Shown: piece by piece, positions 1-64,000 of the stretch | How positions within the stretch are numbered: position 1 is the stretch's first letter | Layout: the number at the start of each line of letters is the position of its first letter | NCBI GenBank assembly: GCA_013426185.1 | Contig: CP058602.1 | Coordinates: 206,873-270,872, forward strand | DNA: 64,000 nucleotides | Source: Candidatus Woesebacteria bacterium | Lineage (GTDB): Bacteria > Patescibacteriota > Microgenomatia > UBA8517 | Direction of reading: 5' to 3' | Notes under the pieces: generated by a model | Told to the model about the DNA's origin: nothing | The model's input: only the letters and a program-made list of their open reading frames with translations | Databases searched by the model: none | Position numbers and translations under genes: made by a program

Positions 1-900
1 CCATTTACCAAGTTCTATCTCAAGATTACATTTTTCAGCCACTTTTACTGTATTTTGGATGGCATCGGGCAGATCGGCAAAAAGACTTACCATTTCCTCG
101 GGAGTCTTCAAGTAAAAGTCCGGGGTGTCAACATATCTTAATCTCTTTTTATCATCCACAGTTTTACCGGTTGAAATACAAACCAGAGCGTCTTGAGCAA
201 CAGCATCTTCCTTCTTAATATAATGGACATCATTCGTGGCAATAAGTGGTATACCCAAATCACGGCTTAATTTGACCAAACCATCATTTACTTTTTCTTC
301 ATCTTTTGCTGATTTTTCTATATTGGCTTTAATTTCATTATCATCCTGCGTAAAAGATAAATAATCACGAAAGTTATGTCTTTGAATTTCAAGGTAGTAA
401 TCTTCTCCAAAAAGATCAAGATACCAACTTGCAACTTCACGAGCCTTGTTGTAATTATCTTCTTTTAACCAATACGAGACCTCTCCCTGCATACACCCTG
501 AGGAAACTATTAGCCCATCTTTGTATTTAGCTAAAATTTCCTTATCAATTCTCGGTTTATAATAAAACCCTTCAAGATGGGCAATTGATGAAAGCTCCAT
601 TAGATTCTCATAGCCCTGCTTGTTTTTAGATAAAAGTAGAAGATGATGTGTTTGCCCCTTTGAACCCTCTTCCTTCTTTAGACTCTCAGTAATATAAGCT
701 TCCATACCAATTATCGGTTTTATTTCTTGTTCTTTTGCTTTTTTATAAAATTCTATAGCTCCATAAAGAACGCCATGATCAGTTATGGCTACAGCATCCC
801 CTCCCTGATTTTTGACCGCACTAACAAGATCTTTTATACGACTCAAGCCGTCAAGAAGCGAGTATTCAGTGTGGACATGAAGGTGAACAAATCTTGTCAT
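1..900 (-). CDS. dnaE: DNA polymerase III alpha subunit, N-terminal PHP domain (partial; continues beyond window start)
   Basis: Minus-strand translation from the ATG at 898-900 begins MTRFVHLHVHTEYSLLDGLSRIKDLV, then AITDHGVLYGAIEFYKKA. This is the canonical PHP-domain N-terminus of DnaE/PolC-type polymerases. The ORF is open to the window edge. Confidence 0.8.
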   Translation of the reverse strand, partial: MTRFVHLHVHTEYSLLDGLSRIKDLVSAVKNQGGDAVAITDHGVLYGAIEFYKKAKEQEIKPIIGMEAYITESLKKEEGSKGQTHHLLLLSKNKQGYENLMELSSIAHLEGFYYKPRIDKEILAKYKDGLIVSSGCMQGEVSYWLKEDNYNKAREVASWYLDLFGEDYYLEIQRHNFRDYLSFTQDDNEIKANIEKSAKDEEKVNDGLVKLSRDLGIPLIATNDVHYIKKEDAVAQDALVCISTGKTVDDKKRLRYVDTPDFYLKTPEEMVSLFADLPDAIQNTVKVAEKCNLEIELGKW

Positions 901-929
901 GTTTTTTATTATCCCAACAAAATAGCTGT

Positions 930-1604
930 TTATGATAGATCTTTATCTACATTAACAAAAAGACTACTTCCAACTGCTCTTCCGGTTTCATCAACTCCCC
1001 CTTTCCTTTTAATATCCTCCATCTTATCAATTACAAACTTGATTTTCTCTTTTATTTTCTCTTCGTCTAAACCCTCTACTAAAGAAAAACCCACATGCAA
1101 ATTTACCCCTTCTTGCCTTTTTTGAATAATCCTCTCAATCACAGAGGAGGGGTCAGGATTGTCATCCATATCCAAAAGTATAAAAAGCACAAATTCATCT
1201 CCCGACCATCTGCAGGCTAAATCATAATCCCTCATATTCTCTCTTAAAAGAACCCCAAGCGAAGCTAAAACCTGATCAGCCCCTTCATGGCCAAGTTCCT
1301 CGTTCATTCTCTTTAGCCCTATCACATCAATCCCCACTACCAAAGCTTGATAGTTTCTATCCTGCCTTTTTGCAAAAGAAACAATTCTATCCACTTCTTC
1401 AAAAAAGGCCTTTGGTCTATAAAGACCGGTTAAAGAATCAACCCTAGACTCCCTTAACAACTTTTCCAAAACCTCAAGCAGCATTGTTCCTTGCTCGGTC
1501 TCCAAGACAGGAATTCCTTGAATTTCAGCACTTCCTACAGTCTTGTTAGCAATTTTAGCAGCCTCGTGTTGTAAGTCTAAATCCCGATTGTTATTCCCTT
1601 CCAT
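930..1604 (-). CDS. GGDEF-domain protein (putative diguanylate cyclase; signature reads SGDEF, with an RxxD I-site)
   Basis: The 224-aa product carries DSLTGLYRPKAF, GIDVIGLKRMNEELGHEGADQVL and RDYDLACRWSGDEFVLFIL. RDYD (an RxxD I-site) lies 5 residues before SGDEF. Confidence 0.7.
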   Translation of the reverse strand: MEGNNNRDLDLQHEAAKIANKTVGSAEIQGIPVLETEQGTMLLEVLEKLLRESRVDSLTGLYRPKAFFEEVDRIVSFAKRQDRNYQALVVGIDVIGLKRMNEELGHEGADQVLASLGVLLRENMRDYDLACRWSGDEFVLFILLDMDDNPDPSSVIERIIQKRQEGVNLHVGFSLVEGLDEEKIKEKIKFVIDKMEDIKRKGGVDETGRAVGSSLFVNVDKDLS

Positions 1605-1610
1605 AATTTC

Positions 1611-2939
1611 TTATAGATTATCCTTTAATAAACTTTCAATAGTCTTTATCTCCCCTCTTCCTTTCAATTTCTTCTGCACCATTCCAATCAAATAGCCAAG
1701 TACTCGGCCATTGCCAGCTTGGAAATCAGCTACTGCTTTCCTTTCCTCCATTATAACCTCAAGAACAGCATTTTTTGTTTCCTCATAAGAAGCAAAATCT
1801 CTTTTCATCAATTCTACTGCTTTCTTTACAAGACCAGCCGGTTCAGGAAAAGCATCCTGCATCTTTTTATTGATAATCAAATCAGCCAGAAACCTAGGCG
1901 AGATACCATGTTCTTTACCAAGCCTTACAGCTTCTTCAAAATAAGAAGCTTTTTCCAAGTCAGAAACAAGAATTTCAGCGTAATTGACGGGGATACCAAA
2001 ATCCGACACAAGCCGTTCTTTCTTTTGGCGCGGCAGTTCAGGAACTTGCCTCCTTATCCTTTCTATCTCCTCTACCTCAAACCTAAGAGGAGGAATATCA
2101 GGCTCCGGAAAATATCTATAGTCTTGAGCTTCTTCCTTAGTTCTCTGAGAAAAAGTTAAATTTGTTTCTTCGTTATAACCCCTTGTCTCCTGAATAGGTT
2201 TTATACCACTTACCAAAAGTTCAGTCTGTCTCTTAATCTCAGCTGCTATTGCTTTTTCCAGAAAACGAAAGGAGTTAATATTCTTAAGTTCTACCTTGTA
2301 ATCAGGCAAAAATTCTTTAGAGTCGCTTTTTCTCTTAACCGAGATATTTGCCTCAAGTCTCATTGACCCTTTTTCCATATCAGCGGTTGAAATTCCTAAA
2401 TACCTCACAACTAGCTGAACATTTCTCAAAAATTCACTAACCTCGTCAGGTTTATCAAAATCAGGTTCTGTCACCATTTCCATCAAGGCAACACCGCTTC
2501 TGTTGTAATCAATAAGACTTACACTTTCTCCATTCACTTTTTGATGCACCAATTTTGCTGTATCTTCTTCCAGATGTACCCTCCTTATTCTAATTTCCTT
2601 TCCATTCTCCAGAATCCACTTTCCAGAATAACAAAGCGGCAAATCATACTGACTAATCTGATACCCCTTGGGTAAATCCGGATAAAAATAATGCTTGCGG
2701 TCAAATTTACTCAACAAATTAATTTGACAACCAAAAGCAAGACCAAATTTTATGGTATCAAAAATAGCCTCTTTATTAGCGTAAGGCAAAGCTCCCGGCA
2801 AGCCCAGACAAACAGGACACACCTGGGTATTTGGCTTTTTAGCAAAGTGATCTGCTGGACAACGGCAAAACATCTTGCTTTTTGTTGCAAGCTCGACATG
2901 AACCTCAAGGCCAATTACTGGAATAAAATTATCCTCCAA
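1611..2939 (-). CDS. gatB: Asp/Glu-tRNA(Asn/Gln) amidotransferase subunit B
   Basis: 442 aa. The N-terminus [29 protein letters not shown] is typical of GatB, and the C-terminal GatB/YqeY domain is present. Confidence 0.9.
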
Positions 2940-4173
2940 TTAAATCATCTCCTTTCTCTTTTAAGAATACACCAGCTGCAAAACTTGACGCAGCAATTAT
3001 TAAGAGCAAAAACCTTACTCCCAGAAACTCAGTAAAAGCGCCGGAAAAAATTACAGGGAATATGCTGGCTGCTGTTACCAAAAACCAGAAATTACCAAAG
3101 ATGCGCCCTCGCAAACCCCCCGGCACAACTTCCTGCAAAAAGGTTTGCGCTGAGACTATTATCCCACTGAAAGATAAACCTAAAACCACAAGTAAAAGAG
3201 AGGAAACAACAACTTTCCAAAACCCGGCTACCCAAACAAATAAAAAAGAAAAAAGAAGAAAAGAAAGTCCCATCAAGACAAAAGATATCTCAACCACTTT
3301 CTTCTTTCTGACCTTTTTCTTCTTGAATAAAGAAGGAATCAAAAAAGCTCCAAGTGCAGCTCCAACTCCGGCAGGAACTATTATCATAACACCAGCCTTA
3401 TCGTAATGAACTGACAAAATCTCGCTTGCCACCAAGGGAATATTAACCACAATAATAGCAAGTCCTATTTGCATCACCAAAAGCAATAAAAATGGGAAAA
3501 GAACCTTATTATTAGCCTTGATGAAATCGTATCCTTCCTTAATCCTTACAAAGAAGTCAAAAATCAATTTATCAAAACTCCCGCCCTTCATCTTACCCAC
3601 TCTCATTTTGGGTAAGTAAGAAACACTCACAAAAGCAATAAAGAGGAACAAAGAGCATAAAATCAAAGAATTTCTAAAACCAAAGAATTGATTCAAGACA
3701 CCAGCAAATCCAAAACCAACAATTAATGAAAACTGCTGAGTCAAAAAGAAAAGCCCGTTGGCAAAAGGCAAACCACTTTTATTAACCAAAGACGGCAAAG
3801 ATGCAGCTTCGGAAGGAACGTAAAACTGATTCAAAAATGAATAAGCCAAAGCCACACCATAGAGCAAAAAAACTCTAAAATTAAATGTAAATGCATAAAC
3901 CAAAATAACTAAAAATTGTAAGAAATTAGTAATCATCAAAAGCCTTTTCCTATCTGCCATATCAACATAAGCTGAGGCAAAAGGACCAATCAAAATAGCA
4001 GGCAAAGAGTAAGCTACCCAAAGAAAAGAAGTAGCTATACTTGAATTGGTAAGAGAAAAAAGGCGAGTCAAAAGCAAAAAATTCATCACATTGATAGCCA
4101 GTTGAGACAAAATTTGCGAAGTCCACAAATAAACAAAATTCCTGTTACTAACTAAAAACTTATACTCTTTCAT
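2929..4173 (-). CDS. MFS-type transporter (12 predicted TM helices)
   Basis: 414-aa, highly hydrophobic polytopic protein with MFS-like topology. Its start overlaps the gatA stop (ATGA) and its end overlaps the gatB start. Confidence 0.6.
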
Positions 4174-5582
4174 ATTATTTTCGCAACCTGCGGTTTGTAA
4201 TCTATAAATCGGTGATATTCAAGAGCACTAGCAAACAAAAGTTCTTCTGAAAATTTTGGCCCCATTATCTGAAAACCGAAAGGAAGATTGTCTTTATTAA
4301 AACCAGAAGGCACAGCTAGAGAAGGAATGCCACATAAATTAGCAGTCGCAGCATAAATATCGGTTAAGTACATTTTTAGAGGATCGTTGACTTTTTCCCC
4401 AAGTTTGAAAGGCAAACTAGGAGCAACAGGAGCAAGAATTAGATCTACATCTTCAAAAGCTCTATCCACCTCTTCTATTATCACAGATCTAACTTTCATG
4501 GCTTTAAGATAATAAGCATCATAATATCCAGCCGAAAGAACATAAGAACCAAGCATTATTCTTCTTTTTGCCTCATCACCAAAGAAGCTTCTATCCTTGC
4601 CATAGCGAACACCATCATAACGCGAAAGATTTGACGAAACTTCGGCTGGCTGAATTATATAATAAACGGAAATTCCATACTTAGTATGAGGTAAAGAAAT
4701 CTCCATGATTTTGTTACCCATTTTTTCAAAAGTCTTCGCAGCCTCAAGAACACCATCTCTCACATCATCTTCAAGTCCTTCTCCCAAAAATTCTTTTGGC
4801 AAGCCTATTTTAAGACCTTTGCTTTTAGGTTGATAAGGCTTATGAAGAGAACTTAGAGTTGAATCATGGCCATCTATTCCCCGAGTAACCTCAAAGACTT
4901 TCCTAACATCACTAACAACACGCCCAAAATGGCCAATACTGTCAAGAGACGAGGCCATAGCAATAATTCCAAACCTTGAAACCGAACCATAAGTCGGTTT
5001 TAAACCTAAAACTCCACAATAATTTGCAGGCAACCTAATAGAACCGCAAGTATCAGTCCCTGTTGAAATTAAGGAAAAATCGGCCGCTAAGCTTGCTGCT
5101 GATCCGCTTGAAGATCCACCGGGGACCAATTTTTTGTTCCATGGGTTTTTAGTTGGCCCAAAATCTGAATTTTCCCCAGATGAACCATGAGCCCAAGCGT
5201 CTTGGTTAGCCTTGCCAAGAGTAATACATCCTGCTTTCTCAAGCCTTTCAACCACAGTTGCCGAGTAGGCAGGAACATAATCTTCAAGCACATGAGAAGC
5301 TGCAGTAGTTCTTATTCCCTTTGTTAAAAACATATCTTTATGAATCACCGTCACCCCAAGCAAAGGAAACTCTTCAAAAGCTTTATCTCCCAGTTCTTTA
5401 ATTAACTTGTCAGCTTTTCTGGCCTGACTGTAAGCCAACTCGCTTGAAACAGTAAGAACGGCATTTATTTCAGGATTAAATTTATCAATTCTCTCAAGGT
5501 AATAATCAACAAGATCAACACAACTTAGATCTTTTTTCTTCAAAGCCTCTTGAGTTTCTTGAATTGTCAAAGGTACTTTCAT
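4170..5582 (-). CDS. gatA: Glu-tRNA(Gln) amidotransferase subunit A (amidase signature family)
   Basis: 470 aa. Amidase signature GGSSSGSAASLAADFSLISTGTDTCGSIRLPANYCGVLGLKPTYG. Ends with a TGA stop. Confidence 0.9.
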   Translation of the reverse strand: MKVPLTIQETQEALKKKDLSCVDLVDYYLERIDKFNPEINAVLTVSSELAYSQARKADKLIKELGDKAFEEFPLLGVTVIHKDMFLTKGIRTTAASHVLEDYVPAYSATVVERLEKAGCITLGKANQDAWAHGSSGENSDFGPTKNPWNKKLVPGGSSSGSAASLAADFSLISTGTDTCGSIRLPANYCGVLGLKPTYGSVSRFGIIAMASSLDSIGHFGRVVSDVRKVFEVTRGIDGHDSTLSSLHKPYQPKSKGLKIGLPKEFLGEGLEDDVRDGVLEAAKTFEKMGNKIMEISLPHTKYGISVYYIIQPAEVSSNLSRYDGVRYGKDRSFFGDEAKRRIMLGSYVLSAGYYDAYYLKAMKVRSVIIEEVDRAFEDVDLILAPVAPSLPFKLGEKVNDPLKMYLTDIYAATANLCGIPSLAVPSGFNKDNLPFGFQIMGPKFSEELLFASALEYHRFIDYKPQVAKII

Positions 5583-5585
5583 AAC

Positions 5586-5894
5586 TTATTTTTCTCCCCT
5601 TTCCGAAAGAAGTGCTTTTACTTTAAAATAACCGGCATATTGATTATCAGTAGAAAAGAAAACCTCTTCTTCTCTAAGACCTGGTGAAACTTCGTCATTA
5701 CGCCAGATGTTGTTAAGACCTGTTGTTTGACTAGTTGGCTCAACTTTGCTGGTATCAACCTCAGAAAGCTGATTCACAAAATCAACAACCGAAGAGAGTT
5801 GTTTTTTGAATTTTTTTACCTCAGACAAAGAGAGATCAAGACGAGAAAGTTTGGCAATATGTTTTATATCATTGTCCGTAAGTGATGCCATCAC
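5586..5894 (-). CDS. gatC: Glu-tRNA(Gln) amidotransferase subunit C
   Basis: 102 aa; contains DIKHIAKLSRLDLSLSEVKKF and sits immediately upstream of gatA. Confidence 0.75.
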   Translation of the reverse strand: MMASLTDNDIKHIAKLSRLDLSLSEVKKFKKQLSSVVDFVNQLSEVDTSKVEPTSQTTGLNNIWRNDEVSPGLREEEVFFSTDNQYAGYFKVKALLSERGEK

Positions 5895-5931
5895 AAGAAT
5901 AATATAACCTAAAGAAAGCTAAGGCAAGAAG

Positions 5932-6855
5932 TTAAATCATCTTTTCCAGGGCTTTAATTCTCTCCTCAATCGGCGGATGGGTATTAAAAAGCCCAGAGAA
6001 CCAATCTACTGCACCACGAGCTTTTTCTTTGAAAGGATTGACAATAAAAAGGTGGGCAGTTGCTTTGTTGGCAACTTCCAAAGGTTCGCTATCTTTTGAA
6101 ATTTTATAAAGAGCAGAAATTAAACCCGAAGGTTGCCTTGTAATAGCAACAGCTGAAGCATCAGCTAAAAACTCACGCCTTCTTGAAATAGCTAGCCTGA
6201 TAAGCTGAGCAATCAAAGGAGAAATAATAGCAAACAAGATACCAAGTATCACGAATAAAGCGCCAGCGCTATTTCTCTCATCCCTATTACCTCGGTAAAA
6301 AGCTCCTCTCAAAAACATATCAGCCAAAAGGGAAACCGAGCCTACAAGCACCGAAACAACAGACATCAAAAGAATGTCGTAGTTTTTAATATGAGAAAGC
6401 TCATGGGCAACAACTCCTTCAAGTTCGGTTCTATCAAGTTTTTCCAAAAGGCCACGAGTAGCACAAACTACGGCTTTTTCAGGACTCCTGCCTGTCGCAA
6501 AAGCGTTAGTAGCACTATCCTCAATAACATAAAGAGCGGGTTTTGGCAAACCAGCCGCTAAACTCAAATTTTCAGCAACGGTATAAAAAAGAAAATCCCT
6601 TTTTCTATCTGCCGGACGGGCCCCAGAAATAGTTAAGATAATACGATCAGAAAAATAATAACCCAAAAAGGTGGTTAGACCAGAAATAATAAGAGCAATA
6701 CCAGAAACCCCAAGCCACGAAACCTCATATCCTAAGTAGTAAACCATAGCTGAAGCAATAAAATAAGTTGCGAAAGCCACAAAAACAACAAAAAAAGAAA
6801 CAACCAAGAAACTCTTTCTCTTGTTATTTGATGTCACCTCGTAGATATTCTCCAT
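5932..6855 (-). CDS. htpX: Zn-dependent membrane protease HtpX (M48)
   Basis: 307 aa with N-terminal TM helices, an HELSHIKNYD zincin motif and M48 topology. Confidence 0.85.
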   Translation of the reverse strand: MENIYEVTSNNKRKSFLVVSFFVVFVAFATYFIASAMVYYLGYEVSWLGVSGIALIISGLTTFLGYYFSDRIILTISGARPADRKRDFLFYTVAENLSLAAGLPKPALYVIEDSATNAFATGRSPEKAVVCATRGLLEKLDRTELEGVVAHELSHIKNYDILLMSVVSVLVGSVSLLADMFLRGAFYRGNRDERNSAGALFVILGILFAIISPLIAQLIRLAISRRREFLADASAVAITRQPSGLISALYKISKDSEPLEVANKATAHLFIVNPFKEKARGAVDWFSGLFNTHPPIEERIKALEKMI

Positions 6856-6917
6856 AACAACAAGATTATATCATTTTTAAGCAATTACTTTACTAAGAAA
6901 ATACGAGAAGGTCAAAG

Positions 6918-7499
6918 TTATAGTTTCACTCTTGGCGCCTTCAAATCTTCTGCCTTGACCTCAACGTGTTCCCCCTCTGTTGGTGTTATCAAACCAGGCT
7001 GTTCTTTAAACCCAAAGATAGCTGCCACCAAATTAGATGGAAAAGAAACGCGCTTGACATTATAGTCGGCTGTTAAATCAATAACCAACCTTCTTGCATA
7101 CATCACTTTATCTGATGTGTCACGCAACTCATCCATTAACTTGCTAACAACTTCAGAACCCTTAATTTCAGGATTTGATTCAACCAATACCTGAATTTTT
7201 GGAAGAACAGCAGCAAGCTTACTGCCTGCTTCTGCCATTTCACTAACATCTTGAGATTTAACTGCTGCTTCAACTGCTTTCCTCGCATCAGTTAAAGACT
7301 TGAAAATTTCCTTCTCGTGCGAAAGATAGGCTTTAGCTGAAGCCTCAAGATTGGGTATCAAATCAGCTTGTCTTTTCAATTGATTGCCAATTTCCTGGAT
7401 CGAAGCCTTAATTCTAGCTTTGGTTGATACGAAAAAATTATAAGTATTAACCACCCACAAGAGTAAGGCAACCAAGACTGCAATTAACAAGTAGACCAT
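6918..7499 (-). CDS. lemA: LemA family protein
   Basis: 193 aa with one N-terminal TM helix followed by the LemA coiled domain. The LemA-HtpX adjacency is the classical arrangement. Confidence 0.75.
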   Translation of the reverse strand: MVYLLIAVLVALLLWVVNTYNFFVSTKARIKASIQEIGNQLKRQADLIPNLEASAKAYLSHEKEIFKSLTDARKAVEAAVKSQDVSEMAEAGSKLAAVLPKIQVLVESNPEIKGSEVVSKLMDELRDTSDKVMYARRLVIDLTADYNVKRVSFPSNLVAAIFGFKEQPGLITPTEGEHVEVKAEDLKAPRVKL

Positions 7500-7550
7500 T
7501 AATTATCACCACCTTTCTTGATTACATTCTAGAAGTAATACCACTTTTAA

Positions 7551-9377
7551 TCAAGAAGATAATTGCTTTTCAAATTCAGAAAGGCTAAGGCAGTTGATAA
7601 CATCAGCTTTAGTTGCCCAGCCACGTCTTGCAACCGATATTCCCCACTTCATATTGTCCAGGTTGTCCTTATGATGCGAATCAGTACCTAAAGTAAATTT
7701 AACACCAACACCCAAAGCCTCCTTAACCAAAAAATCAGGCAAATCAAGACGCATCGGATCGGCATTAATTTCCAACCACTTTTTATTTTTCACACAAAAT
7801 TCAAAAATTTTCATCCAATCAGCATCAACTCCTTCTCTCTCTCCTATCTTTCTTGCAGTAGGATGAGCTAGAATCTTAGCCTTGGGATGAGACAGTGCCA
7901 AGATTAATCTTTTAGTCACTTCTTCTTTTGATTGTCTAAAACTAGAATGAATAGAGACCAAAGCAAAATCAAGCAATTCCAAAGCCTCATCAGGAATAGA
8001 AAGTTTTCCATCAGGTAAGATATCTATTTCAAGGCTATTGAACACTTTTTTTACTCCAATATTTTTAGCTTTTTCCTCTGAACAATTAAATTGTTCTTTC
8101 TTGATTGTTGTTAATTTTTGATTTAATTCGGCGACCTTTTCTCTTTTTCTCTTCAAAATATCTAAAATTTGGAATTTAGAATGTCTGCTTTTTGAAGGGT
8201 TGTGCTCTGTAAAAGCAATATATTCATAATTCAAGCTTGATGCTTTCTTAACAATATCCTCCATTGACGACTCTCCCAGATCATGGCTTGTCTCAATATC
8301 AAAGTCTGAATGAATCTGTAAATCCGCCTTAACATCATCAAGAGTAATTAAATTAGGAAGCTTATGATTCTCAGCTGCTTCAATCTCACCTGTATCTTCA
8401 CGCAATTCCGGAGGAATAAAATCAAGTCCCAAAAAATTATAAAACGATTTTTCGTCTGCAAACTTCTTGAGAGTATTCTCACTTTTTATTTTTATTCCAT
8501 ACTCAGAAAGACTAAGCCCCTTCTTCAAGGCATATTCCCTCAAAGCTATATTGTGGTGTTTGGAACCTGTGAAATGCTGCAAAAGCGAACCGTAAGAATC
8601 AGGGTCAACTACCATCAAATCCACTTGAATATCAGAAGGCAGAAGAATTGAAGCTTTCTTTTCCCCCTTTTCTATAACCCGAACAATTTTAGGATAGGCA
8701 ACAAAATGCTCAATGACACGTGATTGATTTCTTGAAGCTACAGCTATATCTATGTCACCAATGGTTGAAACCTGCCTTCTCAAGCTTCCTAATGCGTCCA
8801 CACGAAGCGCGTATTTACTCTCCTTGATCCAGTTAATTACATTTTCTGCGATTTGGCTTGCATAAGGCAAGAGCATCCTTTTATCTCTGCCTTTAAACTC
8901 AGAAATTGCTTTAAGGATATCCTTTTGAGATTCTTCTCCAAAACCTTCAAGCAAAGCAATCTTTCCTTCCAAGGCCTTCTTTTCAAGATCAGAAATAGGA
9001 TCTTTTGACGAAGAAAGATCTAAATCCTGAACCAGTTTCAAGGCAGTTTTTGGTCCCACCCTTGGCAATTCCATAAGAACAAAAACAGCCTCAGGAATCC
9101 CCTTTGTGACTTCCTCAAAATGACGCGATCTCCCTGTCTTGAAAATTTCAGCCAAATGAGAAGCTATTGAAGAACCAACGCCAGGGATTTGATCTAATTT
9201 TCCTTCATCATAAAGGTCTTTTGCTTCGCTTGAAAGGTGTTCAATTGCACTAGCTGCACGATCATAAGCAATGATCTTAAATTTATTTTTATCAGGATCC
9301 TTTATTTGATAAGAAGCCGATATTGCTCTTAAGAGATTTGCAATTTGCAAATTATTCAAATTCTTATCAATTTTCAT
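7551..9377 (-). CDS. DNA polymerase X family protein with C-terminal PHP phosphoesterase domain
   Basis: A helix-hairpin-helix polymerase-beta-like N-terminal half (LDQIPGVGSSIASHLAEIF) is followed by a PHP domain (IHSDFDIETSHD ... HPTARKIGEREG). The likely start is the internal ATG at 9375-9377 (MKIDKNL) rather than the ORF-track start at 9425. Confidence 0.75.
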   Translation of the reverse strand: MKIDKNLNNLQIANLLRAISASYQIKDPDKNKFKIIAYDRAASAIEHLSSEAKDLYDEGKLDQIPGVGSSIASHLAEIFKTGRSRHFEEVTKGIPEAVFVLMELPRVGPKTALKLVQDLDLSSSKDPISDLEKKALEGKIALLEGFGEESQKDILKAISEFKGRDKRMLLPYASQIAENVINWIKESKYALRVDALGSLRRQVSTIGDIDIAVASRNQSRVIEHFVAYPKIVRVIEKGEKKASILLPSDIQVDLMVVDPDSYGSLLQHFTGSKHHNIALREYALKKGLSLSEYGIKIKSENTLKKFADEKSFYNFLGLDFIPPELREDTGEIEAAENHKLPNLITLDDVKADLQIHSDFDIETSHDLGESSMEDIVKKASSLNYEYIAFTEHNPSKSRHSKFQILDILKRKREKVAELNQKLTTIKKEQFNCSEEKAKNIGVKKVFNSLEIDILPDGKLSIPDEALELLDFALVSIHSSFRQSKEEVTKRLILALSHPKAKILAHPTARKIGEREGVDADWMKIFEFCVKNKKWLEINADPMRLDLPDFLVKEALGVGVKFTLGTDSHHKDNLDNMKWGISVARRGWATKADVINCLSLSEFEKQLSS

Positions 9378-9462
9378 TATTAATAAAATTATAGCAAAAC
9401 AATTTGCACTAAATATAAAAGCCACAGCTTAAAGCTATGGCTTTTAAAGACGTGGGGGGAAA

Positions 9463-9858
9463 CTATTCGCTAGTCCTCCCGTCAAATTCAGGCGCATCGG
9501 CTTCTGCTTCTTCTTTTGTAGCACGAACTACATCAAATCTGTGATGTGCCGGCGCATAAATTGTATAAAACTTAAGAGGCTCGTTCCCTGTATTAATCAC
9601 GTTGTGTCTAGCCCCAGCAGGAACTACTACAGCATCGCCATCTTTTACTTGATATTCATTTCCGTCAATTATCACCCTGCCTTCGCCTTCCTCAAAGCGG
9701 AAAAACTGATCATTTTCTTCGTGAATTTCTTCGCCTATTTCCTCTGATGGCTTTAAAGACATCAAAACCAGCTGGAGATGCTTGCCTGTATAAAGAACGC
9801 GACGATAATCGCTATTAGTCTCGGTAGCATTTTCTATATCGGTATGATAACCCTTCAT
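9463..9858 (-). CDS. Cupin-domain protein
   Basis: Cupin_2-like core GKHLQLVLMSLKPSEEIGEEIH. Start assigned to M14 (ATG 9856-9858) because a strong SD, AAGGGGGTGA, lies 7 nt upstream. Confidence 0.6.
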   Translation of the reverse strand: MKGYHTDIENATETNSDYRRVLYTGKHLQLVLMSLKPSEEIGEEIHEENDQFFRFEEGEGRVIIDGNEYQVKDGDAVVVPAGARHNVINTGNEPLKFYTIYAPAHHRFDVVRATKEEAEADAPEFDGRTSE

Positions 9859-9980
9859 ATTCTCACCCCCTTTCAAATTAAATATAACACAAGACAACTT
9901 AAGCGCAATAGCAAGCGATCACAATCTCTCGTAGAATAATTTATCCGTATACACGAATGCAAGTTGGATAAAAAATTGCG

Positions 9981-10056
9981 GGCGGGGCTGACGGGACTCG
10001 AACCCGCGACCTTCCGCGTGACAGGCGGACGCTCTGACCAACTGAGCTACAACCCC
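9981..10056 (-). tRNA. tRNA-Asp (anticodon GTC)
   Basis: The minus strand reads GGGGTTGTAGCTCAGTTGGTCAGAGCGTCCGCCTGTCACGCGGAAGGTCGCGGGTTCGAGTCCCGTCAGCCCCG. It has a 7-bp acceptor stem, a CTGTCAC anticodon loop and a GGTTCGAGTCC T-arm. CCA is not encoded. Confidence 0.85.
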
Positions 10057-10131
10057 AACAAGCTTATTTTATCATAAAAGATAAAAACAAAAAATACATT
10101 AAGGACAAGATCTCCCAAAAAATCATTGCTC

Positions 10132-10160
10132 TTGACAGAAACGAGTTTTTAATCTAAATT
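10132..10160 (+). promoter_or_regulatory. Sigma70-like promoter for the LysM gene (TTGACA - 17 nt - TAAATT)
   Basis: TTGACA at 10132-10137, a 17-nt spacer and TAAATT at 10155-10160, about 60 nt upstream of the start. The strong SD AAGGGGGTGA at 10204-10213 precedes the TTG start. Confidence 0.4.
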
Positions 10161-10219
10161 CAACCTTAGATTAAAACCTGCTTTTCTCCTGCCCCAGAAA
10201 GATAAGGGGGTGAAAAAAA

Positions 10220-10765
10220 TTGGACCTCAAAAAAACACTTAAAACATTAAAACTTAATGAATCAACCATCAGTACTATTCTTGGTGTTATTGTTATTATC
10301 TTTGCCGGCGTTTTAGTTTTCAATTACCTTAAAAAAGGTAAGCAAGGTTCAACAGTTCCTGCAACAAATACCCAGATTGAAGAAAAAGAGGAAAATCAAA
10401 ATAACAAGAAAACATACACTGTTAAAAAAGGACAATCATTATGGATGATTGCAGAGGAAGTTTATGGATCAGGTTATAACTGGGTGGATATTGCCAAGGA
10501 GAATAATATTAAAAACCCAAATCTCATCAAAGAGGGGCAAGAATTAAAAATCCCTGCAGTCGAGGCTAAGATAGCCAAAACAACAGACGAGGCAAAAGAA
10601 AAGATCACAGGCGGCACTTATACAGTAGTTAAAGGCGATAATCTTTGGGAAATAGCAGTCAGAGCTTATGGAGATGGTTATAAATGGGTTGAGATTGCAA
10701 AGGAAAACAAGCTTGCCAATCCAAACTTAATTCATGCCGGAAATGTTTTAAGACTGCCGCGCTAG
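10220..10765 (+). CDS. Membrane-anchored protein with two LysM peptidoglycan-binding domains
   Basis: An N-terminal TM helix is followed by two LysM repeats (YTVKKGQSLWMIAEEVYG...LIKEGQELKIP and YTVVKGDNLWEIAVRAYG...LIHAGNVLRLP). The apparent start is TTG with a strong SD, and there is no in-frame ATG nearby. Confidence 0.75.
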   Translation: MDLKKTLKTLKLNESTISTILGVIVIIFAGVLVFNYLKKGKQGSTVPATNTQIEEKEENQNNKKTYTVKKGQSLWMIAEEVYGSGYNWVDIAKENNIKNPNLIKEGQELKIPAVEAKIAKTTDEAKEKITGGTYTVVKGDNLWEIAVRAYGDGYKWVEIAKENKLANPNLIHAGNVLRLPR

Positions 10766-10808
10766 TATTGCCAAAGCACCAGATTTTTCTTATAATGAAA
10801 GTGTTTTT

Positions 10809-10883
10809 GCAGCGGTAGTTCAGTGGTAGAATGTCTCCTTCCCAAGGAGAAGGTCGCCGGTTCAAATCCGGTCCGCTGCTCCA
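10809..10883 (+). tRNA. tRNA-Gly (anticodon CCC), CCA encoded
   Basis: GCAGCGGTAGTTCAGTGGTAGAATGTCTCCTTCCCAAGGAGAAGGTCGCCGGTTCAAATCCGGTCCGCTGCTCCA. Anticodon stem TCTCC/GGAGA with loop TTCCCAA. The acceptor stem pairs perfectly. Confidence 0.85.
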
Positions 10884-10886
10884 AGT

Positions 10887-11078
10887 TTACTTTTCTTTCA
10901 ACTCTTTCTTCAAAAGCTTTAAAGTTTCTTTTTTAGTCTCCTCAAGGCTCATACCCCAAACTTTGGCCATATGGCGAAAGTCGTCTTCAGTCAAAGAGCC
11001 GCCGCCTTTTGAAACTTTGCCTTTACCCATATCATCCTCAGGCAAACCGCAGCCACAGTTATAACACATAGAAATCAC
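10887..11078 (-). CDS. Small Cys-rich hypothetical protein (63 aa, CxxCxC near N-terminus)
   Basis: The ORF fills the gap between tRNA-Gly and the next gene: MISMCYNCGCGLPEDD...TEDDFRHMAKVWGMSLEETKK. No recognisable family. Codon usage matches neighbouring genes. Confidence 0.35.
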   Translation of the reverse strand: MISMCYNCGCGLPEDDMGKGKVSKGGGSLTEDDFRHMAKVWGMSLEETKKETLKLLKKELKEK

Positions 11079-11107
11079 CTCCTTTACAATAATATATAAT
11101 AAGAAAG

Positions 11108-11827
11108 ATGAAAATTAAATTGTTAAAAAAGAAAAAGGAGGGTAAAGATATAAAATCCTTCATTTTTGAAAAACCTAAAGGTTTCAATTTTAAACCTGGT
11201 CAGTTTATCTATCTCACTCTACCCAAGCTTTTTTTTGACGATCAAAGAGGAAATACAAGGCACTTTACCATTGCTTCATCTCCAACAGAAGAACACCTAA
11301 TGATAACCACAAGAATAAGAAAAGAATCAGGTTATAAAAGAACACTTGATAAAATGCAAAAAGGAGATTTGATTAATTATCGCGGCCCCTTTGGAGATTT
11401 TATCCTTGGAAAAGAAAAAAAAGAAACACAAGTTTTTGTAGCAGGAGGAATTGGCATAACCCCCTTTAGAAGTATTATCAAATATCAGATTGACAAAGGC
11501 TATAAGACTCCGATGCATTTGATCTATTCTTGTTCAACCACCGAGGAGATTGCTTTTCGAAAAGAACTTGAATGTTGGGAAAAAGAAGGAAAAATAAAAC
11601 TTGATATCACCATTACTCACCCTGAAGAGTCAAAAGAAAAATGGAAAAAGTTAACAGGAAGGTTAGACCATAAAATTCTTAAAAAGCTAACCAAAAATTA
11701 TGATCTTAAAAAGACCAGTTTTTGGCTTTGCGGTCCTCCCCCTTTTGTCTCTGCAATAGAGATTGAAGTTGAAAAATTAGGAATTAAAGAAAGAAACATC
11801 ATTACAGAAAAGTTCTCAGGATACTAG
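11108..11827 (+). CDS. FAD/NAD(P)-binding oxidoreductase (ferredoxin-reductase-type FNR fold)
   Basis: RHFTIASSP (the RxYS FAD motif) and FVAGGIGITPF (the NAD(P) GxGxxP motif), in a 239-aa two-domain layout. Confidence 0.7.
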   Translation: MKIKLLKKKKEGKDIKSFIFEKPKGFNFKPGQFIYLTLPKLFFDDQRGNTRHFTIASSPTEEHLMITTRIRKESGYKRTLDKMQKGDLINYRGPFGDFILGKEKKETQVFVAGGIGITPFRSIIKYQIDKGYKTPMHLIYSCSTTEEIAFRKELECWEKEGKIKLDITITHPEESKEKWKKLTGRLDHKILKKLTKNYDLKKTSFWLCGPPPFVSAIEIEVEKLGIKERNIITEKFSGY

Positions 11828-11828
11828 G

Positions 11829-13247
11829 ATGATCAAAATTCCTCTTAAATTTATCCTCATTTTAAGTCTTATTCCTATCTTTTTTATCGCTTCGATTGAT
11901 AGCGACCTTGGCTGGCATCTAAGATACGGAGGTTACTTTCTTGAAAACGGCAAATTTCTCAAAGAAAATATACTCACATATTTTCTTTCAGGCTACTATT
12001 GGCCTAACTCATATTCTCTTTACCAAGCTATAACCACAATCCTTTACAAAATTGGCAATCTACAGCTTTTAACTCTTAGCTACCTTCTGGTTATGCTTTT
12101 TTCTTTCTATCTACTTAATCTAACCTACCCCAAAACCACAAAAACAAACTATCTTCTTTTTTTACTTGGGGCAATTGCCTCCTGGCAGGTTTTCAGATTA
12201 GGCCCAAGAGCTCAAATTTATAGCTTTTTATTCTTTGTACTTACCAACTTCTACCTTAGCAAGATGATCGAAAAAGAGAATAAAAAATATTTTTTGATAT
12301 TACCCCTTCTTTTTCTTGTTTGGGTCAATTTCCACGGAGGATTCGTAGTTGGGTTTGCTCTTTTTCTTTATTACATTATAAAAAGCATCACTGATAAAAA
12401 ATGGGGTACAGCAACTTCAATTAGTCTTGTTTTTCTTGCTTCGCTTTTTGCCACCTTGATAAATCCATACAGTATAAAAATATATGCTGAAATAATACGC
12501 CATATCACCACACCATTAAGGCTCCTAATTGCCGAGTGGACCCCTTCGCCATTTTATATCAAATTAACTATTCTGACGTCCTCTATCTACTCGATACTTG
12601 TTTTACTCTTATCCAAAGCAAGAAATAAAATACCAAATTCAATATTTTTGCTGGTATTTATGTTTTCTGCGATAGAAGCAAAAAGAAACGTCCCTTTCTG
12701 ATCTTTATTTTTAACAATTACGATCCTTGACAGTTTGCAAGATAAAATAAAGGCAATTGAAAAAAATAGCATTATGACAAAGTTTGTTTATATCACTTCG
12801 CTTGCCGTTTTTATCTTTCCTATTTTTACCTCGCTACCCAAAAATGTCTCAATAATTTACGATCAAGATAGTTTCTGCCGTCAGGGGCTTTTGCCTTACC
12901 CTTGCAAAGCAGTTGAATTCATCAAGAAAGAAAAAATAGATGGCAAAAATGTCTTTTCTTCCTATGAATGGGGAGGATTTCTTGAATGGCAGCTGCCAGA
13001 ATATAAGTTCTTTGTTGATGGTAGAATGCCTGCATGGGAAACTAAAAACAAAGAAAGGCCATACACCACTTATCTAAAAATAATTCAAGCGCAAGAAGGC
13101 TGGGATAAAAAACTTGAAGAACACAAGACCGATTGGCTTCTTCTGCCGGCAAACACTTTTCTTGATTTGTATCTTCAAGAACAAAACTCAAATTGGAAAG
13201 AAATTTATCGGGATAAAATATCGGCAATTTATATCAAAAAAGAATAG
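11829..13247 (+). pseudogene. GT-C-like polytopic membrane protein (~470 aa) interrupted by a single in-frame TGA at 12699-12701
   Basis: ORFs 11829-12701 and 12735-13247 are in the same frame (both start at a multiple of 3). The 33 nt between them (SLFLTITILDS) has no further stop. The first extracytoplasmic loop contains SIDSDLGWHLRYG, a DxD-like motif. The C-terminal soluble domain (FVDGRMPAW) is typical of GT-C glycosyltransferases. Confidence 0.5.
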
Positions 13248-13278
13248 ATGTATAATATTAATACCTTGGAAAATGATA

Positions 13279-13353
13279 GCCAGCGTAGCTCAACGGTAGA
13301 GCAATCCCTTCGTAAGGGAGAGGTTGGAAGTTCAAATCTTCCCGTTGGCTCCA
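13279..13353 (+). tRNA. tRNA-Thr (anticodon CGT), CCA encoded
   Basis: GCCAGCGTAGCTCAACGGTAGAGCAATCCCTTCGTAAGGGAGAGGTTGGAAGTTCAAATCTTCCCGTTGGCTCCA. Anticodon loop TTCGTAA, T-arm GGAAGTTCAAATCTTCC, acceptor stem with one G-U pair. Confidence 0.8.
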
Positions 13354-13400
13354 GTCAAGACAGAAAGGCGGAGGATAATCCAACAACTAATACAACAAAT

Positions 13401-14117
13401 ATGAACAATGTTTATTCGAGAAGAGCTATAGTTCAGGAACGAAAAAACATAAGAAAGGCGGCTCTTTATATCCTCTTAACTATTTTAGCCATAATTATCT
13501 TTATTTTCTTTGGAATTCCCCTTATTGCCAAAACAGCCTCATTTATCGGAGAATTAAGAAAAAGCAACGGGCCGATTGAAAAAACAGACACCACGCCTCC
13601 TGCTTCGCCAACAATTCAATCCCCTCCTGAATACACCAATCAACCTAAAATAGAAATAAAAGGATCAACAGAACCTGGAATTAGCATCATAGTTAATGCT
13701 AATTCAAAAAAGGAAGAAATAATTTCAACCAAAGAAGGCCTCTTTACTTACACTTTTGAACTTAACGAAGGTGAGAACAAAATCTCTTTTATTGCCAAAG
13801 ACAATGCAGGTAACGAAAGTCAGGAATCGAAAGTCTATACTATAATTTATGACAATAAACCGCCAAAAATAACTATAGACTCACCAAAAGATGGAGAATC
13901 TTTCTATGGCTCCAAACAAAGGCAAATTGTAATTCAGGGTAAAGTAGAAGATGCAGACACCTTAAAAATAAACGATCGAATTGTAATTATTGAAAACGAT
14001 GGCAGTTTTACCTACGCAGTTACTCTTCAGGAGGGCGATAACAATTTTGAAATCGTAGCAAGCGACAAAGCAGGCAATACCACAACCGAAAGGCTCACCG
14101 TCCAGTTTTGGCGTTAG
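13401..14117 (+). CDS. Membrane-anchored surface protein with two bacterial Ig-like repeats
   Basis: The true start is probably the ATG at 13401 (MNNVYSRR), because the ORF-track N-terminus is translated tRNA-Thr. A TM anchor is followed by two about 90-aa repeats ending ISFIAKDNAGNESQESKVYTIIYDNKPP and NNFEIVASDKAGNTTTERLTVQF. Confidence 0.6.
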   Translation: MNNVYSRRAIVQERKNIRKAALYILLTILAIIIFIFFGIPLIAKTASFIGELRKSNGPIEKTDTTPPASPTIQSPPEYTNQPKIEIKGSTEPGISIIVNANSKKEEIISTKEGLFTYTFELNEGENKISFIAKDNAGNESQESKVYTIIYDNKPPKITIDSPKDGESFYGSKQRQIVIQGKVEDADTLKINDRIVIIENDGSFTYAVTLQEGDNNFEIVASDKAGNTTTERLTVQFWR

Positions 14118-15294
14118 AAGAAAACTCCAAAGCAAAAATAACTGCCAAGAAAGCCAAGATCCAAGGATAAAAAAGACTGTTATCAAACTGGCTGTGGACT
14201 AAAAGAGAGATAAAAGAGGCTCTGGTGGCAAAACCCAATTGGGAATAGCCTATCTTCTTAAAAATCTCAAATCCTAAATAAAAGATAATCATAAAACCAA
14301 CAATACCTAAAGTAGAAAGAATCAGTAAAAAAGAGGAGCTTGAGCCGCTGCAGCTATGAGTCAAGATATTATCAACGCCAAGAAAATTTCTTCGAGCAAG
14401 ACAAAGATTATCAAATCCAACACCAAAAAGCGGCGAATAAGAAAAAATCTTCAAAGTTTCTTTATAATCATTGACTCTATCTGAAACACTGTAAAGCCTT
14501 TTTAAATTAACCCCCTCCCCTGCAGGCTTGGGCACAAAAGACAAAATTAAGATAAACAATATCAAAAAAATACCAATTTTCAACCATTTTTCTTTGAATA
14601 AAAAGGAGAGATAAAAAACAGAAACCAATAAAGAAAAATAACTTGCTCTTGAAAAAGTCAGGGAAACGCCAAGCAAAAAAAGAAAAGCTAAAAATATAAA
14701 TCTTTTATGGCTAGTAGACTTATACTTCACCCAAGACAAGATAAAACCAAAAACAAAAATAATACCAGTAAAACCAGGGTCTAAAAAGGCGCCTGTCATT
14801 CGAAAAAGATGATCATCCCACCCCAAAAATTTAAGAGAGGTCAAATCAGGATAAAGAAAATATTGAACAAGACCAAACAAAAGAGAAAAAAATAAGACTG
14901 AAAGGAGGCTACCAAACAAAACTGCAATCATCTTCTTGTTTTCCCTCAAAAAATCAAATAATAAAAGGCAAAAACCCAAATAAAAGACAACTCTCGCAAA
15001 ATATAAAAAGCCAATCAAAACTTCTCTAGTCTTAAATAAAAAGGCAGAATATATGAAAGAAAAAATAAAAGGTAAAAATAAAGTCCAAAGATTTCGATTT
15101 AAAAAGTAACCTTTTATCTTGCCCGAGAAAATAAGCAAGATGAAACCAATAAAGGCCAGGAAATCAAGAAGAATAAAGGAAACCCTAAAACCAAACAAGT
15201 TAAAATCAAAGGCCAAAAGACGCCCAAAGGGAAAGGCAACAAGAAAAGAGAAAACTAAAAACTCAACTATTTTTTGCTTTTTTGTAAGAGCCAT
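14095..15294 (-). CDS. Wzy/O-antigen-ligase-like polytopic membrane protein (putative glycan polymerase)
   Basis: 399 aa with 10 or more TM helices and a large extracytoplasmic loop near the C-terminal third (O-antigen ligase/Wzy_C architecture). It lies in a glycan locus. Confidence 0.5.
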   Translation of the reverse strand: MALTKKQKIVEFLVFSFLVAFPFGRLLAFDFNLFGFRVSFILLDFLAFIGFILLIFSGKIKGYFLNRNLWTLFLPFIFSFIYSAFLFKTREVLIGFLYFARVVFYLGFCLLLFDFLRENKKMIAVLFGSLLSVLFFSLLFGLVQYFLYPDLTSLKFLGWDDHLFRMTGAFLDPGFTGIIFVFGFILSWVKYKSTSHKRFIFLAFLFLLGVSLTFSRASYFSLLVSVFYLSFLFKEKWLKIGIFLILFILILSFVPKPAGEGVNLKRLYSVSDRVNDYKETLKIFSYSPLFGVGFDNLCLARRNFLGVDNILTHSCSGSSSSFLLILSTLGIVGFMIIFYLGFEIFKKIGYSQLGFATRASFISLLVHSQFDNSLFYPWILAFLAVIFALEFSSNAKTGR

Positions 15295-16019
15295 AATTTA
15301 CTCCAAGACAAAAACGAATGAAAACTCATCAAAAGAGAAAAAACCAAGCCATAATTGCCATCTAAAAATCCTAACTTGAAGATAAAATTATCTAGAAATT
15401 TAGATGGCGGACAAAAAATTATCTTAAACAAATTTGATTTTTTCCCTTCCTCTAAGTTGGAGACAGCATGAAGATCAGAGTAAAAATTAATCTTATCAAT
15501 AAAATCTTTAAGACTGAAAGAAGTGTAATGATCAAGATAGTTATTCAGAGTCCCAACCTTTCCTTCTACTTCCCAAAACTCATGAACCTTGCGTTTCCAA
15601 ATTCCAGAATTTTTCCTTGCCAAGCGTAAAACTTTATCATCTTTTGCCTGCCCGTATTTTATTTCCCTTCCCAAAAAAAATGTTCTTCTTTTCAAAAAAT
15701 AACCTGAGATTTTGTTCAAAGGATCGTTGATTTTGCTTACAATTTCAAGTTTAAGAGATTCGGAAACTATTTCATCTGAATCAACAAACAAAACCCAATT
15801 TCCATTTGCCTTTTCAAGACCAAAATTGCGCTGAGAAGAAAAATCCCCAGCCAGTTTTCTTTGAAAGACTAAAGCCCCGAGACTTCTTGCAACCTCAACT
15901 GTCTTGTCTTCCGAAAAATCGTCTACTAAGATAATCTCATCACAGAAAGCCAAGCTCTCAAGACACAGCTTGATATTTTTTTCCTCATTCTTTGACAAAA
16001 CGACAGCTGAAAGCATCAT
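15267..16019 (-). CDS. Glycosyltransferase family 2
   Basis: AVVLSKNEEKNIKLCLESL...IILVDDFSEDKT...LFVDSDEIV (GT-A DxD). Confidence 0.75.
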   Translation of the reverse strand: MMLSAVVLSKNEEKNIKLCLESLAFCDEIILVDDFSEDKTVEVARSLGALVFQRKLAGDFSSQRNFGLEKANGNWVLFVDSDEIVSESLKLEIVSKINDPLNKISGYFLKRRTFFLGREIKYGQAKDDKVLRLARKNSGIWKRKVHEFWEVEGKVGTLNNYLDHYTSFSLKDFIDKINFYSDLHAVSNLEEGKKSNLFKIIFCPPSKFLDNFIFKLGFLDGNYGLVFSLLMSFHSFLSWSKLWLLQKSKK

Positions 16020-16061
16020 TTAATAATTTTAAGACTTTATCACACTCCAAACAACCAAAAA

Positions 16062-16943
16062 CTAAAAAATCCTCCTAAGCAAAAGGAATACTATCAAAAT
16101 CAAAAGCAAAAATAAGAAATGCCATTTGGAAAATCTGGCAAAAACTTCAACCAAAAGTGCGGGAGCTAGACCAAAATGCTTTTTAAAATAATAGAATCTG
16201 CTTTTCTTAAAAATTTTCTTTATATAGGGAGGGTCTTTTTTGCCACCAGACCAAAAATGAACAACTTCTGACTCAGGAATAATATATAACTTATAACCCA
16301 GCTTCTTAATTCTTATCCCCAAATCGCTTTCCTCAAAAAAAAGAAAAATATTTTCATCAAAACCGCCAATCCTTTCAAAAACATCCTTTCTAATCAAAAA
16401 GGCAGAACCAGGGACAACATCCACCTCTCTTTTTTGATTAAGAGGCAAATCTTTAAGCCAATAATCCCTTGATATTTTGTTATGAGGAAAAACTTTGTTC
16501 AGAAAAGAAAGAGCAACTATACCCCTAAGTGGAGTAAGTTCTCTTGACCCCAGCTGAGTAAAAATTTTACCCTTTTTATCAATCAAATTCGGAGCTACCA
16601 CTGTCACATCCTTATTTTTAACCAAAAAATCAACTAAAGTGTCTATAGAACCAGGTTTGATTAAAGTATCAGGATTTAAGATCATTAAAAAATCACCATT
16701 TGCAAGGGAGGCACCTAAGTTATTACCAGCTCCATAACCAATATTTCCCGGAGATTTTACATACTTTATCCGATTAAACTGCTTTTTTACCTCTTTTTCT
16801 ATCCTCTTTACCTCATTATTATCAACTACTATCACCTCAAAAGAAACTTTAGGCCTGTTTTCTTTAATTGATTTAAGACAACTAAAAAGTGCCTCTTTAT
16901 CTTTATAATAAACAATAATTATTGAGACTTTTACTTTTGACAT
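16062..16943 (-). CDS. Glycosyltransferase family 2
   Basis: KVSIIIVYYKDKEALFSCLKSI...VIVVDNN...DPDTL. GT2 fold. Confidence 0.75.
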   Translation of the reverse strand: MSKVKVSIIIVYYKDKEALFSCLKSIKENRPKVSFEVIVVDNNEVKRIEKEVKKQFNRIKYVKSPGNIGYGAGNNLGASLANGDFLMILNPDTLIKPGSIDTLVDFLVKNKDVTVVAPNLIDKKGKIFTQLGSRELTPLRGIVALSFLNKVFPHNKISRDYWLKDLPLNQKREVDVVPGSAFLIRKDVFERIGGFDENIFLFFEESDLGIRIKKLGYKLYIIPESEVVHFWSGGKKDPPYIKKIFKKSRFYYFKKHFGLAPALLVEVFARFSKWHFLFLLLILIVFLLLRRIF

Positions 16944-17689
16944 ATTGCTATAAAAAATTCAGCATTTTTAATATCTGAGGTAATAGGAAAATCGGAAGTT
17001 TTAAGCGATTCCTGAGTCGCGCGGCCAAAGAAAGCTCCCAATAATTTCCAAATCTTTTCTTTCAAAGGTTTTGGCAGCAGTTTTCTAATACCAAAACTAT
17101 CACCCTGCACCATTTTTTCTCTCGCTTTTTGTGACTTAAGAAAATCGTCGAAGGCACTCTTTGCCTTTTCGCTTTTTGACTGGCCCATTATTTCCACTCT
17201 CTTAAAATACTTCTTCAATAAAGAAGACAATTCATCATAACTATATTCCCTGATATGATAAGGGCTTCTTAATTTGCGGCCAACTCTTTTGGGCGTAGAC
17301 ATTATAAACTTGCCTTCTTTTTTTAGAACCCTCTTTACTTCAGAGAGCATTTTCCTATCATCTTCAATGTGTTCTAAAACTTCAAAAGAACAGACTGCGT
17401 CAAATTCATCATCTCCAAATGGCAAAAAGACAGCGTCGGCAAAAATAAAACTTGCACTACCTGAATAATGTTTCTTGGCATAAGATATTGCCTCTTTATC
17501 AGAGTCAACAGCAAAAACTTCAAAACTTTTTGAAAGCAAGTTGCTGCCATAACCTGTACCGCAGCCAAGGTCCAAAACTTTAATTCCTTTCTTAAGATTC
17601 GCTCGAGCGAATTCATAGCGCGCAAGTGACTCCTGAAACTGAAAATTAGCAGTAACACCCGGTATCACTCTTTCATTAAAATCCATCAT
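16931..17689 (-). CDS. Class I SAM-dependent methyltransferase
   Basis: SAM motif I, VLDLGCGTGYGSNLL, plus an acidic motif II, VFAVDSD. Confidence 0.7.
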   Translation of the reverse strand: MMDFNERVIPGVTANFQFQESLARYEFARANLKKGIKVLDLGCGTGYGSNLLSKSFEVFAVDSDKEAISYAKKHYSGSASFIFADAVFLPFGDDEFDAVCSFEVLEHIEDDRKMLSEVKRVLKKEGKFIMSTPKRVGRKLRSPYHIREYSYDELSSLLKKYFKRVEIMGQSKSEKAKSAFDDFLKSQKAREKMVQGDSFGIRKLLPKPLKEKIWKLLGAFFGRATQESLKTSDFPITSDIKNAEFFIAICQK

Positions 17690-17693
17690 AAAA

Positions 17694-18944
17694 TCATTTT
17701 TCTTTAAAGACTTTAGCCAAATAATAAAAGACCAAAGGAAGAGAAACTAAAGTGCCAAAAAGAGCCGAAAAACCAGCTCCCACTATACCAAATTTAATTA
17801 CTAGAGGAACAATAGTTAAACCAAGGCCCAAAATGCCAACTAAAGTAACTATTGTAGAATACTCTTGTTTATCAACGCCCAGGTAAAGAGAATGAGCAGA
17901 ACTTGCAATAGACCTTACTATACCAAAAATAGATAGGACCTTAATTACAGGAACGGCAGAAAGCCATTTTTCCCCCAAAACTATTCTTACCAAAGGATCT
18001 GTAAAGAAAAATAAAATCAAGCCAAAAGGAACAACCAAAGCAGAAATTGTCAAGGTAACTTTATAAAAAGCCTTCTTTAACCTTTCTTTATCGTCTTTAA
18101 TCAAATTATAAACAGGAAAGGTCACCTTGTTAAAAACCTGACCGACCTCGTAAACAGGAAGAGAGGAAATTTTATAAGCAACTTGATAAATTCCCAAAGA
18201 TTGAGTTCCCATTATTCTCCCTACCACCCAATCATCACCCTGCTCAAAAAGATAGTTAAAGACACCAGCAAAAGTTAACCATTTGCCTCGCGAGATGATA
18301 TACCTAATTTTTTCCTTCTCAAACTTAAATCTTGGAGTAGGTTTCAAAAAATAGAAGGAAAGAAAAACCTCAAGAAGGGCACTACCGATAAGGCCAATAG
18401 CTAGACTCAAAACAGACTTTGTTAAGAAAGCAAAAAGAATAGCAAGCGTTGCATCAAAAGAAAAAACAGAAAACCTTAAAAGAAACTCTTTTTTAAAATC
18501 AAGTTCCTTTTGAAAACTAACTATCATTGGGTTGATAAACCCTCTTAAAAAAGGCACTAAACTCAAAAAGAGAATTACATTTAAAGAAGCAGGACTGCCA
18601 AAGAAAAGAGAAACAGGATAACTAACAAGAATCATAAGAAAAGAAATTAACATACCGCGAAAGATAGAAACAACCCAAGCGGTATCAAGATAATGGACCA
18701 ACTTTTTACGCGATTGGATTAAGACAATATTTACTCCTGTTTCTGTTATTACCTCAAGAAAAGCAAGTATCAAAGAACCAACACCGTAAATACCAAACTG
18801 GTCAGGAGTTAGAAGCCTTGCCAAAATGGCTATCCTTAAAAAAGCTATCGCACGCGTCGAAGCCCTGAGAAGACCCATCCAAGAAACTCCCTTCGCCGCA
18901 TTTTTAAAGTATCCCACAGACAGATTGTAACCTAAAAATGGCAA
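17694..18944 (-). CDS. Wzx-type oligosaccharide flippase (MOP/polysaccharide biosynthesis protein family)
   Basis: 416 aa with about 12 TM helices and the Polysacc_synt N-terminal pattern (LLRASTRAIAFLRIAILARLLTPDQFG). Confidence 0.65.
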   Translation of the reverse strand: MPFLGYNLSVGYFKNAAKGVSWMGLLRASTRAIAFLRIAILARLLTPDQFGIYGVGSLILAFLEVITETGVNIVLIQSRKKLVHYLDTAWVVSIFRGMLISFLMILVSYPVSLFFGSPASLNVILFLSLVPFLRGFINPMIVSFQKELDFKKEFLLRFSVFSFDATLAILFAFLTKSVLSLAIGLIGSALLEVFLSFYFLKPTPRFKFEKEKIRYIISRGKWLTFAGVFNYLFEQGDDWVVGRIMGTQSLGIYQVAYKISSLPVYEVGQVFNKVTFPVYNLIKDDKERLKKAFYKVTLTISALVVPFGLILFFFTDPLVRIVLGEKWLSAVPVIKVLSIFGIVRSIASSAHSLYLGVDKQEYSTIVTLVGILGLGLTIVPLVIKFGIVGAGFSALFGTLVSLPLVFYYLAKVFKEK

Positions 18945-18956
18945 ATATTAAAGAAA

Positions 18957-19922
18957 TTATCTTTCAAAAATTCCTTTCAGAAGACCAAGAATTACAGCAA
19001 AATCAGAAACAATCTGAACCAAAGGCAAATAAAGACGCTCTTTTTTCGTTTTTAAAACATCTCTCCACTTGTAAATCGGCCACAAAAGATAAAGCAAAAA
19101 CAAAAAAGGAACCCAAAAATAGAATCGTGTAAATCTTAAAAACTGAACCGATAAAAACAAAAATAAAATATAACGAGCAAAGACTAAAATTATTTTAATA
19201 TTGTGCGACATTAGGCCTTTGGATGGATGCCAGAAAATTTTGGATTTAATATCTCCACAGGCATAGCTTGAAACCTTGCCAAAGAATTCTTTAAGACTGA
19301 GCTTCCCCGGTTCTCCCCACACTACCCTAGCCTCTTTTGCCCTTGCAATTTTCACGCCAGATTTCACAGCTTTATAAAAAAACAAAGAATCCTCACCTGT
19401 TTTCTTTAAGCTTTCATCAAAACCCCTTAGCTTTTCCCAAACTTCTTTTCTAAAAGCGACACTTCTTGTTGAAGGCAAAAAAGAGATGGGGTCAAATCTT
19501 TCCTCAGGAACTCCAAGATAACAAGATATTACCTTTCCGAAAGGAGTTGGGGCTGGCATTTCATAAAAACCAGCAACTATTCCTATTTCTTTATGCCTCA
19601 AAAAATAGACAAGATTTTCAAGCCAATCACGATAAGGCTCGCAACCGGCATCAGTCAAGGCAACTATCTCATTTTTGGCCAGACTTATGGATAAATTTCT
19701 GCCCTGAGCAATGGTTGATTTCTCAACAACAAGCCTAATGCTCTTATCTTTCTTTTGAAAATGCCTGATTATTTCAGCTGTTTTATCAGTTGATCCTCCA
19801 TCAACAATAACTATCTCATCAGGCTTTTTAGTCTGCTCCAAAAGCCCCTCCAATACCCTCCCAATCGTCTTCTCCTCATTCAAAACCGTCAAACAAACAG
19901 AAACTTTCATATCAAAAATCAA
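18957..19922 (-). CDS. Glycosyltransferase family 2 with C-terminal TM helices
   Basis: KVSVCLTVLNEEKTIGRVLEGL...IVIVDGGSTDKT...TDAGCE. Confidence 0.7.
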   Translation of the reverse strand: MIFDMKVSVCLTVLNEEKTIGRVLEGLLEQTKKPDEIVIVDGGSTDKTAEIIRHFQKKDKSIRLVVEKSTIAQGRNLSISLAKNEIVALTDAGCEPYRDWLENLVYFLRHKEIGIVAGFYEMPAPTPFGKVISCYLGVPEERFDPISFLPSTRSVAFRKEVWEKLRGFDESLKKTGEDSLFFYKAVKSGVKIARAKEARVVWGEPGKLSLKEFFGKVSSYACGDIKSKIFWHPSKGLMSHNIKIILVFARYILFLFLSVQFLRFTRFYFWVPFLFLLYLLWPIYKWRDVLKTKKERLYLPLVQIVSDFAVILGLLKGIFER

Positions 19923-19958
19923 AACAATTAAAACATAAAATCTGTCAAAAATTTTCGA

Positions 19959-20987
19959 TCAAGTTTTCCACAGCGTTAAATAAGTATCAGCCAATTTATC
20001 CCACGTTTGTTTCTTGACCCACTTGTAGCCTGGTTCTATTTTCTTTTCAGCCTCATTTGGATTAAGAGTATAAAATTCTACATACCTTGCCAATTCGCTA
20101 GAACTATTACATACCACAATCGACTTATAAAAAGGCGTCATCTTAAGATAATCTTCTTTCAAAGGATCGTCAAACATAGCAAAGACCAACTTCTTGCAAG
20201 CTAGAGCTTCTAAAATAGAGAGATAACCTGAGACAAAAGCAAATCTTGATTTTTGGATAAAATGAAAAGGGTCCTCCACAGCACCTTTATAAACTAAATT
20301 TTTACTCTCCTTTATTTTACTTTTATACTTTCCGTCACCCAAAACCAGAAGTTTAAATCTAAGATTTTTCTTAAGCAAAATCTTAAAAGTATCTAGATAC
20401 TTCAAAAAACAACTTTGATCATCAAGTCGGCCTAAATAAACTGCGTCATAAATCATTTCCTCATTTGTAAATGGATAAAACTTTTTAAAATCTACTCCTC
20501 CATAAGTTACAAAACTCGGTCTGGTACCAAACCATTTTTCAATAAAAGATCCCACACAAATATTACCCCTAGTTAACTTCTCAGCCATCTTTTGATAAAA
20601 AATCGCTTTTCTGCTTAATGGAAAAGAAGGATAACCATGAAAGGTAATATACACAGGCTTGTTAGGAAATAAAAACCTAAACGGCAAGTACCAGATAAAC
20701 ACATCGTGTATATGAACAATTTCAGCTCTCTTAATTTCATCTAGATAATGAGAAAATAACTTAAACCAAATTAAAAGAAGCCCCACAAACTTAATCTTGG
20801 GATAATCAAATCTCAAAACCCTTACTTTACCCAGAAATTCATCATCTGAAAGATTTTCATTGTACTTTTCTGTGATTACAGTTACAAAAGCTCCCTTGTT
20901 GCACAAAACACTAGCTACACTAGATACGTGTCTCTCCACCCCCCCTATATGCGGATTGAAATACTTTGCAAACATCAAAACCCTCAT
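19959..20987 (-). CDS. Glycosyltransferase (GT-B fold, GT4-like)
   Basis: MRVLMFAKYFNPHIGGVERHV, an N-terminal GT4-type donor-binding pattern; 342 aa. Confidence 0.55.
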   Translation of the reverse strand: MRVLMFAKYFNPHIGGVERHVSSVASVLCNKGAFVTVITEKYNENLSDDEFLGKVRVLRFDYPKIKFVGLLLIWFKLFSHYLDEIKRAEIVHIHDVFIWYLPFRFLFPNKPVYITFHGYPSFPLSRKAIFYQKMAEKLTRGNICVGSFIEKWFGTRPSFVTYGGVDFKKFYPFTNEEMIYDAVYLGRLDDQSCFLKYLDTFKILLKKNLRFKLLVLGDGKYKSKIKESKNLVYKGAVEDPFHFIQKSRFAFVSGYLSILEALACKKLVFAMFDDPLKEDYLKMTPFYKSIVVCNSSSELARYVEFYTLNPNEAEKKIEPGYKWVKKQTWDKLADTYLTLWKT

Positions 20988-21070
20988 TGGCTTTAAAAAA
21001 CTAAAAAGATCATATTGACAACAAAATTAGAATCATGATTAACTGTAATAAATACAAGAGATTTCAATTT

Positions 21071-23017
21071 ATGAGAATAAACAAAAATTTAATTTCAATC
21101 ATTTTATCACTCTCACTCATAAATTACCTACTTTTACCCCGCTTAATAGCAAGACAGGCTGACGCACAAAACAGTGTACTTCTTTCTGACAATTTTGATG
21201 ATGGCGATTCTGATGGTTGGGAAGAACATACTTTCAATGGAGATTGGTTTGTAAATAACGGTGAGTACTGGGGAACAGCATCTCCGAGCGGAACGATAAG
21301 CAAAAATTCTTACACTGTTAGAGGAGATACTTCTTGGAAAAACTATAGCTACTCTGTAAAAGTAAGAAGTGAGGAAAAAGATGACGCTGACAAAATTATA
21401 TTCTTCTATTTCAATAAAGACCGAGCCGCATACGAGGTAAATCTCAGAAGCCAATACGACTCATCACATGGTAATGACATCGTACTATTTAAATCCCCCA
21501 ACTTAGACTCTACAGCAGGCAGTATTCTAAGTCAAAAAAACATAGACAATTACCCAAAAACAGACTATACAATAAAAGTAGAGGCAAGAAACATTGGGGA
21601 AGATGTACAGATAAAAATATATGTAGACTCCAAACTTCTTATCGAATATACAGACAAAAAGACAGAAAACAACACCCCAATATACAATGGAGCAGTAGGT
21701 TTGTTGGTCTGGACACAAACACCCCACACAACAGCTTTCGATGATGTTTTGGTGAAAAGCCTAGACACACCACCAACCCCACACGTTGAAAAAGTCATTC
21801 TTGCTCCTGGGATGGGGGCAAGTTGGAACACAGAGGCGATCCTCAATTGCAAGCTTAATGGATATCAAGGTAATTGGACAATGGCGCCTTTTGCTGAAGA
21901 CATTTATAACCCTCTGATCTCATCGCTTCAAGATAATGGTTTTCAAGTCATTCCTTTTTATTACGACTAGAGAAAACAAATTCAATCACACAGCACAAAC
22001 ATATCAAACTTAATAACAAACCTAAACCTTGGTGAGAATGAAAAAGTTGATTTTGTTGGTCACAGTATGGGTGGTCTTGTCGGCAGAGCCTATCTTGAAA
22101 GTGGCAGCGATAAAATCTACAAATACATTTCAGCAGGATCACCTCATCAGGGGACTGCTCTTGCCTACCCTGCGTGGTACGGAGGCGAGATATGGAATAA
22201 CAGTTTGGTAACCAAAATCGCAGCCACACTTCTGATTAAGCGCTGCGGAATCAATCACAAAAACGATATGGAAACACTAAGAGAAATCGCCCCTTCTTTT
22301 CGAGATCTACTTCCAATTTATCCATTCCTCATAGATAAAAAAACAGGAATTCTCAAAGGTATAGACACAAATCAATGGCTTGGGAAAAGCGTGTTTCCGC
22401 CAACTGGGACAGCTACAATCATAGCTACTCTTTCGGGAAATGGTTTTGATACCCTAGAAAACATTATAACAAAAGAACCTTCTAAAAAGGAAAAGAAACT
22501 CGGTCTTTGGGAAGAAGGCAAGCCAGCAGGAAAAGAAACAACAACTAAGGGAGACGGAACTGTGCTTTCAAAAAGCGCCAAAATAGAAAATAAAAAGGTT
22601 ACAAACTTTGAAATTAATCAAAACCATGGAGGTCTAGTGACATCACAGGAAGGAATAAATACCATCATAAATTTTCTTAAGGGAGAAAAATCAGCTCTAT
22701 CAGCAACGTCTTTAATCACTGGTGAAGAACCAAAATCCGCACTGGTAATGATAGCCTACCCGTCTACTTTTGTCTCAATTGATCCTCAAGGGAAAATCAA
22801 AAGAGACAAACACAATGTGGTAACTCAAATTAATCCCAAATCAGGAAAATACAAAGTTGGCTTTCTTCCTCTTGCTGATGAATCAACTCTCCTTATCGGG
22901 CAATTCCTTAAAAATGGCGACTATTCCTGGAAAGAATACAAAATAAAAGGAAGATTACCTTTTGCCAAGACTATAAAATTTGACGAGAATACTCTCACTG
23001 AAAATCCCCTGCAATAA
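21071..23017 (+). pseudogene. Secreted LamG/DUF1080-like domain + class-2 lipase-like alpha/beta hydrolase, interrupted by one in-frame TAG at 21968-21970
   Basis: ORF 21035-21970 and ORF 22067-23017 share one frame with no other stop between them. Read through, the sequence is ...VIPFYYD*RKQIQSHSTNISNLITNLNLGENEKVDFVGHSMGGLVGRAY, a complete lipase nucleophile elbow (GHSMGG) preceded by its normal upstream segment. A signal peptide, MRINKNLISIILSLSLINYLLLPRLIARQADA, follows the ATG at 21071. Confidence 0.6.
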
Positions 23018-23050
23018 TTAAGGTCTATTTTACTACATCTAATCATAAAG

Positions 23051-23070
23051 CCACGCGCTTTAGCGTGTGG
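23051..23070. other. Hairpin CCACGCGC-TTTA-GCGTGTGG (one G-U position)
   Basis: Seen directly in the sequence. It is the first of two tandem hairpins that share AAAGCCACG...TTTAG...GTGGAT flanks. Confidence 0.5.
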
Positions 23071-23101
23071 ATGTAGAATAGTTTAGATGGAGCCAAGAAA
23101 G

Positions 23102-23128
23102 CCACGGCCTTTAGGCCGTGGATTTTTT
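23102..23128 (+). terminator. Rho-independent terminator: CCACGGCC-TTTA-GGCCGTGG followed by ATTTTTT
   Basis: Perfect 8-bp GC-rich stem with a 4-nt loop and a 6-T run, 85 nt downstream of the lipase-gene stop. It is paralogous to the hairpin at 23051. Confidence 0.6.
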
Positions 23129-23159
23129 ACTTCACAATTACAAAAAAATATTTTTATTT

Positions 23160-23185
23160 GTATCCGTGTACTAGTACACGGATAC
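23160..23185. promoter_or_regulatory. 26-bp perfect palindrome GTATCCGTGTACTAGTACACGGATAC (operator-like or bidirectional terminator)
   Basis: Perfect dyad symmetry around CTAG, flanked by A/T runs, in the convergent intergenic zone between the lipase gene and the 23360-24034 gene. Confidence 0.45.
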
Positions 23186-23359
23186 AACACACAAATAGAT
23201 ATCTGTCAAATATCAAGAATAAAGAATCTCTTACAAAAAATAGATCAGCGTATATCAGGCTTGCCACCAAAAATTAAAAAAGAAGCCGATACATAGGACA
23301 CAAGAATAAAAATTATATATTCCGAAATTAAACTTTCTTGAACTTGAAAAAACAAACAA

Positions 23360-24034
23360 CTACTTCCACCTGAAGCTTGACTTAAACCAGAAAAGCAATT
23401 TTTGGAGAACAATCAAAGATACCACAATCACAAAAAACAAAAGAAAGTAAAAGAGGTATCCTTTGGGTGAAAAATCAGATCCTACAAAGAAAGCGTGAGG
23501 GGCAATGATTAAAAACAAAACATAATTAAGGTAATGAAAATAGCGCCAGTTTTCTTTCCACCAAGGCCTACTTCTTAAAACAGCCGCAATAACAGCAAGA
23601 GTCAAAAGATAAAATCCAAATCTGCCAAATGAATAAAAAAGCTCAAGCTTTGTTCTGCAAAGAATGCAAAAATCAACAAAAACATAAAAAGGGTTAAAGC
23701 CCTTTTTGGCGACAAAATTGAAAAAAAGCAAAGAAAAAGTATGAAGTAAAACCAAAAAATAAGCCACCCTGCCCTGCCAAATATGGAAATTCATTACCCA
23801 ACCACCCAATATTGAGGACCATTTTGGCCGATAAGCGCCTATTACTATCTGCACAAAAAGCAAGAATAAAGCCAAAGAACCGGATAATCTTTGCAATAAA
23901 TTCAAAACAGTCAAAGCAAAGTTGTAACTTTTATAGGCAGAAATAGCTTGAAAAACACTATTCAAGATACTGAAAGAGAAAAACAAAATAACAGAAATAT
24001 AAAAAAATAAAAAAATACGCGAGTTTTTATTCAT
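23360..24034 (-). CDS. Polytopic membrane protein with paired TM histidines (ferric-reductase/MsrQ-like heme-b domain?)
   Basis: 224 aa with 6 predicted TM helices. His residues in NFHIWQGRVAYFLVLLHT and HYLNYVLFLIIAPHAF resemble the bis-heme FRD/YedZ pattern. The assignment is tentative. Confidence 0.3.
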   Translation of the reverse strand: MNKNSRIFLFFYISVILFFSFSILNSVFQAISAYKSYNFALTVLNLLQRLSGSLALFLLFVQIVIGAYRPKWSSILGGWVMNFHIWQGRVAYFLVLLHTFSLLFFNFVAKKGFNPFYVFVDFCILCRTKLELFYSFGRFGFYLLTLAVIAAVLRSRPWWKENWRYFHYLNYVLFLIIAPHAFFVGSDFSPKGYLFYFLLFFVIVVSLIVLQKLLFWFKSSFRWK

Positions 24035-24048
24035 ATAACTTTAAGCAG

Positions 24049-24122
24049 TGCTCGTGCCTGGACTCGAACCAGGGACCTTTCGGATGTGAACCGAACGCTC
24101 TAACCAACTGAGCTACACGAGC
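24049..24122 (-). tRNA. tRNA-Val (anticodon CAC)
   Basis: The minus strand reads GCTCGTGTAGCTCAGTTGGTTAGAGCGTTCGGTTCACATCCGAAAGGTCCCTGGTTCGAGTCCAGGCACGAGCA. Anticodon stem TTCGG/CCGAA with loop TTCACAT. Confidence 0.85.
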
Positions 24123-24176
24123 AAAACAGGTTCTTAAACTAATATTTTAGCACCTTTTCATCAGCCATTTCCAGAA

Positions 24177-25289
24177 TTGACAAAGAACTACAAAAGCCAT
24201 AAAGTTAAATTTGTGTTTGGAATCAAGAAAGAAAAAGAAATACCTCTAGCTTTATCTTACGATGATGTGCTTTTAGTGCCCCAGCATTCAGAGATCAATA
24301 GCAGGCAAGATGTAGATCTGACTACTCAAATTACCCCTCGAGTTACCCTAAAAATCCCTCTTATCAGCGTTAATATGACTGATGTTACAGGAGTAAGAAT
24401 GGCAGTTGCTTTAGGCCAACTTGGCGGCATTGGTTTTCTGCCTCGCTTTAACGCCATTGAAGAAGAAGTACAAATGGTAAAAGAGGTAAAACAAGAGGGA
24501 GTTAAAGTTGGCGCGGCTGTTGGCATAAGAGATGGGGAATTAGAAAGAGCTAAAGCTCTAGTTGAAGCAGGAGCTGATATTCTCACAATCGATGTAGCCC
24601 ATGGTGCTCTGCAAAAAGCTATAGATGTTACAAAAACGCTCAAAAGACTCTATGGAAATAAAGTAGATATCGTCTCAGGAGTTGTAGCGACATACGAGGC
24701 AGCCTGTGATCTTTTTAAGGCAGGTGCTGATTCTGTTAGAGTTGGAGTCGGTCCGGGGACAATTTGCACCACGAGAATTACCACCGGAGCTGGAGTGCCA
24801 CAGATTACTGCTTTGCTTGAAGCCGCAAAAGCAGCTCGAAAATTTAAAAAGACTATTCTTTGCGACGGCGGGACAAAAAATCCTGGTGACATTATGAAAG
24901 GGCTTGCAGCAGGAGCCTCAGCGGTTGTCATTGGCAGTCAATTTGCAGGCTGCGACGAATCAGAAGGAGAGATAGTCATCAAAGATGGCAAAAAATACAA
25001 GGCCTACAACGCCTCAACTTCAAAAGCTGAAAAAGAAAAACATACACAAAAGATAAACACCAGCTCAAATTATCTCAAGCATATTGAAGGAATTGAAAGC
25101 CTAGTTCCCTACCGTGGCCCTTTAAGCGAAATCGTTTCTTATCTAGAAGCTAGCTTAAGAGCCGGTTTTTCCTATTCTGGAGCCAAAAATATAAAAGAAC
25201 TCTGGAAAAAGGCAAGATTTGTCCAAGTTACTCCTCAAGGTCAAAGAGAAAGCGGATATCATGACGTTATCCCCAATTTTGACAATTGA
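24177..25289 (+). CDS. IMP dehydrogenase / GMP reductase family TIM-barrel enzyme (no CBS pair)
   Basis: LSYDDVLLVPQHSEI, a catalytic Cys loop VGPGTICTTRITTGAGVPQITAL, and a phosphate-binding GGTKNPGDIMKGLAAGASAVVIGSQFAG. The 370-aa length is consistent with a CBS-less IMPDH or with GuaC. Confidence 0.7.
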   Translation: MTKNYKSHKVKFVFGIKKEKEIPLALSYDDVLLVPQHSEINSRQDVDLTTQITPRVTLKIPLISVNMTDVTGVRMAVALGQLGGIGFLPRFNAIEEEVQMVKEVKQEGVKVGAAVGIRDGELERAKALVEAGADILTIDVAHGALQKAIDVTKTLKRLYGNKVDIVSGVVATYEAACDLFKAGADSVRVGVGPGTICTTRITTGAGVPQITALLEAAKAARKFKKTILCDGGTKNPGDIMKGLAAGASAVVIGSQFAGCDESEGEIVIKDGKKYKAYNASTSKAEKEKHTQKINTSSNYLKHIEGIESLVPYRGPLSEIVSYLEASLRAGFSYSGAKNIKELWKKARFVQVTPQGQRESGYHDVIPNFDN

Positions 25290-25330
25290 CTATTACCACA
25301 ATCTTGAATTAGTATTTAAGAGATAAAAAT

Positions 25331-25894
25331 ATGAGAACTATCAAAAAACTTGGATCTTTTTTCTTTGACATACTTCAGACGGTAGTGTTTGCTATCTCAA
25401 TCTTTCTTTTTATCTATCTCCTTCTTTTTCAACCCCATAAAATCAAAGGAGATTCAATGCAGCCAAATTACCCCGATGGTGAATTTTTGCTGACCAATAA
25501 AGTCACCTACCGGTTTAATCCTCCGCAAAGAGGCGATGTTATCGTATTTAAGGCTCCTGCTAACGAAGAGGATGACTATATCAAAAGAATAATCGGTCTT
25601 CCAGGAGAAACAGTTTCAATAAAAAACGGTCATGTTTATATCAATGGAAAAATGCTTGAAGAAAATTATCTCGCAAGCACTCTTTACACAAGCGGAGGAC
25701 TTTTTCTGCCAAATGATAAAGAAGTTGTTGTTCCTCAAGATCACTTTTTTGTCTTGGGAGACAATAGACCTTATTCCTCAGATTCACGGGCTTGGGGCTT
25801 TGTGCCAAAGCAAAACATCATTGGCAGAGCCTGGCTTGTCTATTGGCCACCGCAAAAAGCAGGATTTATCCCCAAAGTGGAATATAATTTCTAG
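25331..25894 (+). CDS. lepB: Signal peptidase I (S26)
   Basis: A TM anchor is followed by GDSMQPNYPDGE (the catalytic Ser box), IKRIIGLPGE and GDNRPYSSDSRAWGFV (the Lys box region). Confidence 0.85.
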   Translation: MRTIKKLGSFFFDILQTVVFAISIFLFIYLLLFQPHKIKGDSMQPNYPDGEFLLTNKVTYRFNPPQRGDVIVFKAPANEEDDYIKRIIGLPGETVSIKNGHVYINGKMLEENYLASTLYTSGGLFLPNDKEVVVPQDHFFVLGDNRPYSSDSRAWGFVPKQNIIGRAWLVYWPPQKAGFIPKVEYNF

Positions 25895-26740
25895 TTAAGA
25901 AACTAAAGCTTTATATATTTTCTGAAGCCTTTCGTCTGTTTCCTCAGGAGTGCCTTTCAAAATAAAACTCACTCTTGTCTCCCGACGGGAACGAGAGAGT
26001 TTCACTTGGGTTGAGTTCTCTCGACCATCCTTCTCAAGTTTTTTCAAAGCCTGAAGCATTTCTTCCTGCATTCTATCTATTTCCTCTGAAATAATTCTCA
26101 TTTGAGACTCACGCGCTTGAGGCTTGGGTTTTTGTCCTGCCTTATGCTTCATCCTCCGTGCCAATTCTTCGGCTCTTCTGACTGAAGCTGACTCTCGAAG
26201 AATAATCTTATAAGCTTCAATCATTAATTCCTGATCTTCAATGCCAGCTAGCGCTCTTGCATGCCCCTCTGTTATCAATCCCGAAAGCAAACCGTCTTTT
26301 AGAGCATCAGGTAAAGCCAAAAGACGAATTGTATTTGAGACATAAGAAACAGACTTTCCGATCTTAATCGCAACCTCGGAAGTAGTCATCCCAAACTCAT
26401 TCATCAACCTCTCAAAACCTTTTGCTCTATCTATCGGATTCAAATCAACTCTCTGCACATTTTCAACCAATGCCATTTCAAGCATTCCTTTTGGAGTGGT
26501 TTCCCTAACAATACAAGGGACATGAGTCAAACCAGCTAATTTTGAAGCTCTCCAACGCCTCTCGCCTGCAATAATTTGATAACCAGCCGGAGTTTTAGCC
26601 ACAACCAGGGGCTCAAGGACACCATGCTCTTTTATAGAATCGACTAAATCAACTAGACTTTCAGGGGTGATTGCGCCTCTTGGCTGCAAAGGATTGGGGT
26701 TAATTTCATTTACATCAAGCTGGATTACTTCTTCAGCCAT
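25895..26740 (-). CDS. parB: ParB/Spo0J chromosome-partitioning protein
   Basis: The ParB box IIAGERRWRASKLAGL, an HTH (TTSEVAIKIGKSVSYVSNTIRLL) and a basic C-terminus. Confidence 0.8.
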   Translation of the reverse strand: MAEEVIQLDVNEINPNPLQPRGAITPESLVDLVDSIKEHGVLEPLVVAKTPAGYQIIAGERRWRASKLAGLTHVPCIVRETTPKGMLEMALVENVQRVDLNPIDRAKGFERLMNEFGMTTSEVAIKIGKSVSYVSNTIRLLALPDALKDGLLSGLITEGHARALAGIEDQELMIEAYKIILRESASVRRAEELARRMKHKAGQKPKPQARESQMRIISEEIDRMQEEMLQALKKLEKDGRENSTQVKLSRSRRETRVSFILKGTPEETDERLQKIYKALVS

Positions 26741-26741
26741 A

Positions 26742-26993
26742 TCAATTCTTAACTATATAAGCCTCTTTTTTACCCTCTATAGTCCTAAACTTAACAATTC
26801 CTGACTCAACCGCATATAAAGTATGATCTCTCCCAACCTTTACTCCCTTACCCGCTCTAATTTTAGTTCCTCTCTGGCGAACCAAAATCTCACCTGCTGA
26901 AACTTCCTGACCATCCGCCACCTTGAGACCCAATCTTTTTCCTTCAGGTCTTACATGTTGAGTTGTTTTTCCACCTTGTTTCTTCTTAGACAT
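26742..26993 (-). CDS. rpmA: 50S ribosomal protein L27
   Basis: 83 aa: MSKKKQGGKTTQHVRPEGKRLGLKVADGQEVSAGEILVRQRGTKIRAGKGVKVGRDHTLYA. Confidence 0.9.
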   Translation of the reverse strand: MSKKKQGGKTTQHVRPEGKRLGLKVADGQEVSAGEILVRQRGTKIRAGKGVKVGRDHTLYAVESGIVKFRTIEGKKEAYIVKN

Positions 26994-27080
26994 ATTTTAA
27001 GACAATATAAACAAATTTTTCACAGCTGTCAAGAGGATTCATTAATATATATTTAGATATATTCTGTTAGAAGAACCGAG

Positions 27081-27389
27081 CTAAGCTAATTTAATTTCCT
27101 TAACTCTAACCTTAGTAAATAACGGCCTAAATCCATATCTTCTCCTATAGCGAGATTTAGCTTTGTATTTTAAAACCTCAACTTTTTCTCCCTTAACTTG
27201 ATCTAATACTTCAAGAACAACCTTGGCTTTCTCTAAAACTGGCTTCCCCACTTCCACCTTATTGTCGTCATCAAAAACAAGAAGCACTTCGGGCTCTATT
27301 TTTGAATCTAAATTTCTATCTACTAAAATCTCTTCCCCTTCCGAGACTTCATACTGTCTATTTTTTATTCTAATTACTGCTCTTTTCAT
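27081..27389 (-). CDS. rplU: 50S ribosomal protein L21
   Basis: MKRAVIRIKNRQYEVSEGEEILVDRNL...YKAKSRYRRRYGFRPLFTKVRV. Start taken at the internal ATG (M9 of the ORF-track ORF). Confidence 0.8.
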   Translation of the reverse strand: MKRAVIRIKNRQYEVSEGEEILVDRNLDSKIEPEVLLVFDDDNKVEVGKPVLEKAKVVLEVLDQVKGEKVEVLKYKAKSRYRRRYGFRPLFTKVRVKEIKLA

Positions 27390-27432
27390 CACAAAGGATA
27401 TTTTAACCTCCAATCAAAATAAAAACAAGACC

Positions 27433-28482
27433 CTAACGTCTCCTTTTGGAGATTCCGTTTACGAGCCCCAAGGAAATCATAACCGAAATCAAGGAAGAGC
27501 CTCCAGATGAAAGGAGCGGTAAAGTAATTCCAGTCACAGGAACAAGGTTCATGTTCATACCAATATTAACAAGAACTTGAACCAAAAGAGTAAAGAAAAG
27601 ACCTGATAGAAAAGCTCTAACTGAATGCGACTTTGCTTCTAACATCAGTTTAGTTAGTCTCCAAAATAGAAAAAAATAAGCAATAAGAACAAACAAACTA
27701 CCCATAAATCCTAATTCCTCAGCAATTGCAGCGAAAACAAAATCAGTGTGTTTCTCAGGTAGGAACTGTAGTTGGGTTTGGACACCCTTACCCAATCCCC
27801 TGCCCAAAAATTGCCCTGCACCAACCGCCATCATAGATTGAATACTGTTGTAACCTGTACCAAAAGGATCAAGGGTGGGGTCCAGGAAAGTTTTAATCCT
27901 TTGCTTCTGATAAGGAGCAAGAAAGAGATAAAAAACGGGGATAATCAATGCAGAAAATAAAAGAGGTAAAAACAATTTCCTTCTGTCAATCGGCAAAAGC
28001 AAAAAAACTCCCAAAAAAGATACCGCTGTCAAAATAGAAACTCCTAGTGAAGGTTGAATTAAGATCAAAAATACAGGCAAAAAGAAAGATGCCAGAAAAA
28101 CAAAAAACCTTTTGGTCGTTAGCTTTTTGCTTGTCAGATAATCAGCCCAGAAAATAATCAAAAATGGTCTAACTATTTCTGCCGGCTGGATTGAAAAAGA
28201 ACCTAGAGGAATCCATCTGATAGAGCCTCTGGTAACTTCACCCACAAAAAGCACCAAAACCAACAAAAAAATAGAAAACCAATAAATATAGCGAGACAGA
28301 AAAGAGATAACTTCATAGTCCAACTTTGAAAAGACAATAAACAAAAGAATAGAAACTAAGATATAAAGATAATAGTTGGGAAACAGATAAGGTGAGATTG
28401 AATTTAGAATTAAAACACTAAGAGAAATAAGAAAAAATATGGGTATAACCAAAAAAAAATCAATCTTTTTTAAAGAGATCAT
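27433..28482 (-). CDS. rodA: SEDS-family peptidoglycan glycosyltransferase (RodA/FtsW-type)
   Basis: 349 aa, 10 TM helices; GLGKGVQTQLQFLPEKHTDFVFAAIAEELGFMGSLFVL and a C-terminal GITLPLLSSGGSSL. Confidence 0.75.
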   Translation of the reverse strand: MISLKKIDFFLVIPIFFLISLSVLILNSISPYLFPNYYLYILVSILLFIVFSKLDYEVISFLSRYIYWFSIFLLVLVLFVGEVTRGSIRWIPLGSFSIQPAEIVRPFLIIFWADYLTSKKLTTKRFFVFLASFFLPVFLILIQPSLGVSILTAVSFLGVFLLLPIDRRKLFLPLLFSALIIPVFYLFLAPYQKQRIKTFLDPTLDPFGTGYNSIQSMMAVGAGQFLGRGLGKGVQTQLQFLPEKHTDFVFAAIAEELGFMGSLFVLIAYFFLFWRLTKLMLEAKSHSVRAFLSGLFFTLLVQVLVNIGMNMNLVPVTGITLPLLSSGGSSLISVMISLGLVNGISKRRR

Positions 28483-31445
28483 TTTTCACTTAGAATCTCT
28501 ACTCTAAAAGCATTATCCTTTAATATCTTAGAAGAAGAACTTTTTTTCAATATCATTTGCAAGAATTGTTTATCTTTAGGCAACCAAGGCGAATAGACAA
28601 TTGTCGGTTGAGTAAAGGAAATATTCATTTTCTTTCTCTCTTCTTGAATCTTTCTTAACAATTCCCTAGCTTTCGCCTCCTCTTCTAATTTAGGGGTAAT
28701 TTTTGTGTTCAATTCTACCAACTCTTCTTTTGCAAACTTAAAAACCAATCTCTTCACATTTAATTCATCTTCTGCTATCTTAAACAAATCCATGCTTAAT
28801 TTTTCAAATCTTTTATCAGGGGACATAACAATAGCTTCAATAAGAGGCTGGCGAACAGGAATTCCCAACTCTTTTCGCTTAGCATGCACTTTCTCAACAA
28901 TATCTCTTAAGTAGACCATATCCTCAACTAAATTCTTTTCACCATCAAGAAATGCGAAATCAATATGCGGCCATTCAGAAAGGTGAACCGATTCTTTCTT
29001 GGTCAAATTGCAATAAATCTCATCACTGATAAAAGGAGTAAAAGGGGCAAGCAAACGGCTTAGAACTTCCAAAACAAGGTAAAGTGTTTGATAAAAAGCT
29101 TCTTTGGAAAGCTTATCCTCAGCCAAGAATCCAACTCTATCTCTTGATCGTCTTAAATACCAATTAGAAAGATCGTCAACAAAAACTTCAATCAAACCAC
29201 TAGCTGTTGCGGCATCATAACGATCCAGATTCTCTGTAACCTCTTTAACCAAGTCCTCAAGTCTAAGCAAAATCCATTTATCTAAAACTGATAAATCCGC
29301 TTCTTCTATTTTTCCGCCTGGTTTCCAGTTATCTATGTTGGCATAGGTCACAAAAAAGTTATAGACATTCCAAAGCTTAAGATGAAAGCGGCGTCTTGTC
29401 TCATCAGCTAATCTATACCCAAAAAGAAGATTTTCAGAGACATTTTGGCGCGCATAAATCCAGCGCATTACATCAACACCCATCTTTTCCGCACCCTCAT
29501 TGAATTCTATGAAATTACCCCAGGATTTATGCATCGGCCTTCCATCTTCAGCCAACAGAGTGGCAAAACCCAAAACGGTCTTGGTTGGATTTTCATCCTC
29601 AAGCACAGTGCTCATTGCAATCAAAGAATAAAACCAATTTTTAAACTGACCAGGGAAACTTTCGGTAATAAAATCAGCCGGGAACCATTTTCGCCACTCA
29701 TCTTTATCAACTAGATATAAAGGAGCAGAATGATTGTCTTTGCTAATAGTTGAAAAGGATACAATACCAGCGTCAAGCCAAGGATTGCCAACAGGCTCAA
29801 TTCTTGACATAATATTGCCGCACTTTGGACATTTTATCTTCACAAAATCTATCTGCGGCTTATGCGGGGACTTGCCTTCAAATTTTTCCCAGCCAGAGAC
29901 AGCTTTTTCCTTAAGTTCTTCTTTTGAACCAATTACCTCAAAATGGCTACACTCCTGGCACTCCCAGATTGGCAGAGCTAAACCCCAATATCTATTTTTC
30001 TTACTAATCAACCAATCACTCATATTCTTAAGCCAATCAATCTCACGTTTCAGGCCAAATGATGGAATCCATTTTATTTTCTTTGCCACCTTCATCATTC
30101 TTTCTCTTAGAGTTAATCCACGAGATGGGCCTTTTTTTGTGGGTTTATCCATAGCTATATACCACTCATCTGTCACCTTCCAAACAAGCTCCTCCTTACA
30201 ACGCCAACAAACAGGATAACGATGTTTATAAAGAAATTTATCAAAAACCCAATTCTCAGCTTTCTTTTCCCTACCTTCAAGATAATCAAAAATAATTTCT
30301 GGGTGTTTTTTCGCATTTTTACCAGTCAAAAACCCTAGACCTTCTTTATAACTTGCATCATCATTAATAACTGGAATCATTGGCAAATCAATCTTCTGAC
30401 CAAGTCGATAATCCTCAGTACCAGCACTAACAGCAGTGTGAACAAGCCCTGTTCCCTCCTCTGTCGTAATAGGCATTATAAGATCGTCAGTCGCCACCAC
30501 CGTATGAAACTTTGGATGAGATGAAACTTTTTTAACAGCAGGCAAATCATCAAAAGCGCTATCATAATGAAGTCCTACCAATTCCGAGCCTTTAACCACT
30601 TTTTTAATCGGCTTTTTATCAGTCTTAAAAATTCTTTTGATACAATCTTTTGCCAACCAATAAAGATCACCAGAATCTCCTTCAACCAAGGCATAATCCA
30701 AATTTTTATCAACAGCAACAGCTACATTAGCAGGAATAGTCCAAGGTGTAGTTGTCCAAACCAAAAGATACTCATTTTTTCTGTCCTTGATAGGAAATTT
30801 AAGAACAATAGACATATGAGTAATTTCTTTATAATCCTCAGTCAAAATTTCATGCTGAGAAATAGCAGTCTCACAACGAGGGCACCAAGGAACAGAATCA
30901 TTCCCTTTATAAATCCATTCGTTTTGATAACACACTTTCAAAAAGTGCCAAATCATATAGTTATTCTCTTCACTCATTGTGTAGTAGGAATGATCCCAAT
31001 CCATAAAATAGCCCAAGCGCTTGGATTGCTCCGTTTGAATTTGGGAAAACTTGAGGACTCTTTCTTTACACTTTTCTACAAACTTCTCCACCCCATATTT
31101 TTCTATATCCTTTTTAATCTTAAATCCGAGCTCTTTTTCAACTTCTACTTCTACCCAAAGACCCTGGCAGTCAAAACCATTTTGGAATCTCTGCTTAAAT
31201 CCTTGCATATTTTTATATCTCTGCCATAAATCTTTGTAAGTCCTTCCCCAAGCATGGTGAACCCCCATTGGATTATTAGCAGTAATAGGCCCATCAAGAA
31301 ATGAAAAATATTTCTCAGAGTTTTTATTCTTTTCGCGGTATTTTTTCTCAATATCTCTCTTCGACCATTCCTCAAGCAATTTTTTTTCCATCTCTTGAAA
31401 AGAAGTTCTGGGGTCAACTGGTTCAAAATAATTTTTAGGCTTCAT
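28479..31445 (-). CDS. ileS: Isoleucyl-tRNA synthetase (archaeal/eukaryote-like type 2)
   Basis: 988 aa. GPITANNPMGVHHAWGRTYKDLWQRYKNMQGF (the HIGH region), WLISKKNRYWGLALPIWEC (a WCISRQ-like motif), PMHKSWGN (KMSKS-like) and zinc knuckles CPRC and CWRC. ValRS cannot be fully excluded. Confidence 0.7.
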   Translation of the reverse strand: MKPKNYFEPVDPRTSFQEMEKKLLEEWSKRDIEKKYREKNKNSEKYFSFLDGPITANNPMGVHHAWGRTYKDLWQRYKNMQGFKQRFQNGFDCQGLWVEVEVEKELGFKIKKDIEKYGVEKFVEKCKERVLKFSQIQTEQSKRLGYFMDWDHSYYTMSEENNYMIWHFLKVCYQNEWIYKGNDSVPWCPRCETAISQHEILTEDYKEITHMSIVLKFPIKDRKNEYLLVWTTTPWTIPANVAVAVDKNLDYALVEGDSGDLYWLAKDCIKRIFKTDKKPIKKVVKGSELVGLHYDSAFDDLPAVKKVSSHPKFHTVVATDDLIMPITTEEGTGLVHTAVSAGTEDYRLGQKIDLPMIPVINDDASYKEGLGFLTGKNAKKHPEIIFDYLEGREKKAENWVFDKFLYKHRYPVCWRCKEELVWKVTDEWYIAMDKPTKKGPSRGLTLRERMMKVAKKIKWIPSFGLKREIDWLKNMSDWLISKKNRYWGLALPIWECQECSHFEVIGSKEELKEKAVSGWEKFEGKSPHKPQIDFVKIKCPKCGNIMSRIEPVGNPWLDAGIVSFSTISKDNHSAPLYLVDKDEWRKWFPADFITESFPGQFKNWFYSLIAMSTVLEDENPTKTVLGFATLLAEDGRPMHKSWGNFIEFNEGAEKMGVDVMRWIYARQNVSENLLFGYRLADETRRRFHLKLWNVYNFFVTYANIDNWKPGGKIEEADLSVLDKWILLRLEDLVKEVTENLDRYDAATASGLIEVFVDDLSNWYLRRSRDRVGFLAEDKLSKEAFYQTLYLVLEVLSRLLAPFTPFISDEIYCNLTKKESVHLSEWPHIDFAFLDGEKNLVEDMVYLRDIVEKVHAKRKELGIPVRQPLIEAIVMSPDKRFEKLSMDLFKIAEDELNVKRLVFKFAKEELVELNTKITPKLEEEAKARELLRKIQEERKKMNISFTQPTIVYSPWLPKDKQFLQMILKKSSSSKILKDNAFRVEILSEK

Positions 31446-31492
31446 AGATTAGAGCTATTTTACTACGAAAAAAAACTAAAAAGAAGAAGAAA

Positions 31493-32650
31493 TCAATGAA
31501 TCTTTCTCAAAAAAGCTGGAATTTCAAACTTTTGTCCGAAAATATCAGAATCTTCATCTGACGCTTGTGGAAACTCTTTCATTTCTTCCCCCTCCGTTAA
31601 TTCTTCTTCCTTACTTGTTTTAAGAGTTTCGCTGATAATACCTTCTATTTTAGTTTCATTGCCAACTTTAAAAAAACTAGCTAGTCTTGACTGTGTTTCA
31701 TCAAAACCCGTGGCAATAACCGTAATTTTTACCTGATCATTGAGATCATTTTTAACAACCGCACCAAAAATAATATTGGCATCAGCATCTGCTGACTGAG
31801 AGATAATTTTTGCAGCCTCGTTTACTTCAAACATTGTCAGATCATTTCCACCTGCAATATTGAAAAGAACCCCTCTTGCGCCTTCCATCGAAAGATCCAA
31901 AAGCGGAGAAGAAATAGCTGCGCGAGCAGCCATCTGAGCTCTGTTTTCGCCAACTCCAGTACCAATACCAAGAAGAGCGGTACCTGCGTCTTTCATTATT
32001 GTCTTCACATCAGCAAAATCAACATTAATAAGCCCCGGAGTGGTAATAATATCAGCAATTCCACCAACAGCCTGCGACAAGACCGAATCTGCTAATTTAA
32101 AAGCCTCAACCAAGGTCATCTTTTTATCAATAACATCCATCAAACGCTGGTTGGGAATAACTATTAGAGTATCTACCTCTTGGCGCAACTTCTCAATTCC
32201 CTCCTCAGCAATCACACTTCTTCTTGTCCCTTCAAAAGCAAACGGCTTTGTAACAACACCAACCGTCAAAGCTCCAGCTTCACGAGCAGCTTTGGCTATA
32301 ATGGGTGAAGCTCCAGTACCTGTTCCACCACCCATTCCAGCTGTAACAAAGACCATATCAGTGTCTATCAAAAGTTCCTTTATCTTTTCTATTGATTCTT
32401 CAGCCGCTTGCCTACCAATTTCAGGGTTTCCGCCAACTCCTAATCCTTTAGTTAGCTTTTCTCCTATTTGTATCTTTGTAGGAGCTTTATTTTGAAGAAG
32501 GACCTGAGCATCGGTATTAACCACTATAAACTCAACGCCATTAATCAGATCTTCTTCCACCATCGAAGAGACGGCGTTTCCACCACCACCACCCACGCCT
32601 ACAACTTTGATTTTTGCTATTCTTGCCTCATCGGGTTTTACTAAAGCCAT
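31493..32650 (-). CDS. ftsZ: Cell division GTPase FtsZ
   Basis: [14 protein letters not shown] and the [13 protein letters not shown] tubulin signature, with a C-terminal conserved peptide DIPAFLRK. Confidence 0.95.
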
Positions 32651-32705
32651 AAATTATTATAGGCAGATTGTATAACAGAAGGCAAATAAACACAACTGCC
32701 TCAAG

Positions 32706-33980
32706 TTAGGGCAGAAGATTCCTAATAGACTCAAAGATCTTATTAAAAGTTCCCTTACCTGGTAATTTAATTTTTTTACCCATTTTTGTCAATGCCTCAT
32801 CACTTGTTTGGTGCGAAGCATAAAGAATAAGACCAATCGCAACTGCATACTGTGGAGATAAAATATCGTCAATCAACCCACTAACACCAGTTGGTACTCC
32901 GATCCTTGCCGGAAGTGAAAGAACTCTTCTTGCGCTTTCAATTATACCAACTGTCTCTGCTCCTCCACCCGTTATGATTACACCCGAAGGAGTTTTTCCC
33001 AAGAGGCCAAACTTATCAAGCTCAAGTCTCACCATACTAAAAATTTCATTCAAACGAGGCCTAATAATTCCTTCCACCAAAGTTTTGCGCGAGACCTTCT
33101 TCACTTCAAGATTTTCCTTACTTAAATCAAGACTATCAGGCAAGGTTATCTCTTCTGTTTTATCCTTCCTTTTTTCATAATTAGAAAGCAACAGTTTAAT
33201 TTTCTCCGCTGATTCAAGGGAAATTCTTAGCCCAATCGCTAAATCGTTGGTAACATTTTTAGCGCCAATTGGTACAACCCCAGAATAAGCAAGAGCGCCT
33301 TCCACAAAAACACAAATTGAAGTTGTCCCTCCTCCTATATCAACCACGACGCAACCAAGCTCTTTCTCGGTAGCGGTAGCTACAGCCTCAGAAGCTGCCA
33401 GACCGCTAAAGACAATTTCGGAAATACCAACTCCCGCTTCATCCACAGCCTTTTTTAAGTTTTTAACTGATGCCGTTGAAGCTGTTATTACATGGGTTTC
33501 AACCTCAAGCCTAACTCCAGTCATACCAACTGGGTCTTTGACGCCACCCTCTCCATCAACAGTAAACTCGCGAGGAATAATATGCAAAATTTCCCTTGAA
33601 ACAGGCAGAGAAATAGCAGAGGCTGCATCAATCACACGCTCAATATCAACATCCTTTATCTCACCATCAGGATCTGAAATAGCTACCACTCCATGCGAAT
33701 TCTGAGAAGAAACACTCGCCCCACCTAAAGAAATATAAACCGAATCAAGATTATAACCCGCCATTCTTTCTGCTGATTCAACACTCTCCACTATCGATTC
33801 AACAGCCTCCTCAATATTAATGATCTGGCCTTTTCTTATACCACGCGAGGCAACAGAAGAAACTCCCACAACTCCAATTCCACTTTCATAGACATCTTGA
33901 GAAGAATCAATCTGCGCAATAATCGTGGTTATTTTGCTTGAACCTAGATCTATAGCTGAAATTATTTTTGACCTTGTCAT
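32706..33980 (-). CDS. ftsA: Cell division protein FtsA (actin-like ATPase)
   Basis: 424 aa: ISAIDLGSSKITTIIAQ, VVVDIGGGTTSICVF and IITGGGAETVGI. Confidence 0.9.
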   Translation of the reverse strand: MTRSKIISAIDLGSSKITTIIAQIDSSQDVYESGIGVVGVSSVASRGIRKGQIINIEEAVESIVESVESAERMAGYNLDSVYISLGGASVSSQNSHGVVAISDPDGEIKDVDIERVIDAASAISLPVSREILHIIPREFTVDGEGGVKDPVGMTGVRLEVETHVITASTASVKNLKKAVDEAGVGISEIVFSGLAASEAVATATEKELGCVVVDIGGGTTSICVFVEGALAYSGVVPIGAKNVTNDLAIGLRISLESAEKIKLLLSNYEKRKDKTEEITLPDSLDLSKENLEVKKVSRKTLVEGIIRPRLNEIFSMVRLELDKFGLLGKTPSGVIITGGGAETVGIIESARRVLSLPARIGVPTGVSGLIDDILSPQYAVAIGLILYASHQTSDEALTKMGKKIKLPGKGTFNKIFESIRNLLP

Positions 33981-33981
33981 T

Positions 33982-34674
33982 TTATCTTAGAATAGGATTT
34001 TTATATCTTAAGTCTATTGTAATATTATCATACGACTTATCAACCTTGAATTTTTCATAATTTTCCTCAAGCTGGCTAAGTAAGAATCTACTTGCACCAA
34101 CTAAATATTCTCTGTCCTTACCTTCTTTAGGCAAAACCAAAATAGGACCTGCAAGCATCTTAACTTCAAGTCTATCATCAAAAAGTTTAGCGTAATTAAT
34201 TTTATACAAATAATTAAGATAATAAAATAGCGACATAGACATTAAAACATCTTCAGGTACTTTATCACCTACCTTAAAATCGTAAGCATCCGTTTCTAAA
34301 AAAGAAATATCTGAAAGATTATCCCTTCTTGCTAAAACCTCTCCTTTCTCGCTTATCAAATAAAAGGAATTACTTTTTGTATTCTTCAGAACATAACTAG
34401 ATTTCCGCAAGATGATGTTCAAAATTAACTTTGAAGGAAAAATAAAACGACTATTGTAAGAAAAAACTAAACTGTTTCCCTTAAGAATCTTGTCAACTTC
34501 TCCCCTCGTTTTAAAATAAGGTTTTCCTTTCAGTCCTTCAAGTTGAGAGGCAATTTCAGAAGGGCAATCTCTATCAGAAATAAAACAAGACACCTCTTTT
34601 ACTTTTAAAAAATAAGGCAAAAGAAAAATCAAAAATAAAATTAAAAATAAAGACGAATAGATTACCTTAACCAT
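33982..34674 (-). CDS. FtsQ/DivIB-like cell division protein (TM + POTRA-like)
   Basis: 230 aa with an N-terminal TM helix, in the ftsQ position between murG and ftsA. Sequence similarity is weak. Confidence 0.5.
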   Translation of the reverse strand: MVKVIYSSLFLILFLIFLLPYFLKVKEVSCFISDRDCPSEIASQLEGLKGKPYFKTRGEVDKILKGNSLVFSYNSRFIFPSKLILNIILRKSSYVLKNTKSNSFYLISEKGEVLARRDNLSDISFLETDAYDFKVGDKVPEDVLMSMSLFYYLNYLYKINYAKLFDDRLEVKMLAGPILVLPKEGKDREYLVGASRFLLSQLEENYEKFKVDKSYDNITIDLRYKNPILR

Positions 34675-35773
34675 GGGCTACTTTTTCAACAAGATCAACA
34701 AAATTACTGGCAGCATTGATATCGGGACTAATTTTATCCTTACTTTTTCTAACATAAACTTCCCAATTAAGATAGATGTCTTCGATTTCTTCAAAAAGCC
34801 TTTTACTTGAAAGTTCATCTTGCTTCAACACTTTGGCGATACCAAATTTTTTGGCAAAAATTGCATTTTTAGTCTGTTCATCAAGATAGGAAAAAGGTAT
34901 GGGAATTAATATTGCTGGCCTTTTGACCACCATAATCTCAGCCACGGTATTTGCTCCCGCTCTTGCTACAATCATATCTGCTCGCCTATAAACTCCATCT
35001 ATTTGCATAGGATCAATCAGAGAATAAACTTCATATCGCGAGGCAAGTTCGGAAGATAACTTTTCTTTCAACTTTTTAAAATCAAGATAATCAATCAATC
35101 CCGTTTGATGAATTACATAAAACTTTTCAAGGAGATTCTTTAATATAGGTTTTAAAGCTTCATTGACAACCTGTGAACCTCTAGATCCGCCGGTAACAAA
35201 GAGCACCGGTATTTTTGACATCTTCTCTTTTGCCGGCACTTCAAGAATCTGAGTCATAACAGGGTTTCCCACAACCACCGACTTTGAAGAGCCAAAGTGC
35301 TTTATACTCTCCTTTCTGGCAAGAGCAACCTTATTTACAAAAGGCAAAGAAAAAAGATTAGCCCTACCAGCCGCAGCTGTCTGCTCATGAAGTAAAGAAG
35401 GAATTCCCAAAAGCTTGCCAGCCAAGACTACGGGAAAAGCAGCAAAACCGCCAAAAGAAACAATAACATCCGGTCTTGTTTTTATTACCAGATATAAGGC
35501 ATGCAAAAGACCAAACGGTATTTTCAAAAGAGACGGAATTGTCCATAAAGTAAATCTGCGCTGCAATCTGCCCATTCTAATAAAATATGTCTTAATCCCC
35601 AATTTAGAGAAGTGGACTGATTCTAAAGTAGGTATTTCCCTGCCTTCAAATGCATTTTTGACCCCAATCCAATAAATCTCAAGAGGTTTATCTTGATATC
35701 GCCTTATAATCTCTTCAACAACAGCTATTGCTGTAGTTGCAGCATGTCCTCCAGTCAGAACAATCTTTCTCAT
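34667..35773 (-). CDS. murG: UDP-GlcNAc:lipid I N-acetylglucosaminyltransferase MurG
   Basis: MRKIVLTGGHAATTAIAVVEE, a GT28 N-terminal G-loop, and a C-terminal FVTGGSRGSQVVNE. Confidence 0.85.
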   Translation of the reverse strand: MRKIVLTGGHAATTAIAVVEEIIRRYQDKPLEIYWIGVKNAFEGREIPTLESVHFSKLGIKTYFIRMGRLQRRFTLWTIPSLLKIPFGLLHALYLVIKTRPDVIVSFGGFAAFPVVLAGKLLGIPSLLHEQTAAAGRANLFSLPFVNKVALARKESIKHFGSSKSVVVGNPVMTQILEVPAKEKMSKIPVLFVTGGSRGSQVVNEALKPILKNLLEKFYVIHQTGLIDYLDFKKLKEKLSSELASRYEVYSLIDPMQIDGVYRRADMIVARAGANTVAEIMVVKRPAILIPIPFSYLDEQTKNAIFAKKFGIAKVLKQDELSSKRLFEEIEDIYLNWEVYVRKSKDKISPDINAASNFVDLVEKVAHG

Positions 35774-36909
35774 CTTCTCTTTAAAACAGATCTTTTCTTA
35801 AATCTTTTTAAAACCGATCTTTCTTGCCTATATCTTGATATATTCAAGATTATACCAGTTGACGCTAAAAGCATCACCAAAGATGAACCTCCATAGGATA
35901 TAAAAGGAAGGGGGATACCAGTCAGCGGTGTCAGAGCTGTCATAGAACCTAAATTCAAGAGGACTTGAACACCAATCCAAACAACAAAGCCAAAGGTAGC
36001 GACCTTGGAAAAAGTGTCAGGCGATGAAATCGCGATCTTGAAACCCCGATAGATAAGATAGACAAAAAGAAAAATCAAGACTAAAGAGCCAAGAAAACCC
36101 ACTTCCTCAGCAATAACTGCAAATATAGAGTCAGTGGCTGCTTCAGGTAAAAATAAATATTTTTGTTTAGATTCCCCCAAACCAACTCCAAATAGTCCGC
36201 CCAAACCCAACGAGATTAAAACTTGAGTTATATGATAACCATGGCCTAAGGGATCAGCGGTCTGCTCAAGAAAAGTCATAAGTCTTGCACGGCGATAATC
36301 AGAAGAAATAATTAAAACAACTCCGAAAAACAAAGAGGTTAGAACCAAAATAAAAAAATAAAAAACATTAACACCAGAAATAAATATCTGAAAAATACCA
36401 ATTGCAGCTACCACAAGAGTAGTACCCAAATCAGGCTCAAGCATAATAAGAAAAGACACCAAAACAAGAGGAATTACAAAAGACAAAAGACCTTTCTTTA
36501 ATTCTGAAAGCCTGGCAAAATAAAGTACTAAAGCAAACTTAATTAGCTCTGAAGGCTGAAAACTAAAAGAACCAAAATTTAACCACCTCCTAGCGCCTAA
36601 CGACTTAATTCCAAAAGCAGGAACAATAACTAAAATCAAAGCTAAAACACTTAAGAAAAAAATAACGCTGGCATAACGAAACCAAAATTTATAATTAATT
36701 TTTGAAAACAGAACAAATAGAACAATACCAACCAAAGACCAAACTAGTTGCTGTCTAGCAAAATAAAATCTGTTGTTAAAAAATTTAAGAGCTTGAGGCG
36801 CCGAAGCGTCAGCGATAAAAAGAATGCCGAGTAAAGTAAGGGATAAAACCAATAAAGCAAACTGCCAATCTGCACCTGTTTTTACCTTTTTATTAACCGA
36901 AGAAAGCAT
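35770..36909 (-). CDS. ftsW: SEDS-family lipid II flippase/polymerase FtsW
   Basis: 379 aa, 10 TM helices, in the dcw position between mraY and murG; GIPLPFISYGGSSL. Confidence 0.8.
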   Translation of the reverse strand: MLSSVNKKVKTGADWQFALLVLSLTLLGILFIADASAPQALKFFNNRFYFARQQLVWSLVGIVLFVLFSKINYKFWFRYASVIFFLSVLALILVIVPAFGIKSLGARRWLNFGSFSFQPSELIKFALVLYFARLSELKKGLLSFVIPLVLVSFLIMLEPDLGTTLVVAAIGIFQIFISGVNVFYFFILVLTSLFFGVVLIISSDYRRARLMTFLEQTADPLGHGYHITQVLISLGLGGLFGVGLGESKQKYLFLPEAATDSIFAVIAEEVGFLGSLVLIFLFVYLIYRGFKIAISSPDTFSKVATFGFVVWIGVQVLLNLGSMTALTPLTGIPLPFISYGGSSLVMLLASTGIILNISRYRQERSVLKRFKKRSVLKRR

Positions 36910-36931
36910 AAATTAGATTAATAAACCCAAA

Positions 36932-37990
36932 TTAAATAGTAGAAAGCCAAAGAGCAAAAATTGCAAGTATAAGTCCTGCAAGCCAAGCTCTTGTTACTAT
37001 TTTCGGTTCCTCCCATCCACGAGCCAAAAAAATATGATGAGCCGGAGCTATCAAGAAAACTGGTCGTTTGAGAAACTTCCAGCCCAATATTTGAATTGCA
37101 GAAGTAGCTGTCTCAATAAGATAAATAGCACCCACTAAAAAAAGAGCAAAGACAGAACCCGTCAAAAGACCAATGACAGCAAGAGTGGCCCCAAAAGAAA
37201 GAGCTCCCGAATCCCCAAGGAATATTCTTGCAGGCCAAATATTAAAATACAAAAAGGCAATAAGAGAACCTATCCACAAAGCAATGAAAACTGAAAGAGG
37301 AGTGTCAAGGTTACCGCTTGCAATAACTGCAAAAACAGCCAAAGAAATAACCAAAAGTCCGGCAGCCAAACCATCAAGCCCATCGGTGATATTATAGGCA
37401 TTGGAAAAAAGGACAATCAAAAAAGCCGCAAAAGGGATATACCAAAATCCTAAATTGAACGTAATATCAAATAAAGGGATGTGAATTATTTTAATACCCA
37501 TCTTAAAATACAATAAAAATGAAATTGCAAATGCCAAAACCCATTGAAGAGCAAATTTCTGCATTCTGGTCAAACCATAGACTACTCCCAGACCAGCTCT
37601 ACCTTTACCAAAAATTTTAACTAAATCGTCAAGCAATCCCAAAAAACCAAAAGACAAAAAAGTAAAAGCAATTACAAAAATCTCATATCTTAAGTTGTAA
37701 GCGCTTCTAATATAAACTCCCATACGAGACGAAAAAGGAAAAATTAAAGTAAAAAGCAAAAACACGACCAGAATAATCAAAACTCCACCACCAACAGGAG
37801 TTCCAGCTTTTATATCATGTAGTTTGTCAAAAAGCGGAACTTTGCCCTTTTTAGGGGCTTCTTTCCTGCGCTGAAGTTTAAGCTTATAGAGCAAGTTGAT
37901 AAAAGGCACCACAAGAAGACTTGTAATGACAAAAGAGAAAATGACCAGTCCTAAAAAAAGTGTCAAATAATTATTCATAATTAAGAACAA
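36932..37990 (-). CDS. mraY: Phospho-N-acetylmuramoyl-pentapeptide transferase MraY
   Basis: NAYNITDGLDGLAAG, FLGDSGALSFGATLAV and a 10-TM topology. Confidence 0.9.
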   Translation of the reverse strand: MFLIMNNYLTLFLGLVIFSFVITSLLVVPFINLLYKLKLQRRKEAPKKGKVPLFDKLHDIKAGTPVGGGVLIILVVFLLFTLIFPFSSRMGVYIRSAYNLRYEIFVIAFTFLSFGFLGLLDDLVKIFGKGRAGLGVVYGLTRMQKFALQWVLAFAISFLLYFKMGIKIIHIPLFDITFNLGFWYIPFAAFLIVLFSNAYNITDGLDGLAAGLLVISLAVFAVIASGNLDTPLSVFIALWIGSLIAFLYFNIWPARIFLGDSGALSFGATLAVIGLLTGSVFALFLVGAIYLIETATSAIQILGWKFLKRPVFLIAPAHHIFLARGWEEPKIVTRAWLAGLILAIFALWLSTI

Positions 37991-38205
37991 GAGACTATAA
38001 CGTAATCATCAACTGGTAAGACTCTTTTATTGCTATCGACCAAACACCCTTTATTGTTTAGCGGACAACGACACACACCCTCTTTAGTATCATGGTCAGT
38101 CTCTACAACTTTGCCATCTGAACTGCAAGGATCAATAGTAGGTTTACGACTAACCCTATAAACATCATAGCTACAAACACTAAACATTTTTTCAGCTTTA
38201 GTCAT
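37981..38205 (-). CDS. Cys-rich 74-aa protein of unknown function embedded in the dcw operon
   Basis: MTKAEKMFSVCSYDVYRVSRKPTIDPCSSDGKVVETDHDTKEGVCRCPLNNKGCLVDSNKRVLPVDDYVIVSCS has 6 Cys. The ORF exactly fills the murE-mraY gap, and its stop overlaps the mraY start by 10 nt (translational coupling). Confidence 0.45.
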   Translation of the reverse strand: MTKAEKMFSVCSYDVYRVSRKPTIDPCSSDGKVVETDHDTKEGVCRCPLNNKGCLVDSNKRVLPVDDYVIVSCS

Positions 38206-38223
38206 AAACTCTTTTATTATAAA

Positions 38224-39459
38224 CTAACACACCACCGGTTTACCATAAGTTGGTAAAATGCCTCGAAGTGATTCTCTCACTGCCTTTTTTTCAGACCATT
38301 TGTACTCGGTTTTGCCAAAACACAAGCTTTCCTCATGACCTTTGCCGCAAATTACTACAGTATCACCTTTTTTTGCCAATTCGTTTATTGCAAAATAAAT
38401 AGCTTTGCCACGATGTTCAACTTCAAAAACTTGAACTTGAGAACTTTTTATACCCTTTCTAATTTCGCGATTTATTGCACTAATTGACTCGCCTCTTGGA
38501 TCCTCAGCTGTTAGAATTATTTTATCTGCCAATTTACTAGCTACTTTCCCCATTAATAGTCTTTTGGTCTTATCTCTTTCACCAGCGCTGCCAAAAACAA
38601 CTATTAAATTTCCTTTTCCTTTTGTTTTGGATAAAAATTTTAACAATTCTTCTAAAGCATTCGGTGTATGAGCAAAATCTACTATCAATTTTAGACCTTT
38701 ATAATTTGTAATATAATCCAATCTGCCTTCGGGGGTCCTGAGTTTCCCTATAATATTTTCTATCTTGGTATAGGAAATTCCCAACCTATGGCAAGCTACA
38801 GCTGCCAAAGCCAAATTTTCCCTATTATATTCTTGAGTAAATTTTTTATACACAGCCTTTTTTAAACTATAAGGCAAAGAGGAAATGCTCACAAAACTAA
38901 CTTTAAGTTTTTTGTTCTTTATAAAATGAACAAATTGTTTGTACTTTTTATTTATTATAGCTACTTTAGATCTATTAAAAAGCTTAGCCTTAGCTAAGGC
39001 ATATCTTTCCATAGTTAAATGATAATCAAGATGCTCATGAGTAATGTTGGTTAAAACAGAAATATCAAAATTTATCCCTAATACCCTATGTTGATCAAGA
39101 CCGTGAGAAGTTACTTCAAGAACTAAAAACTCGCTATCAGCATCTTTGGCATCGGTAATCAACTTTTGCAGAGTTTTGGAATCAGGCGTAGTTGTATGTA
39201 AACCGGTTTTGATCTTTTTGCCTCCTATGATAGCTCCTGTTGTTGAAACCAAGGAGACCTTCTTACCTACTAATTTCAAAATTTGGTGTATCAAAAAAGA
39301 GGTGGTAGTCTTACCATCCGTACCGGTCACGCCTATTACTTTTAAGTGTCTTGAAGGAAAATGATAATAGATATTCCAATATATGGCTTCAAAAAAGTGA
39401 AGAGTATTCTTATAGCGAGAAATAAAAAATCTTCTTAAATTATTATATCTATTTATCAT
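38224..39459 (-). CDS. murE: Mur ligase, MurE-like (UDP-MurNAc-tripeptide synthetase)
   Basis: The P-loop VIGVTGTDGKTTTSFLI, then TTPDSKTLQKL (the MurE-type TTP motif), LEVTSHGLDQHRV and NITHEHLDYHLTMERYALAKAKLF. Start placed at the internal ATG (MINRY) so that it does not overlap ftsI. Confidence 0.65.
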   Translation of the reverse strand: MINRYNNLRRFFISRYKNTLHFFEAIYWNIYYHFPSRHLKVIGVTGTDGKTTTSFLIHQILKLVGKKVSLVSTTGAIIGGKKIKTGLHTTTPDSKTLQKLITDAKDADSEFLVLEVTSHGLDQHRVLGINFDISVLTNITHEHLDYHLTMERYALAKAKLFNRSKVAIINKKYKQFVHFIKNKKLKVSFVSISSLPYSLKKAVYKKFTQEYNRENLALAAVACHRLGISYTKIENIIGKLRTPEGRLDYITNYKGLKLIVDFAHTPNALEELLKFLSKTKGKGNLIVVFGSAGERDKTKRLLMGKVASKLADKIILTAEDPRGESISAINREIRKGIKSSQVQVFEVEHRGKAIYFAINELAKKGDTVVICGKGHEESLCFGKTEYKWSEKKAVRESLRGILPTYGKPVVC

Positions 39460-41176
39460 CCGGGTGAATGCCGTAAAACAAAAACAAGTCTTTTGCGATA
39501 TTATACCAAAGGGGAGCTGCCGTTTCTGAGGCCCAAGGAGAAGAAGAAGGTTCTGACAAAACAACAAGCATCACAAACTTGGGATCATCATAAGGAGCAA
39601 AACCGATAAAAGAAGCCATCGTCTTTTCAGGATCATAATGACCAGCTATCGGAATTTGAGCTGTGCCAGTCTTGCCTGCAACTTTAAATCCTTTAAGATA
39701 TGTCCATTTTGACTCTCCGTTTTTGGCAGCCTCAACCATCATTGCCGTTATCTCAAGTGCTGCTTTTTCACTAATTACTCTTCCTTCAGTCTGAGTCTTG
39801 ATATCTTTATTAACTCCATCAATCAACACTTTATCTACCACAACCGGCTTAACCATTATTCCTCTATTGGCTATTGCTCCCACCGCTTTAACCAATTGAA
39901 TTGGTGTCACCGCTATACCCTGCCCAAACGAGGCCGTTGCCAAATCAACATCACTCCACTCATTCCTATTTCTTAAAGGAGGAGCAACCTCTCCTTGCAA
40001 ATCAATACCTGTTAATTTTCCAAAACCAAATCTATTTAAATAATCAAACATTTTTTCCTTATCCAATCTAAAGGCAACAAAAGACATTCCAACATTGTCA
40101 GAATTAACTATTACCTGAGTCATTGTCGAATTAGGATTATATTTATTATTCCAAGTATTAATGAAATACTTATCAATTTTCAGAGGACCACCGCAAATAT
40201 CACATTCTGTCTCAGGACGAACCACACCAGCATCAAGAGCGGAGGCCATAACAATCACTTTAAAGACTGATCCCGGTTCAAAAGAATTAGAAATAGCTGG
40301 GTTCTTAAAGACAGAGTTATCGTATTTAAAATAATAAAAGGGATCATAAGAAGGGAAAGAAGCCATCACTTTGATTGCTCCAGTTTTAGGTTCCATAACA
40401 ATAACAGTTCCTCCCTTAGCTCCATATTTTTCAATTCCTTCCTTGAGTTTTTGCTCTACCATTATCTGCAAGCCCTTATTAATATGTGTTTTTAAATCAA
40501 CACCTTCTTGTGCTCCTACTTCCCTCAACCAATCCGAAAAGACAATCCCCCCCAAAGCATCTTTTTGCCTCAAGATATAACCTTTCCTACCTGATAATAT
40601 GGAATCGTAATAACCTTCAATCCCAAAATATCCCTTATCCAAACCATTTTCATCTTTGCCAACAAAACCTAAAATGTGAGCAGAGCTTGAAGCCTCAGGG
40701 TAGACTCTTAAATCCTGCTCTTCAAAACCAATGCCTGAAATATTCATCGCTTCAATATTTTTCTTAGTCTCGCTGTCAATTCTTGATGCCAAGGCAACCC
40801 AATTAATGTCCTTATTTGATAATAAATTCACTATCTTCTGTTTCAGTTCAGACAAAAAATTGCCTTTACTTTCCCCTTCATTCTCCTTCGAAACCAAAAA
40901 TGGAACCAAAGAAGAAGCTATCTTTTCAAAACTCTCTTTGACTTCAGGTTTATAAGCATAAACTAACCACCCTTCGGTAGTTCCAGCTAGGTAAGAACCA
41001 TCGTCTGCTAAAATCTGGCCTCGAGGAGCTGAAACTTCAGTTTGGTGCTGATATTGGCCTTTAGCTCTTTCTTGTAAATCACGAGCTTTAATAACCTGCC
41101 AAAAGAAAAGTCTTAAAATAATTGCCAAAAATGAAAGCCAAAAGAAGATACTAATGATTCGTATGCGCGAATCCAT
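39449..41176 (-). CDS. ftsI: Penicillin-binding protein 2B / FtsI transpeptidase
   Basis: 575 aa with an N-terminal TM helix and dimerisation domain, then a transpeptidase domain carrying GSVFK (SxxK), SDN and KTGTAQ. Confidence 0.85.
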   Translation of the reverse strand: MDSRIRIISIFFWLSFLAIILRLFFWQVIKARDLQERAKGQYQHQTEVSAPRGQILADDGSYLAGTTEGWLVYAYKPEVKESFEKIASSLVPFLVSKENEGESKGNFLSELKQKIVNLLSNKDINWVALASRIDSETKKNIEAMNISGIGFEEQDLRVYPEASSSAHILGFVGKDENGLDKGYFGIEGYYDSILSGRKGYILRQKDALGGIVFSDWLREVGAQEGVDLKTHINKGLQIMVEQKLKEGIEKYGAKGGTVIVMEPKTGAIKVMASFPSYDPFYYFKYDNSVFKNPAISNSFEPGSVFKVIVMASALDAGVVRPETECDICGGPLKIDKYFINTWNNKYNPNSTMTQVIVNSDNVGMSFVAFRLDKEKMFDYLNRFGFGKLTGIDLQGEVAPPLRNRNEWSDVDLATASFGQGIAVTPIQLVKAVGAIANRGIMVKPVVVDKVLIDGVNKDIKTQTEGRVISEKAALEITAMMVEAAKNGESKWTYLKGFKVAGKTGTAQIPIAGHYDPEKTMASFIGFAPYDDPKFVMLVVLSEPSSSPWASETAAPLWYNIAKDLFLFYGIHPDDK

Positions 41177-41181
41177 AGTAA

Positions 41182-41520
41182 TTAAGGGAGTTTAGCTACT
41201 GCTTTCTCACCTTCAAGGTAAACAATGTTATCTAATTTATAAAAACCTCTCTCCTCTGCTTTTTTAGCTAGTTCAAGCAACGAATCTCCTTTAACAAGCT
41301 TGTCTTCTAGCTCTTTTTTCTCCAAAACTAATTTTTTCTCTTCTAAATTAAGAGAGGCCATTCTAGAACTCGCTAAGGCAATTTGAACAGCAAAAAGAAC
41401 GCTTCCAACAATAGACACCAAGAAAACTATGGCCAAAGCAAATCTTAATCCAAATACACCAATAGTCAATTTTCCTTTATTAAAATTTCTTCTTTGCGGA
41501 TGTCTTTTAAAATTAATCAT
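41182..41520 (-). CDS. ftsL: FtsL-like cell division protein (TM + coiled coil)
   Basis: 112 aa with one TM helix (LAIVFLVSIVGSVLFAVQIALA) and a following coiled coil, in the ftsL position between rsmH and ftsI. Confidence 0.55.
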   Translation of the reverse strand: MINFKRHPQRRNFNKGKLTIGVFGLRFALAIVFLVSIVGSVLFAVQIALASSRMASLNLEEKKLVLEKKELEDKLVKGDSLLELAKKAEERGFYKLDNIVYLEGEKAVAKLP

Positions 41521-42428
41521 ATTTTCTCAATAACTCTTAACCTTGCACTCCTTGAGCGAGGATTTGCTAATATCTCATCCTCAAAAGGTGCGATCGGTTT
41601 CCTAGTTAATAAATTACCAAGACCCCTGTCTCTTAAACTTTCAAAAAAATCCTTAACAATCTTATCTTCACCAGAATGAAAACTAATTACAGATAGCCTC
41701 CCTCCCTTCTTAAGAAGAGAAAAAGAATCGGGCAAGGCTGATTTAAGATTTTCAAGCTCACTGTTAACTGCCATCCTCAAAGCCAAGAAAACTTTGGTTG
41801 CAGGGTGTAATTTTCCCTTTTTTAAACTAAGCTTATCTATCAATTCCAAAAGATCTTTTACCTTTTCAAAGCTTTTCTTCTTCCTAGTCTCGGTCACCAA
41901 TCTTGCAATTCTCCTTGATAGATTCTCATTTAGGACCACTTCAAAAAGACTTGTCAGCTGACTTTCGCTTAGAGTATTGAGTAAATCAGACGCTTTAATC
42001 TCACTAATCTCTCTCTCAAGCCTCATATCAAGCAGGCTTTCAGGATACCTAAAAGAAATGCCATAAGAAGGAGAATCAAGTTGAAAACTTGAAACACCCA
42101 AGTCAAAAATAATTGCGTCAACTTCTACAAAATTTTCCTTCTCAGCGATGTCTTTAATATCTCTAAAATTTCCCTGAACAAGCCTAAAGCTTAATCTACT
42201 TCCACAAAAGCCAGATACCACTTTTTCTGCTTCTTTTATGGTCTTAGGGTCAATCTCAATACCCAAAATATCCAAATTCAACTCAGTCATCAGCCTCTCA
42301 TAACCTCCAAGACCAAAAGTTGCATCTATCAGCTTGCCTCGTAATTTTGAATGTGCGAAACGAGAAAGGTTTAATAAATCAATTAGCCTTTCTGCTAAAA
42401 CCGGTTTATGTAAAACCTCTTCTTTCAT
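41517..42428 (-). CDS. rsmH: 16S rRNA m4C1402 methyltransferase RsmH (MraW)
   Basis: HKPVLAERLIDLL...IDATFGLGGY...FDLGVSSFQLD. Confidence 0.9.
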   Translation of the reverse strand: MKEEVLHKPVLAERLIDLLNLSRFAHSKLRGKLIDATFGLGGYERLMTELNLDILGIEIDPKTIKEAEKVVSGFCGSRLSFRLVQGNFRDIKDIAEKENFVEVDAIIFDLGVSSFQLDSPSYGISFRYPESLLDMRLEREISEIKASDLLNTLSESQLTSLFEVVLNENLSRRIARLVTETRKKKSFEKVKDLLELIDKLSLKKGKLHPATKVFLALRMAVNSELENLKSALPDSFSLLKKGGRLSVISFHSGEDKIVKDFFESLRDRGLGNLLTRKPIAPFEDEILANPRSRSARLRVIEKI

Positions 42429-42865
42429 TTTCTTTGTCTTGCGATTGCCTCAAGCATTTTTTCTGACTCCGCTTTAATCTTTGCTTCCTCACTCTCCCAA
42501 ATTAACTTATTCCAAAGCTCAATTCGATCTCCTAAACCTATAAAAACTACTTCATCACCAGGTTTAATTCCTGAAACATCTCTTAAAAATAAAGGCAAGA
42601 CAAATCTTCCCTGTTCATCAAGATCTATTTCACTTGCACTTGAGAAAATAAACCTCTCAGTTGACCTGATTGGTTTGGTCAAGACATCGGTCTTTCGTGC
42701 AAGTCTTGACATAAAAGCTTCCCAACCAGCTCTGCCAACAATCACAAGACATCCTTCATACCAACGTGCGATAAAAATTTTGTCCGTTGTTTCCTGACGA
42801 AATCTTGCTGGCAAAGCCAGTCTCCCTTTCTCGGAAACTTGAGAATAGTATCTTCCTAGAAGCAT
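42425..42865 (-). CDS. mraZ: Transcriptional regulator MraZ
   Basis: 146 aa with duplicated SpoVT/AbrB-like halves (DEKGRLALPARFRQE ... DEQGRFVLPLFLRD). Confidence 0.85.
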   Translation of the reverse strand: MLLGRYYSQVSEKGRLALPARFRQETTDKIFIARWYEGCLVIVGRAGWEAFMSRLARKTDVLTKPIRSTERFIFSSASEIDLDEQGRFVLPLFLRDVSGIKPGDEVVFIGLGDRIELWNKLIWESEEAKIKAESEKMLEAIARQRK

Positions 42866-42916
42866 CTTCTTTTTTTGTTATTTGGGCAGGCATTTTCATT
42901 TGTTTAAAGCTAAATA

Positions 42917-42971
42917 TTCACCACTTTAAACCACTTTAAACCATTTTCACATCTTTTCACAGACTTGTCAA
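42917..42971 (-). promoter_or_regulatory. mraZ promoter region with three 10-bp-spaced direct repeats (MraZ-operator-like)
   Basis: The gene-sense strand reads TTGACA AGTCTGTGAAAAGATGT GAAAAT GG TTTAAAGTGG TTTAAAGTGG TGAAT: a -35 TTGACA, a 17-nt spacer, then (A/G)TGG repeats at 10-bp phase overlapping the -10, about 55-100 nt upstream of the mraZ ATG. Confidence 0.45.
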
Positions 42972-43022
42972 GAGTCAATTGAGGAGACTTTTCTTAGAAT
43001 AACTTTAAGAAAAGAAAAACAA

Positions 43023-43781
43023 TTAAGAAGAGCTCTTTTGAGAAGCAAAAATTCCAATATTCGAAGCTTTCCCTTCATCAATCTTGAGCCAAGAATCACC
43101 TTCCAAATAATAGACAGAGTCTCCTTCCAAAATTACCTTACCAGAGAATTTCTTATCCAAAGAAGCAAAAACACCATAAGGACCGGAAGCAAGGGGAAAT
43201 TGAGGCTTTATCTTAACACCAAAAGTTTCCATAACTACAAAAAAAGCACCTTTGGGCATTTCATCCAAAACATATTTAAACTTTGAATCAAAAGAGGTCA
43301 ATTCACGAGTATCAGAAAGGAGAGCAAAATCGGTTGATAATTTGCCAACAAGCTTTCCCTTATCATCCCTAAACTTTAGGGTCAAAGTCCCATTTTTTAC
43401 TCCTTCATCGAAGCGGTATTTACCAGACGACTCGGAACCCAAAAGTATATCCCTCTCAAAATTTGACTCTGTCAATTTAACCGTTCCAGGCACTCCTTGG
43501 GTTCTGCCATCCGGCAATTGATAAAGAATCTCATAATCTAAAGAAGCTGCTTGAACTTTAATATCCTCTACTTTCAGCTTAAGCCAATGACCATCTTTAC
43601 TGGGAATAAGCGAGGTAAAAGGCCTTTTATCAAAAGGTATTTCAGGCACATTTTCTTCTTGGTCTGATGGCACTTCTTCCTTAACTGAGGCTCTCTTTTT
43701 GACAGTAACTATTGCAAACAGAAGAACTAAAAAACCAATCACTAAAACTAAAAACGGCAGGTACTTTTTAAGCTTTTCCAT
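43023..43781 (-). CDS. Membrane-anchored hypothetical protein
   Basis: 252 aa with an N-terminal TM helix (LPFLVLVIGFLVLLFAIVTV) and a beta-rich extracytoplasmic domain. No family recognised. Confidence 0.4.
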   Translation of the reverse strand: MEKLKKYLPFLVLVIGFLVLLFAIVTVKKRASVKEEVPSDQEENVPEIPFDKRPFTSLIPSKDGHWLKLKVEDIKVQAASLDYEILYQLPDGRTQGVPGTVKLTESNFERDILLGSESSGKYRFDEGVKNGTLTLKFRDDKGKLVGKLSTDFALLSDTRELTSFDSKFKYVLDEMPKGAFFVVMETFGVKIKPQFPLASGPYGVFASLDKKFSGKVILEGDSVYYLEGDSWLKIDEGKASNIGIFASQKSSS

Positions 43782-43783
43782 AC

Positions 43784-45085
43784 TTAACTTATTCTATTTA
43801 ATATGTAATCTTTCAAATTGTCAACTAAAACTCTTTCTTGAGCCATCGTATCCCTGTCTCTAACAGTTACGGTTTTATCCTTAAGGCTGTCAAAGTCAAC
43901 CGTAACACACCACGGTGTACCTATTTCATCTTGAGTAAAATAGCGCTTGCCTATATTGCCACGGTCATCAAAAACTGCAGGGAAAGCCACAAGTAAGTCC
44001 TTATAGATAGAATAAGCCATATCAACAAGATCTTCTTTGTTTGCCAAAAGAGGAAATACAGCCACTTTGTAAGGAGCAAGCTTGGGATCAAGTTTAAGAT
44101 AAACCCTTTTTTCATCCTTTTTGTAAGATTCAAGCAAAATCACAAGCAAAGTTCTATTTGCTCCAAATGTTGGTTCAACCACATGAGGATAAAAAGGCTC
44201 ACCATCTGGAGGATAATACTTTAAATCAACACCAGACTTCTCGCTGTGATTTCTCAAATCATAGTCTCCACGATAAGCAAGTCCATATAATTCACTTCTA
44301 CCAAAAGGAAATTCATACTCAATATCCTCAGTTCTTTTAGAATAATGGGCTCTTTCTTTTTCTGAGTGTTCTCGCCAGCTCAATTTTTTCTTATCAACAC
44401 CAAGGTCAATTAACCAACTCCACATTTCCTCCTTCCAAACCTCAAAGGCCTTTTCCCAGACTTTTTCCTCTACAAAATACTCAATCTCCATCATATCAAA
44501 CTCCAAAGTCCTGAAGATAAAATTACCAAGAGTTATTTCATTTCTAAAACCTTTGCCAATTTGCGCCAGACCAAAAGGAAGCTTGGGATGGATACTATCA
44601 AGGATATTCTTAAAATTAACAAACATACCTTGAGCTGTCTCAGGACGCAAAAAAATTTCAGCACCTTTGTCTTCTGTTGCTCCAACATGAGTTTTGAACA
44701 TCCCCTGAAACATTTTAGGCTCGGTTAATTTTCCACCACATTCAGGGCACCTTTCTTTATCCTTCAGGTGATCAGCGCGAAAACGTTTATGGCACGAAAG
44801 ACATTCAACTAAAGGGTCTGTAAAATTTTCAACATGGCCTGAAGCTTCCCAAACCCTTCGGTTCATTAAAATACTGGTATTAACTCCATAGATGTCAGGT
44901 CTTTTCAAAACAAATCTCTTCCACCAAAGGTCCTGAATATTTCTCATCAACTCAACCCCCAAAGGTCCATAATCATAGGTATTAGCCAAACCACCATAAA
45001 TCTCGCTCCCGGGATATATAAAACCTCTCCTTTTGGTAAGTGAAACTACATCTTCAAGTAAGCCCATAATCAAAGTATACAACAA
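43784..45085 (-). CDS. glyQS: Glycyl-tRNA synthetase (alpha2 homodimeric type)
   Basis: MLYTLIMGLLEDVVSLTKRRGFIYPGSEIYGGLANTYDYGPLGVELMRNI and a class II core. Confidence 0.85.
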   Translation of the reverse strand: MLYTLIMGLLEDVVSLTKRRGFIYPGSEIYGGLANTYDYGPLGVELMRNIQDLWWKRFVLKRPDIYGVNTSILMNRRVWEASGHVENFTDPLVECLSCHKRFRADHLKDKERCPECGGKLTEPKMFQGMFKTHVGATEDKGAEIFLRPETAQGMFVNFKNILDSIHPKLPFGLAQIGKGFRNEITLGNFIFRTLEFDMMEIEYFVEEKVWEKAFEVWKEEMWSWLIDLGVDKKKLSWREHSEKERAHYSKRTEDIEYEFPFGRSELYGLAYRGDYDLRNHSEKSGVDLKYYPPDGEPFYPHVVEPTFGANRTLLVILLESYKKDEKRVYLKLDPKLAPYKVAVFPLLANKEDLVDMAYSIYKDLLVAFPAVFDDRGNIGKRYFTQDEIGTPWCVTVDFDSLKDKTVTVRDRDTMAQERVLVDNLKDYILNRIS

Positions 45086-45092
45086 AAAGGTG

Positions 45093-45638
45093 CTAAGATA
45101 AAATCTTAAGTCCTACTCTTTTGGAATTAATTTTCTTCTCCAAAATTCTTTCTAAAACTAAATCAAAATTTTCCAACTTTTTACTTTTTGGCCAAAAACC
45201 AAGGGTACTCAAAAGCTCAAACAAAAACTCCTGTCTTAGAATACTTAAATCTCTCCTCATCTCAAGATCTTCAAAATAAGAAAGTGCAAGATCAAAAACT
45301 TTTCTATTTTCCTCACCTTCCGCCAAGATTTTTAAAAGCACTTCTGAAAAATAGTAAGCCAAGCTAATTTTCTTCAAGTTTTTGCGGATCTTGTCAAATG
45401 ACCTAACCACCTCAACCTCAATTATCAAATCTAAATTCTTGCCTCTTAAAGCTTCAAATTTGACCAAATTAAAAAGTTCAAGCGATCCTCTTTTTCTACT
45501 TTTAGTTCTTCTAACCCCTTTGGCTATAAAAGGCAACTTACCGTAATCTTGAGTCAAGATAAAAAATATTCTATCAGCCTCTCCATAGTCAACTTTTGCC
45601 AAGACCAAACCCAAAGAAGAAAGAGAACGTTTTTTCAT
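45093..45638 (-). CDS. recO: DNA repair protein RecO (short form)
   Basis: LGLVLAKVDYGEADRIFFILTQDYGKLPFIAKGVRRTKSRK, an OB-fold N-terminus typical of RecO. Confidence 0.65.
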   Translation of the reverse strand: MKKRSLSSLGLVLAKVDYGEADRIFFILTQDYGKLPFIAKGVRRTKSRKRGSLELFNLVKFEALRGKNLDLIIEVEVVRSFDKIRKNLKKISLAYYFSEVLLKILAEGEENRKVFDLALSYFEDLEMRRDLSILRQEFLFELLSTLGFWPKSKKLENFDLVLERILEKKINSKRVGLKILS

Positions 45639-45642
45639 TCAA

Positions 45643-47628
45643 CTAAAAGCTGATACTAGTATCTTTGTTCAAATAAAACTCTTTATTTTTCTTGCCAAAA
45701 GTGAGGGTATATAAAGGAGCATCTTTACCAGGCTGTTTTTGAATCAAAAGATTATATTTACCATCAAGCTTAAAAGGCAAACGGTATTTGACTTCAACCC
45801 TAGCAATACCTTGCGGTCTAAGCTCAAAAAAACCAGCAAATACTGTTTTACCAGCCTCATCATAGGGATCAGCCATGTCTTTTAAGCCATCAAGAGATAA
45901 AAGCTGGCTACCCTGGGGGACATAAATTCTTACCCAATTCGGTAAAACCGAATTCAACCAACCATCATGTTTTTCCGAATTTTTATAGGTAATTACAAGC
46001 TTCTTTTCCAGGTATCCATCCTTGTCAACTAATATTTCTTGACTTACTTCCTGAGTTACATAAAGATTTGACTTTCTCCCGCCCAAATTAGCATCGTTGA
46101 TATACAAGTAGTCTCCTTTTGATTCAATAAATCTCCCTGTAATACCAAATTTATCAGCAGCTTCTTGAACTTTATTGTCTTTAAAATAAACCAGGATGTG
46201 CTTTTCCTCAAGAGATTTAAGAAAGACAGAAACAAGCTCAGACATTTTACTCGCTGGCTGGCCTAAAGAATAAGCAGCAATAGAATTCATCAAAGGACCA
46301 ATCATTTTCTTGCGATTAAGCCAGTTTGGAGGAGCGTAAATAATCTTTCCATTACCACTCGGGTCCCAAACAATCGGACCTTCAACATCAGCTAAGCTCT
46401 CAAGCTCATAAATTACCTGAGGACAATTACACTCAGGAGTAATTTGATCACTAAAAGTGCCATAACCTGCCACCTGAATAGGCCCAAGAACTTGAAGGAG
46501 ATTTACCAAGAATTGAGTGTCAACAGCAATTACACCATCAATATCTTTAACACCCACCTTTTCTATCTCGCTAGTAAAAATCTTCATAGATTCATAAAAA
46601 TCAGGCGACCAATTTAAATCTCTCAATCTAAATTTATTTGAGATTGCATAAGGCCCTTTTAGATATCTAATTATAGGATCAGGAGCTACTATTGACGGTC
46701 TGTATCTTGAATCCAGATTGTAAATATCATCGGAAGAAACCGGATTAAAAGTTGCTTTATCTACTTTTGTTATCGCATAAGCAGTCATAAAACCTCCAGT
46801 AGGCCTTAACTCCTTATCGTTCTGAAAAAGCAAAAGATAATTACGAGGTGAATTTATACCCAAAATATAAGGCAGCTGCTGCAACAAAGGCTCACTTTCT
46901 TCAACTGCCGAAATCGCACGATCTGCTTCTTCGAACAAAGACTCTATCCTTGACCTTACCTCACTTTTTCCAAAACGAACAGGATAACGCTTGGGGTTAA
47001 TTTGATTGATCTCTCCTCGTACTAAAGACAACTTTTGAACAATAGGTCCTGTTTTTGGTAAAACCTCAGGTAAAGCTTTTGTAACAAAAGCTATCTTATC
47101 AACAGTAGCCCCAGATTCCTTCGTTAAGGAAGAGCCAGTGAAACCCAAAAGATCAAGATGGGGACCAAGAGCTTTAATACCATCATCCAAAGCCTGAAAT
47201 GAATATTCACCAGCATTAAGCAAATGTCCAAAATCAGAAGTATAACCACCCAAAAAAGGAATGAATTTTGTCCATTTAACCAAATTGTAAGCACCCTTAA
47301 GCTCCGACAAACTTCCTTGAGAATTATGCAAAGAATAATTAATTTTATCCAAATCTTTGATAGCAAGAGAAACTTTAAGTTCTTTAAGACTAATGTAGAA
47401 AGACTTTGTCTTAAGATAAACATTTAAAAACAATAAGAAATTAATAACAAATAGTAAAAACATAATGAAAAGAGTTATCAAAAATTTCTTTCTTCTCTGC
47501 CAAAATCCTTTTTCTTTTAGGTTGGACTCTTTTAATTGAATGTCGCCCGCATTGCTCCCTTGAATTACCTTGCTATTAGAAAATGGGGTTGTATTTAGAT
47601 TTATCTGGGGGATAAGTGTTTCAACCAT
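45643..47628 (-). CDS. Large membrane-anchored extracytoplasmic protein (DUF4012-like?)
   Basis: 661 aa; a cytoplasmic N-terminal tail, one TM helix (FLITLFIMFLLFVINFLLFLNVYL) and a long outside domain. It opens the second glycan locus. The family call is from memory only. Confidence 0.35.
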   Translation of the reverse strand: MVETLIPQINLNTTPFSNSKVIQGSNAGDIQLKESNLKEKGFWQRRKKFLITLFIMFLLFVINFLLFLNVYLKTKSFYISLKELKVSLAIKDLDKINYSLHNSQGSLSELKGAYNLVKWTKFIPFLGGYTSDFGHLLNAGEYSFQALDDGIKALGPHLDLLGFTGSSLTKESGATVDKIAFVTKALPEVLPKTGPIVQKLSLVRGEINQINPKRYPVRFGKSEVRSRIESLFEEADRAISAVEESEPLLQQLPYILGINSPRNYLLLFQNDKELRPTGGFMTAYAITKVDKATFNPVSSDDIYNLDSRYRPSIVAPDPIIRYLKGPYAISNKFRLRDLNWSPDFYESMKIFTSEIEKVGVKDIDGVIAVDTQFLVNLLQVLGPIQVAGYGTFSDQITPECNCPQVIYELESLADVEGPIVWDPSGNGKIIYAPPNWLNRKKMIGPLMNSIAAYSLGQPASKMSELVSVFLKSLEEKHILVYFKDNKVQEAADKFGITGRFIESKGDYLYINDANLGGRKSNLYVTQEVSQEILVDKDGYLEKKLVITYKNSEKHDGWLNSVLPNWVRIYVPQGSQLLSLDGLKDMADPYDEAGKTVFAGFFELRPQGIARVEVKYRLPFKLDGKYNLLIQKQPGKDAPLYTLTFGKKNKEFYLNKDTSISF

Positions 47629-47668
47629 AAATTAAGAATAAACTATTAAACAGTAAATAATCAAGAAG

Positions 47669-48334
47669 TCAAACAGCACCCTTGCCACTAATCATTACAA
47701 AAGGAGTCTTGAGGATAATAAGAAAATCAAGCCACAAAGATTTTTTTTGGGCATAATAAGCATCCATTTGAATCCGCTTTTCAAAATCAACCTCACTTCG
47801 TCCGTTTACCTGCCAATAACCTGTGATACCAGGTTTTGCTTCCAGCATCTGCTTTACCAAATCCTTAGTATGCGGATACTTCTTTTGCTGCTCTTCGAGT
47901 TCATCTGGGTAATAAGCCCTTGGCCCAACCAAACTCATATCACCTTTCAAGACATTAAAAAGTTGAGGCATCTCATCAATTGAATGCTTTCTAATAAATT
48001 TTCCTATCCTAGTAACTCTGGGGTCATCGTGAAGTTTGTAACCAGAATTTTTATAAACTTCATACAATTTTTTATACTTTGGGTCCGTTTTCATTAATTG
48101 ATGTGCATTAACAAACATTGATCTAAATTTATAAATTCTAAAGAGTTTCCCTCTTCTGCCAACTCTTTTTGGAATATCAGCTAGAATAGGACCAGGGGAA
48201 GTAATTTTTATCAGCACCGCAGTTACTAACATTATTGGAGAAAATATTATTAAAAGAAAAATAGCAAAGAATATATCTATAAGCCTCTTTGCTAGATAGT
48301 AAAAACTATCGTCTTTTTTACTTAAAGATACCAT
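47669..48334 (-). CDS. Initiating polyprenyl-phosphate sugar-1-phosphate transferase (small monotopic PGT, WbaP/PglC-like)
   Basis: IKRLIDIFFAIFLLI..., SIDEMPQLFNVLKGDMSLVGPRA and a C-terminal PGITGYWQV. Confidence 0.8.
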   Translation of the reverse strand: MVSLSKKDDSFYYLAKRLIDIFFAIFLLIIFSPIMLVTAVLIKITSPGPILADIPKRVGRRGKLFRIYKFRSMFVNAHQLMKTDPKYKKLYEVYKNSGYKLHDDPRVTRIGKFIRKHSIDEMPQLFNVLKGDMSLVGPRAYYPDELEEQQKKYPHTKDLVKQMLEAKPGITGYWQVNGRSEVDFEKRIQMDAYYAQKKSLWLDFLIILKTPFVMISGKGAV

Positions 48335-48371
48335 AAGGCAGGTAAATTTATACCAGTTTTAAAGAAAAAAA

Positions 48372-49481
48372 TCAAAGCACCTTGTTTTTACCTCTTTTTT
48401 TTAACTCTTCAACAATTTTCTTTACATTTTGAGCTTTACTCTTAGCACATACCAAAAGAGCCTTGGGAGTATCAACAATAACAATGTTATCAACATCAAC
48501 AATAGCAATAAGCCTTCCATCCGTGTGAATCAGAGCATCAGAGGTGTCAATATTAATCACTTCCCCACCATCTTCATCTCCATCTATAATCACATTACCA
48601 AAAGCATCCTTACGACTATTTTCCCAAACTTCTTTCCAATCCCCTATATCTGTCCAGTAAAAATCGGCCTGAATAACAGCAAAATTACGGTCCCGCTCGG
48701 CAACTGCATAATCAATAGAAATTTTAGGCATAGTTTCGTAAATCTCTTTTAAGGCCTGTCTTTCTTTTGAAGTTCCCAAATATTCCCCGATACTGTTCAA
48801 ACTCTTAGCAATTTGAGGTTCATATTTATTTAGAGAAGACAAAAGGCTATCTGCTCTCCAAACAAATTGCCCAGCATTCCAAAGGTAATTTTTTGAAGCA
48901 ACATATTTTTCAGCAAGCTCAAGAGGAGGTTTTTCGGTAAACTTCTTGAGCTTGAAAAATTTTACTCCATTAACTAAGGCCAATTTCTCGCCTTTTTTAA
49001 TATAACCATAACCGGTATGAGGATAGGTAGGTTTAATTCCAACACTAACCATTTTCTTAGTTTCAAAAGCATAACTTGCTGCTGCCCTCAAGGTTTTCAA
49101 ATAAAGATTAAGAGGTTTGACCAAACGATCAGCAGCTTCGGTTATTATTACCGCTTCTGGATCCTTTTTATAGATATAAAGAGCCCCCAACCCATGAGCA
49201 GGAGCTGTTTCCCTTCTTGCCGGTTCGACTATAACATTTTCAGGCAAAAATTCCTTCACTTGCTTTAAAATCTCCTTCTTATAATCATCAGAGACAGTAA
49301 CGCAAAACATTTTTTCCCAGCTCGTTAATTTGCTTAGTCTATAGGCAGTTGTCTGAAACAAAGTCTTCTTGCCAAATAAGCGCAAAAATTGTTTTGGAGT
49401 TTTTTCAACAGATTTGGGCCAAAGACGAGTTCCCCCTCCCCCAGCAAGAATTAATGTATAAAGATGGTTGCTAAAATTCAT
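48372..49481 (-). CDS. manC: Mannose-1-phosphate guanylyltransferase (GDP-mannose pyrophosphorylase)
   Basis: YTLILAGGGGTRLWPKS, an NTP-transferase G-loop, in a 369-aa ManC-like arrangement. Confidence 0.7.
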   Translation of the reverse strand: MNFSNHLYTLILAGGGGTRLWPKSVEKTPKQFLRLFGKKTLFQTTAYRLSKLTSWEKMFCVTVSDDYKKEILKQVKEFLPENVIVEPARRETAPAHGLGALYIYKKDPEAVIITEAADRLVKPLNLYLKTLRAAASYAFETKKMVSVGIKPTYPHTGYGYIKKGEKLALVNGVKFFKLKKFTEKPPLELAEKYVASKNYLWNAGQFVWRADSLLSSLNKYEPQIAKSLNSIGEYLGTSKERQALKEIYETMPKISIDYAVAERDRNFAVIQADFYWTDIGDWKEVWENSRKDAFGNVIIDGDEDGGEVINIDTSDALIHTDGRLIAIVDVDNIVIVDTPKALLVCAKSKAQNVKKIVEELKKRGKNKVL

Positions 49482-50593
49482 TTCTTCAATAATTCCAAAA
49501 CCTCATTCAAGAATAATTCTCTAAATCTATCAAAAGAGAACCTCTGCAAATTACTTTTAAAATCATCGCGGTTAAATCTCATTTTAGCAAATCTATTAAT
49601 TGCGTCAACTAAAGAAAAAACATCTTGCTTATCAAAAAATACTCCAGTTTTTTCCTCCAACACTGTCTCGCAAGCACCTCCTTTTCTGTAGGCAATAACG
49701 GGAAGAAAATGACTTTGAGCCTCAAGCGAAACAAGACCAAAATCCTCATACTGAGGCATTATCAAAGCCTTAGCGTTTTGATAGTAGAAAGCCAAAGCTC
49801 TATCATCCACATTTCCAAGAAGTTTAATATTAGGCCCCGCTTTTCTTTTGAGAAAGAACATCTGGCTTCCAGTTCCAATCACTACCAAATTATTCCCCAA
49901 TTGATTGAAAGCTTCCACAACCAAATCTACTTTTTTATAAGGCTCAAGCCTTGAAACTACTAAATAGTAATCCTGAGGATTGAAACCAAGATCAAGATGT
50001 AACGGATTTTTAAAATTAGTGTCTCCGAAATAAATTGGCGGATAAATTACCTCAGATTCTAAACCGTAATACTTCTTAACCCTTTTTCTTACTTCTTGAG
50101 AAATACTAACAATTTTATCAGGACGAAAGGCAGAAATTTTATCCCAATAATGCAAATAAGAAACAATCGGCCTAGATAAAAATCTTAAAACTCCATTCTT
50201 AAAATAATCATCATAATGGCTCCACAAATAGCGAGTAGGAGTCAATAAATAGCAGAGATATTTTGTCTTCGGTTTTGTAATTATCCCTTTGGCAGCCTCG
50301 CTCGTAAGAGAAATCACAAGATCGTAGTTGTCAAAATTGAAAGATTCAAAAGCAAGAGGCATAAGCCAAGGCAAACCTTGATGAAAAGATTTAGCAAAAG
50401 GTATTTTTTGCAGAAATGAAGTATAAACATTAGGAAAGACTTTAGCCCAAGACGCAGTCTTTGGATTATAAACGGAAGTAAAAAGATCAGCTTTGGGGAA
50501 AATCTTATAAAGAGCAAGTAAAACCCTTTCTGCCCCTCCCCATTTATTTACTCTATCATAGACTAAGGCAACTCTAAGATCCTCTATTTCCAT
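49478..50593 (-). CDS. Glycosyltransferase family 4 (GT-B)
   Basis: GT4 C-terminal pattern EDFGLVSLEAQSHFLPVIAYRKGGACETV. Confidence 0.7.
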   Translation of the reverse strand: MEIEDLRVALVYDRVNKWGGAERVLLALYKIFPKADLFTSVYNPKTASWAKVFPNVYTSFLQKIPFAKSFHQGLPWLMPLAFESFNFDNYDLVISLTSEAAKGIITKPKTKYLCYLLTPTRYLWSHYDDYFKNGVLRFLSRPIVSYLHYWDKISAFRPDKIVSISQEVRKRVKKYYGLESEVIYPPIYFGDTNFKNPLHLDLGFNPQDYYLVVSRLEPYKKVDLVVEAFNQLGNNLVVIGTGSQMFFLKRKAGPNIKLLGNVDDRALAFYYQNAKALIMPQYEDFGLVSLEAQSHFLPVIAYRKGGACETVLEEKTGVFFDKQDVFSLVDAINRFAKMRFNRDDFKSNLQRFSFDRFRELFLNEVLELLKK

Positions 50594-50690
50594 TGATCAA
50601 TTCTACTACAAGAACAAAATTAGCTTCAAAATTGTTAAAATTATTTCTCCCCTTACTTGTGTTATATAAAAACCAACCTAAATAACCAGT

Positions 50691-51827
50691 CTAACCTATC
50701 AAAACTTCATTATAAGAATTAATTACGATTTTGGTCATATCCGACCAAGAATATCTTTTCAATAGTTCTTGAGCACTTTCTATTTTCCTTTTTCTTTCAT
50801 TATCTTTCATTTCTAAGACAGAAATTATGATCCGCGCCAAATCTTTAGGATCTTGAGGGTTAAAATAGAAGCAAGAGTTTTGATAAACTTCTCTAAAGAC
50901 TGGTATATCACTCGCTAAAAGTAAAGTCCCAGCTGCTATTGCCTCAAGACCCGGCAGTCCAAAACCTTCAGAGAGAGAAGGAAAAACATAAGCCAAAGAA
51001 TAATGCATTAGAGAAGCCAAATCACGATCAGGCACAAAATCCAAAAAAATAACTCTATCCTCTAATCCCATTCTTCTGGCTTCTTGCTCAAGTTTTTGTC
51101 TGAAATTATTTCGAGGTGAGACAACTAAAAAAATAAAATCCTTAATTCCTTTCTTCTCCAAATACTTGATAGAGTCCAAAACTAGAGTCAAGTTTTTATG
51201 AGGATAGGAATTTCCACAATACATCACGTATTTACCTGATAAATTATACCTTACGTACAAATTTTCTATACCCACAAATTCATCTATAAATTTTTTGTCC
51301 ACTCCCTCATATGTGACCCTTATTTTAGACATTTTTACTTTAAAATTTTCAATTAGTTCTTTTGCAACAGCTTTTGTGGGAACAAAGATAAGCCTTGATC
51401 TAACAACAGCATGCTTAAATACTACAGAATAGAAAAATCTTTTGATTTGATACAAAGGATATGGAAGAGTAGTACTTGAAACTCCTTTAAACTTGTGCAT
51501 TAACATATCATGGATTGTAACCACATATTTACCAAAATAAAAAACAGGCATATTAAAATGAGGAAAATGAACAAGATCCGGCTTCTCGCGATACAGGATA
51601 AAAGGCAATAAAATCTGCTCTAAAACCGAATAATGCCTTATATCAAGACAAATCTTCTTAAAGTTAGAAGGCAACTTCAATTCATTGAAGTACTTTTTTC
51701 TTAAAATGATGACAAAATTAAATTCTGTATCTTCTGTTTTTTTTAACTCATCAATCAAACTAACCAGATACCTTCCCAAACCCATATTTTCAATACCATA
51801 AAGTCTTGCGTCTATAACAATTTTCAT
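50691..51827 (-). CDS. Glycosyltransferase family 4 (GT-B)
   Basis: EGFGLPGLEAIAAGTLLLASDIPVFREV (the EX7E region). Confidence 0.7.
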   Translation of the reverse strand: MKIVIDARLYGIENMGLGRYLVSLIDELKKTEDTEFNFVIILRKKYFNELKLPSNFKKICLDIRHYSVLEQILLPFILYREKPDLVHFPHFNMPVFYFGKYVVTIHDMLMHKFKGVSSTTLPYPLYQIKRFFYSVVFKHAVVRSRLIFVPTKAVAKELIENFKVKMSKIRVTYEGVDKKFIDEFVGIENLYVRYNLSGKYVMYCGNSYPHKNLTLVLDSIKYLEKKGIKDFIFLVVSPRNNFRQKLEQEARRMGLEDRVIFLDFVPDRDLASLMHYSLAYVFPSLSEGFGLPGLEAIAAGTLLLASDIPVFREVYQNSCFYFNPQDPKDLARIIISVLEMKDNERKRKIESAQELLKRYSWSDMTKIVINSYNEVLIG

Positions 51828-52756
51828 CTTAAGTCAAAAATCAACCACTCCAAAAACGTCTTGATAATTCTTGTTAATAAAACCAATTTAATTCCCACCA
51901 AAACTAAATAATTGACAAGAAGCGGGTATTTCTGCCAAAGTCTTTTGCGATAAAAAACCTCCATAGATTTGACTCCCTGGCTTCTTATTTTTATTTTTTC
52001 TCCAAGATTAACCTTGCGTCTTCTATCAGAAACTAATTTTCCCTTACTAACACCCTTCAAGTGAAGGATTTTAACCTTAGGATAATAGACCAACTTCCAA
52101 CCTTTCTCCTTTATTCTCCAAGAAAGATCTATATCCTCCCCATCAAGAAAATAATCCTCATCAAACCAGCCAACATCATCTAATATCTTCTTTCTTGTCA
52201 TAAAAAATGCTCCCTGCAAAGCATCAACTTCATGAATTTCATTTTCAGAAATATACCCATACCAATACCTTCCAAAAATAGGAGATTTGGGAAAGAGTCT
52301 ATCAAGCCTTAAGACCAGATGAATTAAGCCAATCCAAGGAGTAATAAAACTCCTTCTTGTGTCCTTATCTAGCTCCCCATTTGGCAAGACCAACTTGCAA
52401 CTTATCACTCCAACTTCCTTATTTTCATCAAGATATTTAACGGTTTCCTTAATAGCATTGGGGTAAACAACAGTATCCGAATTCAAAAAAAGAACGTATT
52501 TCCCTCTAACTTTATCCTTCGCTCTATTATTGCCAGCCGCAAAACCAAGGTTCTTTTCATTTTTTACCAAAATAACTTCAGGGAATTCCTTTTGAACAAT
52601 AGAGACACTTTTGTCACTCGAGGCATTATCAACTACAATCACCTCAAAATCAGCTTCATTTTTAACCTTCTTTAAAGAAGAAAGACAATCAAAAAGTAAA
52701 TCACAAGTATTATAATTTAAAATAACAATTGAAAGCTTGGGGTTTCCCTTCTTCAT
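51824..52756 (-). CDS. Glycosyltransferase family 2
   Basis: KLSIVILNYNTCDLLFDCLSSL...VIVVDNASSD...LNSDTVV. Confidence 0.75.
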   Translation of the reverse strand: MKKGNPKLSIVILNYNTCDLLFDCLSSLKKVKNEADFEVIVVDNASSDKSVSIVQKEFPEVILVKNEKNLGFAAGNNRAKDKVRGKYVLFLNSDTVVYPNAIKETVKYLDENKEVGVISCKLVLPNGELDKDTRRSFITPWIGLIHLVLRLDRLFPKSPIFGRYWYGYISENEIHEVDALQGAFFMTRKKILDDVGWFDEDYFLDGEDIDLSWRIKEKGWKLVYYPKVKILHLKGVSKGKLVSDRRRKVNLGEKIKIRSQGVKSMEVFYRKRLWQKYPLLVNYLVLVGIKLVLLTRIIKTFLEWLIFDLR

Positions 52757-52758
52757 TA

Positions 52759-53961
52759 TTATTCACTTTTTGCAGTCTCTTTATAAATCTTATCAAGTTT
52801 ATCTGAAATAACACTCCAGCTAAAATTTTTCTCCACTAAAAGACGAGCGTTAACTGCAAGTTCCTTTGCTTTTTGAGGATGAGTTAAAATAAATACGGCT
52901 TTTTCTGCCATCTTTTCAAAATCATCCTCAACCAAGATATGCTTTCCTTCAATAGCATCGAGGCCCTCAGCACCAACCGTCGTTGTCAAAAGAGGTAGTT
53001 TTGAAGCCATGGCCGCAAAATGCTTTAACCTTGTACCACCTGGGCCTTTCAGAGGAGAAATAAAAATAGAAGACTCGCAGTACGCCTTTCTTATCGTCTC
53101 CTCATCATCATAATCAAGATCGCTAACAATTACATTGTCACTACTTTTCTTCTTGATTTTATCTGGCACGTGCTGGCCAACTATCCAAAGTTTGCACTTT
53201 GGCAATTTCTGCAAGACCATTGGAAAAACTATATCAAGCAAGGCTTCTGCTGCTTCAGTATTTTGTAACCATTTAAAATTAGCAACAAAGAGAATCTTCG
53301 GATTTTCATCTTCCCAATTATCCTTAACTCGAAAGAAATCAAGATCAACACCATTGGGCAAAATGTCAACATCCAAATGAGGTGAAACCTTAAGCATTTC
53401 TCTTTTATCAGCCTCAGAAACCGCTACTACTTTGTTTGCCTTTTCCCAATATTTTTTCTCCCAATATTTTAGCTTAATAACATCAATCAAAAATAAAGGC
53501 TTCAAGAAAAGCCAAGCTTGCTCATCTACATAATGCTTATAGACCAAATATTCAATAGTCTGGTCAACTAAAAGTATCGGAATCTTAGTCTCTGGTATGT
53601 GAGGCATTACATAGAATGTTTCAGCGTGGATAATATCATACGGCGAATCTCTCAATTCTTTTTCAACCGCTTCTTTCTCCTCATTAACAAGATTGCGAAT
53701 AACCAAAAAGGGATAAGTGCCAAAACCAGTTCTCAAGATATTATTCAAAGTCCAAGGGCTCATTGATCTCTTGAAAACTTTCACTTTATGGCAATACTTT
53801 TCAAGCTCCGAAACATATTTTTTCTCATCATCGCTTTTGATCAAAGAAAAGAGAGTTATCTCATGTTTATCCGAAAGATGTTTGATAAGGTTATAAGACC
53901 TAATCTGTCCTCCTGAGGAAGGAGGAAAAGGCAAATATGGTGTTAGCATTAATATTTTCAT
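52759..53961 (-). CDS. Glycosyltransferase family 4 (GT-B)
   Basis: MKILMLTPYLPFPPSSGGQIRSYNLIKHL, a classic GT4 N-terminus, and a C-terminal nucleotide-binding region. Confidence 0.7.
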   Translation of the reverse strand: MKILMLTPYLPFPPSSGGQIRSYNLIKHLSDKHEITLFSLIKSDDEKKYVSELEKYCHKVKVFKRSMSPWTLNNILRTGFGTYPFLVIRNLVNEEKEAVEKELRDSPYDIIHAETFYVMPHIPETKIPILLVDQTIEYLVYKHYVDEQAWLFLKPLFLIDVIKLKYWEKKYWEKANKVVAVSEADKREMLKVSPHLDVDILPNGVDLDFFRVKDNWEDENPKILFVANFKWLQNTEAAEALLDIVFPMVLQKLPKCKLWIVGQHVPDKIKKKSSDNVIVSDLDYDDEETIRKAYCESSIFISPLKGPGGTRLKHFAAMASKLPLLTTTVGAEGLDAIEGKHILVEDDFEKMAEKAVFILTHPQKAKELAVNARLLVEKNFSWSVISDKLDKIYKETAKSE

Positions 53962-55406
53962 TTTTTGTTCTTAGTTAGGTCGGCTATAAAATAACTATCA
54001 GTCTCTTTAATCACCAAAAAATTAGATTTTATATATTTTGAGTCTTGGCTTTCCTTTTCAACTGAAACATAATAATCAGCTCCTCTTTCTTTTATCAATT
54101 TTTCAAAAGATGTGTCAACAGCAGGCCAACCAAAGCGCTTAGTCTGATACAAAAAAGCCGTATCACCATTGTAAGGAGCAATAACTCTTGCATCCTTTGG
54201 AGTTAGTTCATCAACAGCTCTGCCTGCTTCAATTATTTCAGGATGGTTAATTTGATAATAATCTTTAACTTTGTAAAAAGACATAAAAAACATCATAAAA
54301 CAAAAGAAAGACCAAATCAAAATTTTTCCAAAATCAAGACCTGAAAGCAGAAAATAACTCCCCTGTGCCAAAGCCAAAGAAACAGCAGGGACAACAAATA
54401 TCTGGTAATAATCATGTCTCACATTAGCAGACGCAAAAATTGAGACATATAAAAACATACCAATCAAAAAGAAACGAATAAAATTACTTTTTTGTTTATT
54501 AATTAATCCCAATCCAAAAAGAAATATTCCATAAATACCCAATATTAGATACCCCAGCCTTTCACCAAAAATCCAACGCCAAAAAGCAGGATGGAAACGA
54601 ATTAAGTCTCCGTTAAAAGACCATTCCATAAAAGGAATCCCTGCCGGGAATTTGTTGACCCAGACGCGCCAAAGGAAAAAAGGCAAAAGGATAATAGCAA
54701 GAAATACAACAATCTTAATAAAATTACTCGCTTTCTTGAAAATACCACCAAGAGAATATTTTTCTAAAAATAAAAGCAAAATCGGCATAAAATAAAAGAT
54801 TGCATGGGGTTTAACCAAAACCGACAAAGCCAAAAACAAGGAAGAAAGATAAAAAAACAAAATCTTCCCTCTATCTAAAAAATTAACAAAGAGGACTAAA
54901 GAAAAAAGAGCTAAACTGACGGCTGTCGGCTCAGGCAAAATAACACGCGAATAATATATGTTATAAGGCAAAAATGCAAAGAATAAGGCTGCCAAAACCC
55001 CTCCCCAAGAAGAGATAAACCTTTTCCCCAAAAGATAAATAAAAACAATTGAGAAAAGAGAAAAAATAACACTTGTCATCCTTCCCCAACCATCAAAAGT
55101 CAAAGGACCATCCAACCTTGCAAGTAAAGTATGAACTATATTAAAAAAAGGAAATTCAACAAAACGATAGCCTTGAGGATTAAAAAAACCAGATTGAATA
55201 CTTGAGATATCATAATAACGAGGATGAAGGATATCAATACCGTCGTTAAAATAAATACGAGAAACAGAAGCAGTATCAGCTTGACGCCAAGAGTGCCAAT
55301 CAGCAACCGGGCTATTAATCTTATAGAGCCTCGCCAAAAAAGCAAAAACTAAAATCAAAAACAAAAAGAACTCTTCCTTTAAAAAGATAAATCTTTTTTT
55401 TCTCAT
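53958..55406 (-). CDS. GT-C membrane glycosyltransferase (PMT/ArnT family, COG1807-like)
   Basis: 482 aa; the first loop LARLYKINSPVADWHSWRQADTASVSRIYF fits the GT39/GT83 pattern; about 11 TM helices plus a C-terminal soluble domain. Confidence 0.65.
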   Translation of the reverse strand: MRKKRFIFLKEEFFLFLILVFAFLARLYKINSPVADWHSWRQADTASVSRIYFNDGIDILHPRYYDISSIQSGFFNPQGYRFVEFPFFNIVHTLLARLDGPLTFDGWGRMTSVIFSLFSIVFIYLLGKRFISSWGGVLAALFFAFLPYNIYYSRVILPEPTAVSLALFSLVLFVNFLDRGKILFFYLSSLFLALSVLVKPHAIFYFMPILLLFLEKYSLGGIFKKASNFIKIVVFLAIILLPFFLWRVWVNKFPAGIPFMEWSFNGDLIRFHPAFWRWIFGERLGYLILGIYGIFLFGLGLINKQKSNFIRFFLIGMFLYVSIFASANVRHDYYQIFVVPAVSLALAQGSYFLLSGLDFGKILIWSFFCFMMFFMSFYKVKDYYQINHPEIIEAGRAVDELTPKDARVIAPYNGDTAFLYQTKRFGWPAVDTSFEKLIKERGADYYVSVEKESQDSKYIKSNFLVIKETDSYFIADLTKNKK

Positions 55407-56875
55407 ATTCTTTTGACAGCCCTAAAATTATAATCCAGATACCCAAAAGTTACTCCAAGTAAAAGCCAAAGTAAAGAAGCTATTTTACTTGCCTCAAAAA
55501 CGTCAATCAAGAAACTGTTGATAATAAAGGCAAAAAACAAGGCTATAACAGCCGAAATATAATATCTCAAAAAACCTGACGACTTTTTCCAAAAATAAAA
55601 CAGTCTTTTAAAGATTAAATAAATCAATATGACAAAAGTAAAAAAACCAAGAATTCCTACCTCTGCCAAAAGCCTTAAGAAATCATTATCAGTTGCAAGC
55701 TCTACTGAAGAATAGCCACTTCCCAAGAAGGGGTTTCTTAAAAACGCTCGCCAAGCCCTTGGCCACTCAACTTTAGTTCTAATCTCAAAAGAGCGATAAA
55801 CCGCAACTTCAGCAATATTAACGGGTTCTCCCGGAACGACATCGGCCGGTAAGTTTTCGCCGACATCAAGTCTTTTACCGCTTGAAGGCAGTGTCGGGAT
55901 ATTAAGCTGACTTCTTTTTTCCTGCTCTTTGTTTACAGCGCTAAATGAAATCCACTCTTTAGATATATTAACCTTAATTGTCAAAAGAAAACGATCGCGA
56001 AGTTGTGAAGGATAAGCCAAAATTGCAAGGAAGATCAAGACAGAAAAAAGAATAAGCTTCTTTTTATTAAGTAAAAGTAGCAGAAAGACAACACCAAGAA
56101 AAAGGGCAATAAAAGAAAGGCGTGCCGCAGTTAACATAAAAACATAAAAAGAGAGTCCCAAAGCAAAAATTAAAAGAAGAAAGACAAAAAACTTTATCTT
56201 ATCCTTTCTAACAAAAGGTAAGAGATAGACGACAAAAGAAACTAGAAGAAGCATCATCATTACCAAAAATACAGCCAAATCGTAATGTCCAGCAAAAGTA
56301 GAATTTACTCTCTGGCCAGGAACAAGATAAACGATTTTTCCTTTTGAGAGCTCTGTATTTATAGTTGAAATACTGGGAAAGTGAAAATAAAGCTGACCTA
56401 CAGCATAAAAGTTAACAATAAAAAGAGAAATAAATAAAGTCAAAAGAAACAAAGTAAATCTTCGCTTATTTATAGGAATAGTCATTCCCAAAAAAACAAG
56501 AATCAAAAGTTCAACTCTTCTTAAAAAATGAAAAACAACTGCAGAAAAAGAAACAGTTTGAATCAAGGATATAGCAGAATAAGAGGACACGATTCCTACT
56601 AACCAAAACAAAACAGCGGCTTGAAAAATTCTATTCTTAATTAAATCTTTCCACTTACCAGAAAAGAAAATATAAAAACTAAAAGACAATACAGTGAAAA
56701 GAATAAGAAAATCTTCAAGCCTCACCGAAACCACCATCCTGGGTAGTTCAATAAAAGGAAATTTCTGATACAAAAGGACAAACACCAAGACAGAAAGGAT
56801 AAGCCAAAACAAAAACTCTTCAAATTTGCTTAAGTATTTGTGCATAAGTTTTCGCATAACTAACCTTACCAACAA
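55403..56875 (-). CDS. Wzy/O-antigen-ligase-like polytopic membrane protein
   Basis: 490 aa with 10 or more TM helices and a about 90-aa extracytoplasmic loop (KVNISKEWISFSAVNKEQEKRSQLNIPTLPSSGKRLDVG...). Confidence 0.5.
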   Translation of the reverse strand: MLVRLVMRKLMHKYLSKFEEFLFWLILSVLVFVLLYQKFPFIELPRMVVSVRLEDFLILFTVLSFSFYIFFSGKWKDLIKNRIFQAAVLFWLVGIVSSYSAISLIQTVSFSAVVFHFLRRVELLILVFLGMTIPINKRRFTLFLLTLFISLFIVNFYAVGQLYFHFPSISTINTELSKGKIVYLVPGQRVNSTFAGHYDLAVFLVMMMLLLVSFVVYLLPFVRKDKIKFFVFLLLIFALGLSFYVFMLTAARLSFIALFLGVVFLLLLLNKKKLILFSVLIFLAILAYPSQLRDRFLLTIKVNISKEWISFSAVNKEQEKRSQLNIPTLPSSGKRLDVGENLPADVVPGEPVNIAEVAVYRSFEIRTKVEWPRAWRAFLRNPFLGSGYSSVELATDNDFLRLLAEVGILGFFTFVILIYLIFKRLFYFWKKSSGFLRYYISAVIALFFAFIINSFLIDVFEASKIASLLWLLLGVTFGYLDYNFRAVKRI

Positions 56876-57734
56876 AAAGAAAAGCCACCGACCTTAAAGC
56901 TACAAAAAGATAAATTAAAAATAAAAGAAAAGTTCTTGACAGCTCGCCAAAATGTTTTTCATAGAAATACAAAAGCCCTCTAAATTCCCCCAGCCATTGC
57001 CTCAGCTGAGGTTTATCTAAACTAGCACCACCAAGATGAATTATTTCTGCTTTATCGGTAAAACCAATTTTAAATCCTGCCTTTTTTGCCCTGAAACAAA
57101 AATCAACATCTTCTCCATACATAAAAATCTTATCATCCAAAAATCCTATTTTTTCAAACACTTTTTTTGAGACCAGCATTGCAGCGCCTGCAACCCAACC
57201 AACCAAGGCTCCATCTTTAAAGTATTTCAGGTTTCTTTCCTGATAAGAAGGAAGCCTTAAGATAGGGCGAAAAATATCATCAAGCCCCGATATCCAAAAA
57301 AACAAAGGCCAAAAATAAGGCAATTCTCCTCCACTTGGTTGAAAACTCATATCAGGATTAAGTAGCTTAGGAGAACAAATATCAAAGCCTGACTTGGCAA
57401 AACTATAAAGTTTGTCAAGAGAGCCTTCCAAAACTTCCGTATCTGAATTGAGAATTAAAAAATATTCAGCTTTATTTAGATATCGCTTGAGTGCCAAATT
57501 ATTTCCCCCGGCAAACCCCAAATTCCTGTCTGAAGCAATAAAATCTACATCTTTAAATTTTGGCTTAAGGTAATCAAGAGATCCATCATTTGAAGCATTG
57601 TCAACCACCACAATCTTGACCTTCCTACGCCATTTCTTATCCAAAATGCTTTTGATGCACTTTTCAGTTAACGCTTTGGTATTGTAATTTAGAATAACTA
57701 CTAAGATATTAGTCACAGCTAATTTTTCGAACAA
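56820..57734 (-). CDS. Glycosyltransferase family 2
   Basis: LVVILNYNTKALTEKCIKSI...IVVVDNASNDGS...LNSDTEV. Confidence 0.75.
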   Translation of the reverse strand: MFEKLAVTNILVVILNYNTKALTEKCIKSILDKKWRRKVKIVVVDNASNDGSLDYLKPKFKDVDFIASDRNLGFAGGNNLALKRYLNKAEYFLILNSDTEVLEGSLDKLYSFAKSGFDICSPKLLNPDMSFQPSGGELPYFWPLFFWISGLDDIFRPILRLPSYQERNLKYFKDGALVGWVAGAAMLVSKKVFEKIGFLDDKIFMYGEDVDFCFRAKKAGFKIGFTDKAEIIHLGGASLDKPQLRQWLGEFRGLLYFYEKHFGELSRTFLLFLIYLFVALRSVAFLFVGKVSYAKTYAQILKQI

Positions 57735-58272
57735 AATTATATAAAAGGATAACTATCAAATTAATTCCCGCCCAAACCCCCAGTCTATTTATGATTTTGG
57801 TTGGATAATAACGCAAAGTAACTTTCGTCTCATAAAGCATCCCACCGGCAGCAAAACGAGTAGCCCCATCGTATCTTGGTTCTTTAGTCTTTTCATCAAA
57901 AGGCTCAAGCCCATTAACAAACAAGGAACCACGCAGAGGATAGACATATTCTTCAAGATAAGTGCTTTGGGTTTGATCTTTTATATAATTAAAGGCATAT
58001 TCAGGAGGATGATTCAAAGTTAGAGGAGGAAAAGGAAATTTAGTCATAAACTGAAACTGATCGCGATAGTATTTAGTCACAAAAGAGCGATAGTTGTCAG
58101 AAAAATAAGCAGAGATATTAGGTACTTCAACTGTATCGCCACTTAATTCAGATTTCGTTGATTGAGGCAAGGAAGCAAAATCGGAAATTTTCTTCGGCTC
58201 AAAAGGCCAGACCAAATACAAGAGGAAAACAAAAGAAAAAATAAAAAAAAGAAGATTTAAGAAAATTCGCAT
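57709..58272 (-). CDS. Membrane-anchored hypothetical protein
   Basis: 187 aa with an N-terminal TM helix. No family recognised. It lies within the glycan locus. Confidence 0.35.
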   Translation of the reverse strand: MRIFLNLLFFIFSFVFLLYLVWPFEPKKISDFASLPQSTKSELSGDTVEVPNISAYFSDNYRSFVTKYYRDQFQFMTKFPFPPLTLNHPPEYAFNYIKDQTQSTYLEEYVYPLRGSLFVNGLEPFDEKTKEPRYDGATRFAAGGMLYETKVTLRYYPTKIINRLGVWAGINLIVILLYNFVRKISCD

Positions 58273-58877
58273 TATTGGAAAAGTCTTGCTCTGCCAAGGC
58301 GATAATTTAATTCTTTCAATTTCCTTTCTCCTATCACCCTGGCAGGCACTCCACCAACTATTTCAAAATCACCAACATCTTTGGTAACAACAGCTCCTGC
58401 TGCAACAACTGCTCCTTTGCCTATTTTAACTCCAGGCAAGATAATAACCCGAGGTCCGATAAAACAATAATCACCTATGACAACAGGCTCATTTATTGCC
58501 TTAAAATCTTTATCTGCCAAATCGTGCTCGGAATTAAAAATCATTACAGAGGAGGCAATGTCTGTATGACTTCCAATGATTATTTTGTCCCTACCATCCA
58601 AAAAAGCATGATCCCCAATGATAGTATCCTCCCCAACAACTATATTCTTAGGATCAAAAAAACTAGCCCACATGTGGAAAGTTGAACCACGACCAATCTT
58701 TATTCCAAAAAGACGATAGATATTGTTTCTTATGATATGCGAGGGAACGTGCCCCACCCAGCGAAGAAGCATCAACTCAAAATCAAGAAAATAATTATAA
58801 AACCTATTGGTTATCTTCCTTAAAGCCTCGCTCCAGCTAAGACTTTGACCATGTTTATCTTTAAAAAAACTTTTCAT
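58272..58877 (-). CDS. Hexapeptide-repeat (left-handed beta-helix) O-acetyltransferase
   Basis: Hexapeptide repeats IGDHAFLDGRDKIIIGSHTDIASSVMIF...IGDYCFIGPRVIILPGVKIGKGAVVAAGAVV (WcaF/maltose-acetyltransferase-like). Confidence 0.75.
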   Translation of the reverse strand: MKSFFKDKHGQSLSWSEALRKITNRFYNYFLDFELMLLRWVGHVPSHIIRNNIYRLFGIKIGRGSTFHMWASFFDPKNIVVGEDTIIGDHAFLDGRDKIIIGSHTDIASSVMIFNSEHDLADKDFKAINEPVVIGDYCFIGPRVIILPGVKIGKGAVVAAGAVVTKDVGDFEIVGGVPARVIGERKLKELNYRLGRARLFQ

Positions 58878-60010
58878 TTTCCTAATATTTTATCAAAGAA
58901 AGACAAAGTTTCTTTAGCCGTTTTCTCCCAAGAAAAAAGCTGAGCGCGTTTAATTCCCTTCTTAACCAATTCATTATACTCTTTTTCCCTCATACCAAGC
59001 ACTTTCTTAATACCATCTGCAATTGACTGGACACAATAAGGATCAACCAAAATCCCAGCATCACGAACCACTTCAGGAAAGCTCGCGATGTTTGAGACCA
59101 CAACAGGTGTTCCACAAGCCATAGATTCAAGCGCAATTAACCCAAATCCTTCCCAAAAAGACGGGCTAACAAAAACACGAGCGCCTGAAATTAATCCCGG
59201 CTTATCTATTTCATCAACAAAATCGGTAAAGATAACTTTCTTTTCAATACCCAACTTTTTTACTTTCTCAAAGATATTCTCAAAAAGCCAACCCTTTTTA
59301 CCAGCAATCACCAATTGATAATCAGGGAATTCCTCTTTTATTTTTGCAAAAGCCTCAATTAGACCCTCAATATTTTTACTTGGCTTTAAAGTTCCAAGAT
59401 AGAGGATATAGTTTTTACCAATTTTATACTTTCTTTGCACCTGTCGCACATTATCTTTAGGGATTGGAAAGTAAAATCTTTCCTTGTCATAGCCAAGATA
59501 AGTTACAGTAATCTTGCGGGAAGCAAAAGGATAATGTCGCAAAATATCACGAGCAGTTTCTTTTGAGATGGCTATGATACCTTTTGATACAAAAATAGAG
59601 ATAGCACTCCAATACTTTAACTGCCAAAACACTTTTTTTTCAAATTGTTCCGAAAATTCAAGATATCCTAAGTCCATTATGGAAACCACTCTTGGAATAC
59701 TTAAAAAGGGCACTGTATAATGGCTAGGAGAAAATAAAAGATCTAACTTGTCTTGATTAGCCCAAAGATAAGGCATCAGCCTTGTCAAAATCCAAAGGCC
59801 CTTTCCGGGTATAACTTTGTACTCCCAAAAATTAGGCACAGGAAGAGGCATATCAGAACGAGGTTTTGAGGCCAGATATACCATAAACCTATAGTTTCCT
59901 TTAATTTTATCCTGTAGTTTATAGAGGGACCAGAGCAAATTAAAGGCATAGATATTAACTCCTACTTTATTTTCAATGTTTGCCTCATTTCCATCTATTC
60001 CAATTATCAT
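58874..60010 (-). CDS. Glycosyltransferase family 4 (GT-B)
   Basis: EGFGLIALESMACGTPVVVSNIASFPEVV. Confidence 0.7.
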   Translation of the reverse strand: MIIGIDGNEANIENKVGVNIYAFNLLWSLYKLQDKIKGNYRFMVYLASKPRSDMPLPVPNFWEYKVIPGKGLWILTRLMPYLWANQDKLDLLFSPSHYTVPFLSIPRVVSIMDLGYLEFSEQFEKKVFWQLKYWSAISIFVSKGIIAISKETARDILRHYPFASRKITVTYLGYDKERFYFPIPKDNVRQVQRKYKIGKNYILYLGTLKPSKNIEGLIEAFAKIKEEFPDYQLVIAGKKGWLFENIFEKVKKLGIEKKVIFTDFVDEIDKPGLISGARVFVSPSFWEGFGLIALESMACGTPVVVSNIASFPEVVRDAGILVDPYCVQSIADGIKKVLGMREKEYNELVKKGIKRAQLFSWEKTAKETLSFFDKILGK

Positions 60011-60011
60011 A

Positions 60012-61100
60012 TTAGGCTAAAGCTTCTTCGTAAACTTCAAGTGTTTTTCGTGCAGCTTCATGCCAAGAGAACATCTTTAATCTCTTTTCCCCTTCCTTTA
60101 CTAGACTCTTTTGTCTCAAAAGGGCTGTTTTTATACCATCCGCAATATCTGACTCATCATATGGATTAACCAAAATTGCTGCTTTTCCTGCTACCTCAGG
60201 AAGACTTGAAACATTTGAGGTCACAACTGGACAGCCACAGGCAAAAGCCTCAAGGATAGGCAATCCAAACCCTTCGTACAAAGACGGATAGACCAAGGCC
60301 GATGCGCTATTGTAAAGCCTTCTTAATTCATTCTTAGTCACTTGACCTGCAAAAATGACTCCCCTTTTGCCCTGAAATTCGGAGATCTTCTCTCCAACCA
60401 CAATCAGTTTTAAGTCTTTACCCGCCTTAACTAAATCAAAAGCCGAAATTATACGATCTAGATTCTTTCTCTTGTTTGTACCGACAGCTAAAATAAAATT
60501 ATCAGCACGATATTTTTTCCTAACCGAATCTTTTTCCTTTGAAGAAATCTTTTTATAAAAAGGGTCGACTGCCTCAGGAATAACTTTAATTTTTCTTCTG
60601 TCAAACTTTAAAAGCAGAAGATCCTCATAAGTTGCCTGGCTTGGAACAATGATTCTATCAACTTCCTTTTTTATCCACTTTAATCTATTTTTTGTTACCT
60701 CAACTATTTTGGGGTGTGTCAACTTTGGGAATCGCAAAGGAGAAAGATCGTGAATTGTTGTTACACGAAAACCATAAGAAGGAGGTTGAACCCAATCAGA
60801 AGAATGAAAAACATTAAGTCTCCCAGTAAAAGTTTCAACCGGCAAAATATGCCATTTGTTCCAAAGCCAATCAAGAAAAGTTGGAGGCAAATGGAAAATA
60901 CGGCTTTTGACACGAGAGCCGTACTTATAATCAAGACTTTTAGCAAAGCTAATCAAGCCCTCTCTCCTTCTAAAAGAACCACCAAAAAGGAGATATTCGT
61001 TCTTTACATCAACTTCAAGAAGGCTTTTAACCAAGTTTTCAGTATAAATAGAAACTCCGGTTGAATAAACAATTTGCGATATATCAATTCCTATTCTCAT
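60012..61100 (-). CDS. Glycosyltransferase family 4 (GT-B)
   Basis: EGFGLPILEAFACGCPVVTSNVSSLPEVA; paralogous to the preceding gene. Confidence 0.7.
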   Translation of the reverse strand: MRIGIDISQIVYSTGVSIYTENLVKSLLEVDVKNEYLLFGGSFRRREGLISFAKSLDYKYGSRVKSRIFHLPPTFLDWLWNKWHILPVETFTGRLNVFHSSDWVQPPSYGFRVTTIHDLSPLRFPKLTHPKIVEVTKNRLKWIKKEVDRIIVPSQATYEDLLLLKFDRRKIKVIPEAVDPFYKKISSKEKDSVRKKYRADNFILAVGTNKRKNLDRIISAFDLVKAGKDLKLIVVGEKISEFQGKRGVIFAGQVTKNELRRLYNSASALVYPSLYEGFGLPILEAFACGCPVVTSNVSSLPEVAGKAAILVNPYDESDIADGIKTALLRQKSLVKEGEKRLKMFSWHEAARKTLEVYEEALA

Positions 61101-61129
61101 TTGGTTTCTTATTATCTCATAAAATAAAT

Positions 61130-61744
61130 TCAGGAGAGATATCTGTAAGTAGATTCTTCTAAAGTCTTTCTAACCTCATTCCAGTCAACATCAACCAAAA
61201 ATTCAGGATCGGGTTGTTTTTCTGCTTCTTCAAAATAAACAAGAGATTTTAAAATATGAGACATTTGATAATTTACTCCCTTAAACTTCTTCTCAAAAAG
61301 AGCTAAAAGCTCACCAAGACCGAACTTCTGCAAAATAAAATAAAGATCAATAAAATCTTTTTTGCTTCCTCTTGAGGATATTGCTGAAAGCTTCATACAA
61401 GCAATATCTTCAAGGGAGGCAACCTTAACTTGATCAAATTCAAGAAAATCACCAACCAAAGGATACTTATATTCTAAAAAGCTAACCTTAACATCATCGA
61501 TATATAAATCAAGTGTTCCTTTATCTTGATTAATAACCTTAGGATTAAGGGTTTTAAGTTTGGCCATTAGAATTTCAAACTTAGGAAAAGAAGAGGAAAA
61601 AAAATCAAGATCAATCGATTTTCTGTGCCCCAAAATCAAAGATAAAGCAGTGCCACCTGCAAGATAGAAGTTGTCTAAGACTTGAGTTTCTCTTATTTTT
61701 CTTAAAACCTGTCTTGTCTTTGAATCAATGGCTTTCTCAAACAT
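61130..61744 (-). CDS. Nucleotidyltransferase of the AbiEii/DUF1814 toxin family
   Basis: VLDNFYLAGGTALSLILGHRKSIDLDFF, the characteristic N-terminal NTase motif of AbiEii-type type IV TA toxins. Confidence 0.6.
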   Translation of the reverse strand: MFEKAIDSKTRQVLRKIRETQVLDNFYLAGGTALSLILGHRKSIDLDFFSSSFPKFEILMAKLKTLNPKVINQDKGTLDLYIDDVKVSFLEYKYPLVGDFLEFDQVKVASLEDIACMKLSAISSRGSKKDFIDLYFILQKFGLGELLALFEKKFKGVNYQMSHILKSLVYFEEAEKQPDPEFLVDVDWNEVRKTLEESTYRYLS

Positions 61745-61995
61745 AAAACCTCCTTTCTTGGAACCTTTAAAATTAAAGCATAAAAATTGGCACTTTTAAA
61801 TGACAAGTTACGAGAATTCTTCAAAACATTTTTAATATCTTCAAGAGAATAAAGTTTTTTTAAATCTTCAAAATCACAAACATCACCAAATTCAAGAACC
61901 CTCTCTATGATAAATTCTTTGTTTTTATCCTTTTCTAAAGTGGAAAAATCTATATCCCAGAAAAGTTTCTTGAAATACAAAGGAAGACTACTCAT
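61702..61995 (-). CDS. Small protein upstream of and overlapping the AbiEii-like gene (possible cognate partner/antitoxin)
   Basis: 97 aa, MSSLPLYFKKLFWDIDFSTLEKDKNKEFIIERVLEFGD..., with a 43-nt overlap with the downstream NTase gene. The function is inferred from position only. Confidence 0.3.
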   Translation of the reverse strand: MSSLPLYFKKLFWDIDFSTLEKDKNKEFIIERVLEFGDVCDFEDLKKLYSLEDIKNVLKNSRNLSFKSANFYALILKVPRKEVLCLRKPLIQRQDRF

Positions 61996-62023
61996 TGATG
62001 CTTAATTATACCATTCTCAACTG

Positions 62024-62520
62024 AAAACTTAAAAGTCAAAAGTCAAAAATTAGATTACAGATTACAGAATACAGATTAGAGAATATAGAACAAAATTACA
62101 AATTCCAAATTACCCGCCTGCAAAAGCTATCGCTTTAGCGATTGCGGGCAGGCAAATTACAAATTCCAATATACAAACAAATTACAAGAACCAAATTACA
62201 AACCCATTAAGGAATATGGATTTAGGATTTAGGATTTAGGATTTAGGATTTAGGATTTAGGATTTATGAATTTTTGCTTTCTACTTACTACTTTCTACTT
62301 GCATTCCCTGCGTAATACATAATACAAGATACTAGATACAATCTTTCGGCCGGATTCGACTAGCTTTGACTAAATTCCGATAGCCGATAGCTGATGACTA
62401 ATGTCCGACATCCGACAGCCAATGTCTTATGTCTGATATCCGATAGCTGATGTCCGAAGTCTGATGTCCGACATCCGAGATCCGACCTCTTTTACCTTTT
62501 AACTTTTACCTTTTACCTAC
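62024..62520. repeat. About 500-bp noncoding tract made entirely of consecutive blocks of 7-bp tandem repeats with an embedded GC-rich hairpin
   Basis: Blocks read directly from the sequence: AAAAGTC x2-3; AGATTAC x5 (degenerating); AAATTAC/AAATTCC x3; a hairpin at 62116-62153; AAATTAC-like x about 6; GGATTTA x6.5 (62213-62268); CTACTTN x3; NATACAA-like x4; CCGATAG x2; about 12 units of NNTCCGA/NNTCTGA (62374-62485); CTTTTAC x4 (62486-62520). Confidence 0.85.
62116..62153. other. Imperfect 38-nt hairpin GCCTGC-AAAA-GC-T-ATCGC[TTTA]GCGAT-T-GC-GG-GCAGGC inside the heptamer tract
   Basis: The only GC-rich, non-heptameric segment of the tract. Its apex CGCTTTAGCG is identical to the apex of the 23051 hairpin. 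Confidence 0.5.
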
Positions 62521-62547
62521 CAAACAAAAATTTGTTAAAATCAAGGA

Positions 62548-63222
62548 ATGAGTAAAAGAAAAATATTTATCGTCATTCCAGCTTATAACGAAGCGAAGGT
62601 TATTCATAAAGTTATTTCTGATATCAGAAAAGAGGGATTCAAAAATATAGTTGTGGTTGATGATGGATCAAATGATGATACAAAAAAGGTAGCTTCAAAA
62701 GCAAAGGCTAAAGTTTTAAGTCATTTTATCAACCGAGGAAAAGGAGCGGCTGTTAAAACAGGCCTTGAATACGCAAAATTAGAAAAGGCCGATATCGTGG
62801 TAACTATAGATGGCGACGGTCAGCATAACCCTAAAGATATTAAAAGAATGATCAAAAAAATAGATGAAGGATACGATATCGTTCTTGGTTCACGCTTTCT
62901 TAACAAAAAAAATAAAATGCCTCTTTTCAATAGATTAGCAAACCACCTTGCCAACATCATTGTCTTCCTAACTTACAGTCTCTGGGTTTCAGATTCCCAA
63001 TCAGGATTCAGAGCCTACACAAGAAAAGCTTTAGAAAAAATAGACACAAGGCTTGATAGATATGAATTTGATAGTGAAGTAATAAGAGAAATAGCAAAAC
63101 ATAAAATCAAGTTCTGCGAGACACCAATAGATGTTTTTTACACCCAATACTCAATTTCAAAAACCCAAAAGCAAAGCCTAAAAAATGGAATAAAAACACT
63201 AATAAAAATTCTTATCTCATAG
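62548..63222 (+). CDS. GT2 polyprenyl-phosphate sugar synthase (DPM1/GtrB/ArnC-like)
   Basis: KIFIVIPAYNEAKVIHKVISDI...IVVVDDGSNDDT...TIDGDGQHNP...GSRF, the hallmark motifs of Dol-P/Und-P-hexose synthases. Confidence 0.75.
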   Translation: MSKRKIFIVIPAYNEAKVIHKVISDIRKEGFKNIVVVDDGSNDDTKKVASKAKAKVLSHFINRGKGAAVKTGLEYAKLEKADIVVTIDGDGQHNPKDIKRMIKKIDEGYDIVLGSRFLNKKNKMPLFNRLANHLANIIVFLTYSLWVSDSQSGFRAYTRKALEKIDTRLDRYEFDSEVIREIAKHKIKFCETPIDVFYTQYSISKTQKQSLKNGIKTLIKILIS

Positions 63223-63277
63223 CTAAATACCTCTTAAACTTTAAATTGAATAACTTTTATATTAAGATATAAATATT

Positions 63278-63628
63278 ATGATTTGGGGAATTTCTATTAT
63301 CCGCTGGGTTTTAATAATTTTGGCCGTATTTATGGTAATTGATCGCGTCCTAAAATTCACAAGACGAGAATCAGGGCAAACACTTTTTAAATTGGTTTCA
63401 TCGGTCCTGATATGGGGAATCATTCTAGCTATTTCAATTTATCCCGATTTTGCCTACTTTATCGCCAGAAAACTAGGTATGGGAGAAAATCTAAACACTT
63501 TAATTTTCTTTGGTTTTGTAGTTGTTTTTATGCTTATCTTCAAAATCTTGTCTATTATTGAACATATAGAACAACAAATAACTGAAGTGGTAAGAACCAC
63601 CGCTATCAAAAAAGAAATAAAAAAATAG
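63278..63628 (+). CDS. Small 3-4 TM membrane protein accompanying the GT2 (DUF2304/GtrA-like partner?)
   Basis: 116 aa with hydrophobic helices and a charged C-terminal tail; in the position typical of small partners of DPM1-like GT2 genes. Confidence 0.4.
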   Translation: MIWGISIIRWVLIILAVFMVIDRVLKFTRRESGQTLFKLVSSVLIWGIILAISIYPDFAYFIARKLGMGENLNTLIFFGFVVVFMLIFKILSIIEHIEQQITEVVRTTAIKKEIKK

Positions 63629-64000
63629 ATGCTTCACTTGGTAAAAGAAAGTGCAAACAAGATAAAAGAAAAAATTCAAAGCAAAACGCTCCATTTCCCT
63701 AAAAACAAAAAAATTGTAGTTTATCCACTGCCAATTTACAAAAATCAGCTGGCAGACGCAAAAAAAGAAAAAATAGAAAAATTTTATGGAAAAATAGACG
63801 ACAAAAAAGCAGCATTAAAATTTGGAGCCAAAAATATAAAAGAATTTTCCTTCTGGGCATGGAGAAGCTGTGGTATAGCTTGCCTTCAGATGATCCTCAA
63901 AAACAACAAAAAAACTATGGAACTCGTTAACGATGGCATTCGAAAAAATGGCTATATATTCAAAAACGATATCGGCTGGAAGCATCAAGCTCTAGTTAAA
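63629..64000 (+). CDS. Papain-like Cys peptidase, C39-like domain protein (partial, runs off window)
   Basis: Hand translation from the ATG at 63629 (overlapping the TAG of the previous gene) gives MLHLVKESANK...EFSFWAWRSCGIACLQMILKNN. SCGIACLQM matches the catalytic-Cys motif of the C39/C39-like families. There is no stop before the window end. Confidence 0.4.
   Translation, partial: MLHLVKESANKIKEKIQSKTLHFPKNKKIVVYPLPIYKNQLADAKKEKIEKFYGKIDDKKAALKFGAKNIKEFSFWAWRSCGIACLQMILKNNKKTMELVNDGIRKNGYIFKNDIGWKHQALVK

Follow-up and report, generated by a model that had tools for sequence, protein, structure and literature searches.

A 40-nt hairpin in a heptamer tract of Woesebacteria, probably one copy of a dispersed miniature insertion element

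Can three hairpins that close the same loop be taken as one family? The question arises in a window of 64,000 nucleotides of a Candidatus Woesebacteria genome (the whole stretch of DNA analysed), in which a first-pass annotation had noticed three stem-loops with a C-TTTA-G apex and had proposed that they form a small dispersed family of REP-like or terminator-like palindromes. The three structures are indeed found where it had placed them: two lie near 23 kb, H1 at 23051-23070 and H2 from 23102, and the third lies within a tract of heptamer repeats near 62 kb. The genomes of Patescibacteria, streamlined and very small, are generally regarded as poor in repetitive or selfish DNA.

The 62-kb hairpin, which we call E40, had been delimited as 38 nt (62116-62153). 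About 100 other copies correct these limits to 62113-62152 on the forward strand, that is, 40 nt (CCCGCCTGCAAAAGCTATCGCTTTAGCGATTGCGGGCAGG). The layout is CCCGCCTGC-AAAAGCTATCGCTTTAGCGATT-GCGGGCAGG. The 5' terminus CCCGCCTGC (62113-62121) and the 3' terminus GCGGGCAGG (62144-62152) are invariant among sub-families, and the inner hairpin ATCGC-TTTA-GCGAT (62129-62142), the part noticed first, varies among them in stem and loop. The fold comprises a terminal 5-bp helix, in which positions 5-9 would pair with the element's final 5 nt, an internal loop, a GC clamp, a T.T mismatch and the inner hairpin. The mismatch next to the inner hairpin pairs off columns 16 and 31 of the alignment (62128/62143) and is kept by at least 90% of its rows, and A10, T16/T31 and G34-G35 are conserved in the alignment though unpaired. 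Among 44-nt local folds of the window (mean -5.6, sd 2.9), this one is the strongest, at -21.5 kcal/mol. Model R1 scores this copy at 69 bits (E 1.7e-11), against only 29 bits for the opposite strand, where the termini read CCTGCCCGC/GCAGGCGGG; taken as inverted repeats, the two termini match at 7 of 9 positions. Unusually, they are also complementary in the same order (CCCG-CCTG ... CGGG-CAGG), and pairs 3-34 and 7-38 co-vary.

As had been suspected, the hairpin is a member of a REP-like family of dispersed palindromes, with about 100 copies in metagenome contigs. Its central 18-mer matches at least 120 metagenome contigs; among the 122 matches listed, 96 contain the whole 40-mer with at most 5 mismatches (68 exactly), and 90 distinct flank contexts are represented. 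This sample required an exact central 18-mer, which inflates the apparent conservation of the centre. A search of 185,579 species genomes for the exact 39-mer yields only six matches, which fall in MAGs assigned to Shapirobacteria, Berkelbacteria and Patescibacteria. The proteins of the window are identical to those encoded by a Candidatus Woesebacteria MAG. Model R1 finds one copy in this window, the number also found in 72 kb of this genome, and on other contigs 2-4 members of the family share a locus of 8-14 kb. Viral contigs of 48-64% GC carry 36-nt relatives, one of which lies within GAACTGA repeats.

Family members are GC-rich, 36-41 nt long, and combine constant termini with a variable inner stem-loop, with inner stems ATCGC/GCGAT, GATGC/GCATC, ATGCT/AGCAT and ATGC/GCAT and loops TTTA, GTA, GAA and TGAAA. 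The family is thus defined by its termini, CCCGCCTGC/GCGGGCAGG, and the TTTA apex does not define it, because sub-families keep the termini and differ in inner stems and loops. The E40 hairpin is under selection as a structure: 93% of alignment cells are paired, both-sided changes occur at five pairs, and the observed score was reached by none of 500 shuffles, a result that was the same in a model-fitted alignment with the viral copies added. Across sub-families, both-sided changes affect four of the five inner-hairpin pairs; pair 7-38 goes from U-A to A-U and to C-G; and co-variation is present in each of the registers 5-9/36-40 and 1-5/32-36, either of which may be the true one. The minimum-energy fold computed with ViennaRNA (the GCCTGCAA/TTGCGGGC register) was rejected, as it shows no both-sided change at any pair and is equalled by 495 of 500 shuffles. 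Comparison with Rfam 15 returned nothing relevant at E<=10 around E40 or its relatives, and only tRNAs at the gathering threshold across the window; we found no description of E40 in Rfam or in the literature searched by topic and sequence words.

Insertion of E40 is precise and occurs in either orientation. When the element is excised in silico and its flanks are joined, 19 contexts give a sequence that matches real tRNAs through the junction, which lies at tRNA positions 8-21 in 18 of them, and the orientation of E40 relative to tRNA sense is 10:9. A 40-nt deletion restores these tRNA targets exactly, and mostly leaves no target duplication; since continuous tRNA sequence is restored after removal, insertion must be precise and usually free of target duplication. 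Many copies are found inside dead 5' tRNA fragments. Interruption of functional tRNA genes was ruled out, as none of 36 excision boundary variants gave a full tRNA with ARAGORN, all being 5' fragments. The group I introns published for Patescibacteria tRNAs, at position 35/36, are a different matter, and an archaeal-type bulge-helix-bulge intron was set aside given that E40 is self-contained, occurs outside tRNAs and, at tRNA sites, meets only fragments. Hairpin loops are not preferred targets either, with no enrichment over random positions (p=0.13-0.57). Only 11% of non-heptamer contexts show direct repeats on either side of the element, and these vary in length (9-14 nt); left flanks are TA (26), TC (21), CA (13), GG (8) and others, without a fixed tetranucleotide.

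E40 is intergenic in 85 of the 90 contexts and has no preferred orientation with respect to neighbouring genes (18/15/12/7); relative to GC skew, a weak bias is observed (35:18, p=0.03) in contexts that are not independent. A coding role was discarded: a length of 40 nt is not divisible by 3, and ORFs of at least 100 aa contain only 5 of the 90 copies. So was a terminator function, given random gene-relative orientation and no terminator-like site in 61900-62620; there is no T-run on either side of E40. We interpret E40 as acting at the DNA level because it is mostly intergenic, shows no orientation preference, has no T-run and corresponds to no Rfam family.

Among the GIY-YIG and RAYT candidates examined, no transposase or nuclease is tied to E40. 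The sole enzyme candidates with a positional association, which is suggestive, are small GIY-YIG nucleases: a GIY-YIG ORF (Pfam PF01541, E 2e-15) starts 12-50 nt from E40 at 11 loci. The window contains no GIY-YIG gene, and in the viral contigs with E40 relatives neither GIY-YIG nor Y1 genes occur nearby. A RAYT-like gene (Y1_Tnp, PF01797, E 1.9e-12) is present in the window's lineage. RAYT was nevertheless rejected as the mobiliser of E40: the adjacency seen at L058 fails in other genomes, and the RAYT-like genes own another palindrome, TTGACAAGG-N5-CCTTGTCAA, with flanks that carry TTGACAAGGACGGACCTTGTCAA, and not E40; none of those in L140-L147 has E40 within 10 kb.

E40 is probably, in our judgement, a miniature insertion hairpin of the REP/SDR type, non-coding, non-autonomous and active at the DNA level, of which the 62-kb hairpin is one copy and from which H1 and H2 are separate. 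A nuclease or transposase acting in trans would take the folded element as its substrate and would cut exactly at the constant termini, before the element is pasted or copied elsewhere. A bolder proposal, which we advance only tentatively, is that CCCGCCTGC...GCGGGCAGG hairpins of 36-41 nt form an unrecognised class of minimal mobile DNA, with termini that signal a new cut-and-paste chemistry, possibly performed by small GIY-YIG nucleases, and with tandem duplications promoted in the process. If true, the class would be common to Patescibacteria and to unrelated, much more GC-rich bacteria or phages, the nucleases in question would be those adjoining hairpins at tRNA genes, and E40-like hairpins would drive the local tandem duplications that build heptamer tracts.

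It is considerably less likely, and on balance doubtful, that E40 is a functional cis-element, whether a protein site, a hairpin for RNA processing or stability, or a hotspot of recombination for cassette shuffling, with each copy selected and none selfish. Such a role would agree with the extreme conservation of E40 across distant hosts and in phage-like contigs of very different G+C, with the conserved unpaired positions, with copies placed between the genes of clusters for variable surface polysaccharides and pilins, and with others directly upstream of ribosome-binding sites in phage contigs. Decayed copies are also rare, a scarcity that recent mobility and purifying selection on a functional motif would explain equally well. 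A transcribed motif, however, would be expected to hold one orientation, whereas E40 takes both, relative to flanking genes as well as to tRNA sense; many copies sit in dead tRNA fragments, the hairpin lacks a T-run, and GIY-YIG, at 11 of the 90 contexts, is the only gene family that neighbours it consistently.

The surroundings of the window copy suggest another reading, in which the true repeat unit is much larger. E40 lies exactly between two CAAATTA units of a heptamer-tract mosaic region (HTR; 62020-62520, forward strand), where TRF arrays follow a conserved order: AAAAGTC, AGATTAC, AAATTAC, GGATTTA, CTTTCTA, CCGATAG/ATGTCCG and CTTTTAC units. The entire region has 20-30 homologous loci elsewhere, with 70-85% identity and several on one contig, so the mosaic of about 500 nt around the window's E40 is a dispersed repeat in its own right. 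Mosaics of this kind make up about 40% of E40 contexts, the window copy included; they do not count as independent insertions, because they are copies of one larger repeat. E40 keeps a constant orientation relative to the heptamers in all tract contexts, and within the same heptamer regions sub-family A is followed, about 100-170 nt downstream, by sub-families B and C. All this would be expected if E40 were merely one module of the HTR without independent behaviour. We nonetheless consider that reading unlikely, as heptamers are wholly absent from about 50 E40 contexts, among them the precise insertions into tRNA fragments and the contigs of 48-64% GC, and at least one HTR has no E40.

There remains the family initially proposed, in which H1, H2 and the 62-kb hairpin would be united by CGCTTTAGCG or by the C-TTTA-G apex as REP-like or terminator-like elements; we find this highly improbable. 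A C-G pair closes the TTTA loop in all three hairpins. The window holds two copies of the 10-mer CGCTTTAGCG where 0.02 would be expected, a count reached in none of 100 shuffles; the degenerate pattern CYTTTAGR is not enriched (13 against 22.6 expected). With filters off and E<=10, the E40 covariance model misses both H1 and H2, and E40 is set by its termini, with variable loops. About 1 Mb of related DNA contains 106 distinct GC-rich hairpins with a tetraloop, and those of this TTTA-loop kind are H1/H2 modules only. The 10-mer common to both sites is most simply a coincidence of two GC-rich stems that close a TTTA loop.

H1 and H2 are not dispersed copies but two stems of one twin-hairpin module of about 100 nt, M103 (23033-23130, forward strand), unrelated to E40. 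The module, delimited by homologues and a consensus fold, has an outer helix CTACATCTAA/TTAGATGGAG round H1 (CCACGCGC-TTTA-GCGTGTGG), followed by H2 (CCACGGCC-TTTA-GGCCGTGG, 23102-23121) and ATTTTTT, which ends at 23128. The differences between the two stems do preserve pairing, as the first-pass annotation had observed: two pairs are swapped (CG/GC to GC/CG), one G.T becomes G-C, and the flanks AAAG...AT are common. The covariation also extends beyond the window, the twin-hairpin design recurring with compensatory changes on three other contigs, L054 and the diverged L021 and L018. Over 104 nt, M103 is 98% identical to L054, in a different gene context, and the G.T pair of H1 is G-C there; the consensus fold has five compensatory pairs, and the module is missing from a closely related strain. 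In L018 it lies at a D-loop breakpoint of a tRNA fragment, as do many E40 copies, a coincidence of sites that would favour a common family. H1 has no T-run. H2, downstream of the gene at 22067-23017 (+), was picked up by a terminator scan with eight pairs, seven of them G-C, plus the T-run, and its stem extends through AAGAAA/TTTTTT from 8 to 14 bp; H2 is the intrinsic-terminator-like end of M103, serving the upstream gene. Rfam gave nothing relevant at E<=10 around either hairpin. A perfect palindrome, TTGTATCCGTGTA-CTAG-TACACGGATACAA (23158-23187), is a third, separate dispersed module; a 24-nt core of it is met again within the heptamer regions of L042, L045, L046, L048, L070 and L096.

That the 62-kb hairpin is a technical artefact (adapter, chimera or assembly error) has a negligible chance of being true: short-read assemblies of the locus do break inside the heptamer tract, yet E40 occurs in assemblies that many projects and pipelines produced independently (JGI, ENA Hainich groundwater, NCBI MAGs, IMG/VR), with natural point variants, sub-families and compensatory changes.

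Letter-identical E40 in Woesebacteria, Shapirobacteria and Berkelbacteria, together with relatives in phage-like contigs, suggests either active machinery common to these lineages or gene flow; to our knowledge, no such cross-lineage machinery has been described so far. E40 and its heptamer mosaics break short-read assemblies, and so probably fragment MAGs and are under-reported. As far as we know, the link between small hairpins and heptamer tracts has come mainly from cyanobacteria, and Patescibacteria would add a second setting, unrelated to the first and simpler for experiments, for the study of its origin. Precise insertions beside GIY-YIG cassettes at tRNA genes provide a concrete enzyme-substrate hypothesis.

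How does a miniature insertion hairpin of this type compare with known systems? MITEs are marked by terminal inverted repeats and a fixed-length target-site duplication; E40, unlike these, has termini that match at 7/9 as inverted repeats, restores its target exactly and shows no fixed-length duplication. IS200/IS605 elements insert 3' of a fixed target of 4-5 nt, in an orientation tied to the lagging strand: no fixed tetranucleotide precedes E40, its orientation relative to GC skew is 35:18, and the absence of target duplication is compatible with such a mechanism. Intrinsic terminators are matched by H2, with its G+C-rich stem, T-run and position at a gene end, but not by E40 or H1. Mobile G+C clusters, palindromes of fungal and algal mitochondrial genomes, are GC-rich, lie in AT-rich spacers and are presumed selfish. 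They resemble E40 as scattered GC-rich palindromes (compare PMC2670323). They differ in being organellar, in their sequences, and in the defined target duplications of some classes. Intergenic TAACTGA heptamer repeats of Beggiatoaceae, Cyanobacteria and Bacteroidetes (PMC4679880) are, like the window tract, tandem heptamers, found upstream of start codons with a patchy phylogeny; that work concerns heptamers only, without a hairpin, and the window's units differ (PMC4679880).

REP/REPIN sequences are like E40 in being short, GC-rich, imperfect palindromes, dispersed between genes, with a conserved stem mismatch. They are imperfect palindromes of about 20-40 nt with a 5' GT[AG]G, present in tens to hundreds of copies per genome, and RAYT is flanked by its own REPs. 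The comparison system is that of RAYT (Y1, IS200-like) transposases and BIME mosaics in E. coli and Pseudomonas (PMC3116915). E40 likewise forms mosaic regions with other short motifs, as REPs do in BIMEs, and a RAYT-like gene exists in the same lineage. Unlike REPs, it lacks a conserved GT[AG]G at its 5' end, the RAYT-like genes have the other palindrome at their flanks, the copy number per genome appears low, and identical termini extend across Patescibacteria classes and into much more GC-rich viral contigs.

The small dispersed repeats SDR4-6 of Nostoc are reportedly embedded in heptameric STRR tracts (Elhai et al. 2008). Compared with SDRs, E40 belongs to another phylum, has another sequence and measures 36-41 nt instead of 21-27 nt; its constant termini with a variable core, and its insertion in the D-arm of tRNA fragments, are not known features of SDRs. 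SDRs, too, are under 50 nt, hairpin-capable, internally very well conserved, set in unrelated intergenic sites and typically embedded in heptamers, and they encode no protein; E40 likewise measures less than 50 nt, lies in heptamer tandem repeats and has unrelated flanks elsewhere.

The hairpin at 62113-62152, a 40-nt element termed E40 (CCCGCCTGCAAAAGCTATCGCTTTAGCGATTGCGGGCAGG), genuinely belongs to a family of miniature hairpin elements that is widespread and extremely conserved. It interrupts, as a GC-rich hairpin, an AAATTAC-type heptamer array at ~62.1 kb, and no other structure is as stable in the entire window (-21.5 kcal/mol in a sliding 44-nt fold; mean -5.6, sd 2.9), where G+C is ~36% and GC-rich perfect hairpins are rare. 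The first-pass annotation had grouped it with two other stem-loops, H1 (23051-23070, CCACGCGC-TTTA-GCGTGTGG) and H2 (23102-23121, CCACGGCC-TTTA-GGCCGTGG, then ATTTTTT), in a dispersed REP-like or terminator-like palindromic family sharing a C-TTTA-G apex. All three were found exactly where it had placed them. The 10-mer CGCTTTAGCG occurs twice in the window against 0.02 expected; the apex pattern CYTTTAGR is not enriched there (13 observed vs 22.6 expected). A covariance model built from the E40 family (R1), run over the window with filters off, scores 69 bits at 62113-62152 (E 1.7e-11) and 29 bits on the opposite strand of the site, and misses 23.0-23.1 kb at E<=10, so that the three hairpins do not form a single family. 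Loops vary within the E40 family, TTTA being one among several, and the apex therefore does not define it. What survives of the grouping is a dispersed palindromic family that includes the 62-kb hairpin and excludes H1 and H2.

The central 18-mer of E40 matched at least 120 metagenome contigs. Among the 122 matches listed, 96 have the full 40 nt with <=5 mismatches (68 exact), 2 are cut by a contig end and 24 represent other contexts, mostly coding sequence, with a few indel variants. The 22 outer bases are almost invariant, though they lay outside the search query, and the flanks represent 90 different contexts among the matches listed. The exact 39-mer occurs at only six places in 185,579 species-representative genomes: two Shapirobacteria, two contigs of a single Berkelbacteria MAG, one "Patescibacteria group" MAG, and a 3.5-kb contig from a Gammaproteobacteria bin, with flanks matching CPR-like contigs of groundwater. 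The window itself comes from a member of the Patescibacteria (CPR): its proteins are identical to those of a Candidatus Woesebacteria MAG. No Rfam family matches E40, its relatives or H1/H2. A termini-only search of the fetched loci yielded sub-families that keep CCCGCCTGC...GCGGGCAGG and differ in their cores: AACGCTT-GATGC-GTA-GCATC-T, ATCAGCT-ATGCT-GAA-AGCAT-T, ATCGCT-ATGC-GAA-GCAT-T, AACGCT-ATGC-GTA-GCAT-T and, as single examples, AAAAGCT-GATGC-TTTA-GCATC-T (locus L111) and AAAAGCT-ATGC-TTTA-GCAT-T (L133). The family plan, 5' to 3', consists of a constant 5' end, an A-rich linker, GC, a T.T mismatch, a 4-5-bp inner stem with a 3-5-nt loop, GC, GG and a constant 3' end. In an alignment of 30 distinct sequences, the structure ....(((((....((.(((((....))))).))..))))) has 93% of cells paired, with 16 cells at 5 pairs changed on both sides, a score reached by 0 of 500 shuffles; the result is unchanged on a model-fitted alignment including viral relatives. 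A terminal helix of 1-5 with 32-36 performs equally well in this count; the minimum-energy register of ViennaRNA, with zero compensatory changes, was discarded. Two rare terminal variants, CCCGCCAGC...GCGGGCTGG (L060) and CCAGCCCGC...GCTGGCGGG (L109), co-vary at 7-38 and 3-34, and the termini thus show an unusual same-order complementarity, CCCG-CCTG ... CGGG-CAGG.

A 20-mer from the E40 centre has zero matches in viral contigs. Scanning IMG/VR by termini alone (CCCGCCTGC-N16-24-GCGGGCAGG) returned 77 loci, many of them chance matches in GC-rich DNA, and included 31 copies of clear 36-nt relatives (CCCGCCTGC-NNCGC-N13-GCGGGCAGG) at 20 loci, one of them identical to the sub-family of L013. R1 recognises many of these at 35-47 bits. 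Their positions are intergenic, within structural regions of phages; one copy lies inside GAACTGA heptamers, several have flanking direct repeats, and no GIY-YIG or Y1 genes lie near them. The predicted viral contigs that carry them (L157, L168, L181, L212 and L214 among others) have 48-64% G+C. The family thus extends well past the Patescibacteria. At L157, two inverted ~150-nt repeats containing the hairpin bracket a 3.7-kb block of structural genes.

E40 is intergenic in 85 of the 90 contexts and shows no preference for gene orientation (18 ++, 15 --, 12 divergent, 7 convergent). Heptamer tracts account for ~40% of contexts; in these, E40 is invariably placed at the exact boundary of two units (AAATTA-E40-CAAATT; another lineage has GAAATTA units) and keeps a constant orientation relative to them. 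These tracts are not independent targets: 20-30 other Patescibacteria loci, as many as three on one contig, share 70-85% identity with the whole intergenic region 62020-62520 and keep the order of its heptamer blocks. The description that best suits the window copy is therefore one module within a ~500-nt mosaic repeat. All short-read assemblies of the locus break inside 62020-62520, and L006 has different heptamers despite an identical neighbouring protein. A second heptamer region, 7.5 kb past the window end (L001 17010-17450), is without E40 and has another hairpin, CCCTGAACyAGAATAAATTCGrTTCAGGG-CAGG (L001 17140-17172; L058 ~3226-3258; L116 ~6685-6717), whose 3' end GGGCAGG and the CAAATTCC that directly follows are both common to E40. 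Directly upstream of the window's heptamer region lies a toxin-antitoxin-like DUF6922-AbiEii gene pair (61130-61995, minus strand), at the edge of a long glycosyltransferase/Wzy cluster. Just past the window end, the glycosyltransferase genes have small 23S_rRNA_IVP / bAvd-like four-helix-bundle genes between them (L001 15693-16067, 20608-20675; L002 7140-7514, 8480-8872).

Many copies outside heptamers adjoin tRNA genes. In 19 contexts, the flanks joined by in-silico removal of E40 matched genuine tRNAs gap-free across the junction, over 13-34 nt and at 92-100% identity. E40 is in the tRNA sense in 10 of these contexts and antisense in 9, and for 18 of them the junction lies between tRNA positions 8 and 21. 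At L013, L052, L063, L126, L047, L056, L085 and L104 the insertion is a clean 40 nt, with zero bases duplicated or lost. Excision never gives back a full tRNA, and interruption of functional tRNA genes was rejected: all of these sequences are 5' fragments (positions 1 to ~27-34), each with the same tRNA in intact form further downstream. An ORF of ~81 aa with a GIY-YIG nuclease domain (PF01541, E 2.4e-15) occupies the gap between fragment and intact tRNA at nine or more loci (L056, L061, L062, L066, L085, L104, L109, L111, L114), starting 12-50 nt from E40 and ending 1-10 nt ahead of the tRNA; presence of E40 was the criterion by which these loci were chosen, and the cassettes may not need it. 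The compact cassettes comprise a 5' fragment of tRNA-Asn, -Gln or -Leu, the ORF and the intact tRNA, with the start codon lying within tRNA-derived sequence at L085. The window has no GIY-YIG gene. A tandem array of at least three units precedes an intact tRNA-Thr in L013 (1-250) and L023 (980-1092), each unit comprising tRNA-Thr positions 1-34, whose D-loop carries an E-family hairpin, and a linker of 14 nt.

Precise insertion in both orientations, in unrelated contexts and into dead tRNA fragments makes mobility at the DNA level, through a putative enzyme acting in trans, the best explanation of E40 behaviour, with a conserved functional motif as a serious rival. Most contexts show no target duplication, but among 63 non-heptamer contexts 7 (11%) have direct repeats of 9-14 nt at their flanks, whereas the share at random positions is 1.1% (p ~7e-6). 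Taken with the heptamers and the Berkelbacteria contexts flanked by the 9-mer TAAAGTTCA, these repeats tie E40 to short tandem duplications of variable length, a pattern more in keeping with slippage or template switching than with a fixed staggered cut. An 8-kb Berkelbacteria locus (L133) has three copies of the E family, two with TAAAGTTCA 9-mers at their flanks, and a DUF3800-IX RNA (Rfam RF02968, 72 bits; 7632-7700, minus strand) ~80 nt from an E40 variant. Insertion into hairpin loops is not enriched. Set against local GC skew, orientations split 35:18 (p=0.03; the contexts are not independent), which lends weak support to the idea of a strand-specific process.

A gene for a RAYT-like Y1 transposase lies 1 kb from E40 in L058 (PF01797, E 1.9e-12), its protein 98% identical to one from the Woesebacteria genome and with homologues common in Microgenomates. 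These genes occupy conserved housekeeping neighbourhoods and are preceded by a palindrome of their own, TTGACAAGG-N5-CCTTGTCAA, itself dispersed; in other genomes E40 is missing from the 10 kb around them. The link of E40 to RAYT is therefore not supported. One or two palindrome copies, with loops varying among lineages, stand ahead of the gene (L058 1231-1320, 1314-2018; L140 9889-10702; L142-L147 9963-10726; L001 19005-19027), a candidate REP-RAYT pair in Microgenomates. E40 is not a MITE, because target duplication is not fixed, and not a terminator, as no T-run follows it and a terminator scan of 61900-62620 is empty.

H1 and H2 are both helices of a single structured module that bears a terminator. 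L054 has, behind a different gene, a stretch 98% identical to the 104 nt at 23029-23132, and its H1 is perfectly paired (GCGCGTGG); in the window and in L054 alike, the module lies downstream of a same-strand gene. Diverged modules occur in L018, directly after a tRNA-Ser 5' fragment (...GGTTTA, then CTACATC), and in L021, with stems CCACGGAC-TTTA-GTCCGTGG and CCATGGGC-TTTA-GCCCGTGG. The four copies align as one ~100-nt module, in which an outer helix CTACATCTAA/TTAGATGGAG encloses H1, followed by an extended H2 (AAGAAA plus 8 bp) and a T-rich tail. Compensatory changes affect five pairs in this alignment, and H2 passes the terminator scan; the stem covariation proposed earlier is therefore real, though it is not that of dispersed REP copies. 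The module is strain-variable. In L137, from a different sample and with a 100% identical flanking protein, ~260 nt (H1, H2, the palindrome at 23158-23187 and ~140 nt more; L137 700-860 vs window 23040-23300) are replaced by 21 different bases; L136 has a scaffold gap at H1/H2, where L139 ends. That perfect 13+4+13 palindrome, TTGTATCCGTGTA-CTAG-TACACGGATACAA, is a third dispersed module, its 24-nt core lying inside heptamer regions of L042, L045, L046, L048, L070 and L096, preceded there by GCCGCTGGCCCTCTAAAGGG. A terminator-like hairpin at 9420-9447 (minus strand; AAAAGCCATAGC-TTTAA-GCTGTGGCTTTT), behind the gene 9463-9897 (minus strand), has an H1/H2-like GCCA..GC / GC..TGGC stem and a T/A loop.

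Small dispersed repeats of Nostoc, reportedly described by Elhai et al. in 2008 as embedded in heptameric STRR tracts, are an even closer likeness to E40 than REP/REPIN. A search of the literature by topic and sequence words found no description of E40 or of Patescibacteria heptamer mosaics. Recent work on Patescibacteria tRNA genes describes group I introns at position 35/36 (PMC13011429). Heptamer direct repeats in Beggiatoaceae, Cyanobacteria and Bacteroidetes have a patchy distribution and an unknown mechanism, and are described without an associated hairpin (PMC4679880). There is likewise a resemblance to REP/REPIN elements with their BIME mosaics (PMC3116915), but E40 differs from REP-RAYT systems in lacking the GT[AG]G tetranucleotide and in not flanking the RAYT genes found here, two features on which formal membership was rejected. 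E40 is best placed among the small palindromic dispersed repeats.
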